Positions 1-37,524 of a stretch of 37,524 nucleotides of DNA are shown piece by piece (position 1 is the first letter of the stretch; each line of letters starts with the position of its first letter). The stretch lies in the IMG/VR virus record IMGVR_UViG_2522125086_000001. One strand, given 5' to 3'. Under the pieces are notes generated by a model that was not told where the DNA came from, did not search any database, and was given only the letters and a program-made list of their open reading frames with translations. Position numbers and translations under genes: made by a program. This DNA comes from an uncultured virus (IMG/VR IMGVR_UViG_2522125086_000001) (Duplodnaviria; Heunggongvirae; Uroviricota; Caudoviricetes).

Positions 1-264
1 CTGTTCTTCAACTTTTTTGGCTTGATTTTGAAAGGCTTCAGTCTGCTTCTGAATGGTTGAAGTCTGCTTCTGAATGGTTGAAGTCTGCTTCTGAATGGTT
101 GAGGTCTGCTCTTGAATGGTTGAGGTCTGCTCTTGAATGGTTGAGGTCTGCTCTTGAATGGTTGATGTAAGTTTTTCGATTAACGAATAAAGGTTGTCCA
201 GTTTGGAAGTATCAGTATCGTGCTGATTAGCAGGAAGATTGTTATTTGTGATCTTCGCTTCCAT
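1..264 (-). CDS. Partial ORF (N-terminus) of the IS-like element, probable transposase coiled-coil N-terminus
   Basis: ATG at 264 after AAGGA; reads MEAKITNNNLPANQHDTDTSKLDNLYSLIEKLT(STIQE/KQT)x6EAFQNQAKKVEEQ and runs off the window. Confidence 0.55.
   Translation of the reverse strand, partial: MEAKITNNNLPANQHDTDTSKLDNLYSLIEKLTSTIQEQTSTIQEQTSTIQEQTSTIQKQTSTIQKQTSTIQKQTEAFQNQAKKVEEQ
40..165. repeat. Six tandem 21-bp coding repeats (heptad STIQ[K/E]QT on the - strand)
   Basis: 3x AGTCTGCTTCTGAATGGTTGA then 3x GGTCTGCTCTTGAATGGTTGA, contiguous with no spacers. Confidence 0.95.
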
Positions 265-384
265 TGCAAATTCCTTCAGCACATCCCGATTTTTGTGTGC
301 GATATGGTACGGATTCACCAGCACTTTTGTCAAGAATCCCCGAAGCCATAAAAAGAAGGTTTAAGACCTAATACAGGATTTTTA

Positions 385-954
385 ATGGCCAAAGACGGAA
401 CCAACCGCGGCGGTGCCCGAGTGGGTGCCGGACGTAAGCCAAAGGCTCTCCTGGAAAAACTCCTCGAGGGCAATCTCGGACACCGCGACATAACGAAGAT
501 CGACATACCGGACATCACATCAGATGACGGTGAAGATCCGGAGGGAGTGGACATTCCTAAACCGGATGAATATCTCTCGGAACTCCAGCGAGACGGGAAA
601 CCGCTCGGCGCTGCCGAAACCTACACTAAAACCTACAGATGGCTTGCCGGACTCGGCTGTGACCGTCTGGTGAGTTCTGAACTCATCGAGCAGTATTCGG
701 TGGCATTTGCCAGATGGAAACAGTGCGAACAGGCAGTTACCAAATTCGGTCTGTGCGGCAAGCACCCGACATGCCCGAGCTCGGTGATTCAGAGTCCCTT
801 TGTGGCCATGAGCCACAGCTATCAGAAACAGACCAGCCAGCTCTGGTTTCAGATTTACAGCATCGTGAAGGAAAACTGCTCTGCGGATGCGGCGGGAGCA
901 TCGAATCCGGCTGATGACATGATGGAGCGTCTGCTCCGTTCAAGGAAGAATTAA
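385..954 (+). CDS. terS: Phage terminase small subunit (P27 family)
   Basis: N-terminal GGARVGAGRKPK and YSVAFARWKQCE...SPFVAMS...WFQIYSIVKENC, C-terminal DDMMERLL; heads the packaging region. Confidence 0.8.
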   Translation: MAKDGTNRGGARVGAGRKPKALLEKLLEGNLGHRDITKIDIPDITSDDGEDPEGVDIPKPDEYLSELQRDGKPLGAAETYTKTYRWLAGLGCDRLVSSELIEQYSVAFARWKQCEQAVTKFGLCGKHPTCPSSVIQSPFVAMSHSYQKQTSQLWFQIYSIVKENCSADAAGASNPADDMMERLLRSRKN

Positions 955-966
955 GGAATTTAAGAC

Positions 967-1749
967 ATGATTGAGAAAGTGAACCCGTCCCATCCGGACA
1001 AAATAGCAGATCGCATTGCCGGTGCCATTGTGGACATCGCCTATGCGCAGGAACTCAATCCCCGAATTGCGGTTGAGGTGCTGATCGGTCACGGCAGATG
1101 CCATGTGATTATCGAAACTGATACAGAAGTTTCTGAAGACAAAATCAGGGCAGCCATCTTCCGCATTGCCGGAAAGGTTGAGCCGGATATTCAGATTGTT
1201 CCGCAGGACAGACATCTTGCTGACAACCAGAAGGGGACTTTCCGCTGCGGAGACAACGGCATATTCAGGGGAGTTCCGCTCAATGTTGAGCAGGCGATGC
1301 TCTCCAGCATTGCCCGTGAGCTTTACGAGCAGTTCCCGACAGACGGCAAATACATCCTCGATGATGAACGTCTCATCATCTGCCAGAGCAACGCAGACAG
1401 GGAGTCCATTCTGAAACAGTACCCTCATGCCGAGGTTAATCCTCTGGGTGACTGGACAGGCGGCACGGATGCAGATACGGGAGCCACCAACCGCAAGCTA
1501 GGCAGTGACATGGCTGATTCGGTAACCGGTGGGGGACTGCACGGCAAGGATTTGTCAAAGGCAGATGTGACTTTGAACATCTACACTTTTCTGAAGGCGA
1601 AGGAAACAGGCGAGACTGTAGAACTCAGCTGTGCCATCGGGGATGAGGTGATTGACGGTCACTCCTACAGCGAACTGATGGACATTGCCTGGAACCACAT
1701 CGCCTCGTTAGGCGGTTTTGAGAAGTTTGCGGAATGGGGGCTTTTCTGA
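967..1749 (+). CDS. metK: Short S-adenosylmethionine synthetase (MetK-like)
   Basis: SHPDKIADRI, CGDNG, GGTDADTGATNRKL and GGGLHGKDLSKAD match MetK signature motifs; only 260 aa. Confidence 0.85.
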   Translation: MIEKVNPSHPDKIADRIAGAIVDIAYAQELNPRIAVEVLIGHGRCHVIIETDTEVSEDKIRAAIFRIAGKVEPDIQIVPQDRHLADNQKGTFRCGDNGIFRGVPLNVEQAMLSSIARELYEQFPTDGKYILDDERLIICQSNADRESILKQYPHAEVNPLGDWTGGTDADTGATNRKLGSDMADSVTGGGLHGKDLSKADVTLNIYTFLKAKETGETVELSCAIGDEVIDGHSYSELMDIAWNHIASLGGFEKFAEWGLF

Positions 1750-3020
1750 TGAAAACAACTACAGAATTTCAGCTGGTCAGCACCGATAAGCTGATCCCTT
1801 ATGTGAACAATGCACGTACGCATTCACCGGAGCAGATTATGAAACTCCGTTCCTCTCTGCGTGAGTTCGGTTTTGTGAATCCGGTGATCATCGACCGGGA
1901 CTTTAACGTCCTCGCCGGGCACGGAAGAATACAGGCGGCAAAAGCTGAGAACATTCCCGAAGTGCCGTGTGTCTTTGCCGACCACCTTACCGAGGCTCAG
2001 AAGAAGGCATACATTCTGGCGGACAACCGCATGGCTCTTGATGCTGGATGGGATGAAGAACTCTTGGCCGTGGAAATGCAGGAATTACAGGACTTAGGTT
2101 TTGACCTCTCCATGACGGGGTTTTCCGAAGATGAGCTGGCAGAGCTTTTTGCCACCGATGCCGAGGGCGAAGAGGATGATTTCGATGTGGAGGCTGAGCT
2201 GCAGAAACCTTGCTTCTCCAAAACCGGAGACGTTTGGCACCTTGGCAGACACACCGTAATCTGTGGTGATTCTACTCTGCCGAAAACCTATCAGAATCTG
2301 CTCGGGGACGTGAAGGTAAACCTTGTCTGCACCGATGCTCCGTACTTTGTGGATTTGCAGAATGCCTCCGGCAAAATCAGAAACGACAATCTTGATGACA
2401 AGTCAGCCTATGAGTTTCTGATGAATGTCTTTGCCAACTTCAAAAACAGCATGGCAAAGGATGCGTCCTTCTACGAGTTCTACGCCACCTCCAAGTCCCG
2501 CATTTTCTATGATGCCTTTGAGGATGCAGGGTTCAAGGTTGGTGCCGGTCTGATTTGGAAAAAGCCGAGGTTCCCGCTTTCGAGAACCGACTGGAAGTAC
2601 AACATGGAGCCAATCATCTACGGCTGGCGCAAAGACGGAACCCACAAGTGGTACGGCGATCAGAAACAGACAGTGGTGTTTGAGTTTGATGGGATCAGAA
2701 ACTCGAAGGAGGACGGCTTCGGGCATCCGAGCAGCAAGCCGGTACCGCTGATTGCCTACCTCGTTAAGCTTTCCACCCAGACCAACGGCATTGTCCTTGA
2801 CGGATTCCTCGGCTCAGCCTCAACGCTCATTGCCTGCGAGCAGACCGAACGTATCTGCTACGGCGTGGAGATTGAACCTAAGTTCGTGGACGTTGCGGTG
2901 AAGAGATACATTCAGGCAAGGCAGGGCAGCGCTGATGATGTATTCGTAATCCGCGACGGTGTGAAATTAAATTACGCCGAAGTGGAAATACCGGAGGAGC
3001 AGACTGATGGCGGTGAGTAA
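1749..3020 (+). CDS. ParB/Srx-domain + N4/N6 DNA methyltransferase
   Basis: N-terminal PYVNNARTH...GFVNPVIID...LAGHGR...LADNR (ParB-like). MTase motifs TDAPY, HPSSKP, LDGFLGSAST, GVEIEPKF. Start set at the TGATG overlap with metK. Confidence 0.88.
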   Translation: MKTTTEFQLVSTDKLIPYVNNARTHSPEQIMKLRSSLREFGFVNPVIIDRDFNVLAGHGRIQAAKAENIPEVPCVFADHLTEAQKKAYILADNRMALDAGWDEELLAVEMQELQDLGFDLSMTGFSEDELAELFATDAEGEEDDFDVEAELQKPCFSKTGDVWHLGRHTVICGDSTLPKTYQNLLGDVKVNLVCTDAPYFVDLQNASGKIRNDNLDDKSAYEFLMNVFANFKNSMAKDASFYEFYATSKSRIFYDAFEDAGFKVGAGLIWKKPRFPLSRTDWKYNMEPIIYGWRKDGTHKWYGDQKQTVVFEFDGIRNSKEDGFGHPSSKPVPLIAYLVKLSTQTNGIVLDGFLGSASTLIACEQTERICYGVEIEPKFVDVAVKRYIQARQGSADDVFVIRDGVKLNYAEVEIPEEQTDGGE

Positions 3021-3084
3021 ATTAACCCTCGGCAGCCTCTTTGATGGTTCCGGGACTCATTTTCTGTATTGCTCAGCATGCTGA
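3007..3084 (+). pseudogene. Remnant of a C5 cytosine DNA methyltransferase
   Basis: Translates MAVSKLTLGSLFDGSGTHFLYCSAC*; LGSLFDGSG is motif I of C5-MTases; overlaps the preceding MTase stop. Confidence 0.65.
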
Positions 3085-3142
3085 AAAACATTAGTTGATG
3101 GTAATCAAGTAACACTAAATATAGTTGTTAAAGTTCCATAAA

Positions 3143-3176
3143 TTGACTTGATATAGTGTTTTGACAGAGCAAATAT
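3143..3176 (+). promoter_or_regulatory. Repeated 34-bp promoter-like motif, copy 1
   Basis: TTGACTTGATA-N12-AGAGCAAATAT upstream of 3216. Confidence 0.65.
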
Positions 3177-3215
3177 GTCCCTAACGAAAACGAACACAAA
3201 TACGGAGACATAACG

Positions 3216-3899
3216 ATGAAGATCGATTTTAACCTCAAGGGCGCAGAGCGCAAGGAGCTGGTCAAGGCTATCTCAAGGATTACCGGAATCAAGGCTGAAT
3301 ACCAGGGCATGCCGACCACCAATTTTGTGATTGGAGACTTCACGGTAACCGCTGAAGGAGCTCTGGTTTACGATGACAAGATTGATGCCGGGGAGCTTTT
3401 AAACGAACTTGCCGAGGCAGGCTTTGAAGGAACCGCCGACAAGTCCGAAGACAAAGAGATTAAAGTTCCAGAACCGAATATCCTCACCATTGAAATGCCA
3501 GCCGACAAGGTAAACACCGGAAACCTGCAGAAGCTTCTTGATGCCAAGGGAGCGCTCATCCGTAAGGCACTCGGAATTGACAACCTGGCCTTTGAAATTC
3601 ATGAGGACAGGGTTTCCTTCCCGTGGTTCATTGATCCAGCTCCTGACCATACCATGGCCTACACCCAGTTCATTGCCGCCATCTGCAAAATGAGCACCGA
3701 GCAGAAACGAGTCACGGCAAAGGTCAGGGAAGTAAACAACGAGAAGTACGCTTTCAGATGTTTTCTGCTCCGACTAGGCTTTATCGGGGAGGAGTTCAAA
3801 CAGAGCCGCAAAATTCTGCTTTCCAACCTTGACGGCAGTTCAGCCTTCAAGACGGTGAAGGAAGAGCCAAAGGAGGTTCACGATGAAGTTTCCGAGTAG
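3216..3899 (+). CDS. Phage 'virulence-related' protein of unknown function
   Basis: GGAGA RBS; GAERKELVKAIS N-terminus and NEKYAFRCFLLRLGFIG C-terminus typical of this prophage family. Confidence 0.7.
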   Translation: MKIDFNLKGAERKELVKAISRITGIKAEYQGMPTTNFVIGDFTVTAEGALVYDDKIDAGELLNELAEAGFEGTADKSEDKEIKVPEPNILTIEMPADKVNTGNLQKLLDAKGALIRKALGIDNLAFEIHEDRVSFPWFIDPAPDHTMAYTQFIAAICKMSTEQKRVTAKVREVNNEKYAFRCFLLRLGFIGEEFKQSRKILLSNLDGSSAFKTVKEEPKEVHDEVSE

Positions 3900-4028
3900 A
3901 GAAATTGTTGAGCACCTCCGCAGGGAATTTCCCAAGGGTACCGTAGTTGAACTGGTACACATGAATGACGAGCATGCACCTCCTCCGGGAACTCTCGGAA
4001 CCGTTATGCATGTCGACGATGTTGCAAC
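3883..4028 (+). pseudogene. DUF4314-family gene, 5' part (interrupted by RIT-1)
   Basis: MKFPSREIVEHLRREFPKGTVVELVHMNDEHAPPPGTLGTVMHVDDVAT; continues in frame after the insertion. Confidence 0.8.
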
Positions 4029-4175
4029 TTATGGATAGCTGAATATTATGGAAAGTAAAACTGCGCAACCCTCTATTTTACTGGAAATATTCTTAAATTA
4101 TCAGACTGTTTTTCTTTCCATAATCTCCTATAATTTATGGTAGCAAATAGCTATCATAGATCAGGAGGTATCCAA

Positions 4176-5399
4176 ATGGACGCTTATGCTGTTAATTTAC
4201 CCATGGCCGATTTAATTACCAAATTAGATGAACATTTGGTAAATCTCGGATACACTGCCAACACGCTTCGACATCTCAGGCAGGCATGGAGAGCACTAAA
4301 AAAACTGGCATTGAAAGAAGGAGAAACATATTTCTCAAAAGAACTGGGTTTCAGACTTCTGCGCGAACATTATGACATTGATCCGTATGGATCGAACTAC
4401 AAGAGCTTCAAGTCGGTTACAAGACGGGCTGTAATGCTTTTGCTTGAATATCAGATATCAGGGACAATCGCCAAGCGCCAGCCAAAAGGTGAATATGAAA
4501 TTCCCGCGGGATTCAATGATGTGGGGAACAAATTTATGGAATCATTGATTGAGACCAATCTTGCTCCTGGAACACTTTACAATTACAAGATGCATCTATT
4601 TAGAGCGACAACTTTTTTTGTGAACCATGGAGTTTCTGATTTCAAAGCACTCAATAATGACATTATAAACATATACCTGAAAACACTCGCAGGGCTTTCC
4701 AAATCGTATATTGCAGGTATCACACGCGCTTTATCAAAGTTCCTCAACTTTGCCAACAAGCACGGATATACTGAAAAGGCGTTCGTTCTCCCGGAGATAA
4801 CTGTCTACAAAGATCGGCGCGTCCCGGAATACTATACAGCCGATGAGGTTTCTAAAATTCTCTCAAACATAGACAGGGGCAATGCGCTGGGAAAGCGCAA
4901 TTATGCGATGGTTCTGCTAGGTGCAAGATACGGGCTTCGTATCAGCGATATCGTATCCCTTAAGCTCAGCGAACTTGACTTTGAAAACAACCGCATCAGC
5001 ATAACACAGCAGAAAACCGGCAAGCCCCTGACGCTGGACATACTGCCTGATGTCGGATGGGCACTGATCGATTACCTTAAAAACGGGAGACCGGAAGTGG
5101 AATGTGACAGCGTTTTCCTGTGCCATACGCATCCGTACAAGGCGTTTGCGAGGGGGGAGACAATGCAGCATATGCTTAGGCAGTATGCGCTCTCGGCGGG
5201 CGTATGGAAGGCGGGAACCGAAAAGCGGTGCAGCTTCCATATGCTGAGATACAGCCTTGCCAGCGACCTTATCCAGCAAGGTGTCTCGCTGACTACTATC
5301 TCCGGCATACTTGGACATTCTGAGCTGAACGTGACAACGCTTTATGCCCAGCTCGACGTTCCGCAGCTGAAAGCCTGTGCTTTGGAGGTGCCGGTATGA
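4176..5399 (+). CDS. Tyrosine recombinase RitA-like
   Basis: AGGAGG RBS; catalytic YGLRISD, KTG, HMLRYS, LGH, Y. Confidence 0.9.
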   Translation: MDAYAVNLPMADLITKLDEHLVNLGYTANTLRHLRQAWRALKKLALKEGETYFSKELGFRLLREHYDIDPYGSNYKSFKSVTRRAVMLLLEYQISGTIAKRQPKGEYEIPAGFNDVGNKFMESLIETNLAPGTLYNYKMHLFRATTFFVNHGVSDFKALNNDIINIYLKTLAGLSKSYIAGITRALSKFLNFANKHGYTEKAFVLPEITVYKDRRVPEYYTADEVSKILSNIDRGNALGKRNYAMVLLGARYGLRISDIVSLKLSELDFENNRISITQQKTGKPLTLDILPDVGWALIDYLKNGRPEVECDSVFLCHTHPYKAFARGETMQHMLRQYALSAGVWKAGTEKRCSFHMLRYSLASDLIQQGVSLTTISGILGHSELNVTTLYAQLDVPQLKACALEVPV

Positions 5400-6394
5400 T
5401 GCCCCACAAACCTGTATATGAATTCAATAGTGTGTTTGCACCTTCGATTCGTGAGTATCTTGCAATAAAGGAAGCTCTTGGGGAGAAGGTAACACTCCCT
5501 GGAAACACGCTCCGTCAGTTTGACCGGTATTGCTTATCCATAGGCCTCGAAGACGCAGCCCTGACTACAGAACTTGCAGAAAACTGGCTGCTCACAAAAG
5601 CTGGGGAAAAACCGGAAACAAGGGCAAGCCGGATATCAGTGTTGTGGTGCTTTGCTCGGCATTTTTCAGCCAATGGCGGGAAAGTCACATGGCGGCCAAC
5701 TCCTGGGTATGCGGGGCGACAGAAAAGATACGTTCCCTATATCTACACGAGGGGAGAAGTAAAAAATATCTTTGCTGCCGCCGACTCTATGCCTGAGAGT
5801 TACGGGAAATCCCGTTTCAGTGCTGTTTTTCCGGCAGTCATCAGGACTCTCTACGGATGCGGTCTTCGCATTGCGGAAGCGCTTGCCCTTCGGGTGAAAG
5901 ATGTCGATCTTGAAAACGGCTTCATTTTTGTCCATGCGGGCAAGTTCGGCAAAGACAGAAAGATTCCAGTTTCTGACTCGCTGCTGCAGTACCTGAAGGG
6001 CTACTACAAGGACAATGCGAACTTCATCGGCGTTGCTGCCGATGGATGGTTTTTCCCAAACGCAAAAGGTGAATGCTACTCCCAGCGTACAGTGTATGAC
6101 AAGTTCCGCCAGATCCTTTGGATTGCGGGGATCACACACCAGGGGAAGGGAAGAGGACCGAGGGTACATGACCTCCGGCACACATTTGCAGTGCATGCCC
6201 TTCAGCAGAATGTCGAACAGGGGAAGGATATCTATACATCCCTGACGGGGCTTATGGTTTACCTTGGACACGGAAAGATTACCTCGACCGAATACTATCT
6301 GCGTTTGACAGCAGAGGTCTTTCCGGATTTTCTGGAACGTGCCGATAAAGTTTGTGCCAGGGCTATTCCGGAGGTTGTGTGTTATGAAGAATAG
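5396..6394 (+). CDS. Tyrosine recombinase RitB-like
   Basis: GCGLRIAE, KFGK, HDLRHTFA, YLGH, YY; ATGA overlap with the previous gene. Confidence 0.9.
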   Translation: MMPHKPVYEFNSVFAPSIREYLAIKEALGEKVTLPGNTLRQFDRYCLSIGLEDAALTTELAENWLLTKAGEKPETRASRISVLWCFARHFSANGGKVTWRPTPGYAGRQKRYVPYIYTRGEVKNIFAAADSMPESYGKSRFSAVFPAVIRTLYGCGLRIAEALALRVKDVDLENGFIFVHAGKFGKDRKIPVSDSLLQYLKGYYKDNANFIGVAADGWFFPNAKGECYSQRTVYDKFRQILWIAGITHQGKGRGPRVHDLRHTFAVHALQQNVEQGKDIYTSLTGLMVYLGHGKITSTEYYLRLTAEVFPDFLERADKVCARAIPEVVCYEE

Positions 6395-7418
6395 AGAAAC
6401 TTCTTTTTCTTATATCACCACAAGGTTTTTCCAGGTGTATCTTCCGGGAGAACGCGGGTACTCAGAAGCCACCATTGCATCGTACCTGGACACGTTCAAG
6501 CAACTGCTTGTTTATTGCAAAGAAACTCTTGGTAAATCCCCGGATAAGCTTGTCGTTTCCGACGTATCCAAGGATGTAGTGCTCGGCTTTCTTAAGAAGC
6601 TTGAGGACGAAGGAAAATCCGTATCCACAAGGAACCAGCGCCTTGCCGCTATAAAGTGTTTTTTCAGATATATCGGATACTCTTTTCCCGAGTACCTTGA
6701 CACGTCCAGCATGGTTGTCGGAATCAAGATGAAGAAACAATCTGAAGCGGTTGTCAATTACATGAGCGTTGATGGTGTCTCCTGCGTCCTTAACCAGCCG
6801 GATATGAAGCGCAAGTCCGGTTACAGGGATGCCCTCATGCTCACAATCCTTTATGATAGCGCTGCCCGCGTTACCGAGGTCACAAAGATCAGGATCGGTG
6901 ACATTCGGACGGAACACCCTGCCACCATTGTGCTTCACGGAAAAGGCGCAAAGGACAGAATTGTGCCGCTGTCCAGCAAAACGGCAGATCTGATTGCGTC
7001 TTACCTGCTACAGACAGGTCTGAACAGCGTTGAAAACAAGGACAAGCTTCTTTTTACCAATCGCACAGGCAAGCAGCTGACCAGGGCTGGCGTGGCCTAC
7101 ATACTCAAAAAATATGTGGAAGCAGCAAGGGCAGAACACCCGGAACTAATTCCTGATAAGTTTTCGCCCCATTGTATGAGGCATTCAAAGGCAATGCATC
7201 TGCTTCAGGCCGGGGTTGCGATAATATACATCCGTGACTTCCTTGGCCATGAAAGCGTGAAAACAACTGAGGTATATGCGAAAGCAGATGGAAAAAGCAA
7301 GCGTGAGGCGCTTGATGCAGCTTATTCCGCCGCCATTGAAGATTCCAATGTCCCGAAAACCTCTTGGAATGATGACAATGACCTCATGGCATTCTTGAAA
7401 AAGCTGTGTGAAAGCTAA
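6384..7418 (+). CDS. Tyrosine recombinase RitC-like
   Basis: STRNQRLAAIK SAM-like domain; AARVTE, GKGAKDR, HCMRHS, LGH, VY; GGAGG RBS before MKNRE. Confidence 0.9.
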   Translation: MKNRETSFSYITTRFFQVYLPGERGYSEATIASYLDTFKQLLVYCKETLGKSPDKLVVSDVSKDVVLGFLKKLEDEGKSVSTRNQRLAAIKCFFRYIGYSFPEYLDTSSMVVGIKMKKQSEAVVNYMSVDGVSCVLNQPDMKRKSGYRDALMLTILYDSAARVTEVTKIRIGDIRTEHPATIVLHGKGAKDRIVPLSSKTADLIASYLLQTGLNSVENKDKLLFTNRTGKQLTRAGVAYILKKYVEAARAEHPELIPDKFSPHCMRHSKAMHLLQAGVAIIYIRDFLGHESVKTTEVYAKADGKSKREALDAAYSAAIEDSNVPKTSWNDDNDLMAFLKKLCES

Positions 7419-7507
7419 AGTTTTATGGAAAGCATTATCGAAAAGACACCAGTGTTTCTGTGTATCTGACGATAATACTTTCCATAATATTCATCTATCC
7501 ATAACTC

Positions 7508-7533
7508 CCGTTATGAGAAGCTTTTCATAACGG
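7508..7533. repeat. Near-perfect 26-bp palindrome at the RIT-1 end
   Basis: CCGTTATGAGAAGCTTTTCATAACGG. Confidence 0.9.
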
Positions 7534-7536
7534 AAC

Positions 7537-7621
7537 GATTCATGTGTGCTGGCAGAACGGCTCAAGTCTAGGTTTAGCTTTCGGAGAAGACGTATGTAGA
7601 ATCGTCAAAAATAGCAAGTAA
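7537..7621 (+). pseudogene. DUF4314-family gene, 3' part
   Basis: IHVCWQNGSSLGLAFGEDVCRIVKNSK*; W-x-NGS-L...GED motif. Confidence 0.8.
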
Positions 7622-7666
7622 ATCAATGATTTATATACAAAATAAATATCGAAATATAATCGATTA

Positions 7667-7700
7667 TTAAGTTGCTATAGTGTGCCTTCAGAGTGAATAT
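7667..7700 (+). promoter_or_regulatory. Repeated 34-bp promoter-like motif, copy 2
   Basis: TTAAGTTGCTA-N12-AGAGTGAATAT upstream of the amidoligase. Confidence 0.6.
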
Positions 7701-7746
7701 ACACACAACAAAACGAACAAACATTAACCAAAAAGAAGGCACAAAA

Positions 7747-8106
7747 ATGAAAGAAAAAACCTTAAAGCAGATTGAAAACCTTAAGAACCAGACCATCGGA
7801 GTTGAAGTTGAGATGAACTGCATTACCCGCAAGGATGCCGCAAGAATTGCCGCAGAGTTTTTCGGAACCCACAGGGTTGAAGATACCGCCTACCGCAACG
7901 GCTACTGCACGGTCAGCGCATGGGACGCGCAGGGACGCGAATGGAAGTTCCAGAAGGACGTAAGCATCGCCGGTGACGATGCCCACAAGTGCGAAATGGT
8001 TACCCCGATCCTGAACTACAGCGACATCGAAAGCCTGCAGGAGCTTTGCAGAAGACTGCGCAAGGCCGGAGCAAAGAGTGACGCCACCCGGGGATGTGGA
8101 ATCCAT
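7747..8106 (+). pseudogene. Amidoligase (COOH-NH2 ligase type 2), 5' part, interrupted by RIT-2
   Basis: TIGVEVEM, WKFQKDVSI, CEMVTPIL, CGIH; joins in frame with 13793. Confidence 0.85.
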
Positions 8107-8189
8107 TATGCATCGCCCGGAGTTATAGGAAAGATTCTGGAAAAACTGCCATTTTACTAGCATATTTTCTTAGAATCTTTCCATAATAT

Positions 8190-9212
8190 TCACTCACAGT
8201 ACTTATTGAGCCACTCAAGAAGTGAAGGGTTATTACGGTATTCAATTGGCGTTGTGTCAGGTATTTTTATTTGTTCATTTGCGGCCTTAAGTGCATCCTG
8301 ACGCTGTTTGCTATCGATACGGGCATATATTTCAGTCGTTTTTATGTGTTCATGCCCAAGCTGATCGCGGATGTAAATAAGATTCTGTCCTGCCTGTAGC
8401 ATCATCATGGCTTTTGTATGTCTCAAACAATGCGGCGTGAGCTTGGCTGGGAAATCCATGGGTGATTCATCGTGGATTTCGGACGCATATTTTTGGAGAA
8501 TATACGTTATGCCTGCTCTTGTGAACTGTTTTCCACTCCTGTTTAGGAAAAGAAAACGACCTGCCTGTGTTGGATTCTGAAGCCCTTCATTATCGAAATA
8601 CAAGCTTAGTAGTTTTGTCGTATTGGTGCTGACCGGGACGTATCGATTTTTGTTCCCTTTCCCATGCACAAGGATCTGGGATGGTGTTCCGAGTCTGATG
8701 TCACATACTCGGATACCTATCAGCTCGCTTACCCTGACACCTGTATCCGCAAGGATGGTCAGTATAAGCAGATCCTTGAAACCATATTTGTTGCTGCTGT
8801 CCGGCCTTGCCAAGAGCGTTCCCAACTGTTCAGCGTTCAGGTATTGGATGACAGGCGTTTCCTTTTTCTTGGATGGGATCGCAAGTATCTGCTGCATGTT
8901 ATAAAGATTCTGAGGGGAATCAGATTGAACATACCTGCAGAACGACTTGATCGCGGCAAGTCGTTGGTTTCTTGTTGAAACGGAGCAACCTTTTTCTTCA
9001 AGTGATGACAGGAATGCCTTGATGTTGTCAGACGTAAATTCGTCCATTGTTACCTTATTGATAGGCTTCTTTACTCTGCTGTGGAAAAACGGTACCAGGA
9101 GCTGAAATGTGTAATTGTAGGAAATAAATGTGTTCTCAGACAAACCTCGCTCGCCTCCAAGATAGGTAGTCAGAAAACTTGAAATATAGTACTGCAAGTT
9201 TTTATCTTTCAT
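8190..9212 (-). CDS. Tyrosine recombinase RitC-like
   Basis: STRNQRLAAIK, TGVRVSE, GKGNKNR, HCLRHT, LGH, IY. Confidence 0.9.
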   Translation of the reverse strand: MKDKNLQYYISSFLTTYLGGERGLSENTFISYNYTFQLLVPFFHSRVKKPINKVTMDEFTSDNIKAFLSSLEEKGCSVSTRNQRLAAIKSFCRYVQSDSPQNLYNMQQILAIPSKKKETPVIQYLNAEQLGTLLARPDSSNKYGFKDLLILTILADTGVRVSELIGIRVCDIRLGTPSQILVHGKGNKNRYVPVSTNTTKLLSLYFDNEGLQNPTQAGRFLFLNRSGKQFTRAGITYILQKYASEIHDESPMDFPAKLTPHCLRHTKAMMMLQAGQNLIYIRDQLGHEHIKTTEIYARIDSKQRQDALKAANEQIKIPDTTPIEYRNNPSLLEWLNKYCE

Positions 9213-10182
9213 AGCGTTCTACCTCAGGTATGATTTTTTCCATGATGCCGTCCATGGTTTTTACAACGAACGGGTATGCTTCTGCTGTCAGTCTCAGATA
9301 TCTTTCTGTTGCCGACAGATTCCTGTGTCCAAGGTAGGTGCACAAAAGCGGAAGGAAGGCATTGGGATCTGTTCCGGCTTCAACCGCGGCCTGCAGAGAA
9401 TGAACTGCAAAGGTATGGCGAATATCATGCAGTCGAGGGCCTTTACCTCGTCCCTTGTGATGTATACCGGCCTTCCACAGCGTATTTCGAAACCAGTCAT
9501 AGGCTGTGTTTCTGCGGAATGGCATCTGTTCGTTATGCTGGAAAACAGGTTCTTCGTCCGAATACCCTTGCGAGGATAGGTAATCAGCCATGCGTTTCGA
9601 AAGGCTTGGCGACATCGGTACCAGCCTGGAGTTGTCATTCTTTGCTTCACGAACCAGCAGTACCTTCTGACTCAGAGAGATATCTCCAACCGTAAGTGAT
9701 AAAGCCTCGTTGATTCGCAACCCCGTCCCATAAAGGAGACGAAACAGTAAAGGTGCACAACGAACATAGGATGTACTCTGGTCTTGCCAATTGTCAGCGG
9801 CATCAAATATGCGCCGTATTTCATCGTGTGTAAAAATATATGGAGTGAACCCACTGCCATGCAGTTTTTCTCTTGCGTTTGGAGGTGAGGGAAGTACATC
9901 GTCACCTTGAGACAGCAGATAGGAGTAAAACTGGCGATATACACTATTTCTGGTCGAAAATGTCTTGTCAGACTCAGAACTGCGTTTACTAAGCCATCTG
10001 TATACTGTCTCTTCCGGGTGATCTGCAGGGGTAACACCATGTGTCTGGAAGTATCGATCCAGCCTCTGCAATTCTTTTACCTCTCCGTTATATTTATAGC
10101 CTTCAAGCCTTTTGGACTCGACAAACTCATAAAGGCGTGAAGCGTACCCACTTGAGAAGAAGGGTTTGTTGTATGGCACCAT
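9202..10182 (-). CDS. Tyrosine recombinase RitB-like
   Basis: GTGLRINE, KGPRLHDIRHTFA, YLGH, RY. Confidence 0.9.
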   Translation of the reverse strand: MVPYNKPFFSSGYASRLYEFVESKRLEGYKYNGEVKELQRLDRYFQTHGVTPADHPEETVYRWLSKRSSESDKTFSTRNSVYRQFYSYLLSQGDDVLPSPPNAREKLHGSGFTPYIFTHDEIRRIFDAADNWQDQSTSYVRCAPLLFRLLYGTGLRINEALSLTVGDISLSQKVLLVREAKNDNSRLVPMSPSLSKRMADYLSSQGYSDEEPVFQHNEQMPFRRNTAYDWFRNTLWKAGIHHKGRGKGPRLHDIRHTFAVHSLQAAVEAGTDPNAFLPLLCTYLGHRNLSATERYLRLTAEAYPFVVKTMDGIMEKIIPEVERYER

Positions 10183-10386
10183 CAGTCCACCTCCAACGCG
10201 CAGTTCCGGAGCTGACTAATTCCGATCTTAGTATAGATCATCGTAGTATTAGAAGATCTGTGTCCGAGAACTTCTGACACCGTGGATATTGGCACCCCCT
10301 GGTTCAGCATGTTTCCGGCAATACTGTGCCGAAGAGAATGCAGCCCGCGTTTCCTATGGTGAAAATCGGTAAATCCGGAAAGCTTC
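10182..10386 (-). pseudogene. RitA-like recombinase, 3' fragment (after IS21)
   Basis: Reads SGFTDFHHRKRGLHSLRHSIAGNMLNQGVPISTVSEVLGHRSSNTTMIYTKIGISQLRNCALEVD*; in frame with the 5' part when IS21 is removed. Confidence 0.88.
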
Positions 10387-10443
10387 TGTAGAACGATCGA
10401 AAAAGTTGACCACTAAAACGATCGGAAGTTGACCACTCCGATT

Positions 10444-11220
10444 TTAACTTAAACTTTCATTTTTTGCCAATAAATTTGCCTTCTTGGCAGCGAGCAATCT
10501 GTAACTGTCGCCATTGATTGTAAGCACACTACAATGATGAAGCAGTCTGTCTAAAATAGCAGTGGCGGCAGTTGTATCACCAAGTATCAGTCCCCAATCA
10601 CTGACAGGTCTGTTGCTGGTTATAACAGTACTTTTGGATTCATATCTTCTGCTTATCAGCTGAAACAAAAGATGTGAGCCATTTGCACTGAAGGGACAGT
10701 ATCCTAATTCATCAATGATGAGGACTTTAACCTTAGCAAGTTTCTGCATTTTTTGTTCAAGCTTTCCCATTTCATGGGCTTCGGAGAGTTCTTTGATAAG
10801 AGCTTCTGCCGTTTTAAAAAGTACTGAGTATCCTTGTTCTACGGCTAGCAGACCGAATCCAATGGCCAGGTGTGTTTTGCCTACTCCTGGAGGCCCAAGA
10901 AAGAGAATATTAGAGCCACTGCCAGCCCAGGACAGCGTTTTAAGTTCTCTGATGACAGCCGTATCGATACAAGGCTGCACCGAGAAGTCAAACTCCTCAA
11001 GAGTGCATTTGCGAGGGAAATGGGCTGCCATAATCCCAATCCTTATTCTGTTTTCCTCTCGACGACTAATTTCACGACTAAAGACAAACTGCAATATTTC
11101 TCTGGGATTCATTCTGCTGTTTGTAGTTTCACTGATAATTTCCTCAATGTGATCTCTGCAGAAAGTCAGATTCAGCCTGTCAGCCATAGCAACAAGATTG
11201 TTATCAGATGCCATTACCAT
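10444..11220 (-). CDS. istB: IS21 helper ATPase
   Basis: Walker A GPPGVGKT, Walker B LIIDELGY, ITSN, AILDRLLHH. Confidence 0.95.
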   Translation of the reverse strand: MVMASDNNLVAMADRLNLTFCRDHIEEIISETTNSRMNPREILQFVFSREISRREENRIRIGIMAAHFPRKCTLEEFDFSVQPCIDTAVIRELKTLSWAGSGSNILFLGPPGVGKTHLAIGFGLLAVEQGYSVLFKTAEALIKELSEAHEMGKLEQKMQKLAKVKVLIIDELGYCPFSANGSHLLFQLISRRYESKSTVITSNRPVSDWGLILGDTTAATAILDRLLHHCSVLTINGDSYRLLAAKKANLLAKNESLS

Positions 11221-12542
11221 GCGCCTCCAGTAACTTTTGCATACTCATCGAGTGAACGTGACAGGCTGTTCTGCCCCCACGTTTCATAATCGGGACTAAC
11301 GTCATTAAAAATTTTAATGGTTGATTTTTCCTGCAATTTTGCAGTATAAAAGGAAGTGGCCTTATCTATTCTGATAACTTTATTATCATCATCGTGGAAG
11401 ATGATTTCTGTGTCTGTTATCTGAATAAATACGCTTTGATTGGAGTACTGCTCCGGTAGTTTATACAATCTGTTCTCGACGCGGATAAGGCCACACTTGT
11501 CTGCCTTTCTGGTTTCCTCACGTATGTTTGTAAAAAATACTCTGTCAACAGTCCTGAGTTCAGATCGTTCCTTTTGTGTAAATCTTTCTGCCGGGGTTTC
11601 AGCTTGTATGCCGGAGGTATGAACCAGTGAAAGTTTCCTTACGTCTGAGTATTTCACCAACCATAAATCTATCCACTTCTGTAAGTCCTCAAGAGAATCA
11701 AAGTTTCTGCCTGGTAGTGCATTTTCCTTGAAATACCTTACCATACGTTCACATTTACCTTTAGAGCGGGGTTTATATGGCGTACACGCGACAGGCTTAA
11801 CATTCCAATAATGGCAGAATGCCGTATACCTTTCATTAAATTTGAGCTCACTGCCGTTATGTACTGTAACCAGACATTTTGTATTATCTGAGACTATTGC
11901 CAGAGGAACTCCTCCAAAATGTCTAAAAGCATTCTCAATACCATTAAGCCATGCTTCAGTATTTTCTGCCGTAAACGCCTTTACGTAAATTCTTCTCGAA
12001 TAACCGAGAACACTAACAAAAAAGTGAATCCTGACATTACTCCCGCCTATCATCACATCCTGTTCTCCAAAATCTATCTGCAGGTGATCACCAGGTTGGG
12101 TTTCATAGCGACAGGGGATTGATTCGCCACGATTCTTCAGTTCCTTTCTGAACTGCTTGCAGAAAATCTGTAACCCTCGTAAATTCGCACTGCCATCATA
12201 CGATTCCTTAAGTTTTCTCAGCAGAGGTACACAGTGTCCATTCATCTCGAGAAACAGCTCTTTAATTGTTTCTCTGTTGATCTTCAGATAGTTATTAAAA
12301 CTGTCCTGCACACGTACCTTTGGTTTTTGAATACCATTCATGTATTTACGAACAGATTGCCTTGAAATTCCCAATTTTCTGGCTATATCCCTGATAGACT
12401 TTCCTTGTTTAGAAAGTTCATGGATCTGATTTTGAAATATTGAATCAAACATTCTGGAATACCCATTTTCTTTTATACGATATTCCGATATTTTATGTTT
12501 TTTAGATCTTTTCATGACCACTCCATTATCTATTTGTTTCAT
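11214..12542 (-). CDS. istA: IS21 transposase (start uncertain)
   Basis: HTH SIRDIARKLGISRQSV; YETQPGDHLQIDFG, LGYSRR, SDN, KGKCER. Confidence 0.93.
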   Translation of the reverse strand: MKQIDNGVVMKRSKKHKISEYRIKENGYSRMFDSIFQNQIHELSKQGKSIRDIARKLGISRQSVRKYMNGIQKPKVRVQDSFNNYLKINRETIKELFLEMNGHCVPLLRKLKESYDGSANLRGLQIFCKQFRKELKNRGESIPCRYETQPGDHLQIDFGEQDVMIGGSNVRIHFFVSVLGYSRRIYVKAFTAENTEAWLNGIENAFRHFGGVPLAIVSDNTKCLVTVHNGSELKFNERYTAFCHYWNVKPVACTPYKPRSKGKCERMVRYFKENALPGRNFDSLEDLQKWIDLWLVKYSDVRKLSLVHTSGIQAETPAERFTQKERSELRTVDRVFFTNIREETRKADKCGLIRVENRLYKLPEQYSNQSVFIQITDTEIIFHDDDNKVIRIDKATSFYTAKLQEKSTIKIFNDVSPDYETWGQNSLSRSLDEYAKVTGGAW

Positions 12543-12601
12543 AATTTATAGGTGGTCAACTTTTATTCGTTTAGGTGGTCAACTTTTGCGATCGTTTAAC
12601 A

Positions 12602-13606
12602 AAGCTTCATATATTTATTGATGATGTTGTGAAGGTTGTTATCCTGCCCAAAAGCCTCGTAAGGGGCATTGTGCCGGACAAAAATGTTCCGGCAAGAAGT
12701 TTCTGGTCGGCCATTCTTGAAGTAATCAATAAGAGCAGCCGCAACATCATCTAACAATGGAAAGGTCATCACTGTACCGGTCTTCCCCTGACAGAATGTG
12801 AAAGATGACTTATTCCAGTCAATGTTGGACAGACAGAGATCACGGATATCTCCGACGCGCATGCCGTACCTTACAGCAAACAGTAGAATGGCGTAATCCC
12901 GTTTCCCTATGGGGCTTTCCCGATCAACATTGGAAAGTAGCGTTGTTATCTCCTCTGTCGTGTAAAATGATGGGATGCGCCCTTTATGTGTTCCCTTAAC
13001 ATTTGGCACAAAAACAGAATTATCAACAATGGTGTATTCGTGCTTGTATAGGAAATCGAAAAATTTCCTTAAAACATAGGCATCATAGGTCTGTGTTGTG
13101 CGGCAGACATTGGCACGGGTTTTCCAATATTCAAGGATAGTATCCTTGTTAAGTTTTGCATAATTGGTGAAGCCATGTCTTTCAAGGAACCACAGAAAGG
13201 ATTCCATACGGGATCTTATCTGTCTGTGTGAAGTCCTTGTCATTGTTTTCGAGACAAAATCCATGAATTCCCCAATAGCTGGCTGGAATGTCTGGCTGAA
13301 ATAATGGTCTTTACATGATCTCCGTCTGTAAATAGTGCCATTGGACTGATATTCCAGAAGTACAGTGATGGCCCGACGACAGTGGCGGTAATCACTCTTT
13401 GCGCGGTCTTTGGAAGGTTCATCGTAAGTTTGGTAACAATACCGTTCCCAACATTCCCTGTTGAATTTAGGTATTCTTTCCTGTTCCATGAATTGAGATA
13501 AACGGTTCCAAAAACGGTGGTATGCTGCAATTGTATGCCTGTCATACTGCAGTGTGCGGAGCAGTTGATCGACTGCCCCTGTAAGCTCCTCAAATGATGC
13601 ATTCAT
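12602..13606 (-). pseudogene. RitA-like recombinase, 5' fragment (interrupted by IS21)
   Basis: AGGAG RBS before MNASF; GKRDYAILL, YGMRVGD, KTG; lacks the HxxRH/LGH/Y residues, which lie at 10182-10386. Confidence 0.88.
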
Positions 13607-13758
13607 ACTGATGACATCTCCTACAAATATATCCAAGATACTGCCTGTGAAATAATTATAGGAAATTATGAAAAGTTTTTATGTATGATGATTGGTAAAA
13701 ATCCTTGTAAAATCAGAGGTTATACATAAATCTTTCCTATAACTCCGGGCGATGCATA

Positions 13759-13792
13759 ATGAACTTTATGTAAAGCTTTACATAAAGTTCAT
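13759..13792. repeat. Perfect 34-bp palindrome at the RIT-2 end
   Basis: ATGAACTTTATGTAAAGCTTTACATAAAGTTCAT. Confidence 0.95.
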
Positions 13793-14377
13793 ATTCACCT
13801 TGGACAGGGAGATCACACACCGCAGACCCTGCGCAACCTTGCCAACATCATGGCAAGCCACGAGAGCCTCTTAGCCGAAGCCCTTAAGCTTGACCAGCAC
13901 CGCATGGCAAGATACTGCAGAACGGTTGATCCAAGATTCCTTAAGGAACTCAACAAGAAAAAGCCGCAGACCATGGACGAGCTCGAGGACATCTGGTACA
14001 TCAGCCAGGGCGAGAACTACGGCAGAGAACAGCATTACAACGGATCAAGATACAGAATGCTGAACTACCACGCCACCTTTTCAAAGCACACCATCGAGTT
14101 CAGACTTTTTGAATTCGAAGCACCAGCCAACGGAAAGCAGAACGGCATTCACGCAGGACGCCTTAAGGCTTACATTCAGCTTTGCCTTGCCTTAAGCGAG
14201 ATGGCAAAGGAAGTCAGAACCGCAAGCCCTAAGCCGCAGCAGCATGAGAATCCGAAGTTCGCGATGAGAACATGGCTTTTAAGACTCGGGTTCATCGGTG
14301 AAGAGTTCGCAACAGCCCGCGAGATTTTAACCCGCAACCTTAGCGGAAACGCAGCCTTCCGGTTCGGAAGAGCCTAA
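13793..14377 (+). pseudogene. Amidoligase, 3' part
   Basis: IHLGQGDHTPQTLRNLANIMASHE...RYRMLN...TIEFRLF; the rejoined gene is about 314 aa. Confidence 0.85.
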
Positions 14378-14480
14378 ACCACAGCGAGGACTTAGCCTCC
14401 TCCTGCCGGCCCCTTGAGTGGGGTTTCGGCAGTAGAAGGGTAAGCCTTCCGGAATCAAACAAAAACGAAAGGAACAGATT

Positions 14481-14945
14481 ATGACAAAGAGATATTACAT
14501 CGCCTACGGCAGCAACCTGAACATTGACCAGATGAGCTACCGCTGCCCCGGCGCAAAGGTTGTAGGCACATCGGAAATACCGGATTTTGAGCTTCTCTTT
14601 AAGGGAAGTAAGAGCGGAGCCTACCTTACCATCGAGCCAAAGAAAGGAGCGAAAGTTCCTGTGGCGGTATGGGAGGTAACGGCTGATGATGAACTTTCCC
14701 TTGACCGCTACGAAGGCTATCCGAATTTCTACTACAAGACGGAAGTGGAAATTCCGGTTATCGGCATTAGTGATCGCAAGGTAAGAAAGCTTAAGGCCTT
14801 CATCTACATCATGCATGAGGAGCGCGAAATCAGCATTCCTTCCCAGCGGTACGTGGATATCTGCCTTGAGGGCTACGAATCCTTCGGCTTTGACGAAAAC
14901 CACCTTTATGACGCTTTGAACATCAGTCTTGATCACGATGAGTAG
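14481..14945 (+). CDS. Gamma-glutamylcyclotransferase family protein
   Basis: YIAYGSNL and LDRYEGYP motifs; GAAAGGA RBS. Confidence 0.88.
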   Translation: MTKRYYIAYGSNLNIDQMSYRCPGAKVVGTSEIPDFELLFKGSKSGAYLTIEPKKGAKVPVAVWEVTADDELSLDRYEGYPNFYYKTEVEIPVIGISDRKVRKLKAFIYIMHEEREISIPSQRYVDICLEGYESFGFDENHLYDALNISLDHDE

Positions 14946-14977
14946 ATAGCGATAAATCATTGAAAATAAAGGATTTA

Positions 14978-15011
14978 TTGACTTGATAAGGTGTGCGTTA
15001 AGAGCAAATAT
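14978..15011 (+). promoter_or_regulatory. Repeated 34-bp promoter-like motif, copy 3
   Basis: TTGACTTGATA-N12-AGAGCAAATAT. Confidence 0.65.
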
Positions 15012-15096
15012 GAACACCGTAAGGCGGATGGCGGTAAGCCTCAAAACTTCCGCACCGCCGGGTTTAACGATTTAATTAGATCAGAAGGATCTCAGA

Positions 15097-15309
15097 ATGA
15101 ATACAGACAAAAACGAACCGAAAGTATGCCCGCTCTGTGGCAAAACCTACACCGGACATCCGGCTCTTTCCCGAAAGGACGACAATACTCCAATCTGCCC
15201 GGACTGCGGTACCAGAGAGTCACTTGAAGCCATCGGAATCTCCCCCGAAGAGCAGGAAAAAGTTCTCGAAATCATTCATGAAAAGCTCGCTGAAAAACCT
15301 TGTAAATAG
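15097..15309 (+). CDS. Small zinc-ribbon protein
   Basis: CPLCG...ALSR...CPDCG; GAAGGA RBS. Confidence 0.75.
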   Translation: MNTDKNEPKVCPLCGKTYTGHPALSRKDDNTPICPDCGTRESLEAIGISPEEQEKVLEIIHEKLAEKPCK

Positions 15310-15327
15310 TTGAAAATACTGGGTTTA

Positions 15328-15361
15328 TTGACTTGCTATAGTGTACCTTCAGAGCGAATAT
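15328..15361 (+). promoter_or_regulatory. Repeated 34-bp promoter-like motif, copy 4
   Basis: TTGACTTGCTA-N12-AGAGCGAATAT. Confidence 0.65.
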
Positions 15362-15408
15362 AAACACAACAAAACGAACACGAAGGTACATTTTTCAAGG
15401 AGTCAGAC

Positions 15409-15846
15409 ATGAACAATTTCGAGAACTTTTACAACCGCATCAGGGATGCAAAGAACGCCTACGATGCCGCCAGGACAGAGGATGAGAAGAACGCTGCAAG
15501 ATCCGCCTACAAGGCAGTCTGGGATGAACTTAAGGAGCTTGGCAGAGAAGCCTGCCGCCTTTTTAACGAGTACGAAGTTTCCCGGGACAGCGGCAACGAT
15601 TACCTCGACATCAGCGAAGTGGTCTGGGACAACGAAGCGGCAAAGCTGATTGAAGCCATGAGGCAGAACGGAATCGAGAGGTTCACCTTTTCCTCCGGAT
15701 GGAGTCACGCAGTGGAAACCGCATGGCTTTTCAAGGAGGCCGGATGCACCCTTGAGGGACTGGTTGAGATTAACAGCCGCTACACCGGATGGAACAGCGA
15801 CGAACACGAAAAAGCCCACGGCTACCTTTTCCGAGTTGAGGGTTAA
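15409..15846 (+). CDS. Hypothetical phage cargo protein
   Basis: AAGGAG RBS; own promoter motif and terminator. Confidence 0.75.
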   Translation: MNNFENFYNRIRDAKNAYDAARTEDEKNAARSAYKAVWDELKELGREACRLFNEYEVSRDSGNDYLDISEVVWDNEAAKLIEAMRQNGIERFTFSSGWSHAVETAWLFKEAGCTLEGLVEINSRYTGWNSDEHEKAHGYLFRVEG

Positions 15847-15867
15847 GAACGAACAGAATTAAACAGC

Positions 15868-15893
15868 AGGAGGTCGGAACAGGCCTCCTTTTT
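15868..15893 (+). terminator. Rho-independent terminator
   Basis: AGGAGGTC-loop-GGCCTCCT followed by a T-run. Confidence 0.7.
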
Positions 15894-15926
15894 AACTCAA
15901 AAAAATAGTACAAAATCAGACACTTA

Positions 15927-15960
15927 TTGACTTGCTATACCTTCGGTACAGAGCGAATAT
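15927..15960 (+). promoter_or_regulatory. Repeated 34-bp promoter-like motif, copy 5
   Basis: TTGACTTGCTA-N12-AGAGCGAATAT. Confidence 0.65.
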
Positions 15961-15993
15961 ACAGTCATCGAGAACAACAACGGAGACTTAAAA

Positions 15994-16281
15994 ATGAGCA
16001 AGATGACAGAAAGAGCAAGAACCTACAGATTACCGAATCCTTCCACTCCGGAGGATCTGGAATGCCGCTGGAGCAAGACCTTAAGATTCGGTGATAAGGT
16101 AATCCTGGCAGGTCACTACTACAACGGAGCAGGCAAGCCCTCCTACTACGGCGCGGTTTACGAGTTCCTCACCGAAGACACCGGCTGCGAGGCTGAGATC
16201 GGACTTCGCGAGGTAAGCGGCGTAGATTTCATGGATGAAGGCCATGCACTTGAATGGGCGATGAAGAACGCCAACAATTAG
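15994..16281 (+). CDS. Hypothetical phage cargo protein
   Basis: GGAGA RBS; own promoter motif and terminators. Confidence 0.72.
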   Translation: MSKMTERARTYRLPNPSTPEDLECRWSKTLRFGDKVILAGHYYNGAGKPSYYGAVYEFLTEDTGCEAEIGLREVSGVDFMDEGHALEWAMKNANN

Positions 16282-16284
16282 TAC

Positions 16285-16339
16285 GGAGCTTAACGGCTCC
16301 TTTTTTATACCCAAAAGATCGCTTCGGCGGTCTTTTTTT
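16285..16339 (+). terminator. Tandem Rho-independent terminators
   Basis: GGAGC-TTAACG-GCTCC-T6, then AAAAGATCGC-TTCG-GCGGTCTTTTTTT. Confidence 0.75.
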
Positions 16340-16361
16340 ATGCCTGTAAGGAGGTGAGCAG

Positions 16362-17969
16362 ATGGCAATGCGGAAACTTAAAAAATACATCCCCACAAAG
16401 TTCAAGGCAAAGAAGTCCGTGTATGACAAGGATGCCGCCGACTACGCAGTGAACTTTATTCAGGCTCTCTGCCACACCAAGGGAACATGGGCGGGTAAGC
16501 CTTTTGAACTTATCGACTGGCAGGAGCAGATTATTCGAGATCTGTTTGGAACCTTAAAACCGAACGGCTACCGGCAGTTTAATACGGCGTACATAGAGAT
16601 AGCCAAGAAGCAAGGAAAATCAGAGCTTGCTGCCGCTGTGGCACTGCTTCTTACCTGCGGAGATGGCGAGGAAAGAGCCGAGGTTTACGGCTGTGCCGCA
16701 GACCGCCAGCAGGCCACCATCGTATTTGATGTGGCTGCCGACATGGTGAGGATGTGTCCGGCTCTGAACAAAAGAGTGAAGATCCTGGCCTCGCAGAAAC
16801 GCATCATCTACACCCCGACCAACAGCTTTTATCAGGTTCTTTCTGCGGAAGCCTACTCAAAGCACGGATTCAACATTCATGGCGTGGTCTTTGATGAACT
16901 GCATACTCAGCCGGACAGAAAACTTTTTGACGTTATGACCAAGGGCTCCGGCGATGCCCGAATGCAACCTCTGTATTTTCTCATCACCACTGCGGGAACC
17001 GACACTAATTCCATCTGCTACGAAACCCATCAGAAGGCTAAAGACATCCTTGAGGGCAGAAAGATCGATCCGACTTTCTACCCGGTAATTTACGGGGCTG
17101 CCGAGGATGATGATTGGACAGATCCGGAAGTCTGGAAAAAGGCTAATCCATCTCTTGGAATCACCGTCGGCATCGACAAGGTACAGGCTGCCTGCGAATC
17201 AGCAAGGCAGAATCCGGGTGAGGAGAACGCCTTCAGACAGCTCCGCCTCAACCAATGGGTAAAACAGTCCATTCGCTGGATGCCGCTTGAGAAATGGGAT
17301 GGCTGCTCTTTTGCGGTTAATCCTGATGAGCTTGAAGGCCGTGTATGTTACGGCGGTCTCGACTTATCAAGCACCACCGACATCACCGCTTTCGTGCTGG
17401 TGTTCCCGCCGAATGATGAGGATGACAAATATTACATCATGCCGTTCTTTTGGATTCCGGAAGACACCATGGAGCTTCGAGTGAGACGAGATCACGTACC
17501 TTACGACGTATGGCATAAACAGGGATTTCTGGAAACCACTGAAGGCAACGTGGTGCATTACGGATACATTGAAAAGTTCATTGAGAACCTTGGCACCCGC
17601 TACAACATCCGGGAAATTGCCTTTGACCGCTGGGGAGCCGTGCAGATGGTACAGAACCTTGAGGGCATGGGCTTTACCGTAGTTCCTTTCGGCCAGGGCT
17701 TTAAGGACATGTCTCCGCCTACCAAGGAACTCATGAAACTCACCCTTGAGCAGAAGCTTGCTCACGGCGGTCATCCGGTTTTGCGCTGGATGATGGACAA
17801 CATTTACATAAGAACAGATCCCGCAGGCAACATCAAAGCCGACAAGGAAAAATCCACCGAGAAGATTGACGGTGCAATTGCCACCATCATGGGACTTGAT
17901 CGCGCTATTCGATGCGGCAATGACAATACCTCGTCTGTTTACGATGAACGTGGAATTTTATTTATCTAG
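16362..17969 (+). CDS. terL: Phage terminase large subunit
   Basis: IAKKQGKS Walker A, VVFDELH Walker B, ITTAG, GGLDLSST nuclease motif, EKIDG. Confidence 0.95.
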   Translation: MAMRKLKKYIPTKFKAKKSVYDKDAADYAVNFIQALCHTKGTWAGKPFELIDWQEQIIRDLFGTLKPNGYRQFNTAYIEIAKKQGKSELAAAVALLLTCGDGEERAEVYGCAADRQQATIVFDVAADMVRMCPALNKRVKILASQKRIIYTPTNSFYQVLSAEAYSKHGFNIHGVVFDELHTQPDRKLFDVMTKGSGDARMQPLYFLITTAGTDTNSICYETHQKAKDILEGRKIDPTFYPVIYGAAEDDDWTDPEVWKKANPSLGITVGIDKVQAACESARQNPGEENAFRQLRLNQWVKQSIRWMPLEKWDGCSFAVNPDELEGRVCYGGLDLSSTTDITAFVLVFPPNDEDDKYYIMPFFWIPEDTMELRVRRDHVPYDVWHKQGFLETTEGNVVHYGYIEKFIENLGTRYNIREIAFDRWGAVQMVQNLEGMGFTVVPFGQGFKDMSPPTKELMKLTLEQKLAHGGHPVLRWMMDNIYIRTDPAGNIKADKEKSTEKIDGAIATIMGLDRAIRCGNDNTSSVYDERGILFI

Positions 17970-17977
17970 GAGCATAC

Positions 17978-19297
17978 ATGAATTTTCTTAAACGCCTTTT
18001 TACCAGAAAGACGACCAACAGTCTCAACGGCTCCGGCTACAGATTCATGATGGGAGGCAGTACCTCCGGCAAACACGTCAATGAACGTTCAGCCATGCAG
18101 ATGACCGCGGTGTATGCCTGCGTGAGAATTCTGTCAGAGTCCATTGCCAGTCTGCCGGTTCACCTTTACCAGTATGAATCGGAAGGCAACAAGGCCAAGG
18201 CGGTAAAGCATCCGCTGTATCGCATTCTGCATGATGAGCCGAATCCGGAAATGACCTCATTTGTGTTCCGAGAAACGCTGATGACGCACCTGCTCCTCTG
18301 GGGCAATGCCTACGCTCAGATTATCCGAAACGGCAAAGGCGAAATCATCGGACTGTATCCCTTAATGCCTAACCGCATGACGGTTGACCGGGACTCAAAC
18401 GGTCAGATTATTTATCAGTATCAGATGCAGGACTCGGATGCTCATACAGGGAAAAGCGGCTCTGTGACTTTAAGGCCGTCCGAGGTGCTGCATGTACCGG
18501 GCTTAGGCTTTGACGGACTTGTCGGTTACTCGCCGATAGCCATGGCAAAAAATGCCATAGGTCTTTCGATTGCCACCGAAGAATACGGAGCAAAGTTTTT
18601 TGCCAACGGTGCAACACCGGGAGGCATTCTGGAGTTTCCGGGAACGGTGAAAAATCCTGAATCAATCCGCGAAAGCTGGAATAAAGGCTTTTCCGGCAGT
18701 AATGCCCACAAGGTGGCAATACTTGAAGAAGGCATGAAATACACGCCGATTTCCATCTCACCGGAACAGGCGCAGTTCCTTGAGACCCGTAAATTTCAGA
18801 TTGATGAGATAGCGAGAATCTTCCGAGTGCCGCCTCACATGGTTGGAGACCTTGAGAAATCAAGCTTCAGCAATATCGAACAGCAGTCACTCGAGTTCGT
18901 GAAATACACCCTGGAGCCGTGGATTATCCGCTGGGAGCAGTCACTTAACCGGGCACTTCTCACCGAAAAGGAAAAGCCGGACTATTTCGTGAAGTTCAAT
19001 GTGGACGGACTTCTTCGAGGTGATTACCAGAGCCGTATGAACGGTTATGCCATTGCACGGCAGAACGGCTGGATGTCAGCCAATGATATCAGAAGTTTAG
19101 AGCAGCTTGATCTCATTCCGGATGAGCTTGGTGGAAATCTGTATCTCATCAACGGAAACATGACCAAACTGCAGGACGCAGGAATTTTTGCAAACAAGGA
19201 GAACAACAATGAAGAAGTTCTGGAAGTGGAAGAATCAGACGGAGGAAAACGCTCCGACCCCGGAAAGAACCCTGTTCCTGAACGGCACCATCGCTGA
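17978..19297 (+). CDS. Phage portal protein (HK97 family)
   Basis: AVYACVRIL, LLLWGNAY, GLVGYSPI, IARIFRVPP, SFSNIEQQ. Confidence 0.95.
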   Translation: MNFLKRLFTRKTTNSLNGSGYRFMMGGSTSGKHVNERSAMQMTAVYACVRILSESIASLPVHLYQYESEGNKAKAVKHPLYRILHDEPNPEMTSFVFRETLMTHLLLWGNAYAQIIRNGKGEIIGLYPLMPNRMTVDRDSNGQIIYQYQMQDSDAHTGKSGSVTLRPSEVLHVPGLGFDGLVGYSPIAMAKNAIGLSIATEEYGAKFFANGATPGGILEFPGTVKNPESIRESWNKGFSGSNAHKVAILEEGMKYTPISISPEQAQFLETRKFQIDEIARIFRVPPHMVGDLEKSSFSNIEQQSLEFVKYTLEPWIIRWEQSLNRALLTEKEKPDYFVKFNVDGLLRGDYQSRMNGYAIARQNGWMSANDIRSLEQLDLIPDELGGNLYLINGNMTKLQDAGIFANKENNNEEVLEVEESDGGKRSDPGKNPVPERHHR

Positions 19298-19946
19298 GCA
19301 GAGCTGGTTTGACGATGACGTGACACCGCAGATTTTCAAAGATGAACTGATGAGCGGTTCAGGAGACATCACCGTATGGATTAACTCACCCGGCGGTGAC
19401 TGTGTGGCTGCCGCTCAGATTTACAACATGCTGATGGAATATCCCGGTAACGTCACCGTGAAGATTGACGGCATTGCCGCCTCTGCCGCCTCGGTGATTG
19501 CCATGGCGGGAACCAGGGTGTGTGTCTCACCGGTCTCCATGCTGATGATCCACAATCCGATGACCTTTGCCTTTGGCAATACTGCTGAAATGCAGAAAGC
19601 CATCGACATGCTTGGGGAAGTAAAGGAATCAATCATCAATGCATACGAAATCAAAACCGGCATGAGCAGAGCCAAGCTTTCCCGTCTAATGGATGCGGAA
19701 ACCTGGATGAATGCCAACAAGGCCGTGGAACTTGGATTTGCCGATGAGATTCTGCAGAGAGAACCGTCTTCCGAAAATGAAATGACGGAGGCTGCCTCTA
19801 CAGCTTTCTCAAGGGCTAGTGTTACCAATTCACTGATGGAAAAGCTTTCTGCCCGATGTCGCATTGAGGCAAAACCAACTGAAACCAAAACCAACGAACG
19901 CTCCGTGGATGATTTGATGGAGCGTCTTAACCTTATCAGAAACTAG
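19209..19946 (+). CDS. Head maturation protease, ClpP-related
   Basis: WINSPGGD, GIAASAAS, MIHNP, ETWMNA; AAGGAG RBS before MKKFWKW. Confidence 0.93.
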   Translation: MKKFWKWKNQTEENAPTPERTLFLNGTIAEQSWFDDDVTPQIFKDELMSGSGDITVWINSPGGDCVAAAQIYNMLMEYPGNVTVKIDGIAASAASVIAMAGTRVCVSPVSMLMIHNPMTFAFGNTAEMQKAIDMLGEVKESIINAYEIKTGMSRAKLSRLMDAETWMNANKAVELGFADEILQREPSSENEMTEAASTAFSRASVTNSLMEKLSARCRIEAKPTETKTNERSVDDLMERLNLIRN

Positions 19947-19954
19947 GAGAATTT

Positions 19955-21157
19955 ATGACTACTGTAAATGAACTTCGCGAAAAGCGAGCAACCGCATGGA
20001 ATGCCGCCAAGGCCTTTCTTGAATCCCGTCGTACCGACAAGGGAACTCTTACCGCAGAGGACGATGCTACCTACACCCGAATGGAGCAGGACATCACTGA
20101 TTTAAGCAGGGAAATCGCCCGACTTGAACGCCGTGATGCTCTTGATGCCGAACTTTCCCGTCCGGTAAACACTCCCATCACCTCAAAGCCATCTGCTGCC
20201 GTTGGCTCTTCTGCTACTGACTCTGCGGTAAAGCGCGGCCGTGCCTCTGATGAGTATAAGAACGGCATGCTCAAGGCTCTCAGAACCAACTTCAAGCAGG
20301 TATCCAATGTTCTGCAGGAAGGTGTGGATGCTGACGGTGGTTACCTTGTTCCGGAAGAATACGACGATAGACTCATTGGTGTACTTGAAGAAGAAAACAT
20401 CATGCGAACTCTCGGTAATGTAATCACCACCTCCGGCGAACACAAGATTAACATTGCCGCCACCAAGCCTGCCGCCGCATGGATTGAAGAAGGCGGTGCA
20501 TTGTCTTTCGGTGATGCAACCTTTGCTCAGATTTTACTTGATGCCCACAAACTGCATGTTGCCATCAAGGTAACCGAGGAACTCCTCTACGATGCTGCTT
20601 TCGATTTGGAAAAATACATCATTACCGAGTTCGGCAAGGCTCTGGCCAATGCGGAAGAGGATGCCTTCCTTAACGGTACCGGTCGTGGTCAGCCACTCGG
20701 TCTCTTTGCTGAAACAGGTGGCGGTACTGCCGCACTTTCTGCCGCCTCAGTTAACGCAGATCACATCATGCAGCTTGTGTATGCATTAAAGAGACCGTAC
20801 CGCAAGTCAGCATCTTTCATTATGCATGACAAGACCGTGGCTGCAATCAGACAGCTCAAGGACAACAACGGCATGTACCTCTGGCAGCCGGCACTGACTT
20901 CCGGAGAGCCGGACAAGCTCTTAGGCTACGACGTGTATACCTCACCGTTCTGTCCTGAAGGCAAGATTGCCTTTGGTGACTACAACTACTACAACATCGG
21001 TGACCGCGGTACCCGTTCATTCTCTGAACTTAGAGAGCTCTTTGCAGGCAACGGCATGATTGGCTTTGTGGCCAAGGAACGAGTGGACGGCAAGCTGATC
21101 TTGCCGGAGGCGGTACAGATTTTAACTATCACCGGCGGTAAGACCGTGAAACCATAA
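19955..21157 (+). CDS. Major capsid protein (HK97 fold)
   Basis: Coiled-coil delta domain, DGGYLVPEE, LKDNNGMYLWQP, FGD, RVDGK. Confidence 0.95.
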   Translation: MTTVNELREKRATAWNAAKAFLESRRTDKGTLTAEDDATYTRMEQDITDLSREIARLERRDALDAELSRPVNTPITSKPSAAVGSSATDSAVKRGRASDEYKNGMLKALRTNFKQVSNVLQEGVDADGGYLVPEEYDDRLIGVLEEENIMRTLGNVITTSGEHKINIAATKPAAAWIEEGGALSFGDATFAQILLDAHKLHVAIKVTEELLYDAAFDLEKYIITEFGKALANAEEDAFLNGTGRGQPLGLFAETGGGTAALSAASVNADHIMQLVYALKRPYRKSASFIMHDKTVAAIRQLKDNNGMYLWQPALTSGEPDKLLGYDVYTSPFCPEGKIAFGDYNYYNIGDRGTRSFSELRELFAGNGMIGFVAKERVDGKLILPEAVQILTITGGKTVKP

Positions 21158-21214
21158 GGCTCCATAACGGAGCTTTTTTTATGCCTTCATCATTCTGCTG
21201 ATGGAGGCTTTTTT
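21156..21214 (+). terminator. Tandem terminators after the capsid gene
   Basis: GGCTCC-ATAAC-GGAGCT-T run and GCCTTCATCA...TGATGGAGGC-T6. Confidence 0.7.
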
Positions 21215-21225
21215 GGAGTTTAGCT

Positions 21226-21501
21226 ATGAGCATGACACTAAAGGAAATGAAGAACTATCTGCGTGTTGACGGTACCGAGGATGACACGCTTATCAGGAAT
21301 CTTATCTACTCGGCTGAACGGCTGTGTCTTGATGTGCTGAGAGCGGATTCGACCAAAGTGCTCTACGACTCGAAGTACGGCAGAGCCGCGGTGATGTATG
21401 CCGTCAACTACATGTATGAGCATCGCACCGAGGCTGACTACCGGGCATTGACGCTTTCCCTCCGTGCCATGCTGTTCGGCTCAAGGAAGGAGGCATTCTG
21501 A
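21226..21501 (+). CDS. Head-tail connector (gp6-like)
   Basis: TLKEMKNYLRVD..EDD.LI..LI..A, YMYEHR. Confidence 0.88.
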   Translation: MSMTLKEMKNYLRVDGTEDDTLIRNLIYSAERLCLDVLRADSTKVLYDSKYGRAAVMYAVNYMYEHRTEADYRALTLSLRAMLFGSRKEAF

Positions 21502-21836
21502 TGGAAACCGGAACGATGAATGAACGTATCAGAATTTATGAACCAAAGTCTGACGGCAATCAGACCTCGCTTGATGAGTATGAGCTTTCGGGGTCAGTCT
21601 GGGCGAACGTGAGACAGGTTACCACCCGTGACCAGATGCGTTCAGGCGTTGAGGTACAGAGCGGTCAGATTACCATTCTGATCCGCTACCTTGCAGGTCT
21701 TTCCGATGACTGTCTTATCGAGTGGAACGGCAAGTTCTACGGTATCGATAACCTGTCTCCCGACAGGCATAAGGGAGAAATTCTGCTTGGCTGCAGCTAT
21801 TCGGGACTTAATGAAAATCAGAGGTTTACCACATGA
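21501..21836 (+). CDS. Head closure / head-tail adaptor protein
   Basis: GTMNERIRI, VWANV, ILIRY, IEWNGKFYGI. Confidence 0.8.
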   Translation: METGTMNERIRIYEPKSDGNQTSLDEYELSGSVWANVRQVTTRDQMRSGVEVQSGQITILIRYLAGLSDDCLIEWNGKFYGIDNLSPDRHKGEILLGCSYSGLNENQRFTT

Positions 21837-22207
21837 TTTCAATCAGTGAAATGAAAGCAAAGGTTAAGACTCTCGTTGAGGATCTCACCGGGCTGAAAGC
21901 TTACTTCGATTTGGTGCCGAACAACATCAAGACCGGAGTTCTGATTACCCGGCAGGCTACTGAGTTTTCCGGCAGAACTGTTGATGGCGAGGCGCACATT
22001 GCCCATCACGGCTTTGAGGTGTTTATCTTCTCGTTTCAAAGTGCAGAGGCCTGTGACGCTCCGACGGATAAGCTGGTTAATGCCGCTGACGGGAAATATT
22101 CAAAGGACTTCAGACTCATTATGGTAAACAGCATCACGCCTGCGGAGTATGACCCGGAGGTCGGATTCTGGGGCAATGTCATCAGCATGGAGTTTGTTGA
22201 ACGATGA
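21833..22207 (+). CDS. Putative tail terminator/completion protein
   Basis: Size, position in the neck module and ATGA coupling. Confidence 0.55.
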   Translation: MISISEMKAKVKTLVEDLTGLKAYFDLVPNNIKTGVLITRQATEFSGRTVDGEAHIAHHGFEVFIFSFQSAEACDAPTDKLVNAADGKYSKDFRLIMVNSITPAEYDPEVGFWGNVISMEFVER

Positions 22208-22896
22208 CGATTGAAGTACATACAGACGGTGCTGACATTCTTGCTGAAAAGCTCAAGGGTCTGCCGCAGAAACTGCAGACTAAAATCAGCCGTGTGATTC
22301 TGAAGGAGGCGCTGAAGGAAACAGGAGCAAGAGAAGAACTTACGGGGTACATCGATACTCACTTCAAATCCCATACCGGAATCTACCGCAAGTCTGTATC
22401 CGGCATTAAAACCTCAAGAGTTCGCTCTGACCATAACCGGATTATTTCATACATACACTTTCTGCCGGTGAGCAAGGTTAAGGGCAGCAAGGAATGCAAA
22501 AAGGCTCATATGCCGCCAAAGACTCTGAACCACTGGCTTAATGCCGGTACCCGTGACCATGCTGTCGGCAAAGGCTCAAGTCTTGAAGGCAATAAAGTCA
22601 TTCAGCAGCTTATCGCCAACAAATACCAGATTGCCATCAACAGAGCCAGACTCAATCTCGCCTCTGCCAAAACACAGAAACAGCGGGATAAGTACCAGGG
22701 CATGATTGAACGCAACACCAGTAAACTTTTAGCCGTTAAGGCTAAAGCTACGAAAAAAGCAAGCCAGCACGGCAGAAAGGTTAAGGGCATAACCGCCCGT
22801 CATTTTATGGAAGCCATTCAGCGCAGAGTGGACACAAACGCAGTTGCTATCGTGGTTCAGCAGGTTGAAACCTCGGTGGCAGATTTATTGAAATAG
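22204..22896 (+). CDS. HK97 gp10-like neck protein, extended
   Basis: Basic protein with HTGIYRKSV, WLNAGT and GITARHFMEA, resembling gp10 motifs. Confidence 0.6.
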   Translation: MTIEVHTDGADILAEKLKGLPQKLQTKISRVILKEALKETGAREELTGYIDTHFKSHTGIYRKSVSGIKTSRVRSDHNRIISYIHFLPVSKVKGSKECKKAHMPPKTLNHWLNAGTRDHAVGKGSSLEGNKVIQQLIANKYQIAINRARLNLASAKTQKQRDKYQGMIERNTSKLLAVKAKATKKASQHGRKVKGITARHFMEAIQRRVDTNAVAIVVQQVETSVADLLK

Positions 22897-22908
22897 GAGA
22901 AAAGCCAT

Positions 22909-23397
22909 ATGGCACAACATACAGAACTTTATGATTATGAACCGAGAGAGCCTGTGCTTCTCGGCGGAACTCATTCCCAGTTTTCTACTGACGGCGGAGC
23001 TACCTGGACTCCTCTCAAGGGTGCGCAGGAGCTCGGGGATATCGGCGATATTGCAGAATCCGTGGAATGCACCACCATCGATGATGACAGAAAAGTTTAC
23101 TGCGGCGGTTTGAAGGACTCCGCTGAAAAGGAACTCACTATCTACTATTACGATGATGACGCCGACCAGCAGGCTCTCATTGCTGCCGCCGAGGCACAGC
23201 AGACAGTTCGCATCCGCCATCAGTGGCCGAACGGTACCAGAGCTGCCTATGATTTGAAGCTTCTAGGCTATCAGATTATGTCCGGCTCTGCTGACGGCTT
23301 TATGCAGCTTAAGGTTTCCGGCAGACAGGCATCAGATGTTGTCTGGTCGAATGCCGATGATGAACAGGCTCAAAGCAATGAAAATGAAGGAGATTAA
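22909..23397 (+). CDS. Tail tube (major tail) protein
   Basis: VECTTIDDDRKVYCGGLKDS motif; position; AGGAG RBS. Confidence 0.8.
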   Translation: MAQHTELYDYEPREPVLLGGTHSQFSTDGGATWTPLKGAQELGDIGDIAESVECTTIDDDRKVYCGGLKDSAEKELTIYYYDDDADQQALIAAAEAQQTVRIRHQWPNGTRAAYDLKLLGYQIMSGSADGFMQLKVSGRQASDVVWSNADDEQAQSNENEGD

Positions 23398-23399
23398 CC

Positions 23400-23705
23400 A
23401 TGTCTTATCTTGAACAGATTAAATCGTTGAAATTTAAAATCAGCAAGGTAACCGTTGACGGTGTGGACTTTTACCTGCGTGAACTTTCGGGCAAGGCTCG
23501 TATCGACTTTGAGAACGAGAAGGACTTACAGCTTCGCGTTCTCAAGATGATGCATGCGTCTCTCTGCGATGCTGACGGCAACCTCACCGAAAAGCCGGAG
23601 GACTTCAATGCCTTTATGGAATCCGTGCCGAACAAGGTGCTGAACGCTTTGGTTAACGCCTTCTCGGCTCTCAACATCACCAGCGAGACCAGCTTAAAAA
23701 ACTAA
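23400..23705 (+). CDS. Tail assembly chaperone (G-like)
   Basis: YLRELSG, SLCDADG; ends in slippery TTA AAA AAC TAA. Confidence 0.78.
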   Translation: MSYLEQIKSLKFKISKVTVDGVDFYLRELSGKARIDFENEKDLQLRVLKMMHASLCDADGNLTEKPEDFNAFMESVPNKVLNALVNAFSALNITSETSLKN

Positions 23706-23932
23706 TCCGGGGCAGTTTTACTTTCAGACTGGCGGTGAGAATTGCCCGGGAAATCCACCGCCCAATCTCTGAAGTTCTGGAATATCCCACCACCGAGTTC
23801 AACTACTGGGCGGTGGTTTTTCAGGAGGAATACTATGAGGCTCATCCGAAAGAAAGGTACAAAGCCGGAATGACGGAGAGCGATTGTGCCAGAGAGGTTG
23901 AGAAGTTTAAACAAATGATGAACAAACGGTAG
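23699..23932 (+). CDS. Tail chaperone GT extension via -1 frameshift
   Basis: The -1 frame is open from the A-AAA-AAC site: KLIRGSFTFRLAVRIAREIHRPISEV...EFNYW. Confidence 0.72.
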   Translation, partial: KLIRGSFTFRLAVRIAREIHRPISEVLEYPTTEFNYWAVVFQEEYYEAHPKERYKAGMTESDCAREVEKFKQMMNKR

Positions 23933-24127
23933 CGTTATTGATGTACGATTTATCAACAGATTAGGCATCAGATAACAGTTGAATTATTTGTTGATACTAG
24001 TTAAATTACTGACATATGAATAGTACGGCCAATTGTTCACAGGAAGTTCCGTCCTGTATCACGGATAAAAATTCAGTGCTGTGATAAAATGACAGCCGAT
24101 GATGTTGAGTTCGGGGAGGTTAAAGTC

Positions 24128-25783
24128 ATGGGAAGTATTCTGAATCCGACCATGGAAAACAGCTTTGAAACACTGGTTAATTTCAAAGATAAAGACATAT
24201 TTGTTGATAAAACGGATTTTATAGAAAAGATGTCTGCAAAGATCAATGCAGATAAACGTTTTTTTGCCGTAACCCGTCCCCGCAGATTCGGAAAAACCGT
24301 AACGGCCCATATGCTTTTAGCCTATTATTCCAAAGGGTATATCGGCACAAAAATATTTGACGGTCTGCATATTGCTGATAAAGACAACTATGCTGAACAT
24401 CTCAATAAATATGATGTTATTTACATTGATATGAATACCATCGACGGATTGTTTGATGGTTATTCAGGTCAGAAACAGAAAGTCGAAGGTGTTAATGATC
24501 TGGTTGACTATTTCGAGTATTCAGTAATTAAAGATTTAAAATCGAGTAATGAATTTTCAAAATGTCTTGAAAAGCATCAAATTGGAAATATGGGACTTCT
24601 GGAAACTTTACTTGCAATCACCCAAGATTTAAATACCAGATTCATTTTTATTATGGATGAATGGGATCTGGTATATCGTGAATACCGTGATGACGAGGTT
24701 TTGCAGAAGAAATTTATCAAACTGTTAAAAAATCTGTTTAAATCTGATGGCGGTAAAGCTTGCTTTGCCTTAGCTTATCTCACCGGTATTCTGCCAATCA
24801 AAAAATACAATTCCCAATCAGCATTGAATGGCTTTGATGAATATAACATGCTCTCTCCTGGGGATTATGCTCCTTACTTTGGTTTTACGGAAGATGAGGT
24901 AGCCAACATTGTAAAATCGCCTAATTGTAAAGTTTCACATCATGATTTAAAGAGCTGGTACGAGGGTTATAAAATCAAAGGTGTGGATATTTACAACCCT
25001 AACTCTGTGTGTAAGGCAGTAACTAGAAATGAATGTATCAGTTACTGGAGCGGAACTTCGTCCAATGAGGAATTTGTACGTTTGATCAATATGGATTTTG
25101 ACGGCATAAAGGAAGACATCATCAATTTAATCGAAGGTGATGAAGTTACTTTCAGCTGTGCCAATTTCCAGAATGATATGGTAACCATAAAAGATAAAAA
25201 TGATGTCTTCAGTCTTCTGGTATGCCTCGGTTACCTTGGATGTGCCGAAACAAAAAATCAATATCGTAAAGTTGCCTATGTTCCGAATGCCGAAATCAAA
25301 GCAGTGCTGATGGATATTGTCAGAGAGCAGAACTGGTATGAACGAATGGAAACCATCAGACGTTCAGAAAACCTGCTCAAAGCTATCAAGGAACTTGACG
25401 GAACAACCGTAGCCACAATTATTCAGGATATTCACAATTCTCCGGCTGTAGCTCTGCTCGACTACAATGATGAGGAATCTCTTACGTATTGTGTGATGAC
25501 CGGTCTTTTATGGTCAACTCTTGATGATTACAGCTATCACCGGGAAGATCAGGCAGGAAAGGGGCGTGTTGATTTAGTGTATGAGCCGATAACAAGGAGA
25601 CAGCCTCTTATTCTGATTGAATTTAAGTATGATGACTCTGCCGAAGAAGCCATTAAGCAGATTAAGGAAAAAGAGTATTTCAAACGCTATGCCGGACAGT
25701 ACAGAAATATCATACTTGTCGGAATAAATTTCAGCACCAAGACCAAGGATCACCAGTGCCTGATTGAAAAACTGGATAACTAA
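24128..25783 (+). CDS. AAA-ATPase-like + PD-(D/E)XK nuclease (family 9-like) protein, moron
   Basis: FVDKT, RPRRFGKT, FIMDEWD, LTGILPI, WYEGY, YNPNSV; C-terminal GRVDL...LIEFK; GGGGAGG RBS; visibly AT-richer than its neighbours. Confidence 0.88.
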   Translation: MGSILNPTMENSFETLVNFKDKDIFVDKTDFIEKMSAKINADKRFFAVTRPRRFGKTVTAHMLLAYYSKGYIGTKIFDGLHIADKDNYAEHLNKYDVIYIDMNTIDGLFDGYSGQKQKVEGVNDLVDYFEYSVIKDLKSSNEFSKCLEKHQIGNMGLLETLLAITQDLNTRFIFIMDEWDLVYREYRDDEVLQKKFIKLLKNLFKSDGGKACFALAYLTGILPIKKYNSQSALNGFDEYNMLSPGDYAPYFGFTEDEVANIVKSPNCKVSHHDLKSWYEGYKIKGVDIYNPNSVCKAVTRNECISYWSGTSSNEEFVRLINMDFDGIKEDIINLIEGDEVTFSCANFQNDMVTIKDKNDVFSLLVCLGYLGCAETKNQYRKVAYVPNAEIKAVLMDIVREQNWYERMETIRRSENLLKAIKELDGTTVATIIQDIHNSPAVALLDYNDEESLTYCVMTGLLWSTLDDYSYHREDQAGKGRVDLVYEPITRRQPLILIEFKYDDSAEEAIKQIKEKEYFKRYAGQYRNIILVGINFSTKTKDHQCLIEKLDN

Positions 25784-25809
25784 TTTCACAACCAAAACCA
25801 TTTCCCATG

Positions 25810-25838
25810 AAGGATCTCCTAACCGAGATCCTTTTTTT
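25810..25838 (+). terminator. Rho-independent terminator of the moron
   Basis: AAGGATCTC-CTAACC-GAGATCCTT-T run. Confidence 0.75.
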
Positions 25839-25855
25839 ATTTTCAGGAATTTCAA

Positions 25856-28573
25856 ATGAACGACAGCACCATCAGGCTTTCAGCCGACACGTCAGCTCTC
25901 TCGGATTCACTCTCCAAAATTGCCGAGGAAATGACTGCTATGAAGGACGCTGTTTCCTCCTCGGCTGCTGCCATGGGTGCAAACCTTGATGCCTCGGCAA
26001 AACAGGCAGAGGCTACCAATGCCGCAATTCACGGACTTGATGACAGCGTTAAGACCGTAACCGACTCCATCAACGAGCAGACCAAAACTGTTACCGACCT
26101 CGGCACACAGCAAAGTAAGGTAACAAAGGAAATCAGCAAGGCCTTAAATACTCAGAATACCCAGCAGAAAGACGCCAACACCACTCTTGCCGAGCAGAAG
26201 AAAATCATGCAGGAGCAGGAAGCTGAAATCAAAAAGGTTACCAAGGCTGTGGATAATCAGACCGGAGTTCTGCAGAAAAATGCCGGTGGCTGGAAAATGC
26301 TGATGACGGGTTTTGCCATCAAGTTTGCCTCTGAAGTTGTTGATGGTTTTAAGAGCATCATTTCCACCGGACTTGAGGCCTCTCGTGTTTACGAGGACAT
26401 GACGGCAAGACTTACACCTCTCGTGGGTGATTTGGAAACTGCTCAGAAAACCTTCTGGAGCCTTAACGGTCTTGAGGATGAAACAGCAACTGCCACCGAT
26501 AAACTCGCTAAAGCCTTTGTGGATTTAGGTAATAACGGACTAACCAATTCCAATGAGCAGCTTAAGACCTATGCCACCATTGCTCATGGTACAGGTAGAG
26601 ACATCAACACCTTAACTGATGCGGTTATTGCCTTCTCGCAAGGCTCTACCAAGGCACTAAGGCAGTTTGGCATTACTGCAAAGGACAACGGCGATACCAT
26701 TTCTCTTACCTACAAAGGCTCAACCACTGAGATTGAAAAGAACAGCAAGGCTCTTGATGAGTACCTGAATCAGCTTGCTAGAAACAACTTTGACGGAGTG
26801 CTGGAAGTCAAGCTCAACACTGTATCTGCCGCCACCGGAAGACTGGATAACGCCTGGGGAACTTTCTGCACCAGACTCATGCAGTCAAACGGCGGTTTCG
26901 GTGAACTCATCATCATGGGTAATGACTTTCTTGCCAATACCCTGAACGGTATTTCTGAATGGCTGGACGACCCTGCGGTAATTGAGTGGTTCCACAATCT
27001 TGCAAAAACGGTACGTGAGACTTTCGAGGGAATACGCACCGCATGGGATAGCGTGAAGGACTTTTTCAGCGACACCCTTGAGCTTATCGGTGTTGAGATG
27101 AAGGACGGAACCGGGAACTGGAAACTTTTCTTTTCAAACTTTTTTCAGTTTGCTCAGATTGGCCTGCTGCAGCTCAGTCAGAAAGTCGGAGAGCTGTGGG
27201 ATAACACCATCGGTTATCTCAATGCCATAGGTGAAGGTATCGGAACCTCTCTTTCCGGCGGAACATTCTCCGAGGGCTTTGATTTTGCCCGTGAGCGAAC
27301 CAAAAGAGAGGCAGAGGAAACCGCAAAAATCTATAAGGCCACCATTGCCGGAATCGAAAAGAACATCACCGAGTCGCAGAACCGCATTGCCGCTGAACGG
27401 CAGAGAATTGCGGAAAAGTATCAGAACAAGCCTGTGGGTGAAGGAACTCAGTCTGTTGACGGCTTGAGGATTGGTGCAAATAAAGACTCAGGCAAAGGAA
27501 AAAGTGGCGGCGGTGCTCTCTCCAAATCGGCAGAAGCCCGTGATACCTGGACTCCGTACTACGAGCAGATTTTGGAACTCGATATCCGCTCAAAGGGAGA
27601 ATTAGAACAGCTCGAATGGGAACATGCCAGGAAAATCAGTGAGTTTAATGCCGTTATAGCAGAGAACACAATAATTTCCGAAACCGAGAAAAACAATGCT
27701 CTGCTCATTCTTGAACAGGACTATCAGAAACAGAAAGCTGAAATTGAAAAGTCGGCCATGGACTTCATCAATTCTCTCAATCCCGAGGATGAGGAGATTG
27801 TCAGATTGCAGGAAAGTTACGGCAGAAAGCTTGAAATGCTGGAGCAGTACCACAATGACAGACTGATTTCCGAGGAAAACTACCTGCAGGCGCATACGGC
27901 TCTGATGGAACAATACACCACAGAATCGACTGCGGCCAAACAGAAAAAACAGTCCGAAGATTTGAAGAAAATGATGGAGCCTTACGAGAAAATGGCTGAT
28001 GCCACCATTTCAATTTCCGATGCCTTTGATGATTTGTCTGCCAATATGAACGAATCCTCCGGTGCCTATAAGGCCTTATTTGCGGTTCAGAAAAGTTTTG
28101 CGGTAGCCAGTGCCACCATGGATGCGGTGCAGGCATGGATTAAGGCTTTAAATGATCCGACAGCAGTTACCTGGCCACAGAAACTAGCGAACTATGCATC
28201 CGCTGTTGCCACCACATCCTCCGCCATTTCCCAGCTTACCTCGGTTTCCATGCACGATAAAGGCGGTCAGATTAAAGCCGGTGAATGGGGTATCGTCGGT
28301 GAGTACGGACCGGAGCTGGTGCAGGGGCCGATGAGCGTGACTTCCCGAAAGGAAACTGCTGAACTGGCACGTTCTGCCATTAACGGAGGCTCGGGAAACG
28401 GCTGCAATGTATGTGTGAACCTTTACGAGAATTCTGAAAAGGCAGGAACCGTTGAAACCCGCGGTGATGATGAGCAGAGAATCGTAGATATCTTTGTGGC
28501 CGACATCCGTCACGGCGGTTCAATGAGCAAAGCTCTGCAGAGCACCTTCAATCTCAGTCGAATGGGAGCTTAA
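25856..28573 (+). CDS. Tail tape measure protein
   Basis: 905 aa, helical and Ala/Thr/Glu-rich; C-terminal HDKGGQI...GIVGEYGPELV. Confidence 0.9.
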   Translation: MNDSTIRLSADTSALSDSLSKIAEEMTAMKDAVSSSAAAMGANLDASAKQAEATNAAIHGLDDSVKTVTDSINEQTKTVTDLGTQQSKVTKEISKALNTQNTQQKDANTTLAEQKKIMQEQEAEIKKVTKAVDNQTGVLQKNAGGWKMLMTGFAIKFASEVVDGFKSIISTGLEASRVYEDMTARLTPLVGDLETAQKTFWSLNGLEDETATATDKLAKAFVDLGNNGLTNSNEQLKTYATIAHGTGRDINTLTDAVIAFSQGSTKALRQFGITAKDNGDTISLTYKGSTTEIEKNSKALDEYLNQLARNNFDGVLEVKLNTVSAATGRLDNAWGTFCTRLMQSNGGFGELIIMGNDFLANTLNGISEWLDDPAVIEWFHNLAKTVRETFEGIRTAWDSVKDFFSDTLELIGVEMKDGTGNWKLFFSNFFQFAQIGLLQLSQKVGELWDNTIGYLNAIGEGIGTSLSGGTFSEGFDFARERTKREAEETAKIYKATIAGIEKNITESQNRIAAERQRIAEKYQNKPVGEGTQSVDGLRIGANKDSGKGKSGGGALSKSAEARDTWTPYYEQILELDIRSKGELEQLEWEHARKISEFNAVIAENTIISETEKNNALLILEQDYQKQKAEIEKSAMDFINSLNPEDEEIVRLQESYGRKLEMLEQYHNDRLISEENYLQAHTALMEQYTTESTAAKQKKQSEDLKKMMEPYEKMADATISISDAFDDLSANMNESSGAYKALFAVQKSFAVASATMDAVQAWIKALNDPTAVTWPQKLANYASAVATTSSAISQLTSVSMHDKGGQIKAGEWGIVGEYGPELVQGPMSVTSRKETAELARSAINGGSGNGCNVCVNLYENSEKAGTVETRGDDEQRIVDIFVADIRHGGSMSKALQSTFNLSRMGA

Positions 28574-28575
28574 TC

Positions 28576-29250
28576 ATGCAATTTTATCCTTCTTATCTGC
28601 CGCCTCCGCAGCAGAGAGGCTTTAACTACAAAATCAAACCCAACATCATCAGAACCCAGATGGCAGACGGCCATGTTCGGCAAAGGCTGGTTAATACCGG
28701 AACTCCTCATGAGCTTTCCGTAAATTTCATTTTCAGTGATGAAGAATACCGGAAGTTTATGGCATGGTACCGAAAAGACATCAACTACGGTCAGGACTGG
28801 TTCTACATGCCGGTGCTGAATGAATACGGCAGCACTGATTCACTCTGCAGAATACAGAATGGCGAACTCTCTGCCTCGCTTAACTGCGTTAACAACAATG
28901 GTCCGTTATGGTCGGTGCAGTGCCGCCTTGACGTAGAACCGGGAATTGGCGGTGATGAGGTATGGATTGATCCGGAAGGCTGGGATGAGCTTTATGCCTA
29001 TATCTGGGTTGCTTATTACACCAATTACGAGTGGCCGGGGATTAAGCTCAAAAAGAATAGATTCGGCTATTACGTTTTTAACCTGAATCTTCTCAAAGGT
29101 TATCCGTATGACGGGTATGTGGAATTCAACGATAACAACGGCAATTCCACCTGGAGTTTTTATTCCTACGAAATCGATGACTGGTGTGGCCGCATTATCA
29201 AAGTCAAGCCGGATTCTGAAGAGGTGGAATACCTTTCATGGTTTAACTAA
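28576..29250 (+). CDS. Distal tail (lambda M-like) protein with C-terminal CBM26-like module
   Basis: N-terminal YPSYLPPPQ..IIRTQMADGHVRQR..F.AWY...GQDWF; C-terminal YAYIW...WPG...GYY...FNDN. Confidence 0.65.
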   Translation: MQFYPSYLPPPQQRGFNYKIKPNIIRTQMADGHVRQRLVNTGTPHELSVNFIFSDEEYRKFMAWYRKDINYGQDWFYMPVLNEYGSTDSLCRIQNGELSASLNCVNNNGPLWSVQCRLDVEPGIGGDEVWIDPEGWDELYAYIWVAYYTNYEWPGIKLKKNRFGYYVFNLNLLKGYPYDGYVEFNDNNGNSTWSFYSYEIDDWCGRIIKVKPDSEEVEYLSWFN

Positions 29251-29259
29251 GGACGGAAA

Positions 29260-29724
29260 ATGCTTTATTCACTTGAAGAAATCTATGCCAGCGGTGGCAG
29301 ACTGCCGATTGTTACTCTCACCATTGCCAATGAGAGCACCGGAACTCTGCGTTATGTGCTGGGTTACGAAGACATGCAGCTCTGGGGCAATACCTATGAA
29401 AAATCTGCCTTTACGGTTTCAATGCCGGAAAGGTCTGACAGCGGCTTTTCCGATTTATCCTTCGGAGTTGACGGAGTCAGCGGTGAAGCCTACGAGTATA
29501 TGAAGCGGGTTATCGAAACTCAGACAACCACCTACATCACCGTTACCCAGTGGCATTATGAATATCACGACAAGCTTTCTGAACTGACGCTCACCATCAC
29601 CGGCGGACGCATCACCCGGGAATCGGCAACTTTCACCGCATCCTTCTGCGATATGCTGAATCTTGAGTTTCCGCGTCTGCGCTATACCGCATCAAATGCA
29701 CCGGGGCTTAAGTATGTGGCTTAA
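29260..29724 (+). CDS. Tail tip protein (DUF1833-like)
   Basis: LEEIYASGG, LGYED, FTVSMP, LNLEFPRLRYT..NAPGL. Confidence 0.75.
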   Translation: MLYSLEEIYASGGRLPIVTLTIANESTGTLRYVLGYEDMQLWGNTYEKSAFTVSMPERSDSGFSDLSFGVDGVSGEAYEYMKRVIETQTTTYITVTQWHYEYHDKLSELTLTITGGRITRESATFTASFCDMLNLEFPRLRYTASNAPGLKYVA

Positions 29725-30103
29725 CCATTATCTTCTCATCAGACATACACCGAACGGCAGAAAGTATCCGTTCCTCGACTGCTGGGGACTGGTCTGCGAG
29801 TTCTACCGCCGGGAGCTGGGCATAGAACTTGACGACTATACGGATTTCAGCATTCGGGAAGGGTTCAAGAAGGAAAGATCCTGCTTTTTTGAAATTGACC
29901 CGCCCCACTCCGAGTTCGGTGACGTGATTGCATTTTTCAGGCATGGTCTGATCTTCCATGTAGCAGTGTATCTTGGCAAAGGTGAAATGCTACACACCGG
30001 ACTTAACCGTCATTGCCGGGTGGAAAAGATCAGATCAATGCAGTTTGTTGAAACAAGAATCTACAGGCATACCAGCCTTCCAAAGAGAAAAAATGAAACT
30101 TGA
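29714..30103 (+). CDS. NlpC/P60 tail tip assembly protein
   Basis: LDCWGLV, HVAVYLG, MLH catalytic pattern. Confidence 0.85.
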   Translation: MWLNHYLLIRHTPNGRKYPFLDCWGLVCEFYRRELGIELDDYTDFSIREGFKKERSCFFEIDPPHSEFGDVIAFFRHGLIFHVAVYLGKGEMLHTGLNRHCRVEKIRSMQFVETRIYRHTSLPKRKNET

Positions 30104-33100
30104 AATTGTAACCAGAGAGGACTTGAGCAAGGTTCTCGAGCAGTTAGATCTGCCTGAATACAGCGGAAGTCTGCCCGCTCTCCTGAAAAGTCAGATCACA
30201 TCATACAATCCGACATTAAAACCATATCTGTCGCTTTACGTTAACGGCAGAAAGGTAGAACAGACTGAATGGCAGCACACCTTTATCAGTCGTGATGATC
30301 ATTTAAAGTTTGTCATTGAACCCGGAGTAACCGGTACAGCCATTGCCGCTATCATTTCCGTGGTAGTTGCTGTGGCTTCTGCCGTTTATGCCATGGTGAG
30401 CATGAACAAGCTGGGCAAGCACAATCAGAAGGATTCCAAACAGGGAAACTCCATCTATGACGTGAATGTTCAGGGCAACAAAGTAAAACTGATGGAAATC
30501 ATCCCGGAAAACTTCGGATTCTTCAAACGCTACCCTGATTACCTTGCAGACAGACATGTGTTTTACCGCAACAATACTCTGTTCTGCGACATGATTTTAT
30601 GCCAGGGTATCGGCTACTACGATTACAAATCCGACCACTCAGACATCTACATCGGCGAGACTCCCATCAGTGAACTCAAGGGCTGTGCGGCTCACATTAT
30701 CGAGCCGGGAATAAAGATTACCGCAGAGAATTCTCCCGAAGACAAGTCATGGTACTGCTGGTATTCCTCCACCGAGGTCACCCAAAGCGGCCATACACTT
30801 AAAAGCGGGCAGGGCAAAATCGATACCTCCTCAAAGGATGGTGTAAATCTTGAGTTCAGTGGTAAGACCTTCTCAGGTTTTTCCTATCAGAGTTTTTCCC
30901 ACGGTTATGGCGGCTGCTCCGGTGGCGGGGTTGATGTTCACCGCATCAGGAAAACCTTCGATTTGAAATGGGCAGACGGAACCATATTTGAGCTTTCCGG
31001 GGTTACCAATACCCGCAGAATAAGCACAGAGATTGTTTCTGCAAGCTCTGATGAAGGAATAACTGTTATTACAGTGAAAAAGGACGCTCTCATTCAGGAT
31101 TTCAGCTATCTCCGGTCAAGGCAGACTGAAGTTCAAACTGCTATTGATGAGGAAACCGGTGAGGAGACACAGACCGAGGTGATTGTAAGAAACGGTGATT
31201 ATGTCAGAGTTTCCTTATCGGCAATAACATCAGTCACCTATGACACCATTCCTTCCGGCTCAAGCGGAGGAAAATCTGTCACCGAGGAGGAAAGCAACGA
31301 CGTGTCTGCGCTCTGTGAAATCCTGGAGATAACCGCTGACGGTGACAATGTTACGCTGAAGTTCGACAGTTCGGATTTAACAGTTCCTGCCTTCCCGGAT
31401 ACAGTTGAACCGTCTCAGCCCTACACAAAGATTACCGATACGGCAAATCGGCTGGCAGGCTCTGTGTTTCAGCCCATGCCTGCGGATTATCCGTATGACG
31501 ATAACGGCTTTTATGAAATCGTGAGTTTCAGAGATGGCACCTATACGGTTAAGAGACTCAATGACAGCTACGGTGAAATCGCTGACTGGCCGGGGTTCTT
31601 TTCCAGCGGAATCAATCAGGAAAACACTGTCTTTACGTTAATCAGCGGTCAGGCAAGTGACGGCGGTTACGTTGGACCTTACCGGGCATGTCCGTATGGT
31701 GCGGTATCAAACATCTTTGAACTTGATTTCTCTCTGCCGTCAGGACTTGGAAAACTCAACGATGACGGTGATTTTGAGAAACTCACCATCACCATTCAGA
31801 TTGAGTACCGCAGAGCCGGTTCGGATGATGAGTACACGGTGATTGAGAAATCATGGACCAACAGTACCAACGACCAGCTTGCCGAAACCATCAGACTTGA
31901 ACTTGATGCAGCAGACAACTATGAGTTCAGGGTTCTCAGAACCTCAAAGGAGGACGGCTCAACCCGGGCTCTCGAGGAAATCAAATGGACCGGACTTAAA
32001 AGCGTCATCAGCACCATTGACCGGTATGACAACATGACCGTGCTCATCTGCAGGTTTAAAGGCAATGAAACCTTATCCGAGCTTTCCGAAAATCAGCTCG
32101 CCACTTACTGGACAAGAAAACTTCCTGCTCTGGGGTATTCAGATAATCTGCCGCTGACGCCGACAAGGGATATTGCTCCGGTGGTTCAGTACATTGTACG
32201 GAAATCCAAATACCGCAATATCCTTGATGTCGATACGCTGATGGAGTTTGATGAACTGTGGCGGTCACAGGGACTTGAATGTAACGGCTCCATCGACAGT
32301 GACAGCACGTTACTTGAAAGTTTACGCGATGTGCTCAACTGCGGCTTTGCAGTTCCGGTGGTTCGTGACAACACCTTATCGGTTAAGAGGCTTCATGCCG
32401 GAGCACAGCCTGTGCAGATTTTCACGAAAAGCAATATGACCTCAAGTCCGGTGATCACTTACTCTCTGCCCAAGGACGATGACATAAACGAAGTGGTGGT
32501 AAATTTCACCTCTCCGAAAACCTATAAGACCGAAACGGTGTACTGTCACACTGATGATGAAGGAAACAAACGCATCACTGATTATCCTGAATCTGACAAT
32601 CAGGAAAGACTTGATGCCTGGGGCGTAACCGACAGAGAGCATGCCATTGCTCTCGGTATGAGGCGACTTCGGTATCTTAGAAATACCCGGGTAACCTATG
32701 ACATCAAAACCGAACTCAACGGACTCAACTGCAATTTCAACGACCTTGTGGGACTGGTGCTGGATGAGAATCTCTCGAACATCACCGGAAGGATAACCGC
32801 AATTAACGGTCAGAACATCACTACTGATATCGAGATTCCGGAAGACTGCTGGGACGGAGTTATATACATTTCAAGGAAGGACGGCTCTTATGGTGAATAT
32901 ACCTTTTACCGCAATGACAGCCATTCTCTCTATTTAGACAGTTATCCAGATATCTACTGGGACAGTGAGTTTGGCAAGTCTCTCGAATATCCGCTCTTTG
33001 CCATCGGAGAGTTACAGCTCTGCTGGGTTACGGCTGTTAAACCGGAAAGCAATAACAGGTGTTCGCTCAGTCTCATCAATTACTCGGAGGACATTTTCAG

Positions 33101-33128
33101 AGATGACATTAAGGAGAAAAACCAATGA
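30093..33128 (+). CDS. Host-specificity/tail tip J-like protein with N-terminal I-like domain
   Basis: LYVNG...FVIEPG plus hydrophobic helix; IPENFG, YVGPYRACP, WTGLKS, TRKLP; start at MKLEIV. Confidence 0.85.
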   Translation: MKLEIVTREDLSKVLEQLDLPEYSGSLPALLKSQITSYNPTLKPYLSLYVNGRKVEQTEWQHTFISRDDHLKFVIEPGVTGTAIAAIISVVVAVASAVYAMVSMNKLGKHNQKDSKQGNSIYDVNVQGNKVKLMEIIPENFGFFKRYPDYLADRHVFYRNNTLFCDMILCQGIGYYDYKSDHSDIYIGETPISELKGCAAHIIEPGIKITAENSPEDKSWYCWYSSTEVTQSGHTLKSGQGKIDTSSKDGVNLEFSGKTFSGFSYQSFSHGYGGCSGGGVDVHRIRKTFDLKWADGTIFELSGVTNTRRISTEIVSASSDEGITVITVKKDALIQDFSYLRSRQTEVQTAIDEETGEETQTEVIVRNGDYVRVSLSAITSVTYDTIPSGSSGGKSVTEEESNDVSALCEILEITADGDNVTLKFDSSDLTVPAFPDTVEPSQPYTKITDTANRLAGSVFQPMPADYPYDDNGFYEIVSFRDGTYTVKRLNDSYGEIADWPGFFSSGINQENTVFTLISGQASDGGYVGPYRACPYGAVSNIFELDFSLPSGLGKLNDDGDFEKLTITIQIEYRRAGSDDEYTVIEKSWTNSTNDQLAETIRLELDAADNYEFRVLRTSKEDGSTRALEEIKWTGLKSVISTIDRYDNMTVLICRFKGNETLSELSENQLATYWTRKLPALGYSDNLPLTPTRDIAPVVQYIVRKSKYRNILDVDTLMEFDELWRSQGLECNGSIDSDSTLLESLRDVLNCGFAVPVVRDNTLSVKRLHAGAQPVQIFTKSNMTSSPVITYSLPKDDDINEVVVNFTSPKTYKTETVYCHTDDEGNKRITDYPESDNQERLDAWGVTDREHAIALGMRRLRYLRNTRVTYDIKTELNGLNCNFNDLVGLVLDENLSNITGRITAINGQNITTDIEIPEDCWDGVIYISRKDGSYGEYTFYRNDSHSLYLDSYPDIYWDSEFGKSLEYPLFAIGELQLCWVTAVKPESNNRCSLSLINYSEDIFRDDIKEKNQ

Positions 33129-33958
33129 AAGCATTTGTAGTTCTTGATGAGGGATATATCAATCAGGCGGTGGTATCCCTCAGCTCATTTTTCAAATACA
33201 ACCGCATAGAGCTCATCATTTATGCAGAAAAAGGCACAGACCTCGAGCGGGTTCTCGCCGTAGTGCCGGAAGAACTGGTGGAGGTTCGCTACGTATCTTT
33301 TCCGCAGCATGACCTTTTTGCCTCTGTAGGCGGTAACAGACTTATGGTTCACCGCAGTGCCGTACCTGCTATCGCACAAAGGATTATAGCTCTTGAGGAA
33401 GTTTCTGCAGAAACCGACTGTGTCCTGAACTTTGATTTGGACACTCTGTTTCTCGGCTCGGTGGTTCCTCTTCTTGAGGAGATTACGGCAGAGCATAAAT
33501 CCGGCATCTTCGGAGTCAGCGAACGGGAAAACCGGGACAAGTGGATGAAGCAAATGAAGCTTAAGGAAATCGTGAACACTCCGCTGTATTTCAATACCGG
33601 ACTTATGTGCTACAAGGCAGACTGCAAAGGACTGTATCAGAAGTTCATCAAAACGATTGAGGAAAAAGGCAACTTCATGTACTGCCCGGAGCAGGACTTT
33701 GTGAATCTTCACTTCAGGAAAAAGCATCGGCTTTCAGGTGAGTTCAATGCCATCTGGTTCAATCCGGGGTACAAGGAAATGGCTCCGCTGATGGTGCATT
33801 ACCTCTCAATGGAAAAACCATGGAACAGGTTCATCTACCTTGATTTCCGGGCTTATGCCTACTGGCAGAAATACCTCTCTGCCTGTGAACGGGTGGAAGG
33901 ATATCTTGACCGGGAGTTTCTGGAGCGGGTGCGAAGTAACGTAAGAAGAGTTAAATAA
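33125..33958 (+). CDS. Glycosyltransferase family 8
   Basis: NFDLDTL (DxD), YFNTGL, PEQDFVN, VHYLSMEKPW. Confidence 0.88.
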   Translation: MKAFVVLDEGYINQAVVSLSSFFKYNRIELIIYAEKGTDLERVLAVVPEELVEVRYVSFPQHDLFASVGGNRLMVHRSAVPAIAQRIIALEEVSAETDCVLNFDLDTLFLGSVVPLLEEITAEHKSGIFGVSERENRDKWMKQMKLKEIVNTPLYFNTGLMCYKADCKGLYQKFIKTIEEKGNFMYCPEQDFVNLHFRKKHRLSGEFNAIWFNPGYKEMAPLMVHYLSMEKPWNRFIYLDFRAYAYWQKYLSACERVEGYLDREFLERVRSNVRRVK

Positions 33959-33959
33959 C

Positions 33960-33984
33960 AGGCGGCTTAAAGGTCGCCTTTTTT
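33960..33984 (+). terminator. Rho-independent terminator
   Basis: AGGCGGC-TTAAAG-GTCGCCT-T run. Confidence 0.7.
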
Positions 33985-33999
33985 ATTGGAGAAAAAAAC

Positions 34000-34425
34000 A
34001 TGAGAGAGCTTTGGAATATGCTCCAGGCAATGTTTACGGGAATCGGCGGATGGCTCGGTTACTTCCTTGGCGGTTGTGACGGCCTCCTGTATGCCCTGAT
34101 TGCCTTTACGGTGATCGACTACATCAGCGGTGTGATGTGCGGGATTGTTGACGGCAAACTGTCGAGTTCCATCGGCTTTAAAGGCATCTGCCGTAAGGTG
34201 GTTGTCTTCATGCTCGTTGGCATTGCCAGCATTCTGGATACGAGGATTTTTCAGACCGGAAGTGTTCTGCGTACAGCGGTAATTTTCTTTTACCTTTCAA
34301 ACGAAGGTATCAGTCTTCTCGAGAACGCTGCACATCTCGGTCTGCCGATACCGAATGTGGTCAGAAAGGCATTAAACCAGTTACACGATAAATCAGAAAA
34401 TAAGGAGAATGAAAATGGGAAATAG
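34000..34425 (+). CDS. Phage holin (Firmicute toxin-secretion/phage-lysis family)
   Basis: FLGGCDGLL, DYISGV, LSSSIGFKGI, NEGISLLEN..LGLPIP; transmembrane segments. Confidence 0.92.
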   Translation: MRELWNMLQAMFTGIGGWLGYFLGGCDGLLYALIAFTVIDYISGVMCGIVDGKLSSSIGFKGICRKVVVFMLVGIASILDTRIFQTGSVLRTAVIFFYLSNEGISLLENAAHLGLPIPNVVRKALNQLHDKSENKENENGK

Positions 34426-34960
34426 TCCATTAGTGAGTTTTACAAAATTAAGTCCGAACCATTCCGGTAAAAGGACTCACACCATTGACCGCATTACACC
34501 TCACGCTGTTGTCGGTCAGCTTAGTGTCGAACGAATCTGCGACTGCTTTAAGGACAGAAGCAGACAGGCAAGCTGCAACTATGCCATCGGTGCTGATGGC
34601 AGAATTGGACTTTGCGTTGATGAGCAGAACCGCTCCTGGTGCTCATCATCAAGAGATAACGACCAGCGAGCAGTTACCATCGAGTGCGCATCAGATCTGA
34701 CGGAGCCTTACACCATGAAGCCGGAGGTGTATGCCGCCATGGTAGATCTGTGCGTTGATATCTGTAGAAGGAACGGAAAGAAACGACTGCTGTGGATCGC
34801 TGATCGGGATAAGGCTTTAATCTATGAGGTTAAATCTGACGAGATGTTGCTGACGGTTCATCGCTGGTTTGCTCGAAAGAGCTGTCCCGGAAACTGGCTA
34901 TTCGGGAAGTTGGGCGATTTGGCTCAGAAGGTAGATGCTATTTTGAAAAATGTTACATAA
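34409..34960 (+). CDS. Endolysin, N-acetylmuramoyl-L-alanine amidase (catalytic domain only)
   Basis: SPNHSG, ITPHAVVG, ASCNY, RSWCSS, TIECA, HRWF..KSCPG. Confidence 0.9.
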   Translation: MKMGNSPLVSFTKLSPNHSGKRTHTIDRITPHAVVGQLSVERICDCFKDRSRQASCNYAIGADGRIGLCVDEQNRSWCSSSRDNDQRAVTIECASDLTEPYTMKPEVYAAMVDLCVDICRRNGKKRLLWIADRDKALIYEVKSDEMLLTVHRWFARKSCPGNWLFGKLGDLAQKVDAILKNVT

Positions 34961-35087
34961 GTTTGGGTGTATCTAATGATAGTCCGTGAACTTATACTTT
35001 TGAGCGTCGAGATAACATTTGTTACTGCAGAGTGTTATCAGAATTTTCTTTTCGTGTCAATTTGGTCATGTGGCCTAAGGGAATATT

Positions 35088-35492
35088 ATGACGGAAGATA
35101 GAAGTGATTTAGACCTCGAAAGTATTTTGGGGGCTTGTACGCAACAGAGGCAACCCAATCTAGTATGGCCGTTCGGACGTAGGGATGATGGTACTTTCAA
35201 ACCAGCAAATGCTATGGACGTAGATAGTCTCAAAAAAGGCATTGAGCTTTTGGCAGAAGGTGTAACGAAAACAGTATTTGGCCTTGGGAGTATTTGTAAT
35301 GCACTGAATGGTGGAATTCCTGAAGCGGATTTTAAGGAATCTGTACGTAAGGGGATTACCAAGTCTGTTACTGATGTGGTTCTCCGTACTGAAACAAAGT
35401 CTATGCCATCATCACCACATAAGAGGTTAGAATCGGTAACTCCAGGTACTATACCAAATCAGGATCATGAACCATACGGTGAGAATGACTGA
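35088..35492 (+). CDS. Hypothetical protein
   Basis: 134-aa ORF with AAGGGA RBS. Confidence 0.45.
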   Translation: MTEDRSDLDLESILGACTQQRQPNLVWPFGRRDDGTFKPANAMDVDSLKKGIELLAEGVTKTVFGLGSICNALNGGIPEADFKESVRKGITKSVTDVVLRTETKSMPSSPHKRLESVTPGTIPNQDHEPYGEND

Positions 35493-35587
35493 TCTTGAGT
35501 AGGGGCTTTATTTAATTGTTTTTTCAACAATATTGAGTTCCTTGCATGGAATGAGTAATGAAAGGAACTCAGTAAAGAAATAGGTTT

Positions 35588-36250
35588 ATGAGTATGAGCA
35601 CAATTAAAATACAAAAATTTATGATTACTGTAGATCAGCCCATTCTTTTGGAAAATCTTGTCGCCGCTAAAGAATTTATTTACACAGAGGACAGGGAAGA
35701 TATTGTGGCACAATTCAAGGGAAAGAATCTTTCTGTAACTGAATACAGTGGGGATAACATTGGTTTGCTGTTAAATTCAATAAAAGAGGAAGAATGTGAA
35801 TACGTAATTCTAGAGGTGGCTGGTGATTATCATCTTGAACAACTACATTCGTTGATGCAGTGTATACAAAAAAGTTGTACCAACGATGCTAATTTTATAA
35901 CTAGTATTTCTGAAAAGTCAGACGGTTCAATTATTTGCACTTGCATCAAGACCTGTGCTCCTCTGATGGAGTTTTCAAAAGAGAATCCATCTCCATTAGA
36001 AGAAGACTTACATAAGTTGCTAGACATGATGGGATGCCATACAGGTAGACAACTTTTATATAGTCATCATTCATATCACATGCAGTCACTTAAATTGAAG
36101 CAATGGAAACAAGACCATAAGGATGCAGATTCAGAAATCATGGCAGCCATTGATCAGATGCTGTCTTGTTTAACGGCGGAGAAGTACCGTCAACATATAA
36201 AGGAAAGTTTTTACAATAAAAGTTTAAATAGTGTCGACCAGTCATGTTAA
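35588..36250 (+). CDS. Hypothetical protein, weak FtsZ C-terminal-domain-like pattern
   Basis: Long ORF in AT-rich DNA; the similarity is judged by eye only. Confidence 0.6.
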   Translation: MSMSTIKIQKFMITVDQPILLENLVAAKEFIYTEDREDIVAQFKGKNLSVTEYSGDNIGLLLNSIKEEECEYVILEVAGDYHLEQLHSLMQCIQKSCTNDANFITSISEKSDGSIICTCIKTCAPLMEFSKENPSPLEEDLHKLLDMMGCHTGRQLLYSHHSYHMQSLKLKQWKQDHKDADSEIMAAIDQMLSCLTAEKYRQHIKESFYNKSLNSVDQSC

Positions 36251-36263
36251 GTCGAGGTAAAAA

Positions 36264-36827
36264 ATGTGTATAGGTAACATAACAAATTTGTCGCTAATCT
36301 CGGATGTGGTATCTGAAAGTAATGAAATAAATGAATTAAACGATGTTTTTAAGAGAATATTTGAGAATAAAAGCATAATATCAGTTGGTTCGTTTATTCG
36401 TAAAATTAATGTAATGATGGTCAACTTATGTAACGTTGTAGATGACTTATGGGTTGTCGTAATTAAATTTGATGATAAAGCCAGAAAATTCAGTTTTGTA
36501 ATAAAAGCAGTTTCAAAAGGAATTATCTATGAAGTTGTATGTGCACTCGATGCTGGTGTTAATTTCGATAATTCCATGCTAATGGTGCATCGTTCGTTTA
36601 ATCGTGACAAAATCGCCAAGCATCCGGTTTCGTACTTGAAAGCCAAAATTTTTTCTACTGTCGATACGTTTATATTGAAAAAATCGTGTCTCAATAATGA
36701 ATGTATTGCTGAGTGGAATATGTGTAAAGTTAAGAGACCTTGGTACAAGCGATTATTTGGGACTCCCCGTTCTGTATTAAAAGACATTGTTATAGTTAAT
36801 TCTGAAGTATTGGAATATAAACTATAA
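36264..36827 (+). CDS. Hypothetical protein
   Basis: GAGG RBS; 187-aa ORF in AT-rich DNA. Confidence 0.6.
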   Translation: MCIGNITNLSLISDVVSESNEINELNDVFKRIFENKSIISVGSFIRKINVMMVNLCNVVDDLWVVVIKFDDKARKFSFVIKAVSKGIIYEVVCALDAGVNFDNSMLMVHRSFNRDKIAKHPVSYLKAKIFSTVDTFILKKSCLNNECIAEWNMCKVKRPWYKRLFGTPRSVLKDIVIVNSEVLEYKL

Positions 36828-36906
36828 CATATACATTAAAGCAAGTAGGAAATAATCGAAAGATTATTATCTATTAAGCTTCCTATTTAACCTGAGAAAA
36901 TAAGTA

Positions 36907-37248
36907 ATGAAATATATCTTTTTCTTTATGTTTATCGTTTTTGCAGGAATGGCTGTTTTCATTGCCTCAGAGCGTCCATACCTGCTTGAGCGTTGGTTCC
37001 CTTCAGACGAGACAAAGGCTCAGTTGAGAGCGGTTGGGAAATATTGTTCTGCTAAATCAAGTGTGGAGGGATTAATCGCAGAGTTACCATTCTTGGAAGA
37101 TGCGAATTTACAGTTGAGTCAGCTGGAGTTTGAAAAAAAACGCATGAAACAGTGTGGTTACCCATTTAGGCAACCGGACAATGTAGCACAACAAAAAAGC
37201 TTTGACTGCAATACAAAGTTAGTATTAGGTCTTAAACCGTCTTTTTAA
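36907..37248 (+). CDS. Membrane-anchored hypothetical protein, C-terminus probably truncated by the IS
   Basis: N-terminal hydrophobic helix; the last residues VLGLKPSF* come from the IS end starting at 37222. Confidence 0.55.
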   Translation: MKYIFFFMFIVFAGMAVFIASERPYLLERWFPSDETKAQLRAVGKYCSAKSSVEGLIAELPFLEDANLQLSQLEFEKKRMKQCGYPFRQPDNVAQQKSFDCNTKLVLGLKPSF

Positions 37249-37524
37249 GGCTTCAGGGATTCTTGACAAAAGTGCTGGTGAATCCGTACCATATCGCACA
37301 CAAAAATCGTGATGTGCTGAAGGAATTTGCAATGGAAGCGAAGATCACAAATAACAATCTTCCTGCTAATCAGCACGATACTGACACTTCCAAACTGGAC
37401 AACCTTTACTCGTTAATCGAAAAACTTACATCAACCATTCAAGAGCAGACCTCAACCATTCAGAAGCAGACTTCAACCATTCAGAAGCAGACTGAAGCCT
37501 TTCAAAATCAAGCCAAAAAAGTTG
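37222..37524 (+). mobile_element. Left end of a second copy of the IS-like element, partial
   Basis: Inverted near-copy of 9-374; ORF MEAKITNN... from 37332 runs off the window; three 21-bp repeats at 37431-37493. Confidence 0.65.
37263..37292 (+). promoter_or_regulatory. Sigma70-like promoter of the IS ORF
   Basis: TTGACA-18 bp-TACCAT; also present in the left copy. Confidence 0.55.

Follow-up and report, generated by a model that had tools for sequence, protein, structure and literature searches.

Two RIT elements share an inverted repeat–palindrome end layout that may allow insertion through either of two mirror-image core sites

Two trios of tyrosine recombinase genes, RIT-1 and RIT-2, lie in the 37,524-nt stretch of DNA analysed here (the window), an uncultured Caudoviricetes record (IMG/VR IMGVR_UViG_2522125086_000001). 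Both carry the same end, in which an inverted repeat (IR) is followed by 6 bp, a palindrome and another 6 bp, and near-identical copies of each element differ in which of two mirror-image cores occupies the junction with the target. Insertion of a circular intermediate through alternative cores would explain both elements, a reading to which we assign a probability of roughly two in three. The original prediction, made from the letters of the window, had proposed such a circle, and comparison of its sequence with other copies largely supports that interpretation.

According to Van Houdt et al. 2012 (PMC3414803), a RIT comprises neighbouring genes for three Xer-like tyrosine recombinases, arranged A-B-C with short overlaps, measures about 3.5 kb, has terminal IRs of about 30 bp and is nested within other mobile elements. 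RIT-1 and RIT-2 each consist of a ritA-ritB-ritC trio of adjacent, same-strand genes with short overlaps, have the unit size of about 3.5 kb and the terminal IRs of about 30 bp, and are likewise nested in other mobile elements; nothing sets them apart from the family in membership (PMC3414803). Both units are RIT elements, each with the three Xer-like tyrosine recombinases RitA, RitB and RitC. RIT-1 (4029-7536, 3508 bp) is intact and encodes, on the + strand, ritA (4137..5399, 420 aa; Phage_integrase E 6e-27, best match RIT-2 gene 1), ritB (5396..6394, 332 aa) and ritC (6339..7418, 359 aa from a GTG, with the ATG at 6384 the likelier start). RIT-2 (8106-13791) spans 5686 bp including an insertion sequence (IS) and encodes, on the − strand, ritC (8190..9212, 340 aa), ritB (9202..10182, 326 aa, overlapping ritC by 11 bp) and a ritA split into a 5' part (12596..13636) and a 3' remainder (10183..10386) that still encodes the HxxR..Y part. 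The split is due to an IS21-family insertion on the − strand (10379..12600, bounds approximate) with an 8-bp duplication, 50-nt IRs, and istA (11214-12542) and istB (10444-11220) genes with rve and IstB_IS21 matches. Exactly 2222 bp are missing at this site in one metagenome contig, and L152, a 3464-bp relative of RIT-2, also lacks the IS.

Phage_integrase matches to the Rit proteins are full-length, and the catalytic R..HxxR..Y residues, inspected by eye in the translations, are kept in all three proteins of each element, those of RIT-2 RitA being spread over the two halves flanking the IS. Among NCBIfam models, XerC, XerD and XerA match best, the highest score being 188.6 bits against a cut-off of 335, and the Rit proteins were accordingly rejected as XerC or XerD proper. 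In RitA the Xer-like match begins only at about residue 131, leaving space, as judged from the sequence profile, for a second N-terminal domain. Smyshlyaev 2021 (PMC8138268) describes a pair of core-binding domains in RitA and an additional C-terminal helix in RitC. Homologues of RIT-1 RitC occur in 629 plasmid records (Sinorhizobium, Sphingobium, Paraburkholderia, Ralstonia and others), which links the trio to those of hosts known for RITs, and the match in Dinoroseobacter shibae is the third gene of an annotated three-recombinase trio. There, a TTATCCAAAG/CTTTGGATAA palindrome lies 5' of ritA, and the element end was located on that side only. RIT-1 and RIT-2 are both single-copy in their own genome, and a DNA search of 401 genomes of the order, scoring two candidates per genome, returned only the host segment and no further copies of either element.

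The shared end layout can be read directly from the window. In RIT-1, the ritA-proximal IR (4029..4057), with two direct CTnnnCATAA-type motifs, and the ritC-proximal IR (7476..7504) are 29 nt long and complementary at 28 of 29 positions. The latter is followed by the inner spacer CTCCCG (7505..7510), the palindrome TTATGAGAAGCTTTTCATAA (7511..7530), which consists of two inverted copies of the IR motif joined at AGCT with one G/T mismatch, and the outer spacer CGGAAC (7531..7536). In RIT-2, the ritC-proximal (8106..8136) and ritA-proximal (13729..13759) IRs are 31 nt long when counted from TTATG, within a perfect repeat of 33 nt (8104-8136 / 13729-13761); the 29 bp originally given for RIT-1 thus stands, and the 32 bp given for RIT-2 does not. 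Here it is the ritA-proximal IR that is followed by the inner spacer TGAACT (13760..13765), a perfect palindrome TTATGTAAAGCTTTACATAA (13766..13785) and the outer spacer AGTTCA (13786..13791). As had been noted, the two spacers are exact reverse complements in RIT-2, where palindrome and spacers together form a perfect 34-nt palindrome, and differ at two of six positions in RIT-1. The genes pair 1-1, 2-2 and 3-3 by blastp (32, 36 and 42% identity; E 1e-62 to 1e-98), so the palindrome is indeed at opposite ends by gene order, 3' of ritC in RIT-1 and 5' of ritA in RIT-2.

The target genes show where each element stops. RIT-1 divides a DUF4314-family gene on the + strand (3883..4028 and 7537..7621), whose 5' part ends with TGCAAC (4023-4028), and RIT-2 divides an Amidoligase_2 gene on the + strand (7693..8105 and 13792..14377; E 3e-20), whose 5' part ends with AATCCA (8100-8105). 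Uninterrupted homologues of both are encoded at one locus, L008 (728-958, 76 aa, E 5e-29, and 3-656, E 2e-42, respectively), with flanks 95–98% identical to the window. The RIT-1 empty allele reads ..ATTGCAAC and continues directly with GATTCAT... Five further loci are likewise uninterrupted at both sites (L010 at site 2 only), and these six, which include a second copy of the host element from the same genome, have a single 6-bp overlap per site. Among assembled contigs from four of the 24 listed gut metagenome runs, precise empty joints, with three ambiguous bases each, were found at 4025>7534 in two of four runs and at 8103>13790 in all four. Since the empty alleles of both targets lack the palindrome, it belongs to the element, and its assignment to the target is ruled out. 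It had been regarded as an extra outside the IRs; it does lie outside them, but together with the outer 6 bp it is inside the element, and each element extends from one IR tip to 6 bp past the palindrome.

The spacers bear out the suggestion that they are coupling sequences carried from targets. At the left junctions they are the resident target's own 6 bp, as in the empty allele of L008. The outer spacer of RIT-1 (CGGAAC) differs from TGCAAC at positions 1 and 3 and is identical to the allele of another locus (L016), and that of RIT-2 (AGTTCA) differs from AATCCA at positions 2 and 4 and matches five of six empty alleles. The reverse complement of the RIT-1 inner spacer, CGGGAG, also occurs as a natural allele at the RIT-1 target position (L012), and is the left-junction spacer of L189, a relative of RIT-1.

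The layout of IR, 6 bp, 20-bp palindrome and 6 bp recurs in 159 distinct ends among the matches listed from genome and metagenome scans, across many phyla, 16 of them from gene-less miniatures. At least 122 stretches in the genome_contigs set match CATAA-N6-TTATG-N3-AGCT-N3-CATAA, against an estimated four or so expected by chance, given the 19 fixed bases of the pattern and 596 Gb read on both strands, so the pattern is not due to chance. The consensus of the 159 ends is aCTtt.CATAAt.....aCT.tgCATAA-N6-TTATGtaaAGCTttaCATAA-N6, and the triplet that varies within the palindrome arms does so in concert with the IR motif (1.87 mismatches against 2.73 when shuffled, beyond 500 of 500 shuffles). 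In 85 of the 159 ends, inner and outer spacers are exact reverse complements of each other; when spacer pairs were shuffled in an earlier collection of 125 ends, 2.4 such cases resulted. Among the 46 single-palindrome elements with both ends available, 25 have the same sequence in the left 6 bp and the outer spacer. The remaining 21 show 43 mismatches in total, all within positions 1-4 (15, 8, 6 and 14) and none at positions 5-6, a pattern that fits a 6-bp overlap in which homology is required at 2 bp. Target polarity is fixed, as illustrated by an RT '..PQG' codon run abutted by 28 ends in one polarity and none in the other. RIT families insert into conserved codon runs in genes carried by other mobile elements. 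Palindromes at both ends were seen in four elements (L039, L087, L147 and L150), and one site (L111) reads palindrome-6-palindrome; these would need secondary events under the two-core model set out below.

The palindrome does not always lie on the same side of a given element. In L189, 91% identical to RIT-1 and inserted at the equivalent DUF4314 codon position, the palindrome is again downstream and the trio is inverted, so that the palindrome adjoins the ritA-proximal IR. Its spacers correspond to those of RIT-1 with inner and junction roles exchanged, CTCCCG adjoining the ritC-proximal IR in both. L152, 99.3% identical to RIT-2, has its palindrome beside the ritC-proximal IR, as do L163 and L174; it occupies the homologous target position with the palindrome on the same side of the target as in RIT-2 and the trio inverted. 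Because its flanks are only 95% and 84% identical to the window, L152 is a separate insertion. Of the full-length elements with a single palindrome (n=30), 10 share the RIT-1 arrangement and 20 that of RIT-2. Orientation is unclustered on a RitC tree with 34 rows, where it needs 12 changes compared with 11.8 for shuffled labels, and three sister pairs are of opposite type; it is not random everywhere, as all seven single-palindrome rows of a Pseudomonadota clade are of the RIT-2 type.

We propose the following two-core model. Every IR contains two direct copies of a motif of about 10 nt (CTnnnCATAA), 17 bp apart, and the palindrome consists of two inverted copies, so that joining the ends would create a dyad of about 100 bp with six motif copies. 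These would form two classical CATAA-N6-TTATG cores lying back to back, one on each side of the palindrome, and one core would recombine with a polar target B-N6-B', the N6 serving as overlap region. Its last two bases, adjoining the IR tip and B', would have to match the target, and the first four would be free to differ; the element's version of these four would end up beside the palindrome and that of the target at the opposite junction, as coupling sequences. The palindrome would always be placed on the B' side, with the trio in either orientation. Since the two cores are mirror images, either should be usable, which would put the palindrome 3' of ritC in RIT-1, with CGGAAC as the overlap of the used core and CTCCCG as that of the unused one, and 5' of ritA in RIT-2. 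Boundaries, empty sites, the conserved layout, the spacer statistics and the flips between near-identical copies are shown directly; from them we infer the circular intermediate, the positions of cleavage, the assignment of recombinases to motifs, and flipping at integration rather than in place.

No circle back-joint was found in the contigs of the four gut metagenome runs, in which rare forms would be invisible. In one run (X2), the RIT-1 body forms a contig ending exactly at both IR tips, a hint, though no proof, of more than one context. The sole contig with IR-6-palindrome-6-IR (L170) was rejected as a circle junction, as its right-hand copy is truncated, with a ritB that runs into unrelated sequence; a tandem or nested insertion may account for it. 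A junction-pattern scan of viral_contigs gave three stretches and no circle: in L191 and L192 a RIT abuts the terminus of another element, and the TTATG of L193 resembles ordinary flank.

The same products would arise if the element had a single integration mode and the segment between the IRs were flipped afterwards by recombination of the left-junction core with the inverted inner core; the palindrome would again be fixed relative to the target and the trio inverted, and both cores are complete or near-complete sites. We consider such inversion in place unlikely. No pair from one insertion, with identical flanks, was seen in both orientations: L152 and L174 have a flank in common that L163 lacks, all three in one orientation, and the window copy, in the opposite orientation, occupies a third allele. 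In this small sample, these observations argue weakly against it.

A hairpin or fold-back origin, in which the palindrome would result from off-centre opening of a hairpin or represent a telomere-resolvase-like site rather than border a circle junction, appears improbable. It would account for the 85 exact spacer mirrors, and Nielsen et al. 2017 (PMC5737581) report that exonuclease treatment enriched RIT DNA, with no junction reads, a result that also weighs against a circle, and propose hairpin molecules. Against it, 74 of the 159 ends are not exact mirrors, the left end has no half palindrome, and positions 5-6 are free of mismatches, as expected of an overlap region. Moreover, 10 of the 46 elements have an outer spacer identical to the 6 bp at the left junction and not to the mirror, so the outer spacer follows the target. 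That the palindrome side is a lineage trait fixed by an old rearrangement, uninformative on mechanism, is very hard to credit: RIT-1 and RIT-2 proteins are only 32–42% identical and one tree clade is uniform, but the side differs between copies as close as L189 (91%) and L152 (99%), provided that their contigs are correctly assembled across the 29-33-bp IRs, and the label changes on the tree are as numerous as in shuffled data.

The two-core model gives no reason for three recombinases. As a tentative extension, the six identical motifs may constitute one dyad-symmetric site, with two mirror-image sets of three for RitA, RitB and RitC, in which the doubled DNA-binding domain of RitA would span both IR motifs. 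Given equivalent dyad halves, the element would be indifferent to its own orientation; insertion would pick one core and write at most four history bases beside the palindrome, and leftover palindrome-only docking sites could recruit more copies.

Several known systems share parts of this picture. As presented in the Mob DNA 2023 review (PMC10214605), Tn554, SE and GInt resemble the RITs in having several tyrosine recombinases, target specificity and no ordinary target duplication, and in carrying a 6-bp sequence from the former site to one junction; they combine a large recombinase and an ordinary one with accessory proteins and show strict strand bias, whereas the RITs described here encode three Xer-like enzymes and have symmetric ends together with an end palindrome. 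Assignment of RIT-1 and RIT-2 to the Tn554/SE type was rejected, given three Xer-like recombinases of 326-420 aa and no TnpC/Srap-type fourth gene between the IRs. XerC/XerD-dif and the elements exploiting it likewise use simple recombinases, which bind inverted arms of roughly 11 bp on either side of a 6-bp centre; RIT sites differ in being element-borne and arranged two back to back, and the protein scores are far under the cut-offs (e.g. 184 vs 335 bits). IntDOT of CTnDOT and the Tn916 integrase tolerate heterology over most of the overlap, requiring homology only beside one cleavage site, and move non-identical hexamers between sites as coupling sequences. These integrases have arm-binding domains and asymmetric one-core att sites, and are not known to involve a trio or a dyad.

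In the literature searched, a scope excluding Ricker et al. 2013, we found neither the two-core insertion model nor the features added here to known RITs, namely boundaries fixed to the base, a dyad of six motifs, the rule for the 6-bp overlap, the variable palindrome side and the miniatures. In the table of the Mob DNA 2023 review (PMC10214605), 'not tested' is the entry for the movement of RITs, their target specificity and their empty sites. With the RIT boundaries now exact, the crossover would be placed within a 6-bp overlap with a 2-bp homology rule, which turns RIT movement and the need for three recombinases into definable experiments on a 100-bp site. For annotators, the signature of 19 fixed bases finds both RITs and their miniatures. 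RIT elements are widespread, and their hits on the conserved codon runs of other mobile elements bear on competition between elements. If true, the six-motif reading would account for the trio and amount to a logic new to tyrosine-recombinase transposons.

Direct reading of the sequence agreed with the original prediction of the two element ends. RIT-1 has 29-nt IRs (28/29), followed at one end by the inner spacer CTCCCG, a palindrome of 20 nt with AAGCTT at its centre and the outer spacer CGGAAC; RIT-2 has perfect 33-nt IRs, followed by TGAACT, a perfect 20-nt palindrome and AGTTCA, and its palindrome with both spacers forms a perfect 34-nt palindrome. The RIT-1 target gene encodes a 76-aa DUF4314 protein and that of RIT-2 an Amidoligase_2 protein. 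When the 567 bp separating RIT-1 from RIT-2 was searched against 98 same-family genomes, six loci had both host genes uninterrupted (L010, the second gene only). The closest, L008 (flanks 95-98% identical), carries empty alleles at site 1 (..ATTGCAAC followed by GATTCAT..) and at site 2 (..GGAATCCA followed by TATTCAC..). One of the six loci is a second DUF4314-amidoligase host-element segment in the same genome (L016/L146; contig C2, ~615-619 kb), 82-91% identical, with both RIT sites empty. The palindrome, whose presence in empty targets would have argued against the original prediction, is absent from these alleles; palindromes and outer spacers therefore belong to the elements. The element limits are thus 4029-7536 for RIT-1 and 8106-13791 for RIT-2, with a single copy of the target 6 bp staying at the left junction per insertion. 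Empty sites were found not only in related loci but also in gut metagenome contigs, where the precise RIT-1 joint (3508-bp skip) occurred in 2/4 runs and the precise RIT-2 joint (5686-bp skip) in 4/4.

ORF listing, Pfam and pairwise blastp identified two tyrosine recombinase gene trios in the window, RIT-1 on the plus strand (4137-5399, 5396-6394 and 6339-7418) and RIT-2 on the minus strand (ritA, 13636-12596; ritB, 10182-9202; ritC, 9212-8190). Their proteins pair 1-1, 2-2 and 3-3 (32, 36 and 42% identity by blastp), so both trios are in A-B-C order. The five intact recombinases of the window are Xer-like, with scores far under the XerC/XerD cut-offs, and RitC homologues were present in 629 plasmid records, predominantly from alpha- and betaproteobacteria, the hosts of the first RIT descriptions. 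The ritA gene of RIT-2 is interrupted by an IS21-family element at 10379-12600 (istA and istB, identified as rve and IstB_IS21 genes; 50-nt multi-repeat IRs; 8-bp duplication), and the remainder of RitA is still translatable (10386-10183). RIT-2 without this IS was found in one of the four gut metagenome runs (2222-bp skip, 8 shared bases). Gut metagenome contigs carry the IS at far greater depth than RIT-2, and the IS is therefore common elsewhere.

Scanning genome contigs for CATAA-N6-TTATG-N3-AGCT-N3-CATAA gave at least 122 stretches, against about 4 expected by our own estimate, and a narrower pattern gave 43 in metagenomes. Hosts among the genome-contig matches listed include Firmicutes, Bacteroidota, Proteobacteria, Acidobacteriota, Actinomycetota, Planctomycetota and Elusimicrobiota. 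The consensus over the 159 distinct ends among these matches is aCTtt.CATAAt.....aCT.tgCATAA-N6-TTATGtaaAGCTttaCATAA-N6. Within each IR the motif CTnnnCATAA occurs twice in direct orientation at a spacing of 17 bp, and the palindrome arms are of the same motif type, giving six copies per element; the variable triplet of the arm covaries with that of the IR. Among the 54 listed elements with both ends, 16 carry no genes: these miniatures of 312-478 bp keep the full IR...IR-6-palindrome-6 layout (L025, L030, L045, L048, L053, L055, L056, L062, L082, L090, L095, L102 and four metagenome loci) and look like MITE-like RIT derivatives; the remainder measure 3.2-3.7 kb.

Of the 159 listed ends, 85 have an outer spacer that matches the reverse complement of the inner spacer exactly, 20 depart from this match by one mismatch and 54 by two or more. 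The 6 bp to the left of the element equalled the outer spacer in 25 of the 46 listed single-palindrome elements with both ends; in 10 of these 25, it differs from the mirror of the inner spacer. The other 21 showed 43 mismatches in all, every one at positions 1-4 (15, 8, 6 and 14); positions 5-6, which adjoin the IR tip or the right arm of the target, had none. RIT-1 (TGCAAC vs CGGAAC) and RIT-2 (AATCCA vs AGTTCA) fall in this mismatch class, and comparison with L008 identifies their left spacers as the resident target's own bases. The suggestion that spacers are coupling sequences carried from targets was borne out by natural alleles at these codons in other loci: L016 has CGGAAC, 5/6 loci have AGTTCA, and L012 has CGGGAG, the mirror of the RIT-1 inner spacer. 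We interpret the spacer as an overlap of 6 bp, of which two need to match and four may differ, the donor version being carried along.

The side of the palindrome varies between copies, as had been anticipated. A metagenome contig of 3672 bp, L189, matches RIT-1 with 91% identity across 3491 bp; its element interrupts a distant DUF4314 gene at the corresponding codons. As in RIT-1, the palindrome lies on the target's downstream side, but here the neighbouring IR is the ritA-proximal one and the trio is thus inverted. L189 and RIT-1 have the same spacers in exchanged roles: CTCCCG adjoins the ritC-proximal IR in both, but is internal in RIT-1 and at the junction in L189. L152, 99.3% identical to RIT-2 and lacking the IS, has its palindrome next to the ritC-proximal IR and occupies a different amidoligase allele, whose flanks are 95% and 84% identical; L163 and L174, at contig edges, show the same linkage. 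Among the copies compared, no single site was found with the element in both orientations. Of 30 full-length single-palindrome elements among the matches listed, 10 have the palindrome downstream of ritC (RIT-1 type) and 20 upstream of ritA (RIT-2 type). When mapped on a 34-row RitC tree, the orientation label needs 12 changes (shuffled mean, 11.8), with three sister pairs of opposite type and a Pseudomonadota clade of uniform type (7/7). The RitC proteins of L189 and window 4029-7536 are identical over 339 aligned columns despite the 91% overall DNA identity; the two copies have thus diverged to different degrees along their length, suggestive of a mosaic.

Palindrome polarity relative to the target is fixed, the reverse-transcriptase '..PQG' codon run being abutted by 28 listed ends in one direction and 0 in the other. 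Translation of right flanks (L025, L047, L066, L028, L181, L046, L055, L079, L076 and others) placed RIT families at conserved-motif codon runs in genes of other mobile elements. Among the 159 listed ends, the targets were reverse transcriptase ..GTPQGG (28), IS66 transposase GRKNxLF (11), Mu/TniA-like transposase GK[VI]ERF (8), ParA-type Walker A GKTT (7) and IstB Walker A GKSH (2), with 103 unclassified. Pfam confirmed the target family in 10/11 flanks tested (L026 had no match).

No mechanistic paper turned up in our literature search on RIT, RitA/RitB/RitC and trios of tyrosine recombinases; Ricker 2013, outside this search, may bear on novelty. Van Houdt 2012 (PMC3414803) describes a 28-9 bp IR, an overlapping palindrome and variable ends, judged unconvincing as sites, and a 2023 Mob DNA paper (PMC10214605) gives RIT movement as untested. 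We propose that end joining would yield IR-6-palindrome-6-IR, a dyad of ~100 bp in which two CATAA-N6-TTATG cores stand back to back, with a further motif beside each. Either core could recombine with the polar target, leaving the palindrome on a constant target side and the body in either orientation, which is the pattern observed. Inversion in situ, by recombination of the left-junction core with the inner core, is unlikely in our judgement, though its products would be identical to those of alternative core use. A hairpin origin of the palindrome, which accords with the many exact spacer mirrors and with exonuclease-resistant RIT DNA reported without junction reads (PMC5737581), is very improbable, as outer spacers that follow the target do not fit and no half palindrome lies at the opposite element end. 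If a long perfect palindrome lay at a circle junction, it would probably be difficult to sequence or map.

Some arrangements are not predicted by the use of either core. Four elements (L147/L148, L150, L039/L040 and L087) have palindromes at both ends; the flanks of L147 are downstream arms of two different ParA-type genes, and those of L150 downstream arms of IS66-type transposase genes, all facing outward. L111, at a reverse-transcriptase-type target, consists of palindrome-6-palindrome with no element between and may be a footprint or docking site. These double-palindrome elements and L111 could derive from recombination of opposite-type copies or from insertion at a solo palindrome. In L191/L192 (viral contigs), the outer side of a RIT palindrome adjoins an IR-like terminus belonging to a different RIT-type element, which may represent insertion into the end core of another element. 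The arrangement IR-6-palindrome-6-IR itself is present in L170, where the right-hand copy is truncated. RitA is reported to have a double DNA-binding domain (PMC8138268) and, speculatively, this domain might match the paired IR motifs.
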